DNA of 64,000 bases from an uncultured Bacteroidales bacterium (GCA_905233275.1 CAJODR010000005.1:149-64148), one strand, 5' to 3'. Counted from the stretch's first letter, positions 1-64,000 are shown. Notes: a model not told the origin generated them from the sequence alone. Made by a program: numbers and translations.

Positions 1-2956
1 CGCTGGCGAGAACGTGGTCGAGACCGCCGTAACCGATATCGTATGCCCAACCGTCGCCGCCGAAGATCCACTGGCTGCGTGAAGGGATGAAGTGCTTGTA
101 TTCGAGGAGCTTGTTGCAGATGTCGCAACCGCATTTCTCCATGAGGGGAACGAGCTTGTCGGCGACTTCGCGGGTGACGGCTGCATTGTCCTTGTTCTCA
201 AGCCACTGGGTGAAGAGGGCCTTGATCTCGTCGGAGCAGCAGCTGCACTCGAGGCCTTCGAGCATGAGGCGCTGTACGGTGGCACGGGCACGGTCGGAAC
301 CGAGCTTCATACCGAGACCGAATTCGGCGGCGTCCTCGAAGAGGCTGTTTTGCCATGCGGGACCGTGTCCGGCGGCATTCTGGCAGTACGGGGAGGCGGG
401 GAATGAGGCACCGTAGATCGAAGAGCAACCGGTAGCGTTGGCAATCATCATGTGGTCGCCGAAGAGCTGGGTGATGGTCTTGATGTTCGGGGTCTCACCG
501 CAACCTGCGCAAGCACCGGAATACTCGAACAGAGGCTGTGCAAACTGGGAATTCTTCATGTTGGCGAACTTGTCGACAACGGGCTTGTAACCGACCTTCT
601 TGTGGAGATAGTCGAATGCGGCCTGCTCGTCGGTGTGCTCGATGTAGGAGACCATCTTGAGGGCCTTTTCGGGCTTGACGGGGCAGACGTCGACGCAGTT
701 TCCGCAACCGGTGCAGTCGTCGACGGAGACGCTCATCGCGAACTTGTACTCCTTGAGGTTGGCTTTGCCGTCGGCCATCTTGATGCCTGCGGGGGCTGCT
801 GCGGCCTCTTCCTCATTGAGGATGAACGGACGGATGGCAGCGTGAGGGCAGACGAATGCGCAGTTGTTGCACTGGATACAGCTGTCGGGGTTCCATGTGG
901 GGACTGTGACGGCGATGCCGCGTTTTTCGTATGCGGCAGTGCCGGCGGGCATGGTGCCGTCAGCGTATACGAGGAGGGCGCTCACCGGGAGGGTGTCGCC
1001 GGCCTGGGCGTTGACGATGTCAGCTACTTCCTTGACGAACTTGGGAGCGAGACGGTCCTTGCCGGGATTCTCGAACTTGGCGGAAATATTCGCCCATTCG
1101 GCGGGAACCTTGATTTCGGTGTATTCGCCGCCGCGGTCGACTGCAGCATAGTTCATGTTGACGACGTTTTCGCCCTTCTTGCCGTAGGACTTGACGATGG
1201 CGTCCTTCATGTATTTGACAGCCTCCTCGTAGGGGATGATGCCGGTGATCTTGAAGAATGCGCTCTGGAGAATGGTGTTGGTCCTTCCGCCTAGGCCGAT
1301 TTCGGCAGCGATCTTGGTCGCGTTGATGATGTAGACCTTGATGTGCTTCTTGCCGATGATGGATTTGACGTTGTCAGGAATGTTCTTGACGGTCTCTTCC
1401 TCGTCCCAGAGGGAGTTGAGAAGGAGGGTGCCGCCTTCCTTGATGCCCTTCAGTACATCATATTTCTTAAGGTAGGAAGGAACGTGGCATGCTACGAAGT
1501 CAGGAGTGTTGACAAGATACGGGGCCTTGATGGGGGACTGGCCGAAACGGAGGTGGCTGCAGGTGTAGCCGCCGGATTTCTTGGAGTCGTAGTCGAAGTA
1601 GGCCTGGCAGTAGAGCGGAGTGTGGCTGCCGATGATCTTGATGGTGTTCTTGTTGGCGCCGACGGTACCGTCAGAGCCGAGGCCGTAGAATTTGCACTCG
1701 GTGGTGCCGGGCTTTACGATGGAGAATTCTTCACCGACGGGGAGGGAACGGAAGGTGACGTCGTCGACGATGCCGATGGTGAATCCGTTCTTGGGCTCGC
1801 GGAGTGCGAGGTTGTCGTACACTGCCACGATCTGGGCGGGAGTGGTGTCCTTGGAGGAGAGACCGTAGCGGCCGCCTACGATGAGAACCTTGTCGTCACG
1901 ACCCTGGAATGCGGTCTTGACATCCTGATAGAGGGGTTCGCCGAGGGAACCGGGCTCCTTGGTGCGGTCGAGGACGGCGATGCGCTTGACGCTCTTGGGG
2001 AGGACGGCGAAGAAATACTTCTCGGAGAAGGGACGGTAGAGGTGTACGGTGATGAGACCGACCTTGCGGCCTTCTTTCTCGAGGTGGTCGATGGTTTCCT
2101 TGATGGTCTCGGTGACGGAGCCCATGGCGACGATGATATTCTCAGCATCGGGGGCGCCGTAGTATGAGAAGGGACGGTAGCTGCGGCCGGTGACTTCACC
2201 GATCTCACCCATGTAGCGGGCGACGATGTCGGGAACTGCGTCGTAGCATGCGTTGCGGGTTTCGACGGCCTGGAAGTAGACATCACCGTTCTGTGCGGTA
2301 CCGCGGGTGACGGGAGCGTCAGGATTGAGCGCACGTTCGCGGAAGCGGGCAAGTGCCTTTTCGGAAATCATGCCGCGGAGGTCGTCCTCGTCGAGAGCCT
2401 CGATCTTCTGGATTTCGTGCGAGGTGCGGAAACCGTCGAAGAAATGGAGGAAAGGAATGGAGGACTTGATGGTGGCGAGGTGTGCTACCGCTGCGAGGTC
2501 CTGGGCTTCCTGGACGCTGCCGGAGGCGAGCATGGCAAAGCCGGTCTGGCGGCAGGCCATCACATCCTGGTGGTCGCCGAAGATGGACAGGGCGTGCGAG
2601 GCGAGGGCGCGGGCCGAGACGTGGAATACGGTCGGGAGCATTTCGCCGGCGATCTTGTACATGTTCGGAATCATCAGGAGAAGGCCCTGGGAGGCGGTGA
2701 AGGTGGAAGTGAGGGCACCGGCCTGGAGGGAACCGTGAACGGCTCCGGCTGCACCAGCCTCGCTCTGCATTTCAGTGACCTTTACAATCTCGCCCCAGAG
2801 GTTCTTTTTGCCGTGGGCTGCCCATTCGTCGATGTTTTCGGCCATCGTCGAGGAAGGCGTGATAGGGTAGATAGCCGCGTGTTCGCTGAAAAGATAGGCG
2901 ATGGATGATGCGGCGTAGTTACCGTCACAGGTGATGAATTTTTTCTCTTTAGCCAT
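1..2956 (-). CDS. nifJ: Pyruvate:ferredoxin (flavodoxin) oxidoreductase, C-terminus runs off the window start
   Basis: Manual translation from ATG at 2956 gives MAKEKKFITCDGNYAASSIAYLFSEHAAIYPITPSSTMAE; later GLGSDGTVGANKN and ferredoxin CxxCxxC motifs. It is absent from the ORF track because it is open at the edge. Confidence 0.95.
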   Translation of the reverse strand, partial: MAKEKKFITCDGNYAASSIAYLFSEHAAIYPITPSSTMAENIDEWAAHGKKNLWGEIVKVTEMQSEAGAAGAVHGSLQAGALTSTFTASQGLLLMIPNMYKIAGEMLPTVFHVSARALASHALSIFGDHQDVMACRQTGFAMLASGSVQEAQDLAAVAHLATIKSSIPFLHFFDGFRTSHEIQKIEALDEDDLRGMISEKALARFRERALNPDAPVTRGTAQNGDVYFQAVETRNACYDAVPDIVARYMGEIGEVTGRSYRPFSYYGAPDAENIIVAMGSVTETIKETIDHLEKEGRKVGLITVHLYRPFSEKYFFAVLPKSVKRIAVLDRTKEPGSLGEPLYQDVKTAFQGRDDKVLIVGGRYGLSSKDTTPAQIVAVYDNLALREPKNGFTIGIVDDVTFRSLPVGEEFSIVKPGTTECKFYGLGSDGTVGANKNTIKIIGSHTPLYCQAYFDYDSKKSGGYTCSHLRFGQSPIKAPYLVNTPDFVACHVPSYLKKYDVLKGIKEGGTLLLNSLWDEEETVKNIPDNVKSIIGKKHIKVYIINATKIAAEIGLGGRTNTILQSAFFKITGIIPYEEAVKYMKDAIVKSYGKKGENVVNMNYAAVDRGGEYTEIKVPAEWANISAKFENPGKDRLAPKFVKEVADIVNAQAGDTLPVSALLVYADGTMPAGTAAYEKRGIAVTVPTWNPDSCIQCNNCAFVCPHAAIRPFILNEEEAAAAPAGIKMADGKANLKEYKFAMSVSVDDCTGCGNCVDVCPVKPEKALKMVSYIEHTDEQAAFDYLHKKVGYKPVVDKFANMKNSQFAQPLFEYSGACAGCGETPNIKTITQLFGDHMMIANATGCSSIYGASFPASPYCQNAAGHGPAWQNSLFEDAAEFGLGMKLGSDRARATVQRLMLEGLECSCCSDEIKALFTQWLENKDNAAVTREVADKLVPLMEKCGCDICNKLLEYKHFIPSRSQWIFGGDGWAYDIGYGGLDHVLAS

Positions 2957-2974
2957 AAAGTTATTTATTTGTAG

Positions 2975-3859
2975 TTATTCGGATAATCCGGAAATGGTGA
3001 CGTCAGGCCCTGCGGTGCGGCGGACAAGTCCCTGAAGGACAGTGCCCGGGCCGATCTCGAGGAATGAATCGACGCCTGCGGAGAGCATGTTTTTGACCGT
3101 CTGGGTCCAGCGGACCGGAGAGGTAAGCTGGGCCAGGAGATTGGCCTTGATGACCTCGGGGTTGGTGGTGGGCTCTGCGGTAACATTCTGATATACAGGG
3201 CAGATGGGCTCTGTGAACACAGTGCGCTCAATGGCCTCCGCTAGCTCCTCGCGGGCGGGCTCCATGAGCGGCGAATGGAAGGCGCCGCTGACGCTCAGGG
3301 GGAGTGCCCTCTTGGCGCCGGCTTCTTTCATGAGTTCGCATGCCTTTTCGACTGCGGCGATTTCGCCGGAGATGACTATCTGGCCTTCTGAATTGTAGTT
3401 GGCGGGGATGACGATGCCGTCGGAGACCGAGGCGCAGACTTCCTCTACCGTCTCGGTAGGGAGACCGATGATGGCGGCCATGGTGCCTGGGACGGATTCG
3501 CAGCAACGCTGCATTGCGGATGCGCGGACGGCGACGAGCCTGAGGGCATCCTCAAAGCTCATGGCCCTGACGGCCGCGAGTGCGGAGAATTCGCCGAGGG
3601 AGTGGCCTGCAACTGCGTCGGGGGCCTCTTCTACGCGGCAGCGTGCGAGTACGACGCTGTGGAGAAATACGGCGGGCTGGGTGACCCTGGTCGCCTTGAG
3701 GTCTTCGGCAGTGCCGTCGAACATGATGTCAGTAATAGGGAACGATAGGATTTCGTTGGCCTCGTCGAGAAGCCTGCGGGCTTCTTCGGAACTTTCGTAA
3801 AGGTTTTTGGCCATGCCGGGGAACTGGGATCCCTGGCCGGGGAACACGTATGCTTTCAT
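2975..3859 (-). CDS. fabD: Malonyl-CoA:ACP transacylase
   Basis: FPGQGSQ, GHSLGE and SGAFHS motifs; start taken at MKAYVF. Confidence 0.96.
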   Translation of the reverse strand: MKAYVFPGQGSQFPGMAKNLYESSEEARRLLDEANEILSFPITDIMFDGTAEDLKATRVTQPAVFLHSVVLARCRVEEAPDAVAGHSLGEFSALAAVRAMSFEDALRLVAVRASAMQRCCESVPGTMAAIIGLPTETVEEVCASVSDGIVIPANYNSEGQIVISGEIAAVEKACELMKEAGAKRALPLSVSGAFHSPLMEPAREELAEAIERTVFTEPICPVYQNVTAEPTTNPEVIKANLLAQLTSPVRWTQTVKNMLSAGVDSFLEIGPGTVLQGLVRRTAGPDVTISGLSE

Positions 3860-3865
3860 ATCACG

Positions 3866-3873
3866 CAAATTTA
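3866..3873 (-). promoter_or_regulatory. Bacteroidota -7 promoter element for fabD
   Basis: TAAATTTG on the minus strand matches TAnnTTTG immediately upstream of the start. Confidence 0.55.
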
Positions 3874-3937
3874 CTCAAATTCTACGGAATAATGAAATGA
3901 TTTTGCAGCTATTTGCTTAACTTTACGCAGCCAAAAA

Positions 3938-5305
3938 ATGAAATCCGTGAAACTGACTCTCAGATACCTGCTTTTACTCGCTCCGATTGTGGCCATCCAG
4001 GCCTGCGGACCGTCCTCCAGAATCCCGCACGAGCCGCGTACCACCGACCCGAGCTATATGGAATACCTCTTTGCCTCCGGCGAAGATTCACTCGCCGCCA
4101 GCCTCCACGAAAGGGCTGCTGACGCTCTGATAAGGGATAAATATCTCCCCCTCGCCGATCTCCTTGGCCGTATTCCGTACCAGCGGATTTACGAAGACAA
4201 TAGCGTACAGGTCATCCTCGACGGTGCCGACAAGTTCACGATGCTTCTCCGCGACATCGAGGCGGCGCGCGACTACATTCATCTCGAATACTACCGCTTC
4301 ACCGATGACGAATTCGGCTACCAGATCCGCAACGCACTGATTCGCAAGGCCGCTGAGGGTGTAGAGGTCCGCCTAATCATCGACCGCATCGCCAATCCAT
4401 CCGTCCCCGTCAGCTTCTACCGCATGATGGAGGACTACGGCGCCGAAATCTACGTCTACCACAGTCTCCGTCATCCCGGCGAGACGCTGCAGAGGCTCAA
4501 CAACCTGGACCACCGCAAGATAGTAATCATCGACGGAGCGGTCGCCTACACCGGCGGAATGAACCTGGCCCGCCACTATTTCAGCGAATGGCGCGACACC
4601 CACGTCCGTCTGACAGGCCCCGTTATAGCCGCCCTCCAGGGCATATTCCTCGACCACTGGCTCTACTTCGGCTGCAGCCTGACACATCCCCTCGACTGGT
4701 ACTTCCATCCCCTAAGGGAGGACGCTGTCACCGATGCGACTGCGTCGAATGTCCCCGCGCAAGCCGTCGCCACCGGCCGCGAATGGAAACACGCCGGCCG
4801 TATTCTCCAGAAGAGCTACGAATGGTGCCTCGACAACGCCGATACCTATTTCTATATGCAGAATCCATATTTCGCTCCTCCAGTCGATCTTCTACGTGCC
4901 CTGACAGATGCGGCCAGAAGGGGAGTGGACGTAAGGATAATGCTGCCGGAATTCTCCGACATCAAGATGCTCGAATGGATCAACCAGTCCTATTACAGGG
5001 ACCTGCTGGAGGCCGGTGTTCGTCTGTTCCACCGTCACGATCCGTTCATGCACACAAAATTCTTTGTCACAGATGATTACATCACCTCGATCGGCACTGC
5101 CAATACCGACGCGAGAAGCCTCGCTCTCAACTACGAGGACAATATGTACTTCTATGACGAAAACCTCGCCGTGTGGAACCGCGATACCTTCCTTAAAGAA
5201 GAAGAGGAACACTGCGTTGAAGTGTTCCTCTCCGATATCGAAACTTGGAGCGCCGGCCAGAAGGCCCTGCGGAAAATGTTCCGCGCGATAGCTCCCCAGA
5301 TGTAG
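3938..5305 (+). CDS. cls: Phospholipase D family protein, cardiolipin synthase-like, with lipoprotein-type signal
   Basis: Two HKD motifs (HRKIVIID, HTKFFVTD), YFAPP and GTANTD; N-terminus ends in IQAC. Confidence 0.85.
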   Translation: MKSVKLTLRYLLLLAPIVAIQACGPSSRIPHEPRTTDPSYMEYLFASGEDSLAASLHERAADALIRDKYLPLADLLGRIPYQRIYEDNSVQVILDGADKFTMLLRDIEAARDYIHLEYYRFTDDEFGYQIRNALIRKAAEGVEVRLIIDRIANPSVPVSFYRMMEDYGAEIYVYHSLRHPGETLQRLNNLDHRKIVIIDGAVAYTGGMNLARHYFSEWRDTHVRLTGPVIAALQGIFLDHWLYFGCSLTHPLDWYFHPLREDAVTDATASNVPAQAVATGREWKHAGRILQKSYEWCLDNADTYFYMQNPYFAPPVDLLRALTDAARRGVDVRIMLPEFSDIKMLEWINQSYYRDLLEAGVRLFHRHDPFMHTKFFVTDDYITSIGTANTDARSLALNYEDNMYFYDENLAVWNRDTFLKEEEEHCVEVFLSDIETWSAGQKALRKMFRAIAPQM

Positions 5306-5306
5306 T

Positions 5307-6224
5307 TTATTCCTTTACCAGCGTAATCGTGGTGTTGTATGTCTTGCCGTTGGCGTCTGTGGCGACAATGGTGAGTTTGGACTCGGAAGCAGTCGCGACT
5401 GCGCCGAACAGGCTGAGCATACCGCCGAGGTCGATGGTAACCTTCGTCTGATTCTTGATCTTGCTGATGGCGGGGAGGGAGAGACCGCTCTCGGCCTTTG
5501 CGTCGCTGCAGAGATGGATGGTGGCTTCACCGTTGGAGGTACGGGACTTCACGAGGTTGATGATGGCGCTGTCACCGGAAGGGGTGATGTCAAGGTCAGC
5601 GATTTTGCCGTCGGCTTTGACCTCAATCTTGCAGACGGGGGATGCCGTATTGATATTGACCGGATCAGACGGGACTGTAATCATGGGACCGGGTGTCCAG
5701 TGGAATGTCGCAGTCTTGGTGGTGGACTTGCCTTCTTCGTCTGTGAGGTTGATCTTGAACTTGAAGGTGGTGTTCTCAATCTCCTGGTCAGCGGTGAGGA
5801 GCTGGATGAATTTGCCGAGGTTGAGAGTGACCTGGTTCTTGCCCTTGAGTGCAGAGCCGCCGTTGGAGGCAATGCCCTGGCTGCGGAATTTGGTGCCGAC
5901 AGTGTTGTCGTCGAGGAGGTCGAGGATGGCCGTAGCGTGGCTTGAGGTCGCCTTGTTGGCGGAAATCTCGATGTACTGGTTGATAATGCCGACCATGGTG
6001 ATGGGGACGGTCGCCTCAATCTGGAGGACGTCGATGCCTTCGGGTGCTGCCACTACGATGACGGCGTCCATGTCATTGGAAATCTCGACAGTGGAGAACT
6101 TCGAATTGGCTTCCCAGGTAATCTTGGGGGCGTTGTCGCCTTTATTCTTCTTGCCCTTCTTGCAGGAGGAGAGGACGGGGATCATCACGGTGATGATGGC
6201 GAGTGCTGCAATAAATCTTTTCAT
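5307..6224 (-). CDS. Uncharacterised lipoprotein with two similar beta-rich domains
   Basis: MKRFIAALAIITVMIPVLSSC lipobox; typical codon usage; the two halves share a TD(E/A)xGK(S/T) motif. Confidence 0.8.
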   Translation of the reverse strand: MKRFIAALAIITVMIPVLSSCKKGKKNKGDNAPKITWEANSKFSTVEISNDMDAVIVVAAPEGIDVLQIEATVPITMVGIINQYIEISANKATSSHATAILDLLDDNTVGTKFRSQGIASNGGSALKGKNQVTLNLGKFIQLLTADQEIENTTFKFKINLTDEEGKSTTKTATFHWTPGPMITVPSDPVNINTASPVCKIEVKADGKIADLDITPSGDSAIINLVKSRTSNGEATIHLCSDAKAESGLSLPAISKIKNQTKVTIDLGGMLSLFGAVATASESKLTIVATDANGKTYNTTITLVKE

Positions 6225-6303
6225 AATATTGTAAGCCTTTTGTTGTTTCATTTTATTGAACCCCAAAGTTATGAATTATTGGGGCAATTACCAAAAAAAT
6301 CAC

Positions 6304-6311
6304 TATCTTTG
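6304..6311 (+). promoter_or_regulatory. -7 promoter element for tRNA-Arg
   Basis: TATCTTTG about 20 nt upstream of the tRNA. Confidence 0.6.
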
Positions 6312-6332
6312 CACAGCCAAGAGGCTCACTGA

Positions 6333-6404
6333 GCCCCTGTAGTTTAAAGGATAGAATAACGGATTCCGGTTCCGTTGGTCCCGGTTCGATTCCGAGCGGG
6401 GGTA
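6333..6404 (+). tRNA. tRNA-Arg(CCG), CCA not encoded
   Basis: Cloverleaf: GCCCCTG/CGGGGGT acceptor stem, ACGGA-TTCCGGT-TCCGT anticodon arm, TTCGATT T-loop. Confidence 0.92.
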
Positions 6405-6439
6405 CGAAAAAAAGAGGCGGAACGCCTCTTTTTTTCGTA
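6403..6439 (+). terminator. Intrinsic terminator after tRNA-Arg
   Basis: TACGAAAAAAAGAGGCG-GAA-CGCCTCTTTTTTTCGTA perfect hairpin with U tract. Confidence 0.85.
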
Positions 6440-6456
6440 AGTGAATGTGCGGCGAT

Positions 6457-6576
6457 GGGGCGGATGTGACTGTGCAAAACCCATGGCCGCCCGTGGCCAT
6501 GTGAACGGGCCTAATAGTGAGCAAAGCGAAGTGGGGGATGAGCGAAGCGAAGGTTTTGCATAGTCACATCCGCCCC
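6457..6576. repeat. Palindromic REP/RPE-like element, intergenic copy (120 nt)
   Basis: 25-nt inverted arms GGGGCGGATGTGACTGTGCAAAACC / GGTTTTGCATAGTCACATCCGCCCC; the core CCATGGCCGCCCGTGGCCATGTGAACGGGCCTAATAGTGAGC is identical to the copy at 22100-22198. Confidence 0.9.
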
Positions 6577-6611
6577 GTTTTGCGTAGGGACGAAAATACT
6601 TTTTGCCGTGA

Positions 6612-6661
6612 TTTCGTCACTGAAAGTGGGGGCTTTGTCACGAAAACGGGGTTTTCGTCAC
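6612..6661 (+). promoter_or_regulatory. Three imperfect direct repeats (TTTCGTCAC, CTTTGTCAC, TTTCGTCAC), candidate LytTR operator
   Basis: Copies start at 6612, 6633 and 6653 (spacing 21 and 20 nt), upstream of a TAACTTTG -7 element at 6711-6718. Confidence 0.5.
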
Positions 6662-6744
6662 TTTTTTTCGTCCCAGATAACATTTTCTTTCCGGGGTATT
6701 GACAGCACGCTAACTTTGCATCAGCAAAACGGAAAAGACAAGTC

Positions 6745-6894
6745 ATGAAAAGCCTTATCAAAAAGTATTTCAGCAGAATGCGTAATGAAAGACCTACTGA
6801 CGACACGAACAGGGTGCCTTCACCTGAAGGTTTCCATTCCATGATGAGGGATTCTTACGACAATTGAAATTATTTCTTATATTTGCATCGTAAA
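6745..6894 (+). CDS. Putative 49-aa small protein MKSLIKKYFSRMRNERPTDDTNRVPSPEGFHSMMRGFLRQLKLFLIFAS
   Basis: Manual translation; preceded by its own TAACTTTG promoter motif and an A-rich leader; below the ORF-track cutoff. Confidence 0.45.
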
Positions 6895-6905
6895 GTAAGT
6901 CAACG

Positions 6906-7721
6906 ATGCAAAGTTCTTCCATATCCAAAACATTCTTCAAGGCGCCGGCGTGCTATATTACTTTCCTGGCAGTGCCGGCATTTTTCGTGACTTGCGTCGT
7001 CTCGGCCGAGCCGTTCGGGCTCCAGAACTATCTGGACATGGGCCGGGGACTTTTCACCTTTAACCTGTCGATTATCGCGGCCATCATGCTGGTCACGCTT
7101 ACGCTTACGCGAATGCTTGTTTTCATTCTGCGCAAGCGTCTAAGGATGAATTGGGGCATATATATAATATGGTGTATGGGCGAGGCCTTTATGGTCTGCT
7201 TCTTCAGTGCTTTCTATTTAATGCTGATGTCGCGTGGGGCGGATTCTTACTACCATATCCTGCTCCGCTGCCTCCTCAATTTCAGCCTCATCATGGCGCT
7301 GCCTTACACCGTCATCACTCTCGGTATCCAGTGCTATGTGCTGTCTCATAAAAAAGCACCCGTTTCGCCTGAAGAGAATGCCCTCATTCGCTTCTATGAC
7401 GAGCATCAGAGGGTCCGCTTCATCATTTCCGGAGACGCCGTCCAGTATATCAAGGCGGAGGAGAATTACGTCCGTATCCGCTATGTCGAGAGCGGCAAGG
7501 TCAAGGACTACACCCTCAGGGCATCAATGCGCAAGATTGAGGAGATCGTCACCAAGCACGGCCTCATGCGCTGCCACAGGTCATATTACATCAATCCCGC
7601 GCATGTCCGCCTCGTGAGGAAGGACAGCGCAGGACTGACGCTCGCGGAGATGGACGTCGACGGCGTCGAAAGCGTACCGGTCTCCAAAAACTATTACGAT
7701 TCCCTTACCCGCCTGCTTTAG
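6906..7721 (+). CDS. Membrane-anchored LytTR-family transcriptional regulator
   Basis: About four N-terminal hydrophobic segments plus a C-terminal LytTR domain (YIKAEENYVRI, RCHRSYYIN, VPVSKNY); TATATTTG motif just upstream. Confidence 0.88.
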   Translation: MQSSSISKTFFKAPACYITFLAVPAFFVTCVVSAEPFGLQNYLDMGRGLFTFNLSIIAAIMLVTLTLTRMLVFILRKRLRMNWGIYIIWCMGEAFMVCFFSAFYLMLMSRGADSYYHILLRCLLNFSLIMALPYTVITLGIQCYVLSHKKAPVSPEENALIRFYDEHQRVRFIISGDAVQYIKAEENYVRIRYVESGKVKDYTLRASMRKIEEIVTKHGLMRCHRSYYINPAHVRLVRKDSAGLTLAEMDVDGVESVPVSKNYYDSLTRLL

Positions 7722-7775
7722 GAGGTGTGTAGACTAACATAAATTAATTAACGAGTAACATTATTAAGCATGTAG

Positions 7776-9159
7776 ATGAAACGATCCGTTGCCCTTATTG
7801 TATCTTGTTTTTTATTCTTGTTGATAGGATATTTTTCTCCTGTTCAAAGAATGATTTATTATTCCAACATGTCTTTCCTGTCAACGCCTATATGACAAAG
7901 TCAGATATAAAAATCGACTCTGCCCTTTTCGTTAGTCAAGACGACATCAATTCATATGCGATAATCCAGTCATTTAAACACGGGAAAAGCATTGTTAGTA
8001 TATCACCTGTTTTATCTTATGGCATTCTTACGAGCTATATAATACAATATGAGTCGGGATGGGAGATCGTTTCCTCAGATAAGCGTGGTCCAATAGTTCT
8101 CGCGTTAGGAGAGGAAGGAAGTTATAATGAAGAAGATATGCCTCCCGCAGCGATTGAATGGATAGAAAGTTTGAATGGAGAGATTGCGTATAGATGGTCT
8201 CTGAACCTACCAATCAATCTGAATGATGATAGGGAAAGCGAGAGTGTCGAATTTTGGAAAAATGTTACATTTACTCTTGGAGATGAGAGTATTATTACTA
8301 AGGTCGGAGATCCAAATGCTCCAATAGGGCATATAGAACTTATCTCCGTTGAATACACACCGATGGTCTATGACTCAATCCCGCATTTAACATCAACTCT
8401 TTGGTCTCAACACTATCCATATAATTATGCTTGTCCTTTCCAAAGGGGGAGTACTATAGCGAGAGTCCCTGCTGGATGCGGAGCTGTTGCTCTTTCTCAA
8501 ATGTTGTACTATCTTCATGATTCTTTGGGAGTGCCGGAATTGGCACCATCTTATGCTATATGTACAGGTGATATAGATAATTACACATTTGATATCCCCG
8601 AACCAAACTCTTCTACAATCTGGGATAGCATGCTTCCAATGGGTGGTTATTCTGATTGTTCTTATGTTTTGGTTGCAGATGCTGCTAATAGATTAAATAC
8701 CATTTTTACCGATACAACTGGTACGACTTATTTTTCAGACTTCCCTGATTATTTTTACGATTATGGAATCGGTAGCTATTATACAAATCATAGAGTATCT
8801 GATACTCTCATTCTTAATCTTTCAAACAATTTACCTGTTGTAATGAGGGGGCGTGCACAGATTCTTTAGGACATGATCATGGGCATTTTTTTCTTGTAGA
8901 TGGATTTATAAGATATCGCGATGAAATTAGGAGTACTTATAGAAAAGTATGGGATCCTCCTCGCCCAATCTCATTGGATGATGACATTGTGCTTATATCA
9001 TATTCAACCCCTTATATTGAATTGATTAAAATGAATTGGGGCTGGGGCAATTGCCTTCATAAAGATGATAGTTATTCTTTGACAGGTACATGGTTGGCTG
9101 CCGAGGATTGTATTTTTGATCATGGTTATTATATGCTCTCCGGTTTTCATGTATTATAA
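7776..9159 (+). pseudogene. C10 (streptopain-like) cysteine peptidase lipoprotein split by two apparent 1-nt deletions
   Basis: Catalytic Cys motif VPAGCGAVALSQ in ORF 7805-8869; His motif GHFFLVDG and MNWGWG in the next frame; signal peptide in a third frame from ATG 7776. Confidence 0.8.
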
Positions 9160-9181
9160 AATTATAAATAAATATATATAT

Positions 9182-10471
9182 ATGCTCATAAAGAATCGTA
9201 TATTATTGATTTCTGCGGCGTTAGCAATGATTGCGTCTTGCAATACTGGAATTAATGATCCTATTGCGATTGAGTTCCCCACGCCGACGGAGTCCATCAC
9301 GAAGGTGATGCTTTCAGAGACAGAGCAAGGGTATGTCAATTCCGGGAATGACATGTCGCTCAAACTCTTCGTAAAACTATATGACGGGAGCAATTTGGTG
9401 TGCTCTCCCCTCAGTATTCAATTCGCTCTCGCCATGACGGCGAATGGTGCCAGCGGCGAGACTCTATCGGAGACTACCGACTTTCTCGGATATGGTAAGG
9501 ATGGCATTGCCGCGCTCAATGCGTACTGCAATTCGCTGCTTAAGCAGCTTCCGGCAGTCGATCTGGACGTGAAACTCAAACTCGTCGATGCTCTCATTGT
9601 CAATAGCGATTTTCCTCTGCTCGCTTCCTTTAAGGAGACGGTAGAGAAATCGTATTACGCCGCAGTTGATAATAGATCTTTCAACAGTCCTTCAGAGGTG
9701 GCTGCTCTCATTAATGACTGGACTAAGCGCTCCACAGAAGGCTTCATAGACAAGGTGCTGTTTGCTGACGATATATCAAAGGATGCGGTCGCGTTTATCA
9801 TGAATGCCCTTTATTTCAAGGCGAAATGGGCTGGAAGCGAGCACGATCCCATGTTTCGGGAAGAGAGAACAAAGGAAGAAGATTTCACGCTTACCGACGG
9901 CTCTAAAGTGAGAATCCCAATGATGAATAATTCGAGTTATCATAAGTATGCCGAGATGGACGGTTTCAAGGTGCTTGCCCTTCCGTATGCGTCTCGGAAA
10001 TACTATATGTACATTCTCCTTCCTGAAAAGAATGACCTGGCCGGATTGGTGAAAAAGCTCCCTGACATCACATGGAAAGATATATTAAGCAACTTGAAAC
10101 AGGATGCACGGGTCAATGTCAAGCTGCCACGTTTCGACATTGAGAACAAATTCAATCTCAATGAGCCCCTTAAATCACTCGGTGTCAGGAAGATTTTCTC
10201 AAGTGGCAAAGCTGACTTCTCCAATATGTTTGCGGACAAGATAAAGCAGTACTGGATCGACAAAGTATTCCAAAAAGCCCGTATATCCGTGGCCGAATGG
10301 GGAACGGAGGCCGCTGCAGTAACTGTTGTCGCAGTGGATGGGGCTACATCTGCCGGCCCTGGAGATGAGCCTAAGCGCGTCAATTTCTACGCTGACCACC
10401 CCTTCCTCTTCCTCATCGGAGAATCCACCTCCGGCACCATACTCTTCATTGGCGCATATACTGGGGAATAG
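9182..10471 (+). CDS. Serpin family lipoprotein
   Basis: SPLSI, NALYFKAKW, hinge EWGTEAAAVT and ADHPFLFLI motifs; lipobox IASC. Confidence 0.95.
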   Translation: MLIKNRILLISAALAMIASCNTGINDPIAIEFPTPTESITKVMLSETEQGYVNSGNDMSLKLFVKLYDGSNLVCSPLSIQFALAMTANGASGETLSETTDFLGYGKDGIAALNAYCNSLLKQLPAVDLDVKLKLVDALIVNSDFPLLASFKETVEKSYYAAVDNRSFNSPSEVAALINDWTKRSTEGFIDKVLFADDISKDAVAFIMNALYFKAKWAGSEHDPMFREERTKEEDFTLTDGSKVRIPMMNNSSYHKYAEMDGFKVLALPYASRKYYMYILLPEKNDLAGLVKKLPDITWKDILSNLKQDARVNVKLPRFDIENKFNLNEPLKSLGVRKIFSSGKADFSNMFADKIKQYWIDKVFQKARISVAEWGTEAAAVTVVAVDGATSAGPGDEPKRVNFYADHPFLFLIGESTSGTILFIGAYTGE

Positions 10472-10489
10472 CCCTGAAAAGCGAATCCT

Positions 10490-11894
10490 TTAGGAGGCGA
10501 TAATCTTTTCAGCTACGGCAATGACTTCGTTTCCGAGGGCTTCGGCCTCTTCGGGAGTGGAGGCTTCGCTGTAGATGCGGATGATGGGTTCCGTGTTGGA
10601 TTTGCGGAGGTGGACCCACTGCTTCTTTGCCTCGAAAATGATCTTGACGCCGTCGATGTCGTTGATGTCCTCGGAGGCGTAGATCTTTTTCAGCTCGCTG
10701 AGAATCTTGTCGATGAGGGCGGAATCGGAGAGCTGGATCTTGTTCTTGGCAATGAAGTACTCGGGGTAGGTCTTCTTGAGTTCAGAGGCTTTGAGACCCT
10801 TGTGTGCGAGGTTGGAGAGGAACAGGGCGACTCCGACCATAGCGTCGCGTCCGGCGTGGATTGCGGGATAGATGACTCCTCCGTTGCCTTCGCCGCCGAT
10901 GAGGGCGCCGACCTTGTGCATGAGGGTAGTGACGTTGACTTCGCCGACTGCGGAGGCGTAATACTTGCCTCCGTGTGCCTCGGTGACGTCCCTGAGTGCC
11001 CTGGTGGAGGAAAGGTTGGAGACGGTGGCGATGGGCTTGCCTTCCTTCTCGGCCAGCGAGCAGAGGTAGTCGGCTACACTGACGAGGGTGTATTCTTCGA
11101 CGAATGGCTCACCGTTTTCGGAGATGAATGCCAGGCGGTCGACGTCGGGATCGACGCTGACGCCGAGGTCCGCATGCTCCCTGACCACGGTGTCGGAAAG
11201 ATCCTTGAGGTTGACAGGAAGCGGCTCCGGATTGTGTGCGAAATCGCCGGTGGGCTCGCAGTTGAGCGGGATACACTTGACTCCCAGGCGTTTAAGCAGC
11301 CTCGGCATGATGATGCCGCCGACCGAATTGATGGCATCTACCACCACGGTGAATTTGGCTGCCTTGATCGCCTCGACGTCAACTGCCGGAAGTGCGAGGA
11401 CGGCGTCCAGGTGCTTGTCGGTGAAATCCTCTTCTTCGATATTGCCGAGGTCGTCGACTTCGGCGAATCGGAAATCCTCCTTCTCAGCGAGGTCGAGCAC
11501 TGCCTGTCCTTCAGCCGCGGTGAGGAATTCGCCACGGTCGTTGAGGAGCTTGAGGGCGTTCCACTGCCTGGGGTTGTGGGATGCGGTGAGAATGATGCCG
11601 CCGGAACAGGACGGCCATTTCGGTCGTCGGAGTGGAGGCGAATCCGCATTTGACGACGTCGATGCCGCAGCCGACGAGGGTGCCGACCACGAGGTTTTCG
11701 ACCATGTCGCCGGATAGACGGGCGTCCTTGCCGACTACGATCTTGTATCGTTCGCCGTTAGGCTGAGGTTTGCGTGAAGGAAGGGTGGCAGCGTATGCCG
11801 CGGTGAATTTTACGATGTCAATGGGGGTGAGGGCCCCGCCTGGCTCGCCGCCGATTGTGCCGCGAATACCGGAGATGGATTTGATGAGGGTCAT
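10490..11894 (-). pseudogene. glmM: Phosphoglucosamine mutase / phosphohexomutase, frameshifted near 11606
   Basis: MTLIKSISGIRG N-terminus in ORF 11511-11894; catalytic GGIILTASHNP, DPDVDR and GGEGNGG lie in the frame of ORF 10490-11500. Confidence 0.85.
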
Positions 11895-11901
11895 ATTGAT
11901 A

Positions 11902-13047
11902 CTATCCTAAGAAACTGAGAAGTATACCTGCTGCGACTGCCGAACCGATAACGCCGGCGACATTGGGCCCCATGGCGTGCATGAGGAGATGGTTGGAAGG
12001 ATCGATTTCGCGGCCGACGACTTCGGATACCCGGGCGCTGTCAGGCACTGCTGAAACGCCTGCGTTGCCGATAAGGGGATTGATCTTGCGTTCGGGATTC
12101 TTGATGAAGACGTTGAACAGCTTGACGAAAAGGACGCCGGTAGTCGTCGCGATGACGAACGAGAGAAGGCCGAGGCCGAAGATGAGCAGCGATCTGCCGC
12201 TAAGGAACTTGTCGGCCTGGGTGGACGCACCCACGGTGAGACCGATGAGCGTGGTGACGACGTCGATGAGCGGACCGCGTGCAGTCTCGGCGAGACGCCT
12301 GGTGACGCCGCTCTCCTTGAGCAGGTTGCCGAAGAAGAGCATACCGAGGAGCGGAAGGCCGCTGGGGACGATGAATGCCGTAGTGAGGAAACCGATGATG
12401 GGGAAGATGATCTTCTCTTTCTGGCTGACCTGGCGAGGGGCGGGCATCTTGATGACGCGCTCCTTCTTGGTCGTCAGAGCAAGCATTATCGGCCTCTGGA
12501 TGACCGGAACGAGGGCCATGTAGGAATACGCCGACACGGCAATCGCGCCCATCAGGTCCGGAGCGAGCTTGGAGCTGAGGAAGATGGCCGTGGGGCCGTC
12601 AGCGCCGCCGATGATGCCGATGGCGCCCGCCTCGTTGGGGGCGAATCCAAACAACAGCGCGAGCAGATACGCACCGAAAATACCCATCTGTGCGGCCGCT
12701 CCGATGAGAATCAACCTCGGCTGCGAAATCAGCGCCGAGAAGTCCGTCATGGCTCCGATGCCGAGGAATATCAGCGGCGGATACCATCCCTGCTTGACAC
12801 CCTGATACAGGATGTTGAGCACCGAGCCGTCCTCGTACACGCCGATATTGAGCCCCGGGAACATGGGGATATTGCCGACGATCATGCCGAATCCGATCGG
12901 CACGAGCAGCATCGGCTCCCACTCCTTCACAATGGCCACCGTGATGAATCCTATACCGATAAGAATCATTACGATGTTCTGCCACGATGCGTTGGCAAAT
13001 CCCGTGTACTGCCAGAACTGGCTCAGGGAATTGATGATTTGCTCCAT
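11902..13047 (-). CDS. mmdB: Na+-translocating decarboxylase beta subunit
   Basis: IGIIGGADGPTAI and AMGPNVAGVIGSA motifs of the OadB/MmdB/GcdB family. Confidence 0.93.
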   Translation of the reverse strand: MEQIINSLSQFWQYTGFANASWQNIVMILIGIGFITVAIVKEWEPMLLVPIGFGMIVGNIPMFPGLNIGVYEDGSVLNILYQGVKQGWYPPLIFLGIGAMTDFSALISQPRLILIGAAAQMGIFGAYLLALLFGFAPNEAGAIGIIGGADGPTAIFLSSKLAPDLMGAIAVSAYSYMALVPVIQRPIMLALTTKKERVIKMPAPRQVSQKEKIIFPIIGFLTTAFIVPSGLPLLGMLFFGNLLKESGVTRRLAETARGPLIDVVTTLIGLTVGASTQADKFLSGRSLLIFGLGLLSFVIATTTGVLFVKLFNVFIKNPERKINPLIGNAGVSAVPDSARVSEVVGREIDPSNHLLMHAMGPNVAGVIGSAVAAGILLSFLG

Positions 13048-13051
13048 TACC

Positions 13052-13486
13052 TTAGGCTATGGTGACTATTGCGGCTCCTTCAAGGACCGAATCTCCCTTG
13101 GCCACGTGGATGGCTGTGACGGTACCGTCCTTCTGGGCGGAAATCTCGTTCTCCATCTTCATGGCTTCGAGGACTGCGACTTTCTGTCCGGCCTTCACCG
13201 CCTGGCCTTCCTTGACGGAAACCTCGATGATGACGCCGGGAAGCGGCGAATTGACGGGTTCGCCCTTGCCGGTCGGTGCTGCGGCGGGTGCCGGAGCGGT
13301 TGCTGCCACGGGCTCTGTCTTGGCCTCGGGGGCCTTTACGGGTGCAGGTTCGGCGACTGCGGGAGCATTCTCGAGCTCCACGTTGTAGGAGGCGCCGTTG
13401 ACTGTCACTTCGGCATTCTTGCCGTCAATCTCTCCGATGACTACATCGTAGTCCTTACCGTTGATCCTGAATTTGTACTCTTTCAT
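13052..13486 (-). CDS. mmdC: Biotin carboxyl carrier subunit
   Basis: EAMKMENE biotinylation motif after an Ala/Pro-rich linker. Confidence 0.93.
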   Translation of the reverse strand: MKEYKFRINGKDYDVVIGEIDGKNAEVTVNGASYNVELENAPAVAEPAPVKAPEAKTEPVAATAPAPAAAPTGKGEPVNSPLPGVIIEVSVKEGQAVKAGQKVAVLEAMKMENEISAQKDGTVTAIHVAKGDSVLEGAAIVTIA

Positions 13487-13500
13487 ATCTTGATTCGTTT

Positions 13501-14424
13501 TTATCTTGGTAAACGTCTGAATGTCTGTGTTTTATCGCTCCACTGCGATACGCCTTCACGGCGAATCGTGATGCGGAACGTCTCCGCATCATGCACCGTC
13601 TCCGACAGGTGCAGGTGGAGCGCTAGCGCGATAGCCGCATAGGTGTCGCCACCCTCTTCGAGATCGAGCGCCATTGCTATTGCCGCGGCTATTTCTGCGT
13701 CAGGGGTCTGAGACGCCTGTTTGTTACGTGCTATTTTATTGTTATCCTTTTCAGCTTTCTTGCGGGCGCGGCGGTCGAAGAAGAAGTAGAATAGGAACCA
13801 GAGGACTGCGAGTGCGCAGAAGACTACGGAGATGGACACCACGGTGAGAATCCAGCCGTAGGGGTCTTTCTCCTTCATTCGATCGGCCTTGGAAACCTCG
13901 TCGCCCAGGGTATTGGGAATGCCCGGAGACGGCTCGGTAGGGGAGTGGGTCTCGAATACGAAGCCCTTGGCGTCTACGGGGACCTTGCTCACTGACTTGC
14001 CGGCGGGAAGATCGGAAGGAATTGACAGAGAGTCGATTATTGTCCTGCCGTCATTGCTGACAAGGTAGACGGTCTTGCCCGGAGCCAGGGTGATGCCGGC
14101 ATAGAACGGTCCGTCGGCTCCCCGTCCGCTGGCGTAGATAACCACCGTCTGGCAGGGGCCAATCTGAGTCCGGAGATCACTCTTCGGAATGGGGCTCTTG
14201 CGGAGGTCCTTCGGATCGTCCGTGAGGAAGCATCCGCCGAATTTGACGGTGCCCCTTGAGGTGTTGTATATCTCTATCCAGCCGTTCTTTCTCCCGAAAT
14301 CATCGACGAGCGAAGTCTCACCGGGGACCGCGAGAATCTCGGAAATGATGAGGTCCGAGACATTCTGCGCCCCGAGGGGAATTGCGACGGCCGCGAAGAG
14401 AATTGTGATAAAGCGTTTTCTCAT
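13501..14424 (-). CDS. OadG/MmdD-like subunit with N-terminal lamin-tail-like domain
   Basis: Signal peptide, LIISEI...GWIEIYN...GGCFLTD lamin-tail-like region, single TM and C-terminal AAIALALH motif; operon position. Confidence 0.8.
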
Positions 14425-15983
14425 AAGGGCAGGTTGTCGTGCTTCTTTGCGGGGATGTCCTGTTTCTTGAGGGCGAGCTGCTCGAGGGCGCGGATGACGC
14501 GGAACCTGGTGTTGCGAGGCTCGATGACATCGTCGATATAGCCCTTCTGGGCAGCCTGGTAAGGGTTGGAGAAGAGATCGTCGTATTCTTTCTTCTTCTC
14601 TTCGAATATCTTTTTCTTCTCGTCCGGATCCTCGGTGGCCTTGAGATCCTTGGCGTAGAGGATGTTGACTGCGCCGTCGGCACCCATGACCGCGATGTTG
14701 GCGGAGGGCCAGGCGTAGTTGAGGTCGCCGCGGAGCTGTTTGCAGCTCATGACGATGTGGGCGCCGCCGTAGGACTTGCGCAGGGACACGGTGACTTTGG
14801 GGACCGTGGCCTCGCCGTAAGCGTAAAGGAGCTTGGCACCGTTGGTGATGATGGCGCCGTATTCCTGCTGCGTGCCGCAGAGGAAACCGGGCACGTCGAC
14901 GAGCGTTACGAGCGGAATGTTGAAAGCGTCGCAGAAGCGGACAAAGCGCGAGGCCTTTCTCGAAGCGTTGATGTCGAGGACGCCAGCGAGCACCTTGGGC
15001 TGGTTGGCAACGATACCGACGCTGCGGCCTGCCATGTGGGCGAATCCTACTATTATATTCTTTGCGAACTGCTCGTGGATCTCGAAGAAATCGCCGTCAT
15101 CGACGATGCTGCGGATCACGTAGTACATGTCGTAAGCCTTGTTGGGATTGTCCGGAATAATGTCGTTGAGGGCATCGTCAACGCGGCTGTAGGGATCGGA
15201 GGTCTCCCGGCGGGGAGCCTCTTCCATATTGTTCTGGGGAATGTAGCTGAGGAGCTTCTTGATGGTGGCAAGGCCTTCCTGCTCGTTTTCAGCTGCGAAG
15301 TGTGCCACGCCGCTCTTGCTGGCATGGACGGATGCACCGCCCAGGTCCTCCTGGCTGACAACCTCGCCGGTCACTGATTTGACGACTGCGGGGCCTGTCA
15401 GGAACATGTAGCTTGTATTCTTCACCATGAGGGTGAAGTCGGTCAGGGCAGGGGAGTAGACTGCTCCACCGGCGCAGGGACCGAATATGCCGCTGATCTG
15501 CGGGACGACACCCGACGCGAGGATATTCCTCTCGAATATCTCGCCGAATCCGGCGAGCGAATCGATACCTTCCTGGATACGGGCTCCGCCGCTGTCGTTG
15601 AGACCGATGACGGGTGCTCCGGCGCGGACGGCCATGTCCATGATCTTGCAGATCTTTTCCGACATGGTCTTCGACAGGGAACCTCCGTTGACCGTGAAAT
15701 CCTGGGCGAATACATACACGAGGCGGCCGTCGATGGTGCCGCATCCGGTCACGACGCCGTCGCCGTCGGTATGGGATTTATCCATTCCGAAATTGGCGCA
15801 GCGGTGGTGAACGAACATGTCGTATTCTTCAAAGCTGCCTTCGTCGAGAAGGATAGCAAGGCGCTCCCTTGCGGTGAGCTTGCCCTTCTCATGCTGGGCG
15901 TCGATGCGTGCCTGCCCGCCGCCGAGACGGGCCTTGGCCCTCCGCTCGACGAGTTTGGATATGTTTTCCTGCTGGATACTCAT
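14421..15983 (-). CDS. mmdA: Methylmalonyl-CoA decarboxylase alpha / acyl-CoA carboxyltransferase
   Basis: [25 protein letters not shown] and KKHDNLPL motifs. Confidence 0.93.
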
Positions 15984-16057
15984 TTGCTGTATTTTTAAGC
16001 CGAAAGCCCCCCACTGACGCTGCGGGAGGCCTCGGAAAAATTCATTGTGTCAATGAT

Positions 16058-16816
16058 TTACTCATCGGACGGTTTAAGGGTGGAGTAGACGTTGGTGACG
16101 TCCTCGTCATCCTCGAGCAGTCCTGTGAGTTTGTCAAGAGTCGCTCTCTGCTCGGGAGTGACATCCTTGAGGTCGACGTTGGGGATCCTTTCGAATCCGC
16201 CGGAGACCATGTCGTAGCCGCCGTCCTCGATGAATTTCTGGATCTGGCCGTAAGCCGTGTAGTCGCCGTAGATGACGATCTCCTTGGTGACGTTTTCATC
16301 TTCGTCCTCCACTTCCTGGGAGAATACCTCGTCAGCGCCGTAGTCGATCAGTTCGAGCTCGAGCTCTTCGATGTCGATGGGCTTGGCGGGATCCTCCTTG
16401 AGGCGGAATACGCACTTGTGGTCGAACATGAACGCCACGGAACCGCTGGTGCCGAGGGAGCCTCCGCATTTGGTGAAATAGCTCCTGACATTGGCGACGG
16501 TGCGGGTATTGTTGTCGGTAGCGGCCTCCACGAGGTAGGCGATGCCGAACGGGCCGTAGCCTTCGTATACGAGTTCTTTGAAATCGCCCTGGTTTTTCTC
16601 AGTGGCCTTCTTGATGGCGCGCTCGATGTTTTCCTTGGGCATTGACTCGTTGCGGGCCTCGGCGAGGAGGGCCCTGAGGCGGGGATTGCCGGTGACTTCG
16701 GCTCCGCCCTGCTTGACGGCGATGGTGATCTCCTTTCCAAGTTTGGTGAAGACCTTGGCCATGTGGCCCCAACGCTTCAGTTTGCGTTCCTTGCGGAATT
16801 CAAATGCTCTTCCCAT
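16058..16816 (-). CDS. yebC: YebC/PmpR family protein
   Basis: MGRAFEFRK, YEGYGPFG and TDNNTRT motifs. Confidence 0.95.
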   Translation of the reverse strand: MGRAFEFRKERKLKRWGHMAKVFTKLGKEITIAVKQGGAEVTGNPRLRALLAEARNESMPKENIERAIKKATEKNQGDFKELVYEGYGPFGIAYLVEAATDNNTRTVANVRSYFTKCGGSLGTSGSVAFMFDHKCVFRLKEDPAKPIDIEELELELIDYGADEVFSQEVEDEDENVTKEIVIYGDYTAYGQIQKFIEDGGYDMVSGGFERIPNVDLKDVTPEQRATLDKLTGLLEDDEDVTNVYSTLKPSDE

Positions 16817-16819
16817 AGT

Positions 16820-17515
16820 TTATTTCGTCTCGAGTTTGGAGATGTAGATGTCGATGCCGGTCTGGGCCTCGTAGGAATCCGGATAGCGGTTCTTGATCTT
16901 GCGGTAGGCTTCGAGGGCCTTGTCGTTCTGGCCGAGGGCTTCGTAGACGAGGCCGGCCTTGAAGAGATAGCGGGCGCTGGTGACATTGTCGATCATGTCG
17001 GCGGCTTTCATGAAGCCTGCAGCGGCGGAGTCGAGATTGCCGAGCTCTACGTCACAGTCGGCGATGGCCGCGACGGCGGCTGCCTTCATGACGGGATCGT
17101 CGGTCTTGTATTTCTCGAGGTGGGCCTTGGCCTCTGCGAAGTTGCCGAGCTGCATTTCAGCTGCGCCGGCATATGCTTCGGCGGCACCGGCCTTCCTTCC
17201 GTACTCGTCGATGATGTCGACAAGACCCTGGGCCTTGGTGACGGGATCACCGTGGAGCATGGTTGCGAGGGTGAGGGAGTCAGCCTCGGCGAAACCGGTC
17301 TCGTTGACTGCGGCTGTAGCGACTGCTACGGCCTTGCGGGCGGCTTCGCGGCGGGGATTGCGCACGAAGTTGATATAAAGGAATACACCTACTACGATGA
17401 CGATGGCTGCGATGCCGATGCCATAGATAACTTTTTTGTTCCTGTCAAAGAACTGCTGGAGTTTGGAGACCTCCACTGCGGGCTGCTTGGCCTCCTCTTT
17501 TTTCTTGATTGCCAT
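16820..17515 (-). CDS. Membrane-anchored TPR protein (YfgM-like)
   Basis: N-terminal TM followed by TPR-like helices (YAGAAEMQLGNF, FKAGLVYEALG). Confidence 0.8.
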   Translation of the reverse strand: MAIKKKEEAKQPAVEVSKLQQFFDRNKKVIYGIGIAAIVIVVGVFLYINFVRNPRREAARKAVAVATAAVNETGFAEADSLTLATMLHGDPVTKAQGLVDIIDEYGRKAGAAEAYAGAAEMQLGNFAEAKAHLEKYKTDDPVMKAAAVAAIADCDVELGNLDSAAAGFMKAADMIDNVTSARYLFKAGLVYEALGQNDKALEAYRKIKNRYPDSYEAQTGIDIYISKLETK

Positions 17516-17616
17516 ATTGTTGTAATGTTTATATTTGCAAAATTTGCGGGCTCTCTCACGCGCGCGAGCGCCGATTGAGCCTGCAAATTTACAAAAAAAA
17601 CCTTAAACCCCCAAAC

Positions 17617-17961
17617 CTATTTGAGGACTATCTCTTTAACAGGCTTTTCCTGACCTTTCAGGGGCGTGTAGAGGCTGTCCCCGGCAAGGACCTCATTGAT
17701 CTTTGCGGCGAGGAGATCCTTCTCATATCCTATCCTCGTGCGAAGCATTGAAGACGATAACGTGATATACAGCTTTCCGTCGCGGTAGTAGCGGCGGAGG
17801 GTCTTGTCGCCGAGTCCGCTGACGCTGTCCCATGCCGCGAAAATGCGCCTTGTATTGAGCCTGGAAGTCAGTCCGAGCGTCCGGATCAGGGCGGTGACGG
17901 TCTCATCCATTCCCCGGGCCTCCCTGCGGTCAAGCCTTACGTATGGGGACTGTCCGTTCAT
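17617..17961 (-). CDS. DUF721 / DciA-family protein
   Basis: AWDSVSG...LYITLSSSMLRTRI pattern; coupled to recF by an ATGA overlap. Confidence 0.75.
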   Translation of the reverse strand: MNGQSPYVRLDRREARGMDETVTALIRTLGLTSRLNTRRIFAAWDSVSGLGDKTLRRYYRDGKLYITLSSSMLRTRIGYEKDLLAAKINEVLAGDSLYTPLKGQEKPVKEIVLK

Positions 17962-19064
17962 ACATCAATCCTCCGGAATGTCCCTCCGACGGTGTCGAAA
18001 TAGGCCCTGTCCTCTGTCAGCGCGTCCACTATTCCGCTCAGCCTCACCTTGTTGGAATCGGTGATGAATATCTGTCCGAACTCCTTCCCGGCCACGAGCG
18101 CGATGAGATTGGATATTCTCCCCATGTCGAGCTTGTCGAACACGTCGTCGAGGAGCAGCGTCGGAGCGAATCCGTAGCCGTCCTTCATTATCGAGTACTG
18201 GGCGAATTTGAGCGCGACGAGGAAGGACTTCTGCTGTCCCTGCGAACCGCATCTTCTCACCGGATACCCATCCATCTCAAACAGGAAATCATCCCTCTGG
18301 ATACCTGCGGAAGTGTATCGGAGCGCGAGATCCTTGTCCCTCCTGGCTGCCAGGAGCTTGTCCAGCGGCCCGTTTGCGAGGTCGGACTCGTAGCGGATGG
18401 ACACAGGCTCGTTGCCTCCTGAAATCAGATGGTAGTAGTGCTGGACCACCGGATTGAGCGCCTTTGTAAATGCGGCTCTCGCCGAATGGATGGCCTCAGC
18501 CAGCGGCGCCATTCTCGCGTCGAAGACTGCGAGAAGACCTTCGTCCGGCGTGACATTGTCCTTGAGGAGTCGGTTGCGCTGGAGGAGGAGCCGGTTGTAA
18601 CTCTGGATGGCGGCAAGATACTCGGAATCCATCTGTGAGAGGACGCCGTTGACAAAGCGGCGGCGCTCCTCTCCCGATTCGCTGACCAGCGTGCTGTCGC
18701 CCGGGGAGACCATCACTACCGGCAGCGTCCCTATATGCTCCGAAAGCCTTTTCAGCGGCTTGTCGTCGCGGAATACCTTTTTCTCGCCCTCGAGGTTGGC
18801 CTTGATGGCAAAGCGCGCCGTGGTCCCGTCCTCCATGGCGAACGTCCCTCCGACGGCAAACGCCTCCTGCCCGTGCCGGACATTGAATTTGTCCGGCACA
18901 GGGAAAGCGCTTTTGGTCATCGCGAGGGTGTAGATGGCGTCGAGAAGGTTTGTCTTCCCCTCGCCGTTGTTGCCGCTGATGCAGTTGATGCCTTCCGAGA
19001 AACTGAGTTCCTGAAAGGCTATGTTGCGGAAGTCCTGTATTACAAGTCTCTTGAGTGAAGGCAT
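17958..19064 (-). CDS. recF: DNA replication/repair protein RecF
   Basis: Walker A GNNGEGKTN, GSQGQQKS and LLLDDVFDKLD; TATATTTG motif at 19072-19079. Confidence 0.96.
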   Translation of the reverse strand: MPSLKRLVIQDFRNIAFQELSFSEGINCISGNNGEGKTNLLDAIYTLAMTKSAFPVPDKFNVRHGQEAFAVGGTFAMEDGTTARFAIKANLEGEKKVFRDDKPLKRLSEHIGTLPVVMVSPGDSTLVSESGEERRRFVNGVLSQMDSEYLAAIQSYNRLLLQRNRLLKDNVTPDEGLLAVFDARMAPLAEAIHSARAAFTKALNPVVQHYYHLISGGNEPVSIRYESDLANGPLDKLLAARRDKDLALRYTSAGIQRDDFLFEMDGYPVRRCGSQGQQKSFLVALKFAQYSIMKDGYGFAPTLLLDDVFDKLDMGRISNLIALVAGKEFGQIFITDSNKVRLSGIVDALTEDRAYFDTVGGTFRRIDV

Positions 19065-19091
19065 GGCACTGCAAATATACGGAAAAAACGC

Positions 19092-20441
19092 TTATTCAGT
19101 ATCGAATTCCTGACGGAACGGCTCCGCGGCAGTCCACGCTTTCCAGCCCGGATCCCCTGTCTTGCAGAATGACGTCCAGGCGTCCAGCATCCTTTCCGAC
19201 AGTGCGTAATCAGCCTCAGTGAACGGCCGCCAGCTCCTTGCGAGCGTTCCGAAAACGTACCAGAGCTCGGCGGAGTGGAATGCGCCGGGGTCATTCGACG
19301 GATCGTCGTCATCGCCGGGGAGATTGCGCTTGAAGAAATAATGGTAAACGGGGGCGCTTCCCAGCGAATCGCGGACCGCGCAGAAACGCTCCACAGGCTC
19401 ACCCCCGAGGCCGCCAAGGTCTTCGGAATTGTAGCCTATCATATACGGAATGTCGGCGATATTGCCGGCCAGCACCTCTTCTTCAAATGTCGCCTGGATC
19501 ACTTTGCCGTCGGTGTGGGGCCTCAGCAGCACCCATCCCTTGCCGTCATCCTGATACTTCACCGTCGCCCGGTATATCTCATTCGCCGGCGCAGCGTTCA
19601 TTGCCGCCAGGTCAGGATAGCCGGCATTGTCCATAATCGCTTTGCCGAGCGAATCGAGGGCCGCCTCGGAATCGTCCCTGACGACAGGCCCCAGTCCGCC
19701 TCCGCTCTGGATAATGGCTCCTTTGATAAGGCCTCTGGACAACGGTGACTGCACCAGCGTCATCACGCTCTTGGCACCTGCGCTCTGGCCGAAGACCGTA
19801 ATCCTGGCGGGATCCCCGCCGAATGCCGCTATGTTGTCGTGCACCCATTTCAAAGCGGCAATCTGGTCAAGAGTGCCGTAATTGCCGGAGGTGCCGTCAT
19901 TCAGGGCGGAAAGCTCCGGATGGGTGAGGAATCCGAGCACGCCGAGCCTGTAGTTGATTGTCACGAGAATGACGCCGCGCTTTGCCCACGCCTCGCCGTC
20001 CATGGTGACCTCGTATCCATAGCCGTTGAGGTAGGCCCCGCCGTGGATCCACATAGCTACAGGCAGTGCCGCCTCGGGATGTCCGACAGCCTCGTCTGGC
20101 ACCCACACGTTGAGGTAGAGGCAGTCTTCACTTTCCTCCGGCGTACCCTGCCAGTAGAATTCGTCTCCGTAGAATGTCCCCGGCTTGTTTCCGGGCTGCG
20201 GTGCAATGGGACCGAACTTGTCGCACACCATGACCCCATCCCATGGAACTACGGGCTGAGGTGCCTTCCATCTCAATTCGCCGACAGGCGGCGCTGCATA
20301 CGGGATGCCCCTGAAAACGGTGACTCCGGGAGAGGAAGAAGGGACGCCTCTGACGAGGCCCCCTTCGATACGGATCACTCCGCTTTCCTTTCCGCAACCT
20401 GCCAGGACAATGGCCAGGATGGCGAATAAGAGTCGTTTCAT
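19092..20441 (-). CDS. Type-B carboxylesterase (COesterase) lipoprotein
   Basis: SEDCLYLNVW, HGGAY, FGQSAGA nucleophile and HSAEL motifs; lipobox LAGC. Confidence 0.92.
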   Translation of the reverse strand: MKRLLFAILAIVLAGCGKESGVIRIEGGLVRGVPSSSPGVTVFRGIPYAAPPVGELRWKAPQPVVPWDGVMVCDKFGPIAPQPGNKPGTFYGDEFYWQGTPEESEDCLYLNVWVPDEAVGHPEAALPVAMWIHGGAYLNGYGYEVTMDGEAWAKRGVILVTINYRLGVLGFLTHPELSALNDGTSGNYGTLDQIAALKWVHDNIAAFGGDPARITVFGQSAGAKSVMTLVQSPLSRGLIKGAIIQSGGGLGPVVRDDSEAALDSLGKAIMDNAGYPDLAAMNAAPANEIYRATVKYQDDGKGWVLLRPHTDGKVIQATFEEEVLAGNIADIPYMIGYNSEDLGGLGGEPVERFCAVRDSLGSAPVYHYFFKRNLPGDDDDPSNDPGAFHSAELWYVFGTLARSWRPFTEADYALSERMLDAWTSFCKTGDPGWKAWTAAEPFRQEFDTE

Positions 20442-20444
20442 ATA

Positions 20445-21656
20445 TTATTGAAATAGCAGAGGCAGGAATTCGGCGAGGTATTGACGCCAGTTGCGCCAGA
20501 TGTGGCCGCCTTCGGATTCGACGTAGGTGTAGGGATAACCGGCGGCGTCGAGTTTGGCGCGGAATTCGGCGTTGGAGCCGTAGAGGAAGTCGGTCTTGCC
20601 GATGCCGATCCAGAGGAGTTTGGGCTTCTTGGAGAAGTACTTGGCGAGCTTGGCGTCGACATCCTGGTACATCGGGCTGACGGAAGGATCAGTCACGCCG
20701 ACAGCGGCGGAGAACATTCCGGAATAGTCGAACCAGTCAGGATAGTTGATGCTGAGATACAGGGCGTGGAATCCGCCCATGGACAGGCCGCAGATGGCCC
20801 TGGACTGCTTCTTGGCGATGGTCCTGTAGTGGGTGTCGATGAATTTGACGATTTCCGGGAACGAGGTCTCGAAGCTGCCTTCCATGGTCTGAGGGAGATT
20901 CATAGAGGGGTGGAAATAGTCGAATGAATTCTCCAGCGGAGCGGCCTCTACTGCGATGTTGCCGTTGGTGAATACGGCGATCATTGGTTTGGCCTTGCCG
21001 GTGGCGATGAGGTTGTCGAGAATCTGTGCTGCGCGGCCCTGGGTTACCCATGCATCCTCGTCACCGCCCATGCCGTGGAGGATGTAGACGACGGGATATC
21101 TGGTCTTGGAATCCTCATAGCCCGCGGGGGTGTAGACTGTCATACGGCGGTCAAGTCCGGCCTCGTCGCTGTGGTACCATACTTTGGAAACGGTGCCGTG
21201 GGGGACCGGATGGACGGCGTAGAGATAGCTGGTCTCCCCGATCTTGGGGACGAGGAGCACGCTGGTGAGCGTCGCCACGTCGCGGTTGACCCAAACATTA
21301 TTGGGATCGATCACCGTGAGGCCGTCGACGATGAAGGTGTAGTTGTAGAATTCACCGGGGACGGGGAAATCCGTGGTGTACTCCCACATACCGCCGGGCT
21401 GTTCTTTGAGGTCGCGGACGCCGGGAGCGTCAATCACCATCTTGCGGTCGCCGAGGCGGACCTCTTTCTTCTCAGTGGGAAGGAAATCGCCGGTCACCTG
21501 GACCTTGGATGCCTTGGGAGCCACGAAACGGAACGTGACGGTCCCGTCTTCGTTGATAAGAGGGGTCTGGACGTTGCCGCCGCCCCAAAGAGCCTGCTGC
21601 GCGAATGCGTTGAGGGACAACATTGCTGTAAAGATAACGAGAAGAGCCTTTTTCAT
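20445..21656 (-). CDS. Secreted esterase (CE1-like) with N-terminal Ig/CBM48-like domain
   Basis: VYTPAGY, LHGMGGDE, GLSMGG and GGHIW motifs. Confidence 0.88.
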   Translation of the reverse strand: MKKALLVIFTAMLSLNAFAQQALWGGGNVQTPLINEDGTVTFRFVAPKASKVQVTGDFLPTEKKEVRLGDRKMVIDAPGVRDLKEQPGGMWEYTTDFPVPGEFYNYTFIVDGLTVIDPNNVWVNRDVATLTSVLLVPKIGETSYLYAVHPVPHGTVSKVWYHSDEAGLDRRMTVYTPAGYEDSKTRYPVVYILHGMGGDEDAWVTQGRAAQILDNLIATGKAKPMIAVFTNGNIAVEAAPLENSFDYFHPSMNLPQTMEGSFETSFPEIVKFIDTHYRTIAKKQSRAICGLSMGGFHALYLSINYPDWFDYSGMFSAAVGVTDPSVSPMYQDVDAKLAKYFSKKPKLLWIGIGKTDFLYGSNAEFRAKLDAAGYPYTYVESEGGHIWRNWRQYLAEFLPLLFQ

Positions 21657-21777
21657 GATAGTGTCGCTTAAGAATACTTATATTGCAAAGATACACTATT
21701 ATTAATAAAAGACAAGAGATTATGCTTGGATTTGACGCTTGAAGTGAGTATATTTGAGAACAATTTCAGAGCCCGCG

Positions 21778-22854
21778 ATGAAAGTCGTTGCCGACAGTGC
21801 GATACCCTTCCTGAAGGGAGTGCTTGAGCCCTATGCCGAGGTGGTCTACCTCGGCGGCGCCGCCATCACCCGCCGTGACCTCGCCGACGCCGACATCCTC
21901 ATCACCCGCACCCGCACCCGCTGCGATGCCGCCCTTCTTGACGGCACCCCCGTCAAACTCATCGCCACCGCCACCATCGGCACCGACCACATCGACCTCC
22001 CGTACTGCCACACCCACGGCATCACCGTCACCAGCGCCGCCGGCTGCAACTCCCTCGCCGTCGCCGACTACGTAGTTTCAGCAATTTCGTTTTTATGTAG
22101 GGACGGATGTGACTATGCCGAACCCATGGCCGCCCGTGGCCATGTGAACGGGCCTAATAGTGAGCGAAGCGAAGGTTTGGCATGGTTACATCCGTCCCGG
22201 AAGATACTGACTATTGGTATTGTCGGAGTTGGACATGTGGGGTCGGAGGTGGAGAGGTTGTGCCGTGCTGCGGGGTGGAATGTGCTCTGTTGTGATCCGC
22301 CGAGGGCCGAAAAGGAGGGAGAGTTTGGCTTCTGCAGTTTGGATTTTTTGTTGGCGAATTCTGACGTGGTGACGCTGCATGTGCCGCTGGATGATTCTAC
22401 GAGGGGGATGGCTGATGAGGGGTTTTTCGGAAAGATGAGGGAGGGGGCGATGTTTGTGAATGCTTCTAGGGGGGAGGTTGTGGACGAGGGGGCGTTGAAG
22501 AGGGCTGCGGGGAGACTTGGGGCGATCGTAATTGACACTTGGTGCCGTGAGCCGGATATTGACCGGGAACTGCTTGAGGTGGCGGCGATTGCGACGCCGC
22601 ATATTGCGGGGTATTCGGTGCAGGGGAAGATGAATGGGACTGCGGCGGTTGTTAGGGCGGTAGCGCGACTGCTTGGGGCGAAAGAGCTGGAGGGGTTCCG
22701 GCCGGAAGGGTGGAGGGAGCCTGAGAAGGTGCTGCTATCGGAAATTCCGGAAAAATATCCTATATTCGCGGATGATGCGATGCTGAGGGGAGCGCCCGAG
22801 CGATTTGAGAGTCTTCGCACCGCCTACAAGCTGAGAGACGAATTCTACATTTAA
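21778..22854 (+). CDS. pdxB: Erythronate-4-phosphate dehydrogenase carrying an in-frame palindromic insertion
   Basis: MKVVADSAIPF, TRTRCD, TIGTDHID, GIVGVGHVG, NASRGEV and TPHIAGYS motifs; TATATTTG at 21749-21756. Confidence 0.93.
   Translation: MKVVADSAIPFLKGVLEPYAEVVYLGGAAITRRDLADADILITRTRTRCDAALLDGTPVKLIATATIGTDHIDLPYCHTHGITVTSAAGCNSLAVADYVVSAISFLCRDGCDYAEPMAARGHVNGPNSERSEGLAWLHPSRKILTIGIVGVGHVGSEVERLCRAAGWNVLCCDPPRAEKEGEFGFCSLDFLLANSDVVTLHVPLDDSTRGMADEGFFGKMREGAMFVNASRGEVVDEGALKRAAGRLGAIVIDTWCREPDIDRELLEVAAIATPHIAGYSVQGKMNGTAAVVRAVARLLGAKELEGFRPEGWREPEKVLLSEIPEKYPIFADDAMLRGAPERFESLRTAYKLRDEFYI
22100..22198. repeat. Palindromic REP/RPE-like element inside pdxB (99 nt)
   Basis: Arms GGGACGGATGTGACTATGCCGAACC / GGTTTGGCATGGTTACATCCGTCCC, whose three mismatches are all G-T; preceded by GTA to give GTAG; core shared with 6457-6576. 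Confidence 0.92.
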
Positions 22855-22864
22855 AACTATAGCT

Positions 22865-24373
22865 ATGTTTAGCAAGAATGACCTTCAACAGATTGCCGCA
22901 AGAGGCAATTCGGTAAACGAAATCGACAAGCAGCTGGAGCACTTCCGCAGCGGTTTTCCCTGGATGAAGATTGTCGGCCCGGCGACACCGGAGCGCGGAA
23001 TTCTCGTCCTGACGGAAGGCGAGGCCGACGAGGCGGTCAAGTATTATGACTCCGCCGCCATCGCAGGGAAGTGCAAATTCGTCCCTGCATCCGGCGCGGC
23101 GTCGCGCATGTTCAAGGACATGTTCGCCGGCCTGAAGACGCTGGAGGACGGCGCGGATCTGGCCCCGGACGCACCCGGAGCCAAGCTGGCCAGGGAGATT
23201 GAGCGCTTTGCATTCTATACTCCGGAGATGTTCGGGAAGCCCGAGGACAGCGCTGCATTCCGCAAGAAAGCCCTCTCGCTCATGCTCGGCAAGGAGGGGC
23301 TGGGCTACGGCAGTTCGCCGAAAGGCGTAATCAAATTCCACCGCTATGCCGATGAGGTCAGGACGGCTATCGCCGAACATCTGGTCGAAGCCCAGGAATA
23401 CATGCGCAACGCCGACGGCACATGCGATCTCGTAGTCACGATTTCCCCGGAGCACAAGGCCCTTTTCGAGGCCGCCCTCGCCGAGGTGAAAGACAAGTTC
23501 GAAAAACGCTACGGAGTGCGCTACAACGTCACTTTCACCTATCAGGACAAGGCTACGGACACCATCGCGGTTGACGACAAGAACAAACCCTTCAGGACCG
23601 ATGCCGGAGAGCTTCTCTTCCGCCCGGCCGGTCATGGCGCCCTGATCCATAATCTCAACAAGGTGGACGCCGAAGTGGTCTCCATCAAGAATATCGACAA
23701 CGTGGCTCACGAAAAGCTTCTCCCCGTGACCGCCAGGTACAAGAAAGTGCTTCTCGGCGAGGCCCTGATGCTCCGCGACCGCATCTTCTCTTATCTCCGC
23801 CGCTTCGACGAGCTGAAAGGCCCCGATACCCCCGAAGCCGTCCAGCTGGCCAACGAAGTCGAATCATTCCTCGACAAGGTCCTCTGCATCCAGATGCCTC
23901 TCGCACGCAGCGAAGCCGAGCGCCAGCAGATGCTCCGCGCCAAACTCGATCGCCCTATCCGCGTCTGCGGAATGGTCAAGAACGAAGGCGAGCCCGGAGG
24001 CGGCCCCTTCATCATCGCCGGCAAGGACGGAGCCACTTCGCTCCAGATCCTCGAAAGCGTACAGGTCAACAAGGAAGACAAAGGCTCTATGGACGCCATG
24101 AAACGAGCCACCCACTTCAATCCCGTCGACCTCGTATGCTGCCTCAAGGGTTACAAGGGCGAAAAATTCGACCTCCCCGCCCATGTGGACGAAGAGGCCG
24201 GATTCATCTCCTCCAAGAGTTTTGAGGGCAGGGAACTCAAGGCTCTCGAGCTCCCCGGACTGTGGAACGGCGCCATGAGCGACTGGAACACCCTGTTCGT
24301 CGAAGTCCCTCTCGAGACCTTCAATCCGGTCAAGGTCGTCCTCGACCTGCTGCGCCCCGCCCACCAGGGCTAG
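22865..24373 (+). CDS. DUF4301 family protein
   Basis: KFVPASGAASRMFK, FRPAGHGALI, KNIDNV, GEPGGGPF and THFNPVDLVC motifs. Confidence 0.88.
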   Translation: MFSKNDLQQIAARGNSVNEIDKQLEHFRSGFPWMKIVGPATPERGILVLTEGEADEAVKYYDSAAIAGKCKFVPASGAASRMFKDMFAGLKTLEDGADLAPDAPGAKLAREIERFAFYTPEMFGKPEDSAAFRKKALSLMLGKEGLGYGSSPKGVIKFHRYADEVRTAIAEHLVEAQEYMRNADGTCDLVVTISPEHKALFEAALAEVKDKFEKRYGVRYNVTFTYQDKATDTIAVDDKNKPFRTDAGELLFRPAGHGALIHNLNKVDAEVVSIKNIDNVAHEKLLPVTARYKKVLLGEALMLRDRIFSYLRRFDELKGPDTPEAVQLANEVESFLDKVLCIQMPLARSEAERQQMLRAKLDRPIRVCGMVKNEGEPGGGPFIIAGKDGATSLQILESVQVNKEDKGSMDAMKRATHFNPVDLVCCLKGYKGEKFDLPAHVDEEAGFISSKSFEGRELKALELPGLWNGAMSDWNTLFVEVPLETFNPVKVVLDLLRPAHQG

Positions 24374-24743
24374 GAATATACTTCTTCCGCCATTCGCCGG
24401 GTGTATACCCGGTGTATAGGTGGAACTGACGGCTGAAATTGCCTTTTTCAAATCCGGTGAGATAGCCGATCCGGTAAATGTGGAGGCCGGGCTCCCTGAG
24501 AAGCAGGAGCTTGGCCTCTTCTATGCGCAGGCGGGTCCTCCACGATCGGAAATCTTCTCCGATTACATCCTTGAAATAGCTACGGAGTGTCGCGCTGTCA
24601 GTTCCCAGACGAAGTGCGGTAGCATTGAAATCTTCGGGAAGGAGGTAGCATTTGTCTTCCAGATAGCTTTCGAGCCGTGTGTCAATCGGCCCGAACGAGG
24701 GAGCCCTTCTCCTCCGCCGGAAAAAGTGTCTGAAGATTTGCAT
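24330..24743 (-). CDS. Small AraC-family HTH regulator
   Basis: FRSWRTRLRIEEAKLLL and IGYLTGF...NFSRQF...TGYTPGEWR pattern. Confidence 0.82.
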   Translation of the reverse strand: MQIFRHFFRRRRRAPSFGPIDTRLESYLEDKCYLLPEDFNATALRLGTDSATLRSYFKDVIGEDFRSWRTRLRIEEAKLLLLREPGLHIYRIGYLTGFEKGNFSRQFHLYTGYTPGEWRKKYIPSPGGRGAAGRGRP

Positions 24744-25778
24744 TTATCTCCCCGGAATGAGGGATGAAGGATCCGGCATGCCGAGATCTTCTAGGGCCGG
24801 CATTCGCCAGGAATAGATGGACTGGCGGAGAACCAGCTGTCCCTCCTCAATGCCGTACCGGGCAGCCTCCTCGATGATTTTCTGCCTGTCTGTCTCTGTC
24901 AGCTGGTCGCCGATGACGGTGATTTCGACCTTCCTGCCGTCGTCCTTGAAGATGCGGTAGTTGTCGAGGATGAACACGTTGCCTATCTTTTCGTTCTCAT
25001 CGAGGAATTTGCGGACATCCTGTTCGAAATTGTTGTCCTTAACCATCGAAACGGCACTCACTATGCTGGGAATGATAAAGAGCACGAGAAGCACCCTCGT
25101 GATAATCTTGCTGGTGGTGCTGGATGCCTTTTCGGCGCCCTCGGCGGCGCTGGGGAAGCGAAGAAGCTTGACCCCGGCGTAAGTGGCGAGGATGATGAAT
25201 ACGCTGTTGATGAGGAACAGGTACATCGCGCCGAAGAAAAACTTGCCCTGGAGCGTCGCCAGGCCGAATCCTGCGGTGCAGAGAGGCGGCATGAGAGCAG
25301 TCGCGATCGCTACTCCGGAAAGCACTGTCCCGCGCTCCTTGCGGCAGTTTTCGAGAATGCCTGCGGCTCCGCCGAAGAATGCTATTATGACGTCATAGAT
25401 AGTCGGGCTCGTCCTGGCCAGCAGCTCCGAGGGGTTGTAGAGCCTGAGCGGGGAAATGAGAAAATACAGCGCAGAGACCACTACGGCAATGGTCACCATC
25501 AGGATCAGGTTCCTAAGTGCGGCCCTGAGGAGTCTGGTGTCATAGGTCCCGATCGAGAGCCCGATACCGACAATAGGCCCCATCACCGGGGAGACAAGCA
25601 TCGCACCGATGATGACGGCTACCGAATTGACGTTGAGGCCTACCGACGCGAGAACTATTGCGAACGCCAGAATCCACACATTGGGTCCGCGGAACCAGAT
25701 CGCGTCCTTGATACGGCGCGATGCATCCTGAATGTCGAGGTATCCTCTCAGGCTGGTTATGCGACCCAAAATGCCCAT
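24744..25778 (-). CDS. DUF389 family membrane protein
   Basis: AVIIGAMLVSPVMGPI, ARTSPT and GVAIATALMPPLCTAG motifs. Confidence 0.9.
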   Translation of the reverse strand: MGILGRITSLRGYLDIQDASRRIKDAIWFRGPNVWILAFAIVLASVGLNVNSVAVIIGAMLVSPVMGPIVGIGLSIGTYDTRLLRAALRNLILMVTIAVVVSALYFLISPLRLYNPSELLARTSPTIYDVIIAFFGGAAGILENCRKERGTVLSGVAIATALMPPLCTAGFGLATLQGKFFFGAMYLFLINSVFIILATYAGVKLLRFPSAAEGAEKASSTTSKIITRVLLVLFIIPSIVSAVSMVKDNNFEQDVRKFLDENEKIGNVFILDNYRIFKDDGRKVEITVIGDQLTETDRQKIIEEAARYGIEEGQLVLRQSIYSWRMPALEDLGMPDPSSLIPGR

Positions 25779-25782
25779 ACAC

Positions 25783-27105
25783 TTATCTGCGGAAGGCTTT
25801 CATGCGGTCCTGGAGATTGCCGGTCATGGTGGCCTTCATCATCTTCCTGGTACCTTCGAACTGCTTGAGAAGCCGGTTGACCTCGGGGAGGGAAGTGCCG
25901 CTTCCGTCGGCAATCCTCTTGCGGCGGCTGCCGTTGATGATGTCCGGATGCGCCCTCTCCTCAGGCGTCATGGAGAGAATGATGGCCTCCACGCCCTTGA
26001 ACGAGCTGTTGTCTATGTCGACATCCTTGATAGCCTTGCCGACGCCCGGAATCATTCCGGCGAGATCCTTGATATTGCCCATCTTCTTGACCTGCTGGAT
26101 CTGCTCGTAGAAGTCCCAGAGGTCGAATTTATTCTTGGCCAGCTTTTTCTTCAGCTCGCGGGCCTGCTTCTCGTCAAACTGCTCCTGGGCCTTTTCGACG
26201 AGGGAAACGACGTCACCCATGCCGAGGATGCGGTCAGCTATACGGTCGGGGTGGAATACGTCCAGCGCCTCGGGCTTTTCTCCCGTGGAGACGAATTTGA
26301 TCGGCTTGCCGACCACGTACTTGATAGACAGCGCTGCACCGCCCCTGGTGTCACCGTCCATCTTGGTGAGGACGACTCCGTCGAAATCGAGCCTGTCGTT
26401 GAATATGCGCGCGGTCTCGACTGCATCCTGACCCGTCATGGCGTCTACGACGAACAGCGTCTCGGTAGGCTTCACAGCCCTGTGGAGAGCCGAAATCTCG
26501 TCCATCAGCTCGTCGTCCACAGCGAGGCGGCCGGCGGTATCGATGATGACGACGGAATATCCTTCTGCCTTGGCCTTGCGAATTGCATTCTCCGCTATGC
26601 GGATGGGGTCCTTGATGCCCTCTTCTGTATAAACGGGGACGTTTACGGCCTCTCCGAGCACTTTCAGCTGCTCGATGGCGGCAGGACGGAAGGTGTCGCA
26701 TGCTGCGAGCAGGACCTTCATCCCCTTCTTGCTCTTGACGTGAAGGGCGAGCTTGGCGGAGAATGTGGTCTTACCGCTACCGTTGAGGCCGGCGACGAGG
26801 ACTATGCCGGGATTGCCTTTGACGTTGATGTCCTGGGAGGTCGAGCCCATGAATTCGACGAGTTCGTCGTGGACTATCTTGACCATCATCTGCTGCGGGC
26901 GTACCGCAGTGAGGACATTGGCACCGATAGCCTTGTCCTTGACTGTATTGCAGAATTCCTTTGCGACCTTGTAGCTGACGTCGGCGTCGAGGAGGGCCTT
27001 GCGGATGTCCTTGACAGTCTCAGCCACGTTGATTTCGGTGATGCGTCCCTGGCCGCGGAGGATCTTGAATGAGCGTTCTAGCCTTTCGCTCAGATTTTCA
27101 AACAT
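25783..27105 (-). CDS. ffh: Signal recognition particle protein
   Basis: GLNGSGKTT, DTAGR, TKMDGDTRGGAALS and RILGMGD motifs. Confidence 0.98.
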   Translation of the reverse strand: MFENLSERLERSFKILRGQGRITEINVAETVKDIRKALLDADVSYKVAKEFCNTVKDKAIGANVLTAVRPQQMMVKIVHDELVEFMGSTSQDINVKGNPGIVLVAGLNGSGKTTFSAKLALHVKSKKGMKVLLAACDTFRPAAIEQLKVLGEAVNVPVYTEEGIKDPIRIAENAIRKAKAEGYSVVIIDTAGRLAVDDELMDEISALHRAVKPTETLFVVDAMTGQDAVETARIFNDRLDFDGVVLTKMDGDTRGGAALSIKYVVGKPIKFVSTGEKPEALDVFHPDRIADRILGMGDVVSLVEKAQEQFDEKQARELKKKLAKNKFDLWDFYEQIQQVKKMGNIKDLAGMIPGVGKAIKDVDIDNSSFKGVEAIILSMTPEERAHPDIINGSRRKRIADGSGTSLPEVNRLLKQFEGTRKMMKATMTGNLQDRMKAFRR

Positions 27106-27193
27106 AGACGATATTTTATTAACTCACAAAGATAGCATTTATTTTTCAATCCGCCGTTTTTTGCCTATTTTTGCGTTGCAAAATATATCTCCC

Positions 27194-28924
27194 ATGAAGT
27201 TCCGCAGCATCCTTTTCCCTCTCGCCCTCACCGGGCTGTTTGCATGTACCCGCCTGCAGGACGGAAAGTACACCCTGGTAGTTCTTACGATGAATGACGT
27301 CCATGGCGCCTGGTTTGATTCGTCGTATGTCGACGGCAAGGTTAAAGAGTCGCTGTTCGCTGTGAATTACTACGTGGACAGCGTCAGGAGGGCAGAAGGA
27401 GCGGACCACGTCATCCTCCTGGATGCCGGAGACTGCCTGCAGGGAGACAACGCCGCCTATTATTATAATTATGTAGATACCAAGTCACCGCACCTCTATC
27501 CGCGACTCATGGAATATATGAAATGCGACGCTGTGGCTATAGGCAACCATGACATAGAGGCCGGCCACCCGGTGTACGACCGCGTGGCAAAGGAACTCAA
27601 GGAGCGCGGCATAGACATGCTCGGCGGCAATTACATCAGGAATGACGACGGAAAGCCTTATTTCCCCTTGTACAGGATAGTGAATCGCGCGGGTCTCAGA
27701 GTTGCAATCATGGGTTACGGCAATGCAAATATCAAAGCCTGGCTCTCGGAAGACGTGTGGGAAGGAATGCACTTCGAGCGCATCGCCGAAGTGATCCAGA
27801 AGGATGTGGATAGCATAAAGGCCCGTGAAAAACCAGACGTCGTCATCGCCGTGATGCATACCGCCAGCGGACTCGGTGACGGGACGATTGCAGAATCCGA
27901 GGCCCTGGATGTGCTCAATAGTGTCCGGGGTGTGGATTTCGTCATCTGCGGACATGACCACAAGCCGTATGTCGAGACGCGGGACACCTGCGCCCTTATC
28001 AACACCGGCAGCCGCAGCCGCTTTGTCGGATACGGCCGCCTGGAGCTCGAAGTCAAGGACGGGGATATCGTCTCCAGATCATACGAAGCCAAGCTTATTC
28101 CGGTCAATCCCAGAAAGGCGGACCCGGCGATGAAGGAGCATTTCAAGGGCGAATTTGAGGCTGTCAAGGCCTTTACCCTCAGGGAGATGGGTGTACTGAT
28201 GGACGATTTCGTCACCAGGGATTCTTATCTAGGGATGTGCCCGTACATCGATTTCATCCATTACGTCGAGTTGGTTTCAACTGGAGCGGACATATCTTTC
28301 GCAGCACCTCTGACCTACGACGGCAGGACCGATGCCGGCACGTTGATCTACAACGACCTTTTCACAATTTACCCTTACGAAAACCAGCTTTACAAGGTGC
28401 CCATGACAGGGCGCCAGGTGCGGGAGTACCTCGAGAGGAGCTATGACGATTGGATCCAGAATCCTTCCGAAGGTCATGTGCTGAAGATCGTCCGTCGCGA
28501 TGATCCGCGCAACAGCCAGAAGAGCTGGTCATTCTCCGCCAGAAGCTACAATTTCGATTCGGCGGGAGGCCTCTTCTACACGGTCGACGTAACAAAACCA
28601 CGCGGTCAGCGTGTTTCCATAGCCTCGATGGCCGACGGTACCCCGTTCGACGAGGACCGTACATACACGGTCGCCATGACCTCATACCGCGCCAATGGCG
28701 GAGGTGACCTCCTGAAGGAAGGTGCCGGCATCGAGGATGCGGCTCCCATCATCATCGAGCGCTATCCTGAGATCCGCAGTCTGATCTATGATTACCTGCT
28801 GAAAGAAAAAGTGATCGATCCAGGAGTAACAAGCGATCCCGGGGTCATCGGCCGCTGGAAATTCGTCCCTGAGAACGTGGCAGGACCTGCCATGGAAAGG
28901 GATCTCGATCTACTCTTTCCCTAA
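27194..28924 (+). CDS. 5'-nucleotidase / 2',3'-cyclic phosphodiesterase lipoprotein
   Basis: MNDVHG, DAGDCLQG, GNHDIE and GHDH metallophosphatase motifs, YPYENQL C-domain; lipobox LFAC. Confidence 0.9.
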   Translation: MKFRSILFPLALTGLFACTRLQDGKYTLVVLTMNDVHGAWFDSSYVDGKVKESLFAVNYYVDSVRRAEGADHVILLDAGDCLQGDNAAYYYNYVDTKSPHLYPRLMEYMKCDAVAIGNHDIEAGHPVYDRVAKELKERGIDMLGGNYIRNDDGKPYFPLYRIVNRAGLRVAIMGYGNANIKAWLSEDVWEGMHFERIAEVIQKDVDSIKAREKPDVVIAVMHTASGLGDGTIAESEALDVLNSVRGVDFVICGHDHKPYVETRDTCALINTGSRSRFVGYGRLELEVKDGDIVSRSYEAKLIPVNPRKADPAMKEHFKGEFEAVKAFTLREMGVLMDDFVTRDSYLGMCPYIDFIHYVELVSTGADISFAAPLTYDGRTDAGTLIYNDLFTIYPYENQLYKVPMTGRQVREYLERSYDDWIQNPSEGHVLKIVRRDDPRNSQKSWSFSARSYNFDSAGGLFYTVDVTKPRGQRVSIASMADGTPFDEDRTYTVAMTSYRANGGGDLLKEGAGIEDAAPIIIERYPEIRSLIYDYLLKEKVIDPGVTSDPGVIGRWKFVPENVAGPAMERDLDLLFP

Positions 28925-31168
28925 AACAAGCATCTTCAAGTGGCGATGTTCGCCGACAACCCAGAGGATGTCACCCTCTTCAAACGGGGTCGTGACGTCA
29001 GGGGAGAAGAGCGTGCCGTCCGACTTCTCAATACCCGCGAGGATGCAGTGGTACTTGTTTCGAAGGCCGCTCTCGCGAAGGCTCTTCCCTTTGAGTGACG
29101 AATTTTCCCCGACGGTGATGCGGGTAATCTGCATCTCGCTTTCGATATAAGCGGTATCGTCTGCCGGAGTGCTGCTCTCTGCGATGATCCTGCCGAATGC
29201 CTCCAACTCGCTGTCTGAAGCGAATACCTGGATCCTGTCCTGAGGGTAGATGCGGTCGGCAGCCTTGGGGATGTTGATGCGGACGTTGCCCCTAAGGATC
29301 GACACCACATGCACCCCGTACTTCTTGCCGAAATCGAGGTCCTGCAGCGTATGTCCCGCCCAAGGCGAATCAGCCGGAATGTCAAAATCCGCCAGGTGAA
29401 GGTCCTTTGAAAGCAGCTTGGAAGCGTATTCGGGCTTCTTTTCGCCCTTGTATTCGGCTTCGAGCTCCCTGGAGCGGAGATTGTCGAGGAATGTCTTCTC
29501 GATCCTTGCCGAAGTACGCTGGAGACGGCGCATCATGAGAATTGCAATCCCGAGCACAAGTGCGACGACAAACAGCACACCCACCGACAGGCTAAGCAGC
29601 TTCTCCAGTACGTAGAAGACGAATGCCATCGCGATGAAAAAGCGCAATACGCGGGTTGCGACGAGGGGTGCCCTGTTGCCCGGACTCTCGTTCCAGAGGG
29701 CCAGGAACAATCCTGCCTTGCCGTTCTTGATCATGATTGCCCGGAGGAATGGTGACAGCACCACGATCGTGACAGCCGCGGTCGCCAGATTGCCCCACTT
29801 GAGCCCCAGCCATTCGGCCATCACGGGCTGCAGGAAGTGCAGCGACAGGAACGTAATCGCGACGCAGATAATGGTGTAGACTATCGTCGAAAGGATGATT
29901 GAGCTGAGGAATTCCTTCCACCGGCTCTTCTCCGTGCTGGCCGGAGAACTGCCGGATGCATACCTGTCGAGGAATGCCATCCACTTGTCCGGAAGATGCC
30001 GGGACACGAAACCATACGCCGGCTCCGACAGCCGGATCATGTACGGCGTTACGAAAATTGTGATGACGGAGACCGCGACGACTATAGGATACAGGAAGTG
30101 GTCGGTGACTCCGAGTGTCACTCCGAGTGAAGCAATGATGAATGCGAATTCGCCGATCTGCGTCAGCGAGAAGCCGCTTTGCATGGCGGTCTTGAGAGGC
30201 TGGCCGGAAAGGAGCACGCCCACGGTGCCGAAAAACATCTGTCCGAGGATGACAGCAAGGGTAATCGCCACGATGGGCCACGCGTACTGGACAATCATCG
30301 ACGGGTCGACCATCATGCCGACCGACACGAAGAATATGGCCCCGAAGAGGTCCTTGACCGGTTTTACCAGCCTGTCGATCTTCTCTGCCTCCACCGTCTC
30401 GGCGAGTATGGAGCCCATGATGAAGGCGCCGAATGCCGCCGAGAATCCGGTCTTTGCCGCGACCACCACCATTCCGAAGCAGAGTCCGAGAGCGACCACC
30501 AGGAGGGTCTCTTCGTTCATCAGCTTTTTCATCTTCCTCAGTATGAGGGGAATGAGATATATTCCGACGGTAAACCAGAGAATCAGGAAGAATACCAGTT
30601 TGCCTATGCTCCAGATGAGCTCTTTGCCCTCGAAGGAACTGCTGACTGCCATGGTCGACAGCACGACCATGAGCACGACTGCCAGAATATCCTCCAAAAT
30701 GAGGATGGAGAGCACCAGGGAGGCGAATTTCTTATTCTTCAGCCCCAGGTCGTCGAAGGCCTTGTATATGATGGTCGTCGAGGACATCGCAATCATTCCT
30801 CCGAGGAATATCGCGTCCATCCTTTTCCAGCCGAATGACGAGCCCACCGTGTATCCGAGGAATATCATTCCGAATATGATGGTCAGCGCCGCGATGATGG
30901 CCGGTCCTCCGACCTTCACGATCTTCTTGATGCTGAATTCGAGGCCGAGGGAGAAGAGAAGGAATATGACGCCGATGTCGGCCCAGATATGGATCGAGGC
31001 CGAATCAATCACCGAGGGCGTCCACGAAAAATGTGGGCTGCAGATGAATCCGGCGACGATATATCCAAGGACGAGGGGCTGTCCCAGTTTCTTGAAAATG
31101 AGCGTCATGATGCCGGCCGATACGAGTATCAGCGCAAGGTCGGCGATTAGGGGAGCAAGTTCTGACAT
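28910..31168 (-). CDS. CPA2 cation:proton antiporter with two TrkA-C domains
   Basis: Multi-TM N-terminus (FFVSVGM, QIGEFAF) and two C-terminal RCK_C-like repeats. Confidence 0.9.
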   Translation of the reverse strand: MSELAPLIADLALILVSAGIMTLIFKKLGQPLVLGYIVAGFICSPHFSWTPSVIDSASIHIWADIGVIFLLFSLGLEFSIKKIVKVGGPAIIAALTIIFGMIFLGYTVGSSFGWKRMDAIFLGGMIAMSSTTIIYKAFDDLGLKNKKFASLVLSILILEDILAVVLMVVLSTMAVSSSFEGKELIWSIGKLVFFLILWFTVGIYLIPLILRKMKKLMNEETLLVVALGLCFGMVVVAAKTGFSAAFGAFIMGSILAETVEAEKIDRLVKPVKDLFGAIFFVSVGMMVDPSMIVQYAWPIVAITLAVILGQMFFGTVGVLLSGQPLKTAMQSGFSLTQIGEFAFIIASLGVTLGVTDHFLYPIVVAVSVITIFVTPYMIRLSEPAYGFVSRHLPDKWMAFLDRYASGSSPASTEKSRWKEFLSSIILSTIVYTIICVAITFLSLHFLQPVMAEWLGLKWGNLATAAVTIVVLSPFLRAIMIKNGKAGLFLALWNESPGNRAPLVATRVLRFFIAMAFVFYVLEKLLSLSVGVLFVVALVLGIAILMMRRLQRTSARIEKTFLDNLRSRELEAEYKGEKKPEYASKLLSKDLHLADFDIPADSPWAGHTLQDLDFGKKYGVHVVSILRGNVRINIPKAADRIYPQDRIQVFASDSELEAFGRIIAESSTPADDTAYIESEMQITRITVGENSSLKGKSLRESGLRNKYHCILAGIEKSDGTLFSPDVTTPFEEGDILWVVGEHRHLKMLVLGKE

Positions 31169-31171
31169 GGC

Positions 31172-33073
31172 TTATTTCTGCTGGAAAGCCCGGAGGCCGC
31201 TGTCGAGGAATGAGACGAATCCGTCTATGTCAAGTCCATATCCGCGGACCGGCGAGATGGGATTGCCTTCGCTGTCGAGGATGATATAATTAGGCTGAGC
31301 ATTGACGCCGAATCGGTCTTTGACGTAGCGGGCGTTGATGGAGCCGAGTTCGGTGAGTACCTTGCCATTATCGAGCGTAACCTGCTCTTCCTTAGGTACT
31401 TCCTTGTGGATGTCGACGTAGAGGGCGACGATGACGAAATCGTCGCGGAGGCGTCTCAGCACCTCGGGATCGCTCCATACGCGGCTCTCCATTTCACGGC
31501 AGTTGGTGCATGCCTTGCCCGTGATGTCGAGGAATATGGGTTTGCCTTCGGCCTTTGACGCTTCCATGCCTTCCTCCAGGGTGAACCAGCCGTTGAGGCC
31601 GTGAGGGAGGGTGAGGCCGTATTTGTCGCCGTATTCATTCGCCGCAGGCGCTGTATTGCCCTGGGGTGCGTATGCTCCGATCACGAAGTCCTGGGTCTCG
31701 ATGGGCGGCAGATAACCGGAAAGGGCCTTGAGAGGCGCTCCCCACATGCCCGGGATCATATATACGACGAATGAGAACACGGTGATGGCGAGCCCCAGCC
31801 TGAAGACGCCGATGTGCTCCACGGGACTGTCGTTCTTGAAGCGGATCTTGCCGAGGAGGTAGAATCCGAGCAGCGAGAAGGTTACAATCCAGATGGCGAG
31901 GTAGACCTCCCTGTCCAGCAGCCCCCAGCCGTAAGCTTGGTCAGCCGTCGAGAGGAATTTGAAGCCGAGGGCGATCTCGATGAAGCCCAGGACTACCTTT
32001 ACGGAATTCATCCAGGAGCCGCTCTTGAGCTTTTTCAGCAGGGTGGGGAAGAGGGCGAACAGAGTGAACGGCAGGGCGAATGCCACCGAGAAGGCGAGCA
32101 TAGTCACCATCGGCACCCAGAACTGTCCCTGGGTGGATTTGATGAGGACCGTGCCGACGATGGGACCGGTGCAGGAGAATGACACCAGCACGAGGGTCAG
32201 AGCCATGAAAAAGACTCCTGCAAGGCCTTTGCTGTCGGATTTCTTGTCGCTCCGGTTGACTATGGAGGAGGGGAGGGTGAGCTCGAACGCCCCGAAGAAG
32301 GAGGCGGCGAACACCATGAATACGAGGAAGAAGATGATGTTGGGCAGCCAGTGCGTTGCGAGCCAGTTGAATATGTCGGCAGTCACGGCGTCACCGCCGA
32401 TGATCCGCGTCAGTAGCACTATTACCGATATGGGCACAGTGTACAGCAGTACGATAAACAGGCCGTACATGAAGGCCTTGAACCGACCCGCCGCCGGCGA
32501 AGATGATCCCTTGAGGAAGAATGACACCGTCATCGGCACCATGGGGAACACGCAAGGCGTAAGCAGCATCGCCAGTCCCCAAAGAATCGCCTCCAGAATC
32601 AGCGCCCACAGACTCCCGTCGGTGCTGTCATCAGGTGCACCGCCATTGGTATTCAGGGCTTGCTGAGAAATCTCTGCGGGGAATACGACCTCAAAGTCGG
32701 CATTCTCCGGCATGGCGCAGGTGGTGTCGTTGCATGCCTGCCAGCGGATGGTGAAAGTGGCCGGCGTTTCGCCCTCGGGAAGGGATACTTCCTGTGTGAG
32801 AATGACGTCACCCTCCATTTGGAGCGGCGCGCTCACTGAAACTCCGTCGCCCTTGACCTTGACGGTGGTCGGGCTGTCCGGATCGTCGGGCGAATAGATG
32901 TGCCAGCCATCGGCCACCTCGCCCCGGGCTGTGATGACACCGCTGGTAGCGGAAGTGCGCTCGACAGAGACGTCCCAGGAGACAGTGACGTCCGGAGCCA
33001 TGCTCTGGGCCGCTGCGCCCGTCGCGAGGGCGAAGGACAGGAGGGCGGCTAGGACAGTTCTTACTGTTCTCAT
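31172..33073 (-). CDS. dsbD: Protein-disulfide reductase DsbD family
   Basis: LTPCVFPM, VSFSCTGP and thioredoxin-like CTNC motifs. Confidence 0.9.
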   Translation of the reverse strand: MRTVRTVLAALLSFALATGAAAQSMAPDVTVSWDVSVERTSATSGVITARGEVADGWHIYSPDDPDSPTTVKVKGDGVSVSAPLQMEGDVILTQEVSLPEGETPATFTIRWQACNDTTCAMPENADFEVVFPAEISQQALNTNGGAPDDSTDGSLWALILEAILWGLAMLLTPCVFPMVPMTVSFFLKGSSSPAAGRFKAFMYGLFIVLLYTVPISVIVLLTRIIGGDAVTADIFNWLATHWLPNIIFFLVFMVFAASFFGAFELTLPSSIVNRSDKKSDSKGLAGVFFMALTLVLVSFSCTGPIVGTVLIKSTQGQFWVPMVTMLAFSVAFALPFTLFALFPTLLKKLKSGSWMNSVKVVLGFIEIALGFKFLSTADQAYGWGLLDREVYLAIWIVTFSLLGFYLLGKIRFKNDSPVEHIGVFRLGLAITVFSFVVYMIPGMWGAPLKALSGYLPPIETQDFVIGAYAPQGNTAPAANEYGDKYGLTLPHGLNGWFTLEEGMEASKAEGKPIFLDITGKACTNCREMESRVWSDPEVLRRLRDDFVIVALYVDIHKEVPKEEQVTLDNGKVLTELGSINARYVKDRFGVNAQPNYIILDSEGNPISPVRGYGLDIDGFVSFLDSGLRAFQQK

Positions 33074-33074
33074 A

Positions 33075-34616
33075 TTATTTTGCGTAAGCTACGCTGCGGG
33101 TTTCACGAATGACGGTGATTTTGACCTGGCCGGGATAGGTCATCTCGTCCTGAATCTTCTTGGCAATCTCTCCGGAGAGGGATGCGGCTTTTTCATCGGT
33201 CACTTCTTCGGCTCCGACAATGACGCGGAGCTCCCTGCCGGCCTGGATGGCGTAAGCCTTTGTGACGCCTTCGTACGACTGGGCGAGGTCTTCCATGCCT
33301 TTGAGACGCTTGATGTAGGATTCGATGACTTCGCGGCGGGCGCCGGGACGTGCACCGGAAATGGCGTCGCCGACAAGGACGATGGGGGCGATGAGCGAAG
33401 TCATCTCGGTCTCCTCGTGGTGGGCGCCGATGGCGTTGCAGATGTCGGGACGCTCCTTGTACTGCTCGGCGAGTTTCATACCGAGAAGGGCGTGAGGCAG
33501 GTCGGGATCCTCGTCGGATACCTTTCCGATATCGTGGAGAAGGCCTGCGCGTTTGGCGATCTTGGGGTTGAGGCCAAGTTCGGAAGCCATTATGGCGCAG
33601 ATATTTGCGACCTCGCGGGAGTGCTGAAGGAGGTTCTGTCCGTAGGACGAACGGTATTTCATCCTGCCGATGAGCTTGACGAGCTCGATGTTCATCCCGT
33701 GGATGCCGAGGTCGATGCAGGTGCGCTTGCCGGTCTCGAGGATCTCGTCGTCAAGCTGCTTCTGGACCTTTGCGACCACTTCCTCGATGCGTGCCGGATG
33801 GATGCGGCCATCGACAACCAGCTGATGGAGAGCCAGGCGGGCGACCTCCCTGCGGACAGGGTCGAATGCCGACAGCATGATGGCGTCGGGCGTATCGTCA
33901 ACGACTATTTCGACTCCGGTCGCAGCCTCGAGAGCGCGGATATTGCGGCCCTCACGGCCGATGATGCGGCCCTTGATCTCGTCATTGTCGATAGGGAAAG
34001 TGGTGACGGCATTTTCGATGGCCGTCTCAGTGGCAGTACGCTGGATAGTATTGATAACTATGCGCTTGGCTTCCTTGGAAGCGTTGAGGCGGGCCTCGTC
34101 GAGGGTGTCGTTGATATAGGCCTGGGCCTCGCTGCGGGCCTCTGCCTTCATGTTCTCTACGAGCATCTGCTTGGCCTCCTCTGCGCTCATACCGGCGATC
34201 TCTTCAATCTGGCGATTGGCGCGAGCCTGTAGTGCCTCGCATTCCTCAACCTTTCTCTGGAGATTGTCCTCCCTGGCCTTGAGGCTCTGGAGACGGGAGT
34301 CGGCTTCCTTCTGCTTTTTCTGGAGGTCTGCGGCCTGGTCCCTGAGGGAACTCTCCTTGTTGCGGAATTCGTTTTCCTTTTCGCGGAAACGCTCGTTGCG
34401 CTCACTGACCATGCGGTCGTGTTCGCTCTTGAGGCTGAGATATTTCTCCTTGGCCTGGAGAATCTTTTCCTGTTTGATTTTCTCGCCTTCGAGCTCGGCC
34501 TTTTCGATGATTTCTTCTCCACGGCCCTTGAGACTGGCCCGGTGGATGAGTATGTATGCGACAAGTGCCACGGCGGCCCCTGCGATTATACCGATTGTGA
34601 GTGATAATAAATCCAT
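33075..34616 (-). CDS. rny: Ribonuclease Y
   Basis: N-terminal TM, coiled coil, KH ([11 protein letters not shown]) and HD (LLHDIGK) domains. Confidence 0.97.
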
Positions 34617-34653
34617 TTGTATATATATTAATGTGTTGTCAAACAATAAAATA

Positions 34654-34684
34654 CGGCGGCTTCCATCAGCGAGGAAGCTGCCGC
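34654..34684 (-). terminator. Hairpin with T-rich tail downstream of the putative 6S RNA
   Basis: GCGGCAGCTTCC-loop-GGAAGCCGCCGT followed by ATTTTATTG on the minus strand. Confidence 0.5.
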
Positions 34685-34695
34685 TTGAAAATAAA

Positions 34696-34849
34696 GCCGC
34701 CGGTTGGCTCTACGGAAAATCTTGATGTCAAGATTTGAGGCCCGACCGGTTCGGAGATCCTCCGAATTTTAATGAGGCCTGTCTTTCCCGGTCTGAGGTT
34801 GCTCGGTACGGATTAAGTACGTTGATTTCAGAGAGGGGTGTCCGGCGGC
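34696..34849 (-). ncRNA. ssrS: Probable 6S RNA
   Basis: Closing stem GCCGCCGG/CCGGCGGC, nested GAAATC/GATTTT and GACCGG/CCGGTC stems and terminal TTCGGAG-GAT-CTCCGAA hairpin; zapA-rny synteny typical of ssrS. Confidence 0.6.
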
Positions 34850-35148
34850 TATTTTGTTTTGTCGAGGTATCTGTCCAAATCTCCGACAAGGGTGCTCGTC
34901 TCCTTTTCGGCCTTTTCGAGAGCGCGGGCGCGCGAAATGCCCGCCACTGCCTCCGTAAGGGCGACGAACGAGAGGATGTCAGTCAGGCTCTTGCCGGGGA
35001 ATTTGGCCAGATTGGCCGCAATCTTGCGGTTGAGGCCGGCCGCGGCGATGCGGATGAGCTCCTCGTCCTCCGGGGATGTGGCCCTGAGGACGAATTCGCG
35101 TTCCGCGATTTTGACTGTGATCCTTTGTTCCATCGTGTCAGCTTTCAA
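34849..35148 (-). CDS. zapA: Cell division protein ZapA
   Basis: ITVKIAEREF...EEELIRIAA...DILSFVAL pattern. Confidence 0.85.
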   Translation of the reverse strand: MKADTMEQRITVKIAEREFVLRATSPEDEELIRIAAAGLNRKIAANLAKFPGKSLTDILSFVALTEAVAGISRARALEKAEKETSTLVGDLDRYLDKTK

Positions 35149-35410
35149 GGAGTTTGATGCACTTGTCGATGTCTTTTATCATTTTGGCTATCCTGGCCTT
35201 GGCCTCGGAATTGTCGGAGGCTGGGGCCACGAAAGCTTCTTTGAGTTTCAGATTGGCGATTTGCCCGTCAAGTTCGGCAATTTGCTTCCTGTAGTCGTCA
35301 TTTTCAGCGGCTAAGGCCTCGAGACGCTGGCGGAGCGACTGATTCTCAGCCCTCTCCGTTTCGTAGAGGGCTATGAGCTGCTCAATCCTTGACTGTACGG
35401 CTTCAAGCAT
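35138..35410 (-). CDS. Coiled-coil protein upstream of zapA (ZapB-like)
   Basis: Continuous heptad pattern; conserved position; overlaps the zapA start. Confidence 0.7.
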   Translation of the reverse strand: MLEAVQSRIEQLIALYETERAENQSLRQRLEALAAENDDYRKQIAELDGQIANLKLKEAFVAPASDNSEAKARIAKMIKDIDKCIKLLES

Positions 35411-35448
35411 GGCTTAGGTTGACGACGTCTGCAAAGTTAGTGTTTTTT

Positions 35449-35814
35449 TCAGAATTCTTCGTTATCGGGGGCGGAGAATTCGTCTTTTTCGCGGTATTCG
35501 CGGATGGGTTCGCCGTGGAGGCATTCCTGCTTGATGTATTCCACTGCTTCTGCCAGGCCTTCGGCGAATTTGTCAAAGTCTTCCTTGTAGAGGAAGATCT
35601 TGTGCTTGTCGTAGGAGAAGGTGCCGTCCCTCTCGGTGCGCTTCTTGCTTTCGGTGATGGTGAGGTAGAAGTCGTTGCCTCCCTTGGTGGTCTTTACGTC
35701 GAAGAAATATGTGCGTTTGCCGGCCCTTACAGGCTTGGAATAGACGTCTTCGCCGGTGCGTTCCCCTCCGCGGGGATAATCATAACGATCATTATACATA
35801 GTGCGTGTATCCAT
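35449..35814 (-). CDS. PUR-family (DUF3276) nucleic-acid-binding protein
   Basis: VRAGKRTYFFDVK, YLTITESKK and KHKIFLYKEDF motifs. Confidence 0.9.
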   Translation of the reverse strand: MDTRTMYNDRYDYPRGGERTGEDVYSKPVRAGKRTYFFDVKTTKGGNDFYLTITESKKRTERDGTFSYDKHKIFLYKEDFDKFAEGLAEAVEYIKQECLHGEPIREYREKDEFSAPDNEEF

Positions 35815-35881
35815 TTATTTTCACAAAAATAATGAAAATTCTGACAATTGCGCTATCTTTGCATAAATTTTTGTTTGAAAT

Positions 35882-36841
35882 ATGCTCAACCGGAGAATCC
35901 TAAGAGTAAAGGTCTTCAAGGTCCTCTATGCCGCATCCTGCGACCGTTCGGTAACGCTCAAGGAAGCGCTCGCCGGGCTCGACGCCTCGGTGGAGGCCTC
36001 CAGGGACCTGTACCTGTACCTTCTGGCCCTTATTCCCCCCGTTACAGCGGAGGCCGGCCGCCGCATTGCCGCGGCCAGGGGAAAGTTCAATCCGACAGAG
36101 GAGGATCTCCATCCCAATACCAAGTTTGCGGACAATGCCATCGCGCCGCTTCTCGCCTCCGATCCAGATTTCGAAAAGCTTCTTTCCAGGAAAAAGCTCT
36201 CCTGGGACCAGGACGACGTGCTTGTCGGCAGGCTCCTGGACGCTCTCCAGGCATCCCCGGCATACGCGAAATACATGTCCGACCCGGGCCGCAGCATTGC
36301 TGCCGACGCCGCTCTGTTCTCGGATTTCTTCGTCAACGTCGCGGGAGAGGATCCCGGCCTTGACGTTATTCTCGAAGAGAGGGGCATCTGCTGGGCTGAC
36401 GAGATTGATTACGTGCTCAGCTGCTGCGCCAGGGGCGTTACGAGGCTTGCGCGTGAGAAGCGTTTCAACCTCCCTCCGCTGTACAACAGCGAGATTCTCG
36501 CCGCTTCCGGACAGAAGGTCGACGACGACCGCAAATTCGCCAGGACTCTGATCACTGCGGCCATGGCAGGGATGGACCGCTACAACGCACTTATCGCCGA
36601 CAGCGTCCGAAAGTGGGATTCCGACAGGCTCTATCTTCCCGACCTGGTCCTCATCGCCCTGGGCCTCGCCGAGGCTGAGTCGGTCCCGGGCATCCCCCTC
36701 AGGGTTACCATCAATGAATACGTTGACATCGCTTCTTCGTTCGGCACCCCGAAGAGCAGCCTTTTCGTCAACGGCCTTCTCGACCGCCTCATCGGCGATC
36801 TCAAGCAGCAGGGCGCCATCAAGGACAAACAGGACAAATAA
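35882..36841 (+). CDS. nusB: Transcription antitermination factor NusB
   Basis: MLNRRILRVKV and VTINEYVDIA...FVNGLLD motifs; TATCTTTG at 35854-35861. Confidence 0.9.
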   Translation: MLNRRILRVKVFKVLYAASCDRSVTLKEALAGLDASVEASRDLYLYLLALIPPVTAEAGRRIAAARGKFNPTEEDLHPNTKFADNAIAPLLASDPDFEKLLSRKKLSWDQDDVLVGRLLDALQASPAYAKYMSDPGRSIAADAALFSDFFVNVAGEDPGLDVILEERGICWADEIDYVLSCCARGVTRLAREKRFNLPPLYNSEILAASGQKVDDDRKFARTLITAAMAGMDRYNALIADSVRKWDSDRLYLPDLVLIALGLAEAESVPGIPLRVTINEYVDIASSFGTPKSSLFVNGLLDRLIGDLKQQGAIKDKQDK

Positions 36842-36853
36842 TTCAAAATCAAT

Positions 36854-37291
36854 ATGAATACATTCTATCTTCTCGACAACGAGGCAGCAGTCCAGCAGAC
36901 TGCACAGACAGTACAGGAAACCGTACAGACCGAAGTTCAGTCCACCCAGACGACCCAGGCCGTCACCGAGCAGCCGGATCCCGCCAAAGCTGCACAGCAG
37001 CAGGGCAAAAAGCCGCAGGGAAACGGCTGGAGCATGTGGATCATGCTCGCCCTCATCTTCGTGGTGATGTGGCTCTTCATGATCCGCCCGCAGCGCAAGC
37101 AGCAGAAGCAGATGGAAGAATTCCGCAATTCGCTCAAGAAGGGTGACAAGGTGGTCACCGTCGGCGGTATTTACGGCGAAATCGTCGAGGTCGGTGAAAA
37201 GACCGTCCTCATCAAGGTTGACGGCGACACCAAGCTCCGCGTCGACAAGGCAGGTCTCGTGAAGGACTATTCCGAGGCCCAGCAGCGCTAA
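36854..37291 (+). CDS. yajC: Preprotein translocase subunit YajC
   Basis: FMIRPQRKQQK and GDKVVTVGGIYG motifs. Confidence 0.95.
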   Translation: MNTFYLLDNEAAVQQTAQTVQETVQTEVQSTQTTQAVTEQPDPAKAAQQQGKKPQGNGWSMWIMLALIFVVMWLFMIRPQRKQQKQMEEFRNSLKKGDKVVTVGGIYGEIVEVGEKTVLIKVDGDTKLRVDKAGLVKDYSEAQQR

Positions 37292-37306
37292 TCCTTCAGA
37301 TCCCGG

Positions 37307-38287
37307 ATGGCCTTTCGGGACATATTCTTCAAGTTTTCGGACTGGCTCCATTCCAAGGGCCGGGACTGGACGGCGTTGCTGCTTTCGCTCATCATCGCCG
37401 TAGTCATCTGGCTCGTCAGTTCTCTGGCGGGGAGCTATTCGACGGTCATGTCCGTCTCCCTTACTGCCGAATGTGACATCGAAGGCCACAACAACCTGTC
37501 CTCCAACAGCGTATCCCTCGTAGCCCATGTCAGGACCTCCGGTTTCAGGACCCTTTCTTCGAGACTTCGCAGGGAAGACAAGACGGTGACGCTCAGTATC
37601 GACCGCAATATCCTTCGGCAGAGATCGGAGGAGGAGTTTTTCGTGACCGCGTCTTCGCTGACCGGATATGTGTCGGCGATCTACGGTGACGACGTGACCC
37701 TGGAGGGATTCGTCTCGGACACCCTGTTCTTCCGCTTCCCCTCGGAGCATTGCAAGAAGGTGCCGGTCGTCCCGGCCAGCGTCATCCGCTTCCGTCCGCA
37801 GTACATGGAACTGTCTCCCGTCAGGACCGATCCTGATTCGGTGATGATATACGGCGACCCCAAGACTCTCTCGAGGGTGAGCAGTATCTCAACCCGCACC
37901 ATCCGTCTAGACGACGTCCATGGCAATACCCATGGAATGATTGCCCTGGATGCCCCCGGAGGCGTTCGCACGGCAGTTTCCGAGGTCCGGTACAGTATCG
38001 AATCGCAGCGCTATGTGGAGACCTCCTCAAGGATGAAGATCTACTTCACCGGTGTTCCCGATGGCATTGAACTCAAGGCCTATCCTCCGGAGGTGGATGT
38101 GACGCTCCGCTGCCTTTTCCCGATGACTTACGATCCGACCGGTGACCTGAGGCTTGTCATACCGTACTCCGATTTCGAAGCATCCCGTACCGGCCGTTGC
38201 ATACCGGTCCTCGAAGTGGTCCCGGAAGGACTTATCAATTGCAGCGTATCTCCCGAGATAATCCGCTGCGTGGAGGTTGCAAGATGA
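37307..38287 (+). CDS. YbbR/CdaR-like domain protein
   Basis: N-terminal TM, PDSVMIYG and YPPEVDV repeats; conserved yajC-ybbR-coaE order. Confidence 0.75.
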   Translation: MAFRDIFFKFSDWLHSKGRDWTALLLSLIIAVVIWLVSSLAGSYSTVMSVSLTAECDIEGHNNLSSNSVSLVAHVRTSGFRTLSSRLRREDKTVTLSIDRNILRQRSEEEFFVTASSLTGYVSAIYGDDVTLEGFVSDTLFFRFPSEHCKKVPVVPASVIRFRPQYMELSPVRTDPDSVMIYGDPKTLSRVSSISTRTIRLDDVHGNTHGMIALDAPGGVRTAVSEVRYSIESQRYVETSSRMKIYFTGVPDGIELKAYPPEVDVTLRCLFPMTYDPTGDLRLVIPYSDFEASRTGRCIPVLEVVPEGLINCSVSPEIIRCVEVAR

Positions 38288-39294
38288 CGACTCTGGCCAT
38301 CACCGGCGGCATCGGCAGCGGCAAATCGGCCGTGGCCGCGATTCTTTCCTCGGAGGGTATCCCGGTCTACGATTCCGATTCGGCGGCAAAGAGCCTCTAC
38401 GACCGCAATCAGGAACTCGTTGGTAAGCTGGAGGAGAGTCTCGGAGTGCCGCTCCGTGACACCGAAGGACGTTTTGACCGCCGTCTCCTGGCTTCAGCCC
38501 TGTTCTCGGATCCGGACCGCCGCAGTGTCGTCGAATCGATCGTCCATCCTCTCGTGAAGGAGGATTTCCTCCGGTGGAGGGATGATCAGAAAGCCCCGGT
38601 CGTCGCCATCGAGTCGGCAATCATCGGCCGCGTCCCGTCAATGGCGGACATTCCCGATGTAACCGTCAGAGTGGAAGCACCTGAGGATGAACGCATAAGG
38701 AGAGTCTCCCGGCGAAGCGGCCTCTCCCCGGACGAAGTCAGGGCGAGGATCGCAGCCCAGCCTTCCGATACTGCCGTCCCTGATGCCGTAATAGTCAATG
38801 ATTCCACTGAGGAGGTACTCCGTCAGCGCACAATCAAGCTACTTAAAAAACTCAGAATAATGAAAACAGATCTCGCAAAAACCCTTTCCGTATCCGGCCA
38901 CGGCGGCCTTTACCGTTACATCGCCCAGGCCCGCGGAGGCGTCATCGCCGAATCCCTCGAGACCGGCGCACGCACATTCTTCGATGCCCACAGCCGCATC
39001 ACCACCCTGGAAGACATTTCCATCTACACCGAGGAAGGTGAAGTAAAGCTCAAGGAAGTGCTCCGCAAGCTGCACGAAGTCCTCGGCGAGGACAAGGCCC
39101 CGTCTTCCAAGGACAGCGCCGACGCGGTCAAGGCCCTTTTCCAGAAGGCCCTTCCCGACTATGACGACACCCGCTTCTATGTCTCGCACATGAAGAAGGT
39201 CGTCGACTGGTACAACTGCCTGGCGACATTCGCCTCCCTCGATTTCGTTGACGAGGAAGAGGGCGATGAGGCTCCCGCCGCCGACGAACAGTGA
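38284..39294 (+). CDS. coaE: Dephospho-CoA kinase read in-frame into a DUF5606-type protein (second start ATG 38860)
   Basis: ITGGIGSGKS and IVHPLV CoaE motifs, then MKTDLAKTLSVSGHGGLYRY...FYVSHMKKVVDWYN with no stop between. Confidence 0.85.
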   Translation: MTTLAITGGIGSGKSAVAAILSSEGIPVYDSDSAAKSLYDRNQELVGKLEESLGVPLRDTEGRFDRRLLASALFSDPDRRSVVESIVHPLVKEDFLRWRDDQKAPVVAIESAIIGRVPSMADIPDVTVRVEAPEDERIRRVSRRSGLSPDEVRARIAAQPSDTAVPDAVIVNDSTEEVLRQRTIKLLKKLRIMKTDLAKTLSVSGHGGLYRYIAQARGGVIAESLETGARTFFDAHSRITTLEDISIYTEEGEVKLKEVLRKLHEVLGEDKAPSSKDSADAVKALFQKALPDYDDTRFYVSHMKKVVDWYNCLATFASLDFVDEEEGDEAPAADEQ

Positions 39295-40604
39295 GCTCGC
39301 TGAGAGTCATAACTCTCGGCTGCAGCAAGAATACGGTAGACACCGAACACCTTCTGAGCCAGCTCCGGGACTCTTATGAGATCGTCCCGGAAGGGGAGTT
39401 CGCTGACGTTCTCCTCATCAATACCTGCGGTTTCATTGGCGATGCCAAGGAGCAGTCGATTGAGACGATCCTCTCCGCGGCTGAGCTCAAGAAAGACGGG
39501 CTCGTCGGGCGTCTGATTGTGTTCGGCTGCCTTTCGGAGCGCTATTCGGCGGAGCTGCCGGAAGAGATTCCGGAGGTGGACGGCTGGTTCGGCGCCAGGG
39601 ATTTGAAGCCCCTCGTCGAGGCTCTCGGCTGCAAGTGGCGTCCGGCTCTTGAATCCCGCCGTCATCTGACCGATCCCAGGCTTCCATACGCCTACCTCAA
39701 GATATCGGAGGGCTGTGACCGGCGCTGCTCCTACTGCGCCATCCCGCTTATCAGGGGTGCCCACCGTTCCGTCCCGATGGAGACTCTCGTCGAAGAGGCC
39801 CGCTCGCTGGCATCCGCCGGCGTCCGTGAACTCATCCTGATAGCCCAGGATACGACTTTCTACGGTCTCGACCTGTATCACAAGCGCTGCCTTGCAGAAC
39901 TTCTCCGCCGCCTTTCTGAGGTGGATGGTATCGAATGGCTCCGCGTCCATTATTCCTATCCGCAGGATTTCCCGGAAGACGTTCTGGAGGAGATGGCGGC
40001 CAATCCCAAGGTATGCCGCTACATCGACATTCCGCTCCAGCATATCGCCGACCCGGTGCTCTCCGCGATGCACCGTGGCGTTGACGGCGAATGGACCCGC
40101 CGCCTGGTCTCCCGCATGAGAGAGCTAGTTCCAGGAGTCGCCCTTCGGACCACGATGATAGTCGGCCATCCCGGCGAAGGCAAAGCCGAATTCGAGGAAC
40201 TCCTCGCATTCGTCCGTGAGGCACGCTTCGACCGCCTGGGTGCATTCACCTACAGCGAAGAGGAGGGCACATGGGGCGCCGGGCATCTCCGCGACAGCAT
40301 TCCCGCAAGGACCAAAGAGAGCCGCCTGAGGCGTCTTATGGAGGCGCAGCGCAAGGTCTCCCTTGAGATCAACCGTGGGCGGATAGGTACCGAGACGCGC
40401 GTCCTGGTGGATTCATTCCTCGACGGAATCCTCGTCTGCCGCAGCGAATTTGAAAGTCCCGACGTCGATGGCGAGATTCTTGTAGCATACGATCCTGTCA
40501 GCTTCCGCGGCCGTGATCCGGAGTCCCTCGTGGGATCATTCCTCCGTGTCCGTATCACGGGAGCCGACGACTATGATTTGTCAGCAGAATTGATTGAAAT
40601 ATGA
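39291..40604 (+). CDS. rimO: Ribosomal protein S12 methylthiotransferase
   Basis: LGCSKN, NTCGFI, radical SAM CDRRCSYC and C-terminal TRAM (ESPDVDG). Confidence 0.95.
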   Translation: MSSLRVITLGCSKNTVDTEHLLSQLRDSYEIVPEGEFADVLLINTCGFIGDAKEQSIETILSAAELKKDGLVGRLIVFGCLSERYSAELPEEIPEVDGWFGARDLKPLVEALGCKWRPALESRRHLTDPRLPYAYLKISEGCDRRCSYCAIPLIRGAHRSVPMETLVEEARSLASAGVRELILIAQDTTFYGLDLYHKRCLAELLRRLSEVDGIEWLRVHYSYPQDFPEDVLEEMAANPKVCRYIDIPLQHIADPVLSAMHRGVDGEWTRRLVSRMRELVPGVALRTTMIVGHPGEGKAEFEELLAFVREARFDRLGAFTYSEEEGTWGAGHLRDSIPARTKESRLRRLMEAQRKVSLEINRGRIGTETRVLVDSFLDGILVCRSEFESPDVDGEILVAYDPVSFRGRDPESLVGSFLRVRITGADDYDLSAELIEI

Positions 40605-41533
40605 AAATCTTTCATCTTGCAGCGGCCGGCGCCATAGCCCTGGCCTTCATTTCCTGCGAACCCCAGTACTATCTCCTGAACATGGAGAAACGGGGAGCCT
40701 CCTCTTCAGGAGTCAACCTCCTCGGAAAGAATATCTCGCTCGTATATGTCGCTGACGAGGAGACGGAGGTCTTCTCCAATGCCGTGGCGACCGGATTCGC
40801 CCAGACCCTCGAGAAGGAACTCTCCTCCGGCGAGGAAACCATAGGCATATTCTCCGTCCCTCCGGGCGGAGAGAATTACGGGTCCAGGGATTCTCTCGTC
40901 AAGTTCCTCATAGAGACCGGTGACGATGTGATAATGCTGCTTGACCGGCCGCTGTTCAGCGGTCATAAGATAGTGACCAACAGGCCTGTAGTGGATCTGG
41001 GCGTCTCGGCTGATTCTTCTTATCTTGCCGAGGGCTCGGCTTCATTCTCCCTGAAGATGTACTACTACGACTCGATGGGAAAGGAAGACGAAGTCCGCAG
41101 TTTCAGCGGCACCAATACCATCCATCCTACATTCTTCAATCCCGGAGACCTGCCGGAGGAGGAAATGATATCCCTGATGATGGCTCATTCCGATGTCTCG
41201 GCATTCCAGGTCGGCGCGGCTGCCGCCAGGACTTTCAAGCCCGAATGGAAGGCGGTAGGCTATACATTATATTATTATGAGTCCTTCAAATGGGAAGACG
41301 CACTCGAGCTGGCTTACCAGATGAAATGGAACGAAGCGCTTGACAAGTGGCTTTCGCTGGCCAGTGCTTCCCGCAACACCCAGAAGAGGGCTGCCGCCGA
41401 ATTCAATATCGCCACGGCCTGCCACATCCTCGGCAACAACGCCCTGGCCATCGAATGGCTGGACCGCAGCGATGCCGACTGCATGATGCATGGATCGGCT
41501 TCTCTGCGAAAGAAGATACTCGCCGAAATGTAA
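40601..41533 (+). CDS. Lipoprotein with C-terminal TPR (DUF6340-like)
   Basis: Lipobox FISC; C-terminal AAEFNIATACHILG TPR helix. Confidence 0.7.
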   Translation: MKIFHLAAAGAIALAFISCEPQYYLLNMEKRGASSSGVNLLGKNISLVYVADEETEVFSNAVATGFAQTLEKELSSGEETIGIFSVPPGGENYGSRDSLVKFLIETGDDVIMLLDRPLFSGHKIVTNRPVVDLGVSADSSYLAEGSASFSLKMYYYDSMGKEDEVRSFSGTNTIHPTFFNPGDLPEEEMISLMMAHSDVSAFQVGAAAARTFKPEWKAVGYTLYYYESFKWEDALELAYQMKWNEALDKWLSLASASRNTQKRAAAEFNIATACHILGNNALAIEWLDRSDADCMMHGSASLRKKILAEM

Positions 41534-41573
41534 TAACTATTATTGCATAATCGGATTTTTATCCTTAACTTTG

Positions 41574-41610
41574 CAGTCCTTTTTGGGCAAGACACGCCCT
41601 TAAAGGACTG
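41574..41610 (+). promoter_or_regulatory. 5' leader hairpin of rpsF, candidate S6:S18 autoregulatory RNA
   Basis: CAGTCCTTT/AAAGGACTG outer stem and GGGC/GCCC inner stem just after TAACTTTG (41566-41573). Confidence 0.45.
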
Positions 41611-41642
41611 TAAATTATTTATTAACAACAAATTACCCAAAA

Positions 41643-42008
41643 ATGGTACAACAGTACGAAACCGTTTTCATTGCAACTCCCGTTTTGTCTGAGGCCCAGA
41701 TGAAGGAAGCGGTCGAAAAGTACACCAAACTCATCAAGGACAACGGCGGTGAGATCGTGTACGAAGAGGATTGGGGACTGCGTCAGCTCGCTTATCCCAT
41801 CCAGCACAAGACCACGGGGTTCTATTACCTTATCGAGTTCAAGGCTGACACCCAGTTCGTGGCCACCCTCGAAACCCAGTATCACCGTGACGAGCGCATC
41901 ATCCGCTACCTCACCGTAGCGCTTGACAAGGACGCCGTCGCATACGCAGAGCGCCGTCGCGCCAACAAGGCAGCGAAAGCCGCCCCCGCAGAAACCGCTA
42001 ACGAGTAG
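41643..42008 (+). CDS. rpsF: 30S ribosomal protein S6
   Basis: QYETVFI and [10 protein letters not shown] motifs. Confidence 0.98.
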
Positions 42009-42019
42009 GAGGACAAATT

Positions 42020-42286
42020 ATGGCTGAAAACAATGAAATCCGTTATCTCAATCCTCCCAAAGTCGAGGTGAGAAAGAAGAAATACTGCCGCTTCAAAAAA
42101 GCAGGCATCAAGTATGTCGATTACAAGGACCCTGAGTTCCTCAAGAAGTTCCTCAACGAGCAGGGCAAGATCCTTCCCCGCCGTCTCACCGGTACTTCCC
42201 TCAAGTTCCAGCGCAAGGTCGCCCAGGCTATCAAGCGTGCGCGTTCCCTCGCTCTTCTTCCTTACGTTACTGACCTCCTCAAATAG
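42020..42286 (+). CDS. rpsR: 30S ribosomal protein S18
   Basis: VDYKDPEFL and [10 protein letters not shown] motifs. Confidence 0.98.
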
Positions 42287-42295
42287 TCCCGCCTT

Positions 42296-42739
42296 ATGGA
42301 AATTCTTCTTAAGAAAGATGTCGCGAATCTCGGCCAGGCCGGTGAAATCGTGAACGTGAAGGCAGGCTATGCCCTCAATTACCTTGTTCCCCAGGGTTTT
42401 GCAACAGTCGCTACCGAGTCTGTCAAGAAGCAGCACGCCGAGACAGTCCGCCAGCGCGCCCACAAGGAGGCTAAACTCATGGCAGACGCCGAGGCTCTCG
42501 CAGCCAAGCTCGAGGCCACTCCCGTCACCGTCAAGGTCAAAGTCAGCGAAAGCGGCAAGACCTACGGAAGCGTCACCACAGCCCAGATCGCAGAGTCCCT
42601 CGTCGCCGCAGGTCTCGATGTCGACAAGAAAGACATCACCCTCGCCGAGGAAATCAAGGAGACTGGCAGCTTTGCCGCCGTCGTCAAGGTCTACAAGGCT
42701 GTCAAAGCCACTGTCGCAGTCAACGTCGAGGCTGAATAA
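42296..42739 (+). CDS. rplI: 50S ribosomal protein L9
   Basis: LGQAGEIVNVKAGYALNYL and GSVT motifs. Confidence 0.97.
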   Translation: MEILLKKDVANLGQAGEIVNVKAGYALNYLVPQGFATVATESVKKQHAETVRQRAHKEAKLMADAEALAAKLEATPVTVKVKVSESGKTYGSVTTAQIAESLVAAGLDVDKKDITLAEEIKETGSFAAVVKVYKAVKATVAVNVEAE

Positions 42740-42761
42740 GAGTCCTAGACATGCTGTTTAC

Positions 42762-42797
42762 AAAGTGGCAGTCCTCCCGGGGGCTGCCGCTTTTTTT
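42762..42797 (+). terminator. Intrinsic terminator of the rpsF-rpsR-rplI operon
   Basis: AAAGTGGCAGTCC-loop-GGGGCTGCCGCTTTTTTT. Confidence 0.85.
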
Positions 42798-42850
42798 GTC
42801 TCCTGCGGTAAAAATGCTATATTTGCATATAACCCTAAAACTCTTTTGTT

Positions 42851-45058
42851 ACGAAACGCATAATCATCCTTTTCGCGGCCGTGGCGGCCATTGTCGCCTG
42901 TTCGCACAAGCCGGTCTATGACAGCGCTGATTCGGCAGCTGCCGCAGCGCTTGCTTCCCGTGTGGTTCCGGAGGCTGCTGACCATTTCGTCTTTGAAACC
43001 CTTCCTGCGGACTCGTGCGACTACTTCGTTCTCCGCCAGGATGGTGACCGCCTCGTCATCGGCGGCAACAACGCCAATTCCATGGCCGTCGGTCTCAACT
43101 ATTATCTCCGTCACTACTGCGGGGTCAATATCGGCTGGTTTGCCGAGGACAAGGGACCGGTGCCGGACAAGCTGCCCGCGGTAGCGGAGCCGGTCCGCCG
43201 CAACGCGAGGGTTCCGGAGCGATTCTTCCTGAACTACTGTACTTTCGGGTACACCATGCCCTGGTGGAAATGGGAACAGTGGGAGCATTTCATCGACTGG
43301 ATGGCCCTGAACGGCATCAATCTGCCGCTCGCCATCACCGGGCAGGAGTCCGTATGGTATTCTGTCTGGACTGAACTCGGGCTCACGGACGAGGAGGTTC
43401 GAAACTATTTCACGGGTCCTGCCCATCTCCCGTGGCACCGGATGCTCAATCTGGACCGCTGGGGCGGACCGCTTCCGCAAAGCTGGCTGGAAGGCCAGGA
43501 AGCGCTCCAGAAGCGTATCGTCGAGCGCGAACGTGAGCTCAACATGCGGCCTGTGCTTCCTGCATTCGCCGGTCATGTTCCGCCTGAACTGTCGCGGATT
43601 TATCCTGATGCCAGAATCGAGAGGATGAGCGACTGGGCCGGATTCGCCGAAGATGATTTCCCCTGGTTCCTCGATCCGGATGATCCGCTGTTCCCGGTCA
43701 TCCAGAAGAAGTTCCTGGAGAAGGAAACCGCACTTTACGGCACAGACCACGTATACGGCATTGACGTATTCAACGAAATGATTCCGCGCAGCTGGGAGCC
43801 TTCCTATCTCGGTCACGTCAGCAGGGGAGTGTACGAGTCCCTCGCGGCTGCTGACCCGGAGGCCACTTGGCTGCAGATGACATGGCTGTTCTACAACGAG
43901 CGCCGCTACTGGTTTGAAGGCGACAGCGACGAGCGTGTCAAGGCTTACCTGACTTCGTATCCGGCTGAGCATTCGATACTTCTGGATTATTACTGCGAGA
44001 GGATGGAGGTCTGGCGCAATACCGACTGCTACTACGGCATCCCCTTCATCTGGTGCTACCTCGGCAATTTCGGCGGCAACACATTCCTCGCCGGCGACAT
44101 CCATGACATAGCGTCGAAGATCGAGAATGCATTCGCTGAGGCCGGTCCCAATTTCAAGGGAATCGGCTCCACCCTCGAAGGCTTCGACTGCAATCCGTTC
44201 ATCTACCAGTTCCTCTTCGAAAAGGCCTGGGATTTCCCGGAGCACGGCGATGTTGACGCTTACGCGGCCTCGCTTTCGCGAATCAGGACGGGCGTGGAGA
44301 ATGACGCCGCAGTATCCGCATGGAAGACCCTGTTTGACGAAATCTACATCCAGCGCTCAGTTCCCGGACACAGCCCGATCATGAATCTCCGGCCTTCATT
44401 CGGCCGCTCGAGCTCGTACCATTCATCGGTCCGTTTCAATTATGAGAACGAGAAGCTCCGCGAGGTGATCCTCAGTCTCCTCGAGGCCGGCGGATCGGGT
44501 CCTGCGTATGAATTCGACCTCGTCAATGTCACGCGTCAATGGCTCTGCAACGGCTTCGAAGAGCGATTTGCCCGCTACGTCGAGGCGTATGACAATCGCG
44601 ATACTGAGGCTTTGGCGTCGCTTCGTGAAGAGCTGCTCGCAACCTTTGACACTCTGGACGAGCTCCTCGCCTCGCAGCCTTACTTCCTTGTAGGCCGCTG
44701 GATAGCCGACGCTCGTTCATGGGGCGCCACTCCGGCCGAGGCCGACTACTTCGAGACCAATGCCCGCAATCTCCTCACCAGCTGGGGCGACCGCGGAAAC
44801 ATGCTCACAGACTACGCAGACCGCTCCTGGTCCGGTCTCGTCGGCTCCTACTACAAAGGCCGCTGGGAGCTGTTCTTCGACGCCGTCGATGCCGCCCTCG
44901 CCGACGGCGAATCCCTCGACGGCCCCCGCGCCGACGCCCTCCTCGAAGCCACCAAGGACTTCGAGCACTCCTGGTGGGCCGACCGCCCCGGCACCTTCCC
45001 CTCCACCCCGCACGGCAACAGCCTCTCCCTCGTCCGCTCCGCAATAGGGGAGCGGTAA
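42851..45058 (+). CDS. GH89 alpha-N-acetylglucosaminidase lipoprotein; apparent start codon is ACG
   Basis: LNYCTFGY, IDWMALNGINLPLA, PAFAGHVP, WCYLGNFGG, NLLTSWG and DYADRSWSGL motifs; signal (M)KRIIILFAAVAAIVAC from 42851. Confidence 0.9.
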   Translation, partial: TKRIIILFAAVAAIVACSHKPVYDSADSAAAAALASRVVPEAADHFVFETLPADSCDYFVLRQDGDRLVIGGNNANSMAVGLNYYLRHYCGVNIGWFAEDKGPVPDKLPAVAEPVRRNARVPERFFLNYCTFGYTMPWWKWEQWEHFIDWMALNGINLPLAITGQESVWYSVWTELGLTDEEVRNYFTGPAHLPWHRMLNLDRWGGPLPQSWLEGQEALQKRIVERERELNMRPVLPAFAGHVPPELSRIYPDARIERMSDWAGFAEDDFPWFLDPDDPLFPVIQKKFLEKETALYGTDHVYGIDVFNEMIPRSWEPSYLGHVSRGVYESLAAADPEATWLQMTWLFYNERRYWFEGDSDERVKAYLTSYPAEHSILLDYYCERMEVWRNTDCYYGIPFIWCYLGNFGGNTFLAGDIHDIASKIENAFAEAGPNFKGIGSTLEGFDCNPFIYQFLFEKAWDFPEHGDVDAYAASLSRIRTGVENDAAVSAWKTLFDEIYIQRSVPGHSPIMNLRPSFGRSSSYHSSVRFNYENEKLREVILSLLEAGGSGPAYEFDLVNVTRQWLCNGFEERFARYVEAYDNRDTEALASLREELLATFDTLDELLASQPYFLVGRWIADARSWGATPAEADYFETNARNLLTSWGDRGNMLTDYADRSWSGLVGSYYKGRWELFFDAVDAALADGESLDGPRADALLEATKDFEHSWWADRPGTFPSTPHGNSLSLVRSAIGER

Positions 45059-45076
45059 GAGAGACTTGTGGGAACG

Positions 45077-45117
45077 AAAAAACGGCAGCCTGGGGGGACC
45101 GGGCTGCCGTCTTTTTT
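45077..45117. terminator. Bidirectional terminator between convergent genes
   Basis: A6-ACGGCAGCCTGG-loop-CCGGGCTGCCGT-C-T6. Confidence 0.85.
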
Positions 45118-45131
45118 GGGGATATGAATAA

Positions 45132-45524
45132 TCAGTTGTTGAGACCGGTGCTTCTGACGACGATGTACCATTTGCCGTCGACTTTGGTGACCTGGAGGGA
45201 GCCGGTTAAGTCGCCCTTGTCGTCAACGTATTCATAGTCGAGCCAGTCCATGGAGTCGGGTTCGCTTTCGACTTTGATATCGTGGATCGTGCCTTTTTTC
45301 CTTTCGCAGTACTTTTCGGCATTCTTGCGGATAGTGTCTGCCTCTTTGGCATAATCCGTCATGTCGAGACACTCGATCATGGCGTCTACGTTGCCGTCAT
45401 TGACAGCGTTGAGGAAGGATTCGACAACTGCCTTGGCAGAACTGTGGTCGACTTTTGAGCCGCAGGAAACTGCGAGGAACATGGATGCAGCGATTGCTGC
45501 GAATGCGATCAATACTTTTTTCAT
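45132..45524 (-). CDS. Small lipoprotein (DUF4878/NTF2-like)
   Basis: Lipobox AVSC, KAVVESFLNAV and KVDGKWYI patterns. Confidence 0.75.
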   Translation of the reverse strand: MKKVLIAFAAIAASMFLAVSCGSKVDHSSAKAVVESFLNAVNDGNVDAMIECLDMTDYAKEADTIRKNAEKYCERKKGTIHDIKVESEPDSMDWLDYEYVDDKGDLTGSLQVTKVDGKWYIVVRSTGLNN

Positions 45525-45537
45525 AGTTTTATTAGTG

Positions 45538-47220
45538 TTATGATGGATTCTTTTCCGGTTCGTCGCCGTGGTGGTCGCGGTATTTGAAGCGGCGGATTTT
45601 GCGGGTGGCGGTCTTTTCGAATTCGTCTTTCATGGCGTCGACTTCTCCGATGCGGGCACCTTTGCCTACAGTCTTGTTGACGCGCTCGAGGATGGAGTTC
45701 TTAAGGCGCTGTAGATTGTCGAAGAAGCGGTCTTCGCCGGCCTGGTTCCAGTCCAGGACGTTGTCATCGAATTTCACGAGGGCAACGAGTTTGCCGTCGC
45801 GCTCCATGACGAGGGATTCCTCGACGCCGTCGATGTCGTTGATGACCATTTCGATTTCTTCGGGGTAGATGTTTTCGCCGGAAGGACCTACGATGGTATT
45901 GTTGAGGCGGCCCTTTATCCAGTAGCGGCCGTCAGGTGTCATAGACGCCACATCGCTGGTATGGAACCAGCCTTCTTCATCCAGGACCTGAAGCGTCCTT
46001 TCGGGATCCTTGTAGTAGCCTAGCATGACGTTGTCGCCGCGGCAGACAATCTCGCCGGCGCCGGTGGCCGGATCGACATTATCGAGACGAATCTCGACTT
46101 TCCATGATGCGGGACCGATGGAGCCGGGCTTGCGACCCATTCCGACCATAAGGTTGCAGACGAGCGGGGCGCATTCAGTAAGACCGTAGCCCACTGCGTA
46201 AGGGAATTTGCTCTTGATGAGGAAGTCCTCGACGACGGGATCCACCTTTGCGCCGCCGATGCCGAAGAAACGCAGCTTGCCGCCGAATGTTTTCTTGAGC
46301 CTGAGCCCCACGAACCAGTAGAGAATGTGAGGAGTCTTCTTCGACATCCAGTCCAGTACGCGGCTGCCTTTGATGGTCGGAACGACGCTGGAACGGTAAA
46401 TCTTCTCCATGATGAGAGGGACGGCGCACATAATGGTCGGCCGTACCTTCTTCATCGCCGGAAGGAGGATGCTCGGTGTCGGCGGCTTCTTGATATAATA
46501 GGAGCATGCCCCGGCGTAGAAGCTGTAGAGGCAGCTGACACTCAATTCATAAGCATGGGCCATCGGAAGGATGGACAGGAACCGGTCCCTCTTGTCGCAG
46601 GGCTGGGCCTTGTATGACGCCACGAGATTGTGGGCGATGTTGCGGTGGGAGAGCATTACGCCCTTGGCCTTGCCTGTCGTGCCGGAAGTATAGAGGATGG
46701 CCGCGAGGTCGTCCGGCTGTGGATCCTTCACCCAGCCGTCGCATTCGAAGTCGTCCTTTGACATCTTGATAAAAGCGAATGTCTCAATGTCAATGACGAG
46801 CTTCATCCTGTCATAGCACTCCTGACTCAGCTTTGAGCGCAGTCTCTTGGAGATGAATATCACCGAGCTCTCGGAATGTGTGAGGATATTGGTGACTTCA
46901 TTTTCAGTGCAGTCGGTGAGAATTGGAATGGCGATACGCCCGAACGCGGTCGCGGCGAGGAAAGCCACGGTCCAGTTGGGCATGTTCTGCGATAGGATAG
47001 CGACCTTGTCACCGGCCTTGATGCCGAAACGGGACATGCGCACGGAAAGCCTGTCGCAGGCTTCGCGGAATGTCTGGTAGGTATACTCCTGCCCTCCGTC
47101 GACAAAGCGCGAACAAGGCCTGTCGGCGTATTTTGCAGTCGAATAGTCATACAGGCGCCTCAGGGTGGTGCAATTGTTTTCCCTGAAGCGGTTTTTCATC
47201 TTGTACGGGCTTTTCGGCAT
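45538..47220 (-). CDS. Long-chain fatty acid-CoA ligase (AMP-binding)
   Basis: YTSGTTGKAKG, GYGLTECAP and GENIYPEEIE motifs. Confidence 0.93.
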   Translation of the reverse strand: MPKSPYKMKNRFRENNCTTLRRLYDYSTAKYADRPCSRFVDGGQEYTYQTFREACDRLSVRMSRFGIKAGDKVAILSQNMPNWTVAFLAATAFGRIAIPILTDCTENEVTNILTHSESSVIFISKRLRSKLSQECYDRMKLVIDIETFAFIKMSKDDFECDGWVKDPQPDDLAAILYTSGTTGKAKGVMLSHRNIAHNLVASYKAQPCDKRDRFLSILPMAHAYELSVSCLYSFYAGACSYYIKKPPTPSILLPAMKKVRPTIMCAVPLIMEKIYRSSVVPTIKGSRVLDWMSKKTPHILYWFVGLRLKKTFGGKLRFFGIGGAKVDPVVEDFLIKSKFPYAVGYGLTECAPLVCNLMVGMGRKPGSIGPASWKVEIRLDNVDPATGAGEIVCRGDNVMLGYYKDPERTLQVLDEEGWFHTSDVASMTPDGRYWIKGRLNNTIVGPSGENIYPEEIEMVINDIDGVEESLVMERDGKLVALVKFDDNVLDWNQAGEDRFFDNLQRLKNSILERVNKTVGKGARIGEVDAMKDEFEKTATRKIRRFKYRDHHGDEPEKNPS

Positions 47221-47231
47221 GTTGAAACGGT

Positions 47232-47819
47232 TTACGGGGTGAATTGATCAGGGTGTCTTGCAGTCAGGTTGAGAGAAGCGTAGTAAGCCTGCATCCTGTC
47301 TGTATCAGCACGGGCGTCGTCCGTAAGCTCGAAACGCTCCCCGACGGCAAGAATCTTCTTCTTCCAGTCGAAATACGAGAGCCATACCGGAACACCTGCC
47401 TCGCGTGCGATGAAGTGATAGCCGGTCTTCCATTTCTTGACGGCCTTGCGGCTGCCCTCGGGGGAAATGGCGAATATGAATTCGTCCCTCTCCTCGAGGA
47501 TGCGGATGACGCTTTTGACCACCGCTCCGGGGCTGCTCCTGTCGACCGGGACGGCTCCGCATGCGCGGAGAATGGGACCGAGCGGCCAGAAGAAAAACTC
47601 CTTCTTGATGAGAAGGTGGAGCCGCTTGCCGTACTGGGTGTAAAACAGGTAGCAGATGAGGAAATCCCTGGCTGAAGTGTGCGGGGCACCGATTGCGACC
47701 GCCTTTTTATCAGGGATCGGCCCTGTGAGGCTCTTCCAGCCCTTTTTCCTCAACCACCAGCCGCAGAAGCGGGCCCAGCGGGCGGATACGGGTTTCTCTA
47801 TTTTGGGGTCTCTGGCCAC
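47232..47819 (-). CDS. 1-acyl-sn-glycerol-3-phosphate acyltransferase family protein
   Basis: PHTSARD (HxxxxD) and SPEGSR motifs. Confidence 0.88.
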   Translation of the reverse strand: MARDPKIEKPVSARWARFCGWWLRKKGWKSLTGPIPDKKAVAIGAPHTSARDFLICYLFYTQYGKRLHLLIKKEFFFWPLGPILRACGAVPVDRSSPGAVVKSVIRILEERDEFIFAISPEGSRKAVKKWKTGYHFIAREAGVPVWLSYFDWKKKILAVGERFELTDDARADTDRMQAYYASLNLTARHPDQFTP

Positions 47820-47823
47820 GGGA

Positions 47824-49761
47824 TTACAGGTTTATGTCTTCGAGTTCTTCTTCGCTGCGGAGATTGGTGCGGATGAAGGTCTGGCGTTCCATGGTGTTGT
47901 CGCCCATGTAGAACTCCAGGATCTGGGAGATGGACTCTTCTTCCGAAAGCTTGACGGGATCGAGCCGCATGTTTTCGCCGATGAAATCGACGAATTCCGA
48001 CGAGGAAATCTCGCCGAGGCCCTTGAACCGGGTAATCTCGACACCGGTCTTGAGGCTCTTGACGGCCTTTTCCTTCTCTTCCGGAGAATAGCAGTAGCGG
48101 ACCTCCTTCTTGTTGCGGACGCGGAATAGAGGCGTCTGCAGGATATGGACGTGACCGCGGCGGATGATGTCCGGATAGTACTTCATGAAGAACGTAAGTA
48201 CAAGCATCCTGATATGCATGCCGTCGTCATCGGCATCGGTCGCCACAATTATATTATTGTAGCGGAGTCCGTCGATGTCGTCCTCTATGCCGAGAGCGGA
48301 GATCAGGAGGTTAAGCTCTTCATTCTCAGCCACTTTCTTGCGGCTCTCCTTGTAGCAGTTGATAGGCTTGCCACGGAGGGAGAATACCGCCTGGGTGTTG
48401 GCGTTGCGCACCTTTGTGATGGTACCGCTTGCGGAATCACCCTCGGTGATGAATATGCTTGTGAGGAATTTGTCCTCTTCCTTGCCTTTGGCGAACTTGT
48501 CGCAGTAGTGCATGCGGCAGTCGCGGAGCTTGCGGTTGTAGACGGAGGCTTTCTTGTTGCGCTCGCGGGTCTTTTTCTGGATGCCGGAAATCTCCTCGCG
48601 CTCGGCCTGTGAGGCCTTGATCTTCTCCTCGATGAGCGGAACTATGTCCATGTGCATGTGGAGATAGTTGTCGAGGTTCTTTGCGACGAAGTCGTTGACG
48701 AAACTCCTCACGGTGGGGCCGCGCTCAATGATTGCGGCGCCGTCAGGACCGCGTTTGACCGTGCCGTCAGCGTTCTTGACCTGCTTTTCCCACATGTAGG
48801 TGGAGCCGAGCTTGATTTTGGCCTGGCTCTCGAAAATGGGCTCCTGTATCTGTATGGCGATGGCACCGACGATGCCCTGGCGGACGTCCTCGGGCTTGTA
48901 GTCCTTCTTGAAAAAGTCCTTGAATGTCTTTGCGATGGCTTCGCGGTAGGCGGCGAGATGGGTGCCGCCGTCGCGGGTATTCTGTCCGTTGACGAATGTG
49001 GCGATGTTTTCGCCGTAGCTGTTGCCGTGGGTGAGGACTACCTCTATGTCATCGCCCTCGAGGTGGATGAGCGGATAGATCGGCGTCTCCGACATGCTTT
49101 CGCTCACAAGGTCGAGAAGACCGTGCTCGGACTTGTATGGAGTGCCGTTGAGAATCAGCGTGAGCCCCTTTTTAAGGTAGCTGTAATTCTTGACCATCGA
49201 CTCCACGTAGTCCATCTTGAAGTGGTATTCGCCGAAGAGCTGATAGTCGGGGGTGAAGCGTACCAGGGTGCCGTTTTTCTCTGTCGTGGGACCACCGATT
49301 TCGCGGACGATTTCGCCGCGGGAGAATTCGGCTCCGGAGCTGGTCCCGTCGCGGAATGATTCGACGTAGAAATAGGACGAGAGGGCGTTTACGGCCTTCG
49401 TGCCGACGCCGTTCATACCGACGGATTTCTTGAAGTTGCTGTCGTCGAATTTGCCGCCCGTGTTGAGCTTGGAGGTGGCGTCGATGACCTTTCCGAGCGG
49501 AATGCCTCGGCCGAAGTCGCGCACCTCGACGGAGCCGTCATCTATTGTGATGATGACCCTTGTGCCGAATCCCATGGAGAATTCGTCTATCGAATTGTCT
49601 ATGATTTCCTTTAGGAGAACGTAGATGCCGTCGGAGGGGTCGTCGCCGTTGCCGAGGCGGCCGATGTACATGCCGGCCCTGCGCCGGATGTGCTCGTTCC
49701 ACTCCAGAGTCTGTATGCTCTCATCACCGTATTGGGTCTTCTTCAGCTCACTGTCTGCCAT
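47824..49761 (-). CDS. parE: DNA topoisomerase IV subunit B
   Basis: KEIIDNSIDE, DFGRGIP, GMNGVG, TEGDSA and DADDDG motifs; short Bacteroidota ParE type. Confidence 0.92.
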   Translation of the reverse strand: MADSELKKTQYGDESIQTLEWNEHIRRRAGMYIGRLGNGDDPSDGIYVLLKEIIDNSIDEFSMGFGTRVIITIDDGSVEVRDFGRGIPLGKVIDATSKLNTGGKFDDSNFKKSVGMNGVGTKAVNALSSYFYVESFRDGTSSGAEFSRGEIVREIGGPTTEKNGTLVRFTPDYQLFGEYHFKMDYVESMVKNYSYLKKGLTLILNGTPYKSEHGLLDLVSESMSETPIYPLIHLEGDDIEVVLTHGNSYGENIATFVNGQNTRDGGTHLAAYREAIAKTFKDFFKKDYKPEDVRQGIVGAIAIQIQEPIFESQAKIKLGSTYMWEKQVKNADGTVKRGPDGAAIIERGPTVRSFVNDFVAKNLDNYLHMHMDIVPLIEEKIKASQAEREEISGIQKKTRERNKKASVYNRKLRDCRMHYCDKFAKGKEEDKFLTSIFITEGDSASGTITKVRNANTQAVFSLRGKPINCYKESRKKVAENEELNLLISALGIEDDIDGLRYNNIIVATDADDDGMHIRMLVLTFFMKYYPDIIRRGHVHILQTPLFRVRNKKEVRYCYSPEEKEKAVKSLKTGVEITRFKGLGEISSSEFVDFIGENMRLDPVKLSEEESISQILEFYMGDNTMERQTFIRTNLRSEEELEDINL

Positions 49762-49808
49762 ATCGTGCGAAAAAATCCGTCATCCAACAAATATACAAAT
49801 TTTCCGTC

Positions 49809-51050
49809 TCAATCCAAAATTTTGCCTGACAGGAACAGGTTGACGATAGGCCTTAGCGGCGAATTGGTGGTCAGCGAGACAATTACCAGACATTCGCCGG
49901 AAGGCGCAGAAGAAGTGTCGAATGTGACGCGGACTGTGCCTTTCTCTCCGGCGGGGATTTCGGGGAGTGGCTGTGCCGTGGCTCCCTTTGTGTCGGTATC
50001 GATGCGGTATGCCTTGAAAGGCCGTTTGCCTCCGTTGGAGAACTTGTATGTGGCTTCTACGGTTTCGCCGCGGTGGACATCACCGAAATTGAAGTTGGTA
50101 GCCTCGAACATCGGGATGGCCGCGACTGATTTCTCGTCTTCCGACATATCATCGAAATTGGCTATGGTATAGGCAAATACGTCAAGTTTAAGACCGGTAG
50201 GGCTGCCTCCTGCGAGAACGTCGGCGAAGTAATGGTTCTTGCCCCAGAGGTCATTGGACGCTGTCACGCTGTAGCGGAGGACGGAGGTCGCTCCGGCAGG
50301 TACGGGATTGGGCGAAACGGAAAGCGAGAGGCCGGGGGAGACGTTCCTGAAACTGACTTTAACCGGAGATGACGATAGGTTTGCAATCAGGGTTTCGTCG
50401 CCGACGGTTTCTCCCTGGCGGAGATTGCCGGCTTTGAGTTCGCTTTCGGCGAATCCGAGAGGGCCCGCATGGACCGGATAGCGGACGGACAGCGGCTCAA
50501 GCTTCTCGTGGACCGAGCCCCTGAGATGCAGGACGACCGGGCGCTTGAGATCCGAAATCCAGACCGTCAGGGTCTTGTCGAACGGGATGGGGCCGGCCTT
50601 GTTGTCGAATGTGGCGGTGATGGTGCCCTTTTCACCGGGGCGGCGGGGCTCGCGTGTCCATTCCACGTCAGTGCAGCCGCAGGAGGAAACCACTTCGTAA
50701 ACGGCGGCGGGGGTATCTCCGACATTGGTGAATGTGAACGAGCAGGTCTGGGGCCCGTCTGACACGAGGATGTCGCCGAAATAATGGACGAGGGTGTCGA
50801 AGCGGAGACCGCCGAATACGTATTCGCTCTCGTCCGTTGTCGTCGGATCGGCCTGAGTGACAGGTGTTTCCGTGTGTTCGTCTGGAATGACTGCGATGGC
50901 TGTATCGACTGGGTCCGGGACGGTCGTTCCGGAAGTGTCCTGAGGGGTTGTGGCGGCAGGTGTGGCCGCTGGCACGCTCTTTGCCTGCCTGCACGCCGGT
51001 GCAAGAATAAAGACGGCCGCGAGACAGTATATTACGGGAATGGTTTTCAT
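49809..51050 (-). CDS. DUF1573-domain lipoprotein
   Basis: Lipobox APAC, FGDI...SCGCT...GPFDK-like Ig repeats, Thr/Pro linker. Confidence 0.82.
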   Translation of the reverse strand: MKTIPVIYCLAAVFILAPACRQAKSVPAATPAATTPQDTSGTTVPDPVDTAIAVIPDEHTETPVTQADPTTTDESEYVFGGLRFDTLVHYFGDILVSDGPQTCSFTFTNVGDTPAAVYEVVSSCGCTDVEWTREPRRPGEKGTITATFDNKAGPIPFDKTLTVWISDLKRPVVLHLRGSVHEKLEPLSVRYPVHAGPLGFAESELKAGNLRQGETVGDETLIANLSSSPVKVSFRNVSPGLSLSVSPNPVPAGATSVLRYSVTASNDLWGKNHYFADVLAGGSPTGLKLDVFAYTIANFDDMSEDEKSVAAIPMFEATNFNFGDVHRGETVEATYKFSNGGKRPFKAYRIDTDTKGATAQPLPEIPAGEKGTVRVTFDTSSAPSGECLVIVSLTTNSPLRPIVNLFLSGKILD

Positions 51051-51152
51051 GCCGGTTGTTTTCCGCAAAGTTAATCACGGCTTGTTTGAAATTCAAATAA
51101 AATGCTTAATTTTGCACTGGAAAATACAACAACAATTATAAAAGATTCGACT

Positions 51153-51323
51153 ATGGCTTACAAAATTGACGAAAACATCTGCATCGCTTGCGGTACCTGC
51201 CAGGGTGAATGCCCTGCCGGCGCCATCAAGGAAGGCGATGTCTACAGCATCGATCCGGACCTCTGTCTCGACTGCGGTACATGCGCAGGCGTCTGCCCGA
51301 CAGGCGCAATCTCCGAAGGCTAG
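51153..51323 (+). CDS. 2[4Fe-4S] ferredoxin
   Basis: CIACGTCQGECP and CLDCGTCAGVCP motifs; TAATTTTG at 51107-51114. Confidence 0.95.
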   Translation: MAYKIDENICIACGTCQGECPAGAIKEGDVYSIDPDLCLDCGTCAGVCPTGAISEG

Positions 51324-51397
51324 GCAAAGCGTTGGAAAAATAAGGCTGGCTCTTCAAGGTCAGTCTTTTTTTATCGAATAACCATTTTATACAATAC

Positions 51398-54226
51398 ATG
51401 AAAAGATTCTTTATTGCAGCAGTTGCCCTTGCCGTTTCCATTTTCATGGCGGCACCGGTTTCAGCCCAGACCCCGCTGCCGAACGACCCTGAGGTAAGGG
51501 TCGGCCATCTCGACAACGGCCTCACCTATTACATCCGTCACAATGCTCTCCCCGAGCACCGCGCCGAGTTCTATCTCGCCACCAATGTCGGTGCCATCCA
51601 GGAGGAGTATCCCTGCCAGGACGGTCTCGCCCATTTCCTCGAGCACATGTGCTTCAACGGCACTGAACACTTCCCTGACAAGGGCATTCTCGACTATCTC
51701 CGCTCCATCGGCGCAGAATTCGGTCGCAACATCAACGCTTCGACCGGCGTCGAAGAGACACAGTACATGCTTAACAACATTCCCGTTGAAAGGGAAAGCG
51801 TCGTCGACAGCTGCCTCATGATCCTCTGCGACTATGCGCACTTCGTCATCAACGATCCCGCTGAGGTCGACAAGGAGCGCGGCGTCATCATCGAGGAGCG
51901 CCGCCAGAGGCGCAATGCTTCGTGGCGTATGCACGAGGCGTCCCTACCTTATTATTATGGTGACTCCAAGTACGGCTACACCACTCTCATCGGCCTCCAG
52001 GAGCACCTGGAAGGATTCGACGCAGCCGACCTGGTCCGCTTCTACCGCACATGGTACCATCCGGACATGCAGGCTGTCATCGTGGTCGGTGACATCGACG
52101 TTGACCGCACCGAAGGCAAGATAAAGGAGATATTCTCCGTGATTCCCAAGGAGGAGAATCCCAAGGCCAAGGACGTCATCAAGATCCCAGACAACGAGGA
52201 GCCCATCGTCGGTGTCATCACCGATCCGGAGGCCACCGCTCCCACCATCGAGATGCTTTGGAAGAGCGAACCTCTCCCGGAAGAGCTCAACAATACCGAT
52301 CTCGCCCTCTCTCTCCGTCTCATGAAGAACATCATCGGTTTGGTGATGGAAGAGCGTTTCGAGGACATCACCGCAGATCCGGAGTCTCCTTTCACACAGG
52401 CTGAATTCGGCATCTTCGGCCTCACGGAGACCTGCGAAACCGTTATTGCCGACGTGGTCCTCAAGGAGGAAAACATGATGGCAGGCTTCGAGGCGTTCTA
52501 CACCGAGCTCCTCAAGATGCAGAAATACGGATTCGCCGACGATGAGGTAGAAAGGGCCGTCACCAACATTCTCAACAAGTACGAGAACAGGGTCAAGAAG
52601 GCCGACACCCGCAAGAATCCTGAATTCGTCCGTCCGCTCATCTCCAACTTCTTCGACAATACGCCCTACATGGATCCGGAGACGGAGAATGAGATCGTCA
52701 AGATGGTCGCCCCCATGCTTACTGCACAGGTGCTCAACCAGGTGGTCCCCACCCTCCTCACCAAGGAGAATCTCATTGTCCTGTACAAAGGTCCTGAAAA
52801 AGAAGGAATTGCCACTCCTAAAGAAGCCGACATCCTAGCCTCCATCGCCAAGGTCCAGGCTTCTGACATCAAGCCCAACGAAGGTGGCGAAATCGCATCC
52901 GAATTCCTCGACAAGGCTCTCCTCAAGGGTGCCGCGGTCAAGAAGGAAAGCAAAGTGATGCACGGCGCCACCGAATGGATCCTCAAGAATGGCGTCCGCG
53001 TGATTGCCCTTCCGACCGACTACACCAAGAACCAGATTCTCTTTGACCTCTGGAAGGATGGCGGTCTGTCCCTCGTTGAGGACAAGGACATCGATTCGTT
53101 CGACGACAACGTATTCGGCCTGTACAACAACAACAGCGGTATCTCCAAATTCTCCGGTACGGAAGTCTCCAAGATGCTGACCGGCAAGACCCTTTCGGTG
53201 AGCCCGTACATCTCAGATCTCGAAAGCGGTGTCAGCGGCAATTCGACCCCGAAAGACCTCGAGACCGCGATGCAGCTCATCTATCTGTATTTCACAGATC
53301 CCCGCTTCGATCCCAAGGAATACGACAACGGTATCAACCAGCTGAAGACCTTCCTCCCCAACCTCGAGAACCAGCCCAACTACAAGTTCGCAAAGCGCCT
53401 CTACAAGGACATTTACGGTGACAACGTCCGCCGTCAGCAGCTATCCATGGAGACCCTTGAGAAGGCCAATCTCGCCACTCTGGAGAGGGAATACCGCAAG
53501 CTCTTCAAGGACGCCGCCGGTCTTACCATGGTGATCGTCGGTGACTTCGACCTGGCAGAGCTCAAGCCTATGGTCGAGAAATACATCGGCTCTCTGCCCA
53601 AGGGCAAGAAGGCCACACCTTGGATCGACCGTGGTGTCGATATCGTGAAGGGTATCCATTCAGACGTATTCGAGGATGTCATGCAGACCCCTCAGAGCAC
53701 TGTCTTCCAGGTATGGTCCTGCGACAAGAAGTGGACAGCTGAAGACCACGCCGCCCTTGATGCCGCCAAGTACATCCTTGATATGCGTTACGTCAATTCC
53801 CTCCGTGAAGACGAAGGCGGTACCTACGGTGCCGGAGTCAATGCTGCATTCCCCAGGGAGCCCAAGGAGAAGATGATGATGCAGGTGTCCTTCAACTGCA
53901 AGCCCGCCGTCACCGACCGTCTCCGCGAACTTGCCGTCGAAGGCATCCGTGACCTCGGCGAAAAGGGCCCGACCGACGACGAAGTCAATGCCGCCATCCT
54001 CAATCTCAAGAAGAACATTCCTGAGAACAGGGTCAACAACAGCTACTGGCGCCGCAACCTCGAAGAATACGTCAAGTACGGCATCAACTACGACGCCCTC
54101 ACCGAAGCCGCCATCAACGGCCTCACCGCCGAGCGCATAAAGAATATCGTCGCCGAACTCATCTCCGCCGGCAACTTCTACGAAGTCGTCCAAAAACCCT
54201 CCGCCGACTCCGCAGAAGCTGAATAG
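51398..54226 (+). CDS. M16 family zinc peptidase (PqqL-like)
   Basis: HFLEH inverted zincin motif, LDNGLTYYI, signal peptide. Confidence 0.93.
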   Translation: MKRFFIAAVALAVSIFMAAPVSAQTPLPNDPEVRVGHLDNGLTYYIRHNALPEHRAEFYLATNVGAIQEEYPCQDGLAHFLEHMCFNGTEHFPDKGILDYLRSIGAEFGRNINASTGVEETQYMLNNIPVERESVVDSCLMILCDYAHFVINDPAEVDKERGVIIEERRQRRNASWRMHEASLPYYYGDSKYGYTTLIGLQEHLEGFDAADLVRFYRTWYHPDMQAVIVVGDIDVDRTEGKIKEIFSVIPKEENPKAKDVIKIPDNEEPIVGVITDPEATAPTIEMLWKSEPLPEELNNTDLALSLRLMKNIIGLVMEERFEDITADPESPFTQAEFGIFGLTETCETVIADVVLKEENMMAGFEAFYTELLKMQKYGFADDEVERAVTNILNKYENRVKKADTRKNPEFVRPLISNFFDNTPYMDPETENEIVKMVAPMLTAQVLNQVVPTLLTKENLIVLYKGPEKEGIATPKEADILASIAKVQASDIKPNEGGEIASEFLDKALLKGAAVKKESKVMHGATEWILKNGVRVIALPTDYTKNQILFDLWKDGGLSLVEDKDIDSFDDNVFGLYNNNSGISKFSGTEVSKMLTGKTLSVSPYISDLESGVSGNSTPKDLETAMQLIYLYFTDPRFDPKEYDNGINQLKTFLPNLENQPNYKFAKRLYKDIYGDNVRRQQLSMETLEKANLATLEREYRKLFKDAAGLTMVIVGDFDLAELKPMVEKYIGSLPKGKKATPWIDRGVDIVKGIHSDVFEDVMQTPQSTVFQVWSCDKKWTAEDHAALDAAKYILDMRYVNSLREDEGGTYGAGVNAAFPREPKEKMMMQVSFNCKPAVTDRLRELAVEGIRDLGEKGPTDDEVNAAILNLKKNIPENRVNNSYWRRNLEEYVKYGINYDALTEAAINGLTAERIKNIVAELISAGNFYEVVQKPSADSAEAE

Positions 54227-54252
54227 AATTAACCAAGGAAGTGGTTCAAAAC

Positions 54253-54282
54253 AAAAAAAGCAGGCGGCTGCCTGCTTTTTTT
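54253..54282. terminator. Bidirectional terminator after the M16 peptidase gene
   Basis: A7-GCAGGC-GGCT-GCCTGC-T7. Confidence 0.85.
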
Positions 54283-54284
54283 AT

Positions 54285-54457
54285 AGGCGTAGGCCAGTGG
54301 GGGCCAGGGGGTCTGGGGGATTAGGCCCCCGGTAGATTAACGAAGTGGTTCAAAAAAATACAGCAGGCGGTTGCCTGCCAAAGGCGTAGGCCAGTGGGGG
54401 CCAGGGGGTCTGGGGGATTAGGCCCCCGGTAGATTAACGAAGTGGTTCAAAAAAATA
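54285..54457. repeat. Two identical 76-nt direct repeats (54285-54360 and 54382-54457), period 97
   Basis: AGGCGTAGGCCAGTGGGGGCCAGGGGGTCTGGGGGATTAGGCCCCCGGTAGATTAACGAAGTGGTTCAAAAAAATA, each followed by a GCAGGC/GCCTGC hairpin. Confidence 0.93.
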
Positions 54458-54488
54458 TAGCAGGCCGACAGCCTGCTATATTTTTTTG

Positions 54489-54561
54489 AGCCACTCAGGA
54501 GGCTCGAACTCCCGACCTGCGCGTTACGAATGCGCTGCTCTACCGACTGAGCTAAAGTGGC
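54489..54561 (-). tRNA. tRNA-Thr(CGT), CCA not encoded
   Basis: GCCACTT/GAGTGGC acceptor stem, TAGCTCAGTCGGTAGAGC D arm, TTCGTAA anticodon loop, TTCGAGC T-loop; TAACTTTG at 54590-54597. Confidence 0.95.
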
Positions 54562-54677
54562 CTGACGATTCTCCGTGGAATCGGGACTGCAAAGTTATGA
54601 AAACTTTTTTACCCCGCAAAATTATTTGCAGAGGTGCCGGGGAAAGTGTATTTTTGTATGTTGAAATTACTGTTAGG

Positions 54678-56162
54678 ATGAAATCGGACATCATTATTGC
54701 CGGCGGGGGTGCTGCCGGCCTTATGGCTGCGGTGGGTGCAGCGCAATCTTTGGCTGAATCTGGAAACGGGGGGACGGTAACTGTCCTCGAAAAGATGCAG
54801 AAACCCGGACGCAAGATCATGATTACCGGCAAGGGCCGTTGCAACTTCACCAATGTCAAGGAATGGGACGATTTCTCCTCTCACGTGAGGACAGATCCCC
54901 GTTTTGTCAGTCCGGCATTTCACAATCTCACCCCTGAAGATCTCATCGCCTTTTTCAAGGAATACGGCATGCGCAGCATCGTCGAGAGAGGGGAGAGGGC
55001 CTTCCCGGCCTCGCACCTTTCCGGCGACGTGGTTGACACACTCGTCAGGGCATGCACGCTGCTGGGCGTCAAAATCGTGACCGGATGCGAAATCCGCTCC
55101 GTGGAGACCTCCAGGCAGGGATTCAAGCTGGATTGCACACTCACTACTATCAAAGAATTCCGTCAGCGGACGGACAATCCACGCCAGCGTCCCGTCTCAA
55201 AGACGGAGACTACCGTGGAGCCTGTCAGCTACACCTGCAGCCGTCTCATCGTCGCGACTGGCGGCCTGTCCTATCCCGGCACAGGATCGACCGGTGACGG
55301 CTACAAGTGGGCGGAGGCATTCGGCCATGGTATTGAGCCTGTGTTCCCTTCACTTACTGCCCTGGTTCCGCAAGGCTACAAGTCCGCTGAGAGCCCGCTG
55401 GCCGGCGAAATCCGCGATGCTTTCCGCGGACGTCCCGCTAAGAAAGAGCACAAGATCAATCCTCTGCCGGCAGATTATCCCAAACTGCCTGGCCACATAG
55501 AGAGGATTACCCCTCTTACCGAAATCGGCCGCATGTTTGAATCCAACAAATTAGACAATATAGCAGTCACGCTTTATGTGGACGGCCGTGAAGTCCAGAG
55601 GGAATTCGGCGACCTCGAATTCACTGACGGCGGCATCGAAGGACCTGTCGGGTACATGGTCAGCCGCAAGGCCGTCAAGGCCATCATTGCCGGCAGCAAA
55701 GTGAGTATCTCCATCGACCTCAAACCGGCCGTTGAGGCCGAACAGCTCGACGCCGACGTGCACGAGCGCTGGGAGGCCGTCAAGGCTGACCCCAGGAGCC
55801 GCGGGGCCGCATTCCAGAAGCTGTTCCGTATACTTCTCGGCAAGCTCATCCCCTGGGACCTCGTCGCCCCTTTCCTGAGGATGAATCCCGACGTCAGCAT
55901 CAACTCTCTCGCCGCCGTCCTCAAGGACTGGAGCTTCCCCATCGAAGGCTTCGTGGGCTTCGAAAGGGCGGTCGTCACCGCAGGCGGTATATCCACCGAT
56001 GACGTCGTCGCCAAGACGCTTGAGTCAAAGAAGGTCCCCGGCCTCTACTTCGCCGGAGAAGTACTTGATATAGACAGCGATACGGGCGGCTACAACCTCG
56101 AAACCTCATTCGCCACCGGCTATCTTGCCGGACAGTCCGCAGCCAAGTCACTGGAGCAATGA
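54678..56162 (+). CDS. HI0933/YhiN-family flavoprotein
   Basis: GGGAAGLMAA, ITGKGRCNFTN, TGSTGDGY, VTAGG and DTGGYNL motifs. Confidence 0.93.
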   Translation: MKSDIIIAGGGAAGLMAAVGAAQSLAESGNGGTVTVLEKMQKPGRKIMITGKGRCNFTNVKEWDDFSSHVRTDPRFVSPAFHNLTPEDLIAFFKEYGMRSIVERGERAFPASHLSGDVVDTLVRACTLLGVKIVTGCEIRSVETSRQGFKLDCTLTTIKEFRQRTDNPRQRPVSKTETTVEPVSYTCSRLIVATGGLSYPGTGSTGDGYKWAEAFGHGIEPVFPSLTALVPQGYKSAESPLAGEIRDAFRGRPAKKEHKINPLPADYPKLPGHIERITPLTEIGRMFESNKLDNIAVTLYVDGREVQREFGDLEFTDGGIEGPVGYMVSRKAVKAIIAGSKVSISIDLKPAVEAEQLDADVHERWEAVKADPRSRGAAFQKLFRILLGKLIPWDLVAPFLRMNPDVSINSLAAVLKDWSFPIEGFVGFERAVVTAGGISTDDVVAKTLESKKVPGLYFAGEVLDIDSDTGGYNLETSFATGYLAGQSAAKSLEQ

Positions 56163-57433
56163 AAGAAGCAGAGGGTACATTCGCCGCTTTCCTCGAAGGG
56201 CACAGCCGCAAGGAAGTGATCGACTTCGCTCGCGTTGTCGGGCTGGATCTTGGTGTCTCCGTGACCAAGTCCGCCGCCATCAAGCGCTACACCGATTATA
56301 TTCTGAGCCGTCCCGGCGAATGGATGAGCGCCCTCACCGAATGGGACCTCAAAATCCTGAGAACACTTGCTGCACAGGCACCCGGCGAGCACATGGCAGG
56401 AGAGTACGCCGGCTACATCGCCCCTGTTACGATAGTCGGCATTGTCCAGACCAAACCCGGCCCTGACGACGATACATTCGAATACTGGCTTCCCGAAGAA
56501 CTTTTCTTCACGGTCAAGGACAATATCGACGCGGCCATCCGCGACGGCGAATCTTCCGGGCGCTTCACTGTCGAACGCCTCGCCCTCGGACTGCTCAATC
56601 TATATGGCTTCATGCCCATGGAAAAACTTCTCGACATGGTCATGGAATACCTCAAGGAACACCCCACCCAGGATATCAGGGCCTACTATGACTTCTTCGT
56701 CGGCAGCGCCGCAATCTCCCTTTTCAGGGAATACAGCCTCAAATCCCGGAGCGAGGTAGTAGTCTGCCCCGAACTCTTCGAGATTGACACCGTAGAGAGC
56801 GGCCGCGACCTCTATTCCGACATCCGGAAGGCAAAGCACTTCTCCTACGAGGAAGTCCTGGAGGCCGGCACCGGCGCGCCGGATTTCACATTCCGCCTCG
56901 ACACCCCTGAAGGCAGGCGCTACTGCGAAGTCTTGCTCTCCAAGGGTTATTATCCCGAATCCATCCCCATGCTCGCCCACGACCTTTGGATGGGCGTCCA
57001 GATTGAGGGACGGACCCTGATGGACACGATTTACGGCCCCGTCGCCGACCAGATGGACATGTTCCTGAGCGAAGAAGAATACCACGCCGCGCTCGAAGCC
57101 GTGGCCGACTACGTCAATATCCTGCCCCGCTGGCAGCTCAAGGGCTGGTCCCCGTCGGAGAAGAACTACATGAAACTCGTGTTCGACCCCGCCGACGCCC
57201 CTCCTTTCATTCCGCCTGACGGCGAATACGATTCCTGGGAAATGCCCCGTCCAAGCATCTCTGAGGGCTATACAGACCTTATAGAGAAGGATGAAAAGAT
57301 AGGACAGCTAATTGGCCTCATGCCGGAAGGTTTCCCCTTCGGAATGGCCATCCCCCACGTCTCCAAGGACGACCCGTGCCCCTGCGGCAGCGGACTCAAG
57401 TACGGCAGCTGTCACGGAAAAATGTTGAATTAA
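56159..57433 (+). CDS. SEC-C motif protein
   Basis: C-terminal DDPCPCGSGLKYGSCHG; ATGA overlap with the upstream gene. Confidence 0.85.
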   Translation: MKEAEGTFAAFLEGHSRKEVIDFARVVGLDLGVSVTKSAAIKRYTDYILSRPGEWMSALTEWDLKILRTLAAQAPGEHMAGEYAGYIAPVTIVGIVQTKPGPDDDTFEYWLPEELFFTVKDNIDAAIRDGESSGRFTVERLALGLLNLYGFMPMEKLLDMVMEYLKEHPTQDIRAYYDFFVGSAAISLFREYSLKSRSEVVVCPELFEIDTVESGRDLYSDIRKAKHFSYEEVLEAGTGAPDFTFRLDTPEGRRYCEVLLSKGYYPESIPMLAHDLWMGVQIEGRTLMDTIYGPVADQMDMFLSEEEYHAALEAVADYVNILPRWQLKGWSPSEKNYMKLVFDPADAPPFIPPDGEYDSWEMPRPSISEGYTDLIEKDEKIGQLIGLMPEGFPFGMAIPHVSKDDPCPCGSGLKYGSCHGKMLN

Positions 57434-57483
57434 TTTCACGGCCCGGTGCAAGATTCTGATTGTACCGGGATTTAAGTATCAGT

Positions 57484-58239
57484 ATGAAAGCAAGAATTCT
57501 AATTATCCTCCTGTCATTAGTCTCCATCCTGGCCTCGTGCTCGATGGGGGAACTGGTTGCCGAACCGGAAGACAACTCAAACAACACGGAGAATACGGAG
57601 AATGGAGATAATAATGGCAATAATGGAGAGAAAGGAGAACCTGTCGCTGACGCTGACGTTGGTGTCAACATGGGAGAACAGGTCAATGACGCTATTGTGA
57701 CGGCAAAAAAAGACTCACAGGGTGCCTGGTACCTGTATGTCACGCCAACCTATTCTGTCTATCCGATCAATACGGATATGATTACCTTCTCCGGCGAGAC
57801 CAGGGCGACTGCACAGTTTGTTGTGACTGATGTGCGTGAAGGACGCACGTACGTGAAACTCGTCGCCGTAGACGCAATTGAGACCAAGGCTCTGAATCTT
57901 ACTGATGATCCTTCATTCGGTGGTGATCGGCTCGATGTCGTTGACGACTGGAGGACCATGGTCGAGGATGGCTATCTCTCGGTACGTTTCAGTACATACT
58001 GGGGCAAGAACGCCAAATATCACGATCTAAGGCTCTTCCGCCTCGCGGGAGATGATCCGTACGCAGTCATTATCCGGCAGGATTCAGGCGGAGATGCGGT
58101 TAATTACAAGGGCGATGCCCTGGTAGCATTCACCCTTGACGGGCTGCCTTCGACGGGAGGGGAGAGCGTGACGCTGACGCTGTATTACGATTCCCTTGAC
58201 GGGGGTAGAAAAACAAAAGAATTCGCCTTTAAGAACTAG
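57484..58239 (+). CDS. NigD-like lipoprotein
   Basis: Lipobox LASC, N/E-rich linker, DDWRTMVEDGYLSVRF and LRQDSGGD-like C-domain; sits before ECF/anti-sigma genes. Confidence 0.7.
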   Translation: MKARILIILLSLVSILASCSMGELVAEPEDNSNNTENTENGDNNGNNGEKGEPVADADVGVNMGEQVNDAIVTAKKDSQGAWYLYVTPTYSVYPINTDMITFSGETRATAQFVVTDVREGRTYVKLVAVDAIETKALNLTDDPSFGGDRLDVVDDWRTMVEDGYLSVRFSTYWGKNAKYHDLRLFRLAGDDPYAVIIRQDSGGDAVNYKGDALVAFTLDGLPSTGGESVTLTLYYDSLDGGRKTKEFAFKN

Positions 58240-58242
58240 TAT

Positions 58243-58803
58243 TTGAAAGGCTTTCAGGACATACGCGAGCAGGAGCTCATCGAAAGGGCGAGAGGCGGTG
58301 ACAGGGGAGCGATGGAATCGATCTATCGCTCTTATTCCGGCTATCTCAACGCCGTCTGCTCCCGATATGTCACTGACGGAGACGAGGCACGGGACGTGCT
58401 GCAGGAGAGTTTCATCAGGATATTCTCCTCGCTGGACAAGTTCGAATACAGGGGAGAAGGCTCGCTGAAGGGCTGGATGTCAAAGATTGTCGTCAACCGT
58501 TCGCTGAAGCTGTTGAGAAGCCATAAACGCTCGCTGACGCTTGCCGGAGCGGATATTCCCGATGTGGAGGATGACAGCAATCCCGGATTCGACGGAGTCC
58601 CTGAAAAGGTGATAATGGATATGATACGGAGTCTCCCGGAAGGATACAGGACGGTTTTCAACCTCCATGTGCTGGAGGATCTGCCGCACAAGGAAATCGG
58701 GCGGCTTCTCGGCATCAAGGAGAATTCTTCGGCCTCACAGTACCTCAGGGCAAGGGCCATTCTCGCAAAACAGATAACTGAATACAAGAAGACACACTGT
58801 TAA
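58243..58803 (+). CDS. ECF sigma-70 factor (TTG start)
   Basis: DVLQESFIRIF, LKGWMSKIVVN and LPEGYRTVFNL...HKEIG motifs. Confidence 0.93.
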   Translation: MKGFQDIREQELIERARGGDRGAMESIYRSYSGYLNAVCSRYVTDGDEARDVLQESFIRIFSSLDKFEYRGEGSLKGWMSKIVVNRSLKLLRSHKRSLTLAGADIPDVEDDSNPGFDGVPEKVIMDMIRSLPEGYRTVFNLHVLEDLPHKEIGRLLGIKENSSASQYLRARAILAKQITEYKKTHC

Positions 58804-58806
58804 TAT

Positions 58807-60048
58807 ATGGATTGGAAAAAACAACTGAGAGAGAGGATGTCCTCCTACAGCGAGCCCGCCGGGGACGGGCTCTGGGAGAGCATCGCGTCCGGCTTGGACG
58901 GAGCGGTAAAGCGCCGTCCGGCGGCCTGGATATGGCCTCTCGCAGGAGCCGCGGCGGCCGTAGTCGCAGCGCTCCTTCTGATACCCCGTGAGACAGCAGT
59001 CGAGCCTGAAAAAACGCTCGTCGCCGATGCTTCAACCATAGATGAAAGTCACGAGACAGAAATACCTGTAAACCAGGTTGATACTCCTTTTGAGGAAATT
59101 CTCGTGGCCGAGGCTCTCCCCGCTACTCCGCCAGTGTCTTCTTCTGTCGCTTCAGTGTTCTCTCCAATCCAAAAAGCGACCGCTGAAATCCCCGTTCAGA
59201 TCGCTCTTGTCGAGCGCCCTTCATTAGGCCGATTGGCCTCCCTTACAGAGCTCCCGTCACATCGCCTTGCTACCGGGGCCGGCACCATTCGCCGACAGGC
59301 GGAAAAAGTGGGTGAGGATGATTTTCCGGTATTCCCTGACGATTGGGACGATGTGACCGGTTTCAGGCCTTCTTTCTCATTGGGACTCAATGGATTGATG
59401 GGTTTATCTGCATCATCGCGTGAAGATGGTTTCGGCACCTCTTCCCAGTCCATGAGGACTGTCCGGAAGTCAGCTGCCCTCAACGCCGAATATGCCGATC
59501 TCGCCCTTCGCAACCGTCCTACGACCGACGAGGAGAATCACTCTCTGGCAGCCCGTTTCGGAGTCGAATTCGATCTCCGTTTTGCTCCCTCGTGGTCGGT
59601 CGGCACCGGTTTGTTCTACAGTTCGCCCCAGTCGCGCTTCCGGAGCGGCTCGGCTACCAACTATGTGATTACCAGGCAGACGCTTGGCTATGTCGGCATT
59701 CCTCTGCATGTCAAATACGACTTCCTGACCGCAGGCGGATTCCGCTTCTACGCCAAGGCCGGCGGGGCGGGGGAGACCTGCGTATACAATTCGTCCGGGA
59801 GGACGTACTATTCCGGCGACAAGGCATACGACGGCGAGAATCTCTCCGGCAATACAAAAACGCCCATACAGTGGTCCCTGGGGGCTGCGGCCGGCGCCGA
59901 ATTGACATTCTTAAAGCACTTTTCCATCTACGCCGAACCCTCATTCAACTGGTACATTCCATCGGGCTCGGAACTTAAATCAGTCTATACCGAAAAGCCC
60001 TTCAGCCCCGGCCTTTCCGCCGGTATACGCTTTACGCTGGACAGGTAA
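58807..60048 (+). CDS. Anti-sigma factor with TM, low-complexity tether and C-terminal outer-membrane beta-barrel
   Basis: LRERMSSYSEPAGDGLWESI N-domain, Ala-rich TM, P/S/T/E linker, alternating beta-strands ending GIRF. Confidence 0.8.
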   Translation: MDWKKQLRERMSSYSEPAGDGLWESIASGLDGAVKRRPAAWIWPLAGAAAAVVAALLLIPRETAVEPEKTLVADASTIDESHETEIPVNQVDTPFEEILVAEALPATPPVSSSVASVFSPIQKATAEIPVQIALVERPSLGRLASLTELPSHRLATGAGTIRRQAEKVGEDDFPVFPDDWDDVTGFRPSFSLGLNGLMGLSASSREDGFGTSSQSMRTVRKSAALNAEYADLALRNRPTTDEENHSLAARFGVEFDLRFAPSWSVGTGLFYSSPQSRFRSGSATNYVITRQTLGYVGIPLHVKYDFLTAGGFRFYAKAGGAGETCVYNSSGRTYYSGDKAYDGENLSGNTKTPIQWSLGAAAGAELTFLKHFSIYAEPSFNWYIPSGSELKSVYTEKPFSPGLSAGIRFTLDR

Positions 60049-60128
60049 AAAGGAGTTTTTTGGGCTTATCGTTTGCAAACAAGGCAAAAAAACTCTATCT
60101 TTATATGCTTGATTGCATATAAAAGACT

Positions 60129-61109
60129 ATGAGTTTGACCAAAGCCCTTAAACGTATATTCGTCGGTGCTCCTTCCGATGAGGAGCCGCGCATACCAGAC
60201 GGCTCTCCGGAGCCTATGACACGCCAGGAATTCGAAGACCAGATAGTGGATCATTTCCGCTACCGCCTCCGCAAGGAGACGACAAAGGGTTCGCTCGTTT
60301 ATCCTACCAATTTCTATATTTATCTCACCCCCACGGACTATGAGGAGCAAAAGGAGGCATTCCCCTTCACCGTCCTCGACGTTGTCAACGAATTCAACGC
60401 AATCATAGGCGACAAGCGCAAAGAGTATCCCTCGTTCACTCCGATTGCCAAGTACTGGCAGTTCCAATTCCTCCGTTTCGAGGAGGGGACAATGATAGAA
60501 AACATGCGCGAGACTGTCTCCGGTATGGAAGACGGCAGCGTACTTGTGATGTCCTACATATTCACCAAGGAAAATCTTGACGTGGTGGCCCAGGAGAATG
60601 TCAGGGTAGTCACCACAAAGCGCAACAAAGGTACCGTCAAGACCCACCAGCTCTCGATCAACACCGATGCCCTCAGAGGCCTCAGGATGGAATCTGAAAC
60701 GCTCTACAAGGTCCCCGCCGGCAATTTCTCCAAAGTCGGGATCGATTCCGTCTCCAAAGACGGCCCCAAGCCGATCGCGAGGCTGAAGATAGCGCCATAT
60801 TCGGATTCGGTATGCTTCCTCACCGGAGGCCAGAATGCCGAAGTATGCAATATGCTGATGGACACCCTCCAGGTCTGCGGCAAAAACGGAGTGGAAACCA
60901 CTGGATTCCAGACTCTAAAGGTCTCTTCCGATGCCGTGCTCAATCCGCATTTCCGCATTGAGAAGACACCGCAGGGTTTCCGCATCACGGCCCTCGGCTC
61001 CCTCGTCCTCAACGAAGTTCCGATGGAAAAGGGCGAATCCGCGCCCCTCCCTTCCAACAGCGCCATTCTCCTCAACAACATGATCCAGATCACCTTCAAG
61101 ACAGTCTGA
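60129..61109 (+). CDS. FhaA-like protein (DUF3662-like N-domain plus degenerate FHA-like C-domain)
   Basis: YPTNFYIYLTPTDYEE N-terminal pattern; C-terminal HFRI...LGS...LNE...L...I beta pattern; upstream of a PP2C. Confidence 0.6.
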   Translation: MSLTKALKRIFVGAPSDEEPRIPDGSPEPMTRQEFEDQIVDHFRYRLRKETTKGSLVYPTNFYIYLTPTDYEEQKEAFPFTVLDVVNEFNAIIGDKRKEYPSFTPIAKYWQFQFLRFEEGTMIENMRETVSGMEDGSVLVMSYIFTKENLDVVAQENVRVVTTKRNKGTVKTHQLSINTDALRGLRMESETLYKVPAGNFSKVGIDSVSKDGPKPIARLKIAPYSDSVCFLTGGQNAEVCNMLMDTLQVCGKNGVETTGFQTLKVSSDAVLNPHFRIEKTPQGFRITALGSLVLNEVPMEKGESAPLPSNSAILLNNMIQITFKTV

Positions 61110-61113
61110 CACG

Positions 61114-61194
61114 ATGAAATACCTCCTTCTCCTTGCCATCGCAGGACTCGTAGTCTACCTGGCTTTCGACCATTTCACTAATTATCCGCGCTGA
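61114..61194 (+). CDS. 26-aa single-TM peptide MKYLLLLAIAGLVVYLAFDHFTNYPR
   Basis: Manual translation; fills the gap between the FHA-like and PP2C genes; TGATG overlap with the PP2C start. Confidence 0.6.
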   Translation: MKYLLLLAIAGLVVYLAFDHFTNYPR

Positions 61195-62219
61195 TGAAAA
61201 GCATAGCATATTCGGCCCTCACCGACGTCGGGAGGGTCAGGACCAATAACGAAGACAACTACCTGGTCCGGTATCTTCCGGGCGAGAGGTTCCTCCTCAG
61301 CGTGGTGATTGACGGTGTAGGAGGATATGAGGGTGGGGAAGTGGCCGCCTCGATGGCCGCCGAATCTATCTCCGCCTCCATGGAAAGGGCCGCCCTCCAG
61401 GAGCCGCTCCAAGATCTCAAAGAGGCCGTCACCAAGGCCAGCAACGATATCTACGAGGCCCGTCTCGCAGACGCCCGCCTTTCCGAGATGAGCTGCGTCG
61501 TCACAGCCGCCCTCATCGACCTGGACAAGGAGCTCCTCTATCTGGTACATATAGGCGACACGCGCCTGTACCAATTCGCCGGAGGCATGCTCACCAAGCT
61601 CTCACATGACCATTCGCTCGTCGGATACTGGGAGGAGAGCGGCACTATTTCCGAGGCGGAGGCAATGGTACATCCGCGCCGCAATATCATCGACAGGAGC
61701 CTCGGAGACGTCAGGCACCTCAGCAGCGACCAGGACTTCCTGGACGCGGGAATATTCCCCATCGAGCCCGGTTCGTCATTCCTGTTCTGCTCCGACGGTC
61801 TCTACGACATGCTGACATCGGCCGAGATCACGTCCGTGCTTGCAGACAGCCATACCCTTGATGAGAAGGCTCAGCTACTTGTCGCCATGGCGAATGAAAA
61901 AGGCGGCAAGGACAACGTCACCGTCATCATTCTTCAAACATCTGCAGAGCCGGCTCCGAAGCCCCGCCAGGCCTCAAAAGTAGCCCCAGTAGCCCCAGCG
62001 CCGGAAACTCCCAAGCGTTCGAAAGGCGGCAAGGTGGCCTTGATTGCGGTGCTCTTCTTCGCCCTCGGCTATGCGGCCGGGTTCATTACCCCGGGGATTG
62101 TCAAGCGGCTTGAAAAAGTCCACACTCCGAAAACCGCTCCGGTGGACACCACTTCTGTTATTAAGGATACTTCCCTGGTGCAGAAGGACTCTCTCGATAT
62201 CAAGGAGCCGCAGCAATGA
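61194..62219 (+). CDS. Membrane-anchored PP2C Ser/Thr phosphatase
   Basis: TDVGRVRTNNED, IDGVGG, HIGDTR, DHSLV, LFCSDGL and GGKDNVT motifs, then a Pro/Ala linker and TM. Confidence 0.93.
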   Translation: MKSIAYSALTDVGRVRTNNEDNYLVRYLPGERFLLSVVIDGVGGYEGGEVAASMAAESISASMERAALQEPLQDLKEAVTKASNDIYEARLADARLSEMSCVVTAALIDLDKELLYLVHIGDTRLYQFAGGMLTKLSHDHSLVGYWEESGTISEAEAMVHPRRNIIDRSLGDVRHLSSDQDFLDAGIFPIEPGSSFLFCSDGLYDMLTSAEITSVLADSHTLDEKAQLLVAMANEKGGKDNVTVIILQTSAEPAPKPRQASKVAPVAPAPETPKRSKGGKVALIAVLFFALGYAAGFITPGIVKRLEKVHTPKTAPVDTTSVIKDTSLVQKDSLDIKEPQQ

Positions 62220-64000
62220 TCAAGATCAAAGACTTCTTCGGCCTGTGCCTCGTGACCGGCGTGATGATCATCGCCTATCTCACCCTGTCGGCCAACCAGA
62301 GCAAATACCTCGACGGGGTGGAAGCCGCCCTTGAGAGCGGCGAAGCCATGGTGCTAGACGCATCGACCGACTCTGTTGCCCTCGCCGAGTTCTTCGTCCG
62401 CAAAGGCTACTATTCCGGTAGGGACGCCGAATTCATTGCCGGTAGCATCGCCCGTCCGCTCAACAAGGGCATCGTCCCCCAGAACCTCGGCGAGCTCAAC
62501 AAGCGCTCGTTCAGGGTGGAAGCCGAGGACGCTTATTCCCGTGGGGGCGAAATCATGCGTTCCCTGGTCGAACGCTCAAGAGGCGACCTGGGCTGGTCGG
62601 ACAAGATTGAGAGTATTTATAATAGTGAATCGATACCTGATTCGCTCAACGCCGTATCGGGTGATACCAAACTGAAGGTGCAGGTGAAGGCGGAGGACGA
62701 TTCGCCGGTTGAAGGCGTTCTTGTGCGGCTCACAGAGCATTATGTGGTCGAGGATTCTGCGCGGGATTCGCTCCTGGCCGTCTGTTTCACTGACAAAAGC
62801 GGCAGGGCTGAATTCGCGGTCTCGCAGGGACGATTCTACAGCGTACTTCCCATCAGGCGCGGATTTGAGTATGGCGCCTCCAAGGGTACGAGAGGCGGTG
62901 CACGTGTCTCATCTTCCCCTTATGTCTTCCGGCAGAAAGTGCATACCCTGGCACCTCTGTCCTCAGATACCTTTTCGAGCATAAAGGCGGATACCACCCT
63001 GATGGTTCGCACGCCGCAGCAGTACAGGGATTCCCGCTTCCTGATATTCCTCGTATTTCTCGGAGTGTGGTGGCTTCTCATTATCACCCTCTCCGTGCTT
63101 GACCGCAACAGGAAGGCAAAATCTGATTCGCTGTCCCTTATCCTTCTGATGACTCTGTCGGGGGTGTGCCTCCTCGCCATGTTCTCGATACCCAACCCGC
63201 TCAACGACATGCCCCGTGCGAGGGAAATGATAGAGGCTATAGTCGTTGGCGTTATCGCCATCGGAGTGCTGTCTAGACTCGATTTCATCAGCTTTTACAA
63301 CGGCCGGTTGCGCATTTTCGGATTGAATATAAAATTCGACTTTGTCGGACAGATTCTGAAACCGCTTCTTCCGAAGAAGGTCAAATGGCCGGACGGACTC
63401 GGGTATCTCATCATAGCAGCTGTTTTCATCGCTCTGCTTACGCTGTTCGGCCAGGGACCGGAAGGCAGCGATGCTAAGGTCAACCTTTCAATCGGCGGAT
63501 TTGCCTTCCAGCCCAGCGAACTCAACAAATTCCTCGTCGTGCTGTTCATGGCGGCATTTTTCGCCAGGAATGCTGCGAAGATCCAGTCCTTTTCCGAGAA
63601 GCTGGACAAGATGCGCTTCCGCTTCCAGCTGCGCACGGTCGCTTTCATATTCGTCGCGATAGCGGCTATCCTCAGCCTTTACCTCGTGCTGCTCAGCGAC
63701 ATGGGGCCGGCGCTGGTACTCATGGTGACGTTTATCCTTATTTATTCAGTGGCGAGAAGGGATTTCCCTCAGCTGCTCCTCGGAGTCGCGACATTCGCCC
63801 TGATGCTTGTCCTTCCTTCCTGGCTGGGAATGAGCGATAAGGTGCGCATAGTCCTGGTCATCCTGTGGTTTGTGCTATGGGTGGCCGGTGGATGGGCGGC
63901 AAAAAAACGTCTATACGAAAGCGCAATATTCATGAATCTGGTCCTGACCCTTTTCATCCTCGGTCCAACCATACTGTCAAGCCTCGGTTTCAGTGAGGCG
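62216..64000 (+). CDS. SEDS (FtsW/RodA/SpoVE) protein with large N-terminal extracytoplasmic domain, runs off the window end
   Basis: Manual translation is open from ATG 62216; SEDS motifs GSDAKVNLSIGGFAFQPSELNK and SDMGPAL follow about 250 aa of soluble domain. Confidence 0.88.
   Translation, partial: MIKIKDFFGLCLVTGVMIIAYLTLSANQSKYLDGVEAALESGEAMVLDASTDSVALAEFFVRKGYYSGRDAEFIAGSIARPLNKGIVPQNLGELNKRSFRVEAEDAYSRGGEIMRSLVERSRGDLGWSDKIESIYNSESIPDSLNAVSGDTKLKVQVKAEDDSPVEGVLVRLTEHYVVEDSARDSLLAVCFTDKSGRAEFAVSQGRFYSVLPIRRGFEYGASKGTRGGARVSSSPYVFRQKVHTLAPLSSDTFSSIKADTTLMVRTPQQYRDSRFLIFLVFLGVWWLLIITLSVLDRNRKAKSDSLSLILLMTLSGVCLLAMFSIPNPLNDMPRAREMIEAIVVGVIAIGVLSRLDFISFYNGRLRIFGLNIKFDFVGQILKPLLPKKVKWPDGLGYLIIAAVFIALLTLFGQGPEGSDAKVNLSIGGFAFQPSELNKFLVVLFMAAFFARNAAKIQSFSEKLDKMRFRFQLRTVAFIFVAIAAILSLYLVLLSDMGPALVLMVTFILIYSVARRDFPQLLLGVATFALMLVLPSWLGMSDKVRIVLVILWFVLWVAGGWAAKKRLYESAIFMNLVLTLFILGPTILSSLGFSEA

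What the first reader, a model, noticed from the sequence alone, without database searches (positions are those of the whole stretch)
60129..64000. Actinobacterial-style FHA-PP2C-SEDS cell-wall signalling operon in a Bacteroidales genome
An FhaA-like protein, a micro-peptide, a membrane PP2C and a RodA/FtsW-family protein are tightly coupled (TGATG and ATGA overlaps). The order mirrors fhaA-fhaB-pstP-rodA-pbpA-pknA-pknB of Mycobacterium and Corynebacterium. In a diderm Bacteroidota it would be an accessory, Ser/Thr-phosphorylation-controlled peptidoglycan synthase separate from the core mre and dcw clusters, and I am not aware of any characterisation. Prediction: a class B PBP transpeptidase and a Hanks-type kinase lie just beyond the window.
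Basis: partly seen in the sequence, partly recalled or inferred. Interest (0 to 1): 0.75.

Follow-up and report, generated by a model that had tools for sequence, protein, structure and literature searches.

The report
Phospho-regulated fused cell-wall synthase operon
A gut Bacteroidales bacterium carries a six-gene operon in which a peptidoglycan polymerase and cross-linker fused into one giant protein sit beside a Ser/Thr kinase, a phosphatase, two phospho-threonine readers and a conserved 26-residue membrane peptide; the module is conserved across Bacteroidota and nobody has tested it experimentally.

Summary
Four tightly coupled + strand ORFs lie at 60129-64000, with a 4-nt gap, a TGATG overlap and an ATGA overlap.

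On the same contig from other metagenomes, the SEDS ORF runs on to 1381 aa and carries an intact class B transpeptidase in the same polypeptide. A Hanks kinase and a second, canonical FHA protein follow.

- **ORF326** has no Pfam hit of its own. It models with a C-terminal FHA fold and shows weak, in-register similarity to FhaA_N.
- **The 26-aa ORF** is a real gene: 13 synonymous and 0 non-synonymous codon changes against an 85% relative, and a conserved HFxN(L/Y)P(R/K) tail in about 45 genomes.
- **The five protein families** co-occur on one strand in 58 of 80 genomes from Bacteroidales, Cytophagales, Chitinophagales and Sphingobacteriales. Some genomes also fuse the PP2C to the synthase.

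It works like the actinobacterial fhaA-pstP-rodA-pbpA-pknB cluster but is a distinct variant. The synthase is fused and has an extra periplasmic domain. The kinases lack PASTA domains. A micropeptide is present.

The only prior mention I found is a 2025 bioinformatic note on one Pedobacter protein. The proposed function, an accessory phospho-regulated peptidoglycan synthase, is inferred and not shown.

The parts
60072..60103 (+). Possible Bacteroidetes-type promoter: TTTG, then 20 nt, then TATCTTTA, about 26 nt upstream of the ORF326 ATG.
   Evidence: Read directly from the sequence. The consensus used (-33 TTTG / -7 TAnnTTTG) is from my memory and was not tested here. Treat this as a lead only.
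60129..61109 (+). ORF326, an FhaA-like two-domain cytoplasmic protein. The N-domain (about residues 30-145) is remotely FhaA_N-like. A disordered linker carries a conserved [ST]163...[ST]169 motif. The C-terminal domain (about residues 217-326) has a divergent FHA fold.
   Evidence: - **Family size:** 191 representatives, all about 320-340 aa.
- **Model:** AF2 with a 92-sequence alignment gives pLDDT 84.6.
- **FHA fold:** the top 50 Foldseek PDB hits are all FHA domains, including FhaA 3oun_A at TMt 0.75. hhalign to the canonical FHA family gives 78% probability, E 1.8e-5.
- **N-domain:** Pfam FhaA_N hits 2 of 92 members, best 5.9e-6. hhalign to mycobacterial FhaA_N gives E 8.6e-4, in register. 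In-register HMM hits reach E 0.002 against a reversed-sequence control of 0.29.
- **Signature residues:** G251, H274 and N295 are conserved, K/R252 is present in 50 of 92, and the canonical Ser is replaced by L/M/I/A.
61114..61194 (+). Conserved 26-aa single-pass membrane micropeptide, MKYLLLLAIAGLVVYLAFDHFTNYPR.
   Evidence: Compared with the 85% relative L166 there are 13 synonymous and 0 non-synonymous codon differences. L167 keeps DHFTNYPR. A 23-33 aa TM ORF sits in the same ORF326-to-PP2C gap in 47 of 68 loci. Its tail is HF(K/Q/T)(N/D)(L/Y)P(R/K), or HFxDIKx(T/S)HKxNG in Chitinophagaceae and Sphingobacteriaceae. Gene callers did not call it.
61194..62219 (+). Membrane-anchored PP2C Ser/Thr phosphatase with PstP-like architecture: catalytic domain 1-250, Pro-rich linker, TM 281-299, and a short extracytoplasmic tail.
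   Evidence: Pfam PP2C_2 1.6e-15. NCBIfam Stp1/IreP 3.8e-59 at 200 bits, below the cut-off of 230. TM helix. The metal-binding motifs RTNNED, DGVGG, GDTR, SDG and DN are visible in the translation. PP2C is fused N-terminally to the synthase in L033 and P0009. Two short metatranscriptome contigs lie on this gene, which is weak evidence of transcription.
62216..63040 (+). N-terminal extension of the synthase, residues 1-275. It comprises TM1, a periplasmic helical region with invariant N90-L-G92..N95, a CarboxypepD_reg-like beta-sandwich, and the lead-in to TM2.
   Evidence: The region is conserved across four orders (alignment A5). Pfam CarboxypepD_reg hits 7 of 20 members, best 8.9e-8.
63041..64000 (+). 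Start of the SEDS glycosyltransferase domain of the 1381-aa SEDS-bPBP fusion. The window ends at residue 595. The rest is on L001/L002 11023-15168.
   Evidence: - **Domains:** Pfam FTSW_RODA_SPOVE 5.3e-39 and Transpeptidase 2.6e-19 on the full protein.
- **SEDS active site:** FQPSExxK (Q432-K438) is invariant. PxxHTD is invariant, and its D651 aligns with T. thermophilus RodA D255.
- **Transpeptidase motifs:** SxxK (S1090/K1093), SxN (S1141/N1143) and KTG (K1316-G1318) are invariant.
- **Anchor:** an extra TM at 768-786 lies between SEDS and the transpeptidase, matching a bPBP anchor.

Best explanation
The window holds the 5' two-thirds of a six-gene operon. It encodes a self-contained accessory peptidoglycan synthase together with its own Ser/Thr phospho-signalling circuit.

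**Shown here**
- The enzyme is one 1381-aa inner-membrane protein. In order, it has an extra TM helix, a periplasmic helical plus beta-sandwich module, a second extra TM helix, a SEDS glycosyltransferase with intact signature residues, one further TM helix matching a bPBP anchor, a roughly 240-aa pedestal-length spacer, and a class B transpeptidase with intact SxxK, SxN and KTG motifs.
- Around it sit a soluble Hanks kinase with a coiled-coil tail, a membrane-anchored PP2C, a canonical FHA protein of 268 aa, an FhaA-like protein with a divergent FHA domain (ORF326), and a 26-aa TM peptide under purifying selection.
- These parts co-occur across Bacteroidota.

**Inferred mechanism**
1. The kinase phosphorylates Thr or Ser on cytoplasmic partners. 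Candidates are the conserved [ST]163/[ST]169 motif in the ORF326 linker and the kinase's own Thr-rich tail.
2. The canonical FHA protein, and possibly ORF326, read those marks and scaffold or gate the synthase.
3. The PP2C sits in the same membrane and resets the switch.
4. The micropeptide acts as a small membrane subunit that modulates the synthase or anchors the PP2C.

The output would be conditional peptidoglycan synthesis, for repair, remodelling or a growth-state switch, alongside the core Rod and divisome machines. In logic this is the actinobacterial FhaA/PstP/RodA/PbpA/PknB system rebuilt in a diderm.
For: - **Contig extension and domains:**. L001 equals the window with 3 mismatches in 12.8 kb.
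- **Catalytic residues:** SEDS and transpeptidase signature residues are invariant in 14 homologues at 38-85% identity. D651 aligns with the essential TtRodA D255.
- **Kinase and PP2C motifs:** the kinase keeps HxD, DFG and APE, and the PP2C keeps its metal-binding motifs (translations).
- **FHA268 family:** 45 of 52 members hit Pfam FHA.
- **ORF326:** FHA fold and FhaA_N-like N-domain.
- **Micropeptide:** 13 synonymous and 0 non-synonymous changes, with the motif conserved in about 45 genomes.
- **Module linkage:** at least 582 species genomes carry the fusion. In the best 80, all five families are present on one strand in 58, and ORF326 always lies directly upstream of PP2C. Most loci with missing members look cut at a contig end.
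- **Rosetta-stone fusions:** PP2C-SEDS-transpeptidase single proteins exist.
- **Not a core orthologue:** ftsW scores 134 bits against a cut-off of 337, rodA 98 against 337, pbp2 68 against 455. The neighbours are an ECF sigma factor, thrA and asd, not mur or mre genes. PMC12516126 reports that Pedobacter ginsengisoli, which has a comparable 1341-aa chimera flanked by a kinase and a phosphatase, keeps its FtsW/FtsI and RodA/MrdA.
Against: - No phosphorylation, interaction or enzymatic activity was measured.
- Transcription evidence is two short metatranscriptome contigs on the PP2C gene only.
- ORF326's FHA domain lacks the canonical Ser, and only about half the family keeps K/R after the conserved Gly. 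It may not bind phospho-Thr at all.
- No PASTA or other recognisable sensor domain was found on the kinases, so the input signal is unknown.
- No Pfam pedestal domain was detected between the anchor TM and the transpeptidase.
- I did not show that this organism also has separate core RodA/PBP2 and FtsW/FtsI.
- The micropeptide is absent from roughly a third of loci, where ORF326 and PP2C abut. It is therefore not indispensable to the module.
Confidence: 0.68

Rival explanations
1. This is the organism's core elongasome or divisome synthase (RodA-PBP2 or FtsW-FtsI) in a fused form, not an accessory enzyme.
For: The SEDS and transpeptidase catalytic residues are intact. The 64-kb window holds no other SEDS.
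Against: Scores are far below every equivalog cut-off. The PDB SEDS matches are strong only over the C-terminal third. The gene is not in a dcw or mre context. At least 582 species genomes were found, which is not shown to be universal. PMC12516126 reports that the Pedobacter carrier keeps both core pairs.
Confidence: 0.08
2. It is a differentiation-specific synthase, analogous to SpoVE/SpoVD, that builds a specialised wall for a resting, stress-resistant or altered-shape cell state. The kinase circuit would act as the developmental switch.
For: SpoVE and SpoVD family models give hits as good as those of RodA and PBP2, and SpoVD 7rcz is among the transpeptidase matches. PMC12516126 draws the same parallel. 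Some loci carry up to three tandem kinases.
Against: To my knowledge none of the gut Bacteroidales families among the carriers is known to differentiate. Carriers span lifestyles from rumen to soil. Nothing in the locus is sporulation-specific.
Confidence: 0.12
3. The periplasmic PBP and beta-sandwich parts act mainly as a sensor of beta-lactams or peptidoglycan fragments, in the manner of BlaR or a PASTA domain. The kinase, FHA proteins and PP2C would relay that signal to targets outside the operon.
For: The kinases lack a sensor domain of their own. The fusion has a conserved extra periplasmic module. PP2C is sometimes fused to it.
Against: The full set of SEDS glycosyltransferase and transpeptidase catalytic residues is invariant, which suggests selection for catalysis. 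No DNA-binding or effector output gene is conserved in the module.
Confidence: 0.08
4. The kinase, PP2C and FHA genes are an unrelated signalling or anti-phage cassette that merely sits next to a SEDS gene.
For: The kinase hits PADLOC kinase models (PD-T4-6, mad6) at 1e-37 to 1e-39.
Against: Those are generic kinase-domain hits. ORF326, the fusion and FHA268 have no PADLOC hit. Linkage holds across four orders even though gene order is permuted. PP2C-synthase fusions exist.
Confidence: 0.03

Closest known systems
Actinobacterial fhaA-fhaB-pstP-rodA-pbpA-pknA-pknB cluster (Mycobacterium, Corynebacterium, Streptomyces)
   Same: An FHA protein with an FhaA_N-like N-domain lies directly upstream of a membrane-anchored PP2C, followed by SEDS, then a bPBP, then a Hanks kinase. 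Two FHA proteins are present per cluster. All genes are on one strand and tightly coupled.
   Different: - SEDS and bPBP form one polypeptide with an extra roughly 275-aa periplasmic module and two extra TM helices.
- There is a single kinase here, soluble, and no PASTA domain in any of 11 kinases checked.
- A 26-aa TM peptide replaces fhaB in position.
- The canonical FHA protein lies at the 3' end.
- ORF326's linker is short rather than the long, low-complexity FhaA linker, and its FHA domain lacks the canonical Ser.
- The host is a diderm.
- Sequence similarity to FhaA_N is only remote (E about 1e-3 profile to profile).
Chimeric 'bifunctional class B' SEDS-transpeptidase proteins catalogued in PMC12516126 (Microlife 2025), in particular the 1341-aa Pedobacter ginsengisoli protein flanked by a Ser/Thr kinase and phosphatase
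   Same: Same phylum, similar length, GTase plus TPase in one protein, no Pfam pedestal, and kinase and phosphatase neighbours. It is very probably the same family, since Mucilaginibacter (Sphingobacteriaceae) homologues of 1356-1360 aa are among my hits.
   Different: The paper describes 'two GTase domains in tandem'. In this protein the two Pfam stretches (344-551 to profile 14-206, and 523-751 to profile 140-353) tile a single SEDS domain. The paper does not describe the ORF326 family, the micropeptide, the FHA proteins, the N-terminal periplasmic module or the phylum-wide distribution. I did not verify family membership of the Pedobacter sequence directly.
Coriobacteriia and Actinomycetota SEDS-PbpA fusions (for example the 931-aa Senegalimassilia faecalis protein; PMC12516126)
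   Same: A SEDS-transpeptidase fusion flanked by Ser/Thr kinases and phosphatases. The transpeptidase here also matches M. tuberculosis PbpA (3lo7, 3un7), weakly.
   Different: Those proteins are about 450 aa shorter, carry a recognisable PBPA_dimer domain, and lack the N-terminal periplasmic extension.
Small membrane proteins that bind SEDS or divisome synthases (Caulobacter SidA and DidA; E. coli Blr) - from my own knowledge
   Same: A single-pass peptide of about 30 aa, encoded next to or acting on a SEDS-bPBP synthase.
   Different: There is no sequence relationship and no interaction evidence here. This peptide is a constitutive operon member rather than a stress-induced inhibitor.

Membership tests
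FhaA (Rv0020c-type) | N-terminal FhaA_N / DUF3662 domain (PF12401) | tested here: inconclusive
   The window protein has no Pfam hit. Of 92 family members, 2 hit PF12401, best E 5.9e-6. hhalign of the family against mycobacterial FhaA_N (seeded from 2lc0_A, verified) gives probability 24%, E 8.6e-4, with residues 28-102 aligned to 29-103 in register. HMM hits are in register in about 18 members at E<0.1, against a reversed control of 0.29. The predicted secondary-structure order is helix-strand-helix-strand-strand. I could not compare the fold with 2lc0 directly.
FhaA (Rv0020c-type) | C-terminal FHA domain | tested here: met
   In the AF2 model (pLDDT 84.6, above 94 over residues 241-326), the top 50 Foldseek PDB hits are all FHA domains at probability 1.00, including FhaA 3oun_A (TMt 0.75) and 2lc1. 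hhalign to the canonical FHA family gives 78% probability.
FHA domain (phospho-Thr reader) | Conserved G-R, S-x-x-H and N phosphate- and peptide-binding residues | tested here: not met
   For ORF326: G251 in 88 of 92, K/R252 in only 50 of 92, H274 in 77 of 92, N295 in 78 of 92. The canonical Ser position (271) is L/M/I/A. The downstream 268-aa protein does keep GR, SxxH and N.
Actinobacterial fhaA-fhaB-pstP-rodA-pbpA-pknA-pknB cluster | PstP-type phosphatase: PP2C domain, TM helix, extracytoplasmic tail | tested here: met
   Pfam and NCBIfam PP2C hits. One TM helix at 281-299 followed by a 42-aa tail.
Actinobacterial fhaA-fhaB-pstP-rodA-pbpA-pknA-pknB cluster | Separate adjacent rodA and pbpA genes | tested here: not met
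   A single 1381-aa ORF carries both domains. The fusion is conserved in all 80 loci.
Actinobacterial fhaA-fhaB-pstP-rodA-pbpA-pknA-pknB cluster | PknB-type kinase with a TM helix and extracellular PASTA repeats | tested here: not met
   The kinase of 420 aa has no TM helix and no PASTA domain. Ten kinases from other loci also have no PASTA domain.
SEDS glycosyltransferase (FtsW/RodA/SpoVE) | Pfam PF01098 domain with the conserved FQPSExxK and PxxHTD(F) motifs, including the essential Asp | tested here: met
   PF01098 scores 5.3e-39. Q432-K438 and T650-D651 are invariant. D651 aligns with TtRodA D255.
Core FtsW or RodA orthologue | Reaches the NCBIfam equivalog score and lies in a dcw or mre/mrd gene context | tested here: not met
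   ftsW scores 134 against 337.5, rodA 98 against 336.7, spoVE 98 against 448.8. The neighbours are signalling genes, an ECF sigma factor, thrA and asd. No tree against this organism's own core SEDS was made.
Class B PBP | N-terminal TM anchor, pedestal, and a transpeptidase with SxxK, SxN and KTG | tested here: inconclusive
   An anchor-like TM helix lies at 768-786. The transpeptidase scores PF00905 2.6e-19, and S1090/K1093, S1141/N1143 and K1316-G1318 are invariant. No Pfam pedestal domain was detected, although a roughly 240-aa spacer carries a YDRNG motif. Its fold was not modelled.

The most novel reading that the evidence does not exclude
Bacteroidota have a third, self-contained peptidoglycan synthase that is switched by Thr phosphorylation rather than by the FtsN/FtsQLB or MreC/RodZ routes. 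Its conserved 26-33 aa membrane peptide would be a new class of dedicated SEDS-bPBP (or PP2C) subunit. The extra periplasmic beta-sandwich module would read the state of the wall or outer membrane. That would be the first eukaryote-like kinase control of wall synthesis described in a diderm phylum.
Probability: 0.4. Interest if true: 0.8.

Novelty: new variant of a known kind. Interest (0 to 1): 0.66.

Why it matters
Control of SEDS-bPBP synthases by Hanks kinases, PP2C phosphatases and FHA readers is known from Actinobacteria and Firmicutes, which are monoderms. Here a complete, diverged version is conserved across at least four orders of a diderm phylum that includes dominant gut and rumen bacteria.

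Three features make it useful:
- The natural SEDS-bPBP fusion offers a single-chain synthase for biochemistry and structural work.
- The triple PP2C-SEDS-transpeptidase fusions argue for direct physical coupling of regulator and enzyme.
- A micropeptide missed by gene callers turns out to be one of the conserved parts.

An extra transpeptidase could also bear on beta-lactam tolerance in gut Bacteroidales. That last point is speculation.

Tried and rejected
- **Word-indexed homologue search for ORF326:** only 4 near-identical hits.
- **Genome scan with ORF326 peptides:** nothing found. The exhaustive HMMER search was needed instead.
- **Single-sequence AF2 of ORF326:** useless, pLDDT 36, and it cost one of two structure jobs.
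- **Profile of the ORF326 family against PDB sequences:** no FhaA hit at E up to 10.
- **BLASTP of ORF326 against FHA268:** nothing.
- **hhalign of the FHA268 N-domain against FhaA_N:** not convincing, probability 9%.
- **Pfam on the FHA268 N-domain:** nothing found.
- **PADLOC:** only generic kinase and PP2C matches, so I rejected the defence reading.
- **Literature:** six full-text searches found no experimental work on this module. The kinase atlas preprint does not mention it.
- **RNA evidence:** only two short contigs, on the PP2C gene.
- **SEDS phylogeny against core Bacteroidales RodA/FtsW:** I could not build it, because no tool let me fetch those genes from the same genomes.

Full report
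**1. What is in the window**

Four + strand ORFs fill 60129-64000.
- ORF326 runs 60129-61109.
- A 26-codon ORF runs 61114-61194, starting 4 nt after the ORF326 stop.
- A 341-aa ORF runs 61194-62219. Its ATG overlaps the micropeptide's TGA (TGATG).
- An ORF starting at 62216 overlaps the previous stop (ATGA) and runs off the window after 595 codons.

The 341-aa protein is a PP2C phosphatase. Pfam PP2C_2 scores 1.6e-15 and NCBIfam Stp1/IreP scores 200 bits, under the cut-off of 230. It has one C-terminal TM helix.

The last ORF matches the SEDS family only from residue 344. ORF326 has no Pfam or NCBIfam hit.

**2. Beyond the window**

The PP2C protein is encoded on five public metagenome contigs. 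L001 matches the window with 3 mismatches over 12.8 kb. L002 and L003 are strain variants that encode the same 1381-aa fusion (1381 of 1381 identical residues).

On these contigs the SEDS ORF is 1381 aa and carries both FTSW_RODA_SPOVE (5.3e-39) and Transpeptidase (2.6e-19). It is followed by a 420-aa Hanks kinase (Pkinase 3.8e-36) that has a C-terminal coiled coil and no TM helix. Next comes a 268-aa protein with an FHA domain (E 0.003 for this sequence; 45 of 52 family members hit PF00498). After that come thrA and asd.

The difference is that the bPBP is fused to the SEDS.

**3. The synthase**

In an alignment of 14 homologues at 38-85% identity, the following are invariant:
- the SEDS motifs FQPSExxK (Q432-K438) and PxxHTD (T650-D651);
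- the PBP motifs SxxK (S1090, K1093), SxN (S1141, N1143) and KTG (K1316-G1318).

D651 aligns with T. thermophilus RodA D255 in 6bar_A. To my knowledge that is the essential Asp.

The two Pfam SEDS stretches (344-551 to profile 14-206, and 523-751 to profile 140-353) tile one domain. After the SEDS a further hydrophobic helix at 768-786 matches a bPBP membrane anchor. A roughly 240-aa spacer with a YDRNG motif precedes the transpeptidase. No Pfam pedestal domain is detected in it.

Upstream of the SEDS, residues 1-275 form an extension conserved across the phylum. It comprises TM1, a helical region with invariant N90-L-G92..N95, a CarboxypepD_reg-like beta-sandwich (7 of 20 members, best 8.9e-8) and TM2. 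By the usual SEDS topology, in which the N-terminus is cytoplasmic, this module would be periplasmic. That topology is an inference.

The protein scores far below the equivalog cut-offs: FtsW 134 against 337.5, RodA 98 against 336.7, SpoVE 98 against 448.8, PBP2 68 against 455.

**4. ORF326**

An exhaustive HMMER search found 191 representatives, nearly all 310-350 aa. With a 92-sequence alignment, AF2 gave pLDDT 84.6.

The C-terminal domain (about residues 217-326) is an FHA fold.
- The top 50 Foldseek PDB hits are all FHA domains at probability 1.00. They include GarA/OdhI, Chk2 and M. tuberculosis FhaA (3oun_A at TMt 0.75, and 2lc1).
- Profile-to-profile alignment with the canonical FHA268 family gives 78% probability, E 1.8e-5.

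The domain is divergent. G251, H274 and N295 are conserved. The residue after the Gly is K or R in only 50 of 92 members. The canonical phosphate-binding Ser is L/M/I/A.

The N-domain resembles FhaA_N only remotely.
- 2 of 92 members hit PF12401, best E 5.9e-6.
- hhalign against mycobacterial FhaA_N gives E 8.6e-4 at 24% probability, with residues 28-102 aligned to 29-103. The FhaA_N alignment was seeded with a sequence I checked as identical to 2lc0_A.
- An HMM of that alignment hits about 18 members at E<0.1, almost all in the same register. The best hit on reversed sequences is 0.29.

The low-confidence linker holds a strongly conserved motif with Ser/Thr at positions 163 (87 of 92) and 169 (88 of 92). 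I propose these as candidate phospho-sites. This is inference only.

**5. The micropeptide**

Between the window and an 85%-identical relative (L166), the 26 codons differ at 13 synonymous and 0 non-synonymous positions. A 67% relative (L167) changes TM residues but keeps DHFTNYPR.

In 47 of 68 loci from other genera, a 23-33 aa single-TM ORF lies in the same ORF326-to-PP2C gap.
- In Bacteroidales, Cytophagales and Niastella it ends HF(K/Q/T)(N/D)(L/Y)P(R/K).
- In Chitinophagaceae and Sphingobacteriaceae it ends HFxDIKx(T/S)HKxNG.

The motif occurs at essentially no other position in these loci: a motif scan returned one hit elsewhere, a weak match on the opposite strand in L041, which I take to be chance. 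Loci without the ORF have a gap of 18 nt or less. It is a real gene that the automatic callers missed.

**6. The module is conserved**

The best 80 are from:
- Bacteroidales (Prevotellaceae, Muribaculaceae, Porphyromonadaceae, Dysgonomonadaceae, Rikenellaceae, Paludibacteraceae, Bacteroidaceae);
- Cytophagales (Spirosoma, Larkinella);
- Chitinophagales (Niastella, Segetibacter, Ferruginibacter);
- Sphingobacteriales (Mucilaginibacter).

In those loci ORF326, PP2C, fusion, FHA and one to three kinases are all present in 58 of 80, always on the fusion's strand. Most of the loci that lack a member appear to be cut at a contig end, judging from match position against contig length. Gene order is permuted, but ORF326 always lies directly upstream of PP2C.

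Some genomes fuse PP2C to the N-terminus of the synthase, as in L033 (1638 aa) and P0009 (1796 aa). None of ten further kinases has a PASTA domain. Their tails vary and include coiled coils and a TPM domain.

**7. Host**

The window has 55.8% GC. The best Asd matches are Candidatus Cryptobacteroides (75%) and uncultured Bacteroidales (73-74%). The sequence occurs in bovine gut metagenomes. Two short bovine gut metatranscriptome contigs lie on the PP2C gene, which is weak evidence of transcription.

**8. Mechanism**

Shown here are the parts, their intact catalytic signatures and their evolutionary linkage.

Inferred is the following circuit:
1. The kinase phosphorylates cytoplasmic Thr or Ser residues.
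2. The canonical FHA protein, and perhaps ORF326, read those marks and gate or position the synthase.
3. The membrane PP2C resets the switch.
4. The micropeptide is a small membrane subunit.

The input signal is unknown. This is the logic of the actinobacterial FhaA/PstP/RodA/PbpA/PknB system, which I describe from established knowledge of that system. The membership test shows a different build: a fused synthase, no PASTA kinase, no FhaB equivalent, and a divergent FHA domain in the FhaA-like protein.

**9. What is known**

Full-text searches found no experimental study. PMC12516126 (Microlife 2025) catalogues 117 GTase-TPase chimeras. It singles out a 1341-aa Pedobacter ginsengisoli protein with 'two GTase domains' and no pedestal, flanked by a Ser/Thr kinase and phosphatase, in a genome that keeps FtsW/FtsI and RodA/MrdA. 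The authors call for future study.

That protein is very probably a member of this family, though I did not verify it directly. The ORF326 family, the micropeptide, the FHA pair, the N-terminal module, the PP2C fusions and the phylum-wide linkage are not described there.

**10. Verdict**

This is a new variant of a known kind of system. It is uncharacterised experimentally and of solid interest. The main open points are proof of accessory status by phylogeny, and any direct evidence for phosphorylation.

Noticed in passing
window 57460-60048: Directly upstream lie a NigD_C lipoprotein (57460-58239), an ECF sigma factor (58243-58803) and a 413-aa protein with an anti-sigma-like N-terminus, a TM helix and a C-terminal OMP beta-barrel domain (58807-60048). 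The trio is syntenic with the operon in the 85% and 67% relatives (L166, L167). In L167 a reverse-strand FMN_bind gene separates them from ORF326.
   Followed up: partly
window 56159-57433 and 54678-56162: A 424-aa protein whose only hit is a C-terminal SEC-C motif, preceded by an HI0933-like flavoprotein. The two overlap by 4 nt and are conserved in relatives.
   Followed up: no
ORF326 residues 159-169 (window about 60603-60635): In the predicted disordered linker, the motif N-V-V-x-[TS]-[VI]-[KHR]-x-K-[ND]-[ST] is conserved. Ser/Thr is present in 87 of 92 members at position 163 and in 88 of 92 at position 169. These are candidate kinase target sites or FHA docking sites.
   Followed up: partly
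L033:7062-11978; P0009, P0010, P0037: Single proteins of 1638-1796 aa that join PP2C, SEDS and transpeptidase, with PP2C at the N-terminus.
   Followed up: partly
L007:12429-18180; L063:13068-18636; L075:13364-18794: Some loci carry three tandem Hanks kinases after the synthase. One kinase, L023:4217-6205, carries a TPM domain. None of those checked has a PASTA domain.
   Followed up: partly
L001:15228-15263 (approx.): The contig closest to the window has a run of N (a scaffold gap) inside the kinase gene. This is why that gene shows no Pfam entry in L001. L002 and L003 give the full 420-aa kinase.
   Followed up: yes
locus list (L006-L085): None of the best 80 genomes carrying the fusion is from Flavobacteriales, although four other Bacteroidota orders are represented. 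Only the top 80 of at least 582 were visible, so absence is not shown.
   Followed up: no
PDB 4mnr_A: The best solved-structure match to the transpeptidase part (E 1.1e-6) is a 457-residue chain deposited as 'Peptidoglycan glycosyltransferase'. From memory it may be the transpeptidase domain of a similar fusion from a Coriobacteriia species. I did not check this.
   Followed up: no
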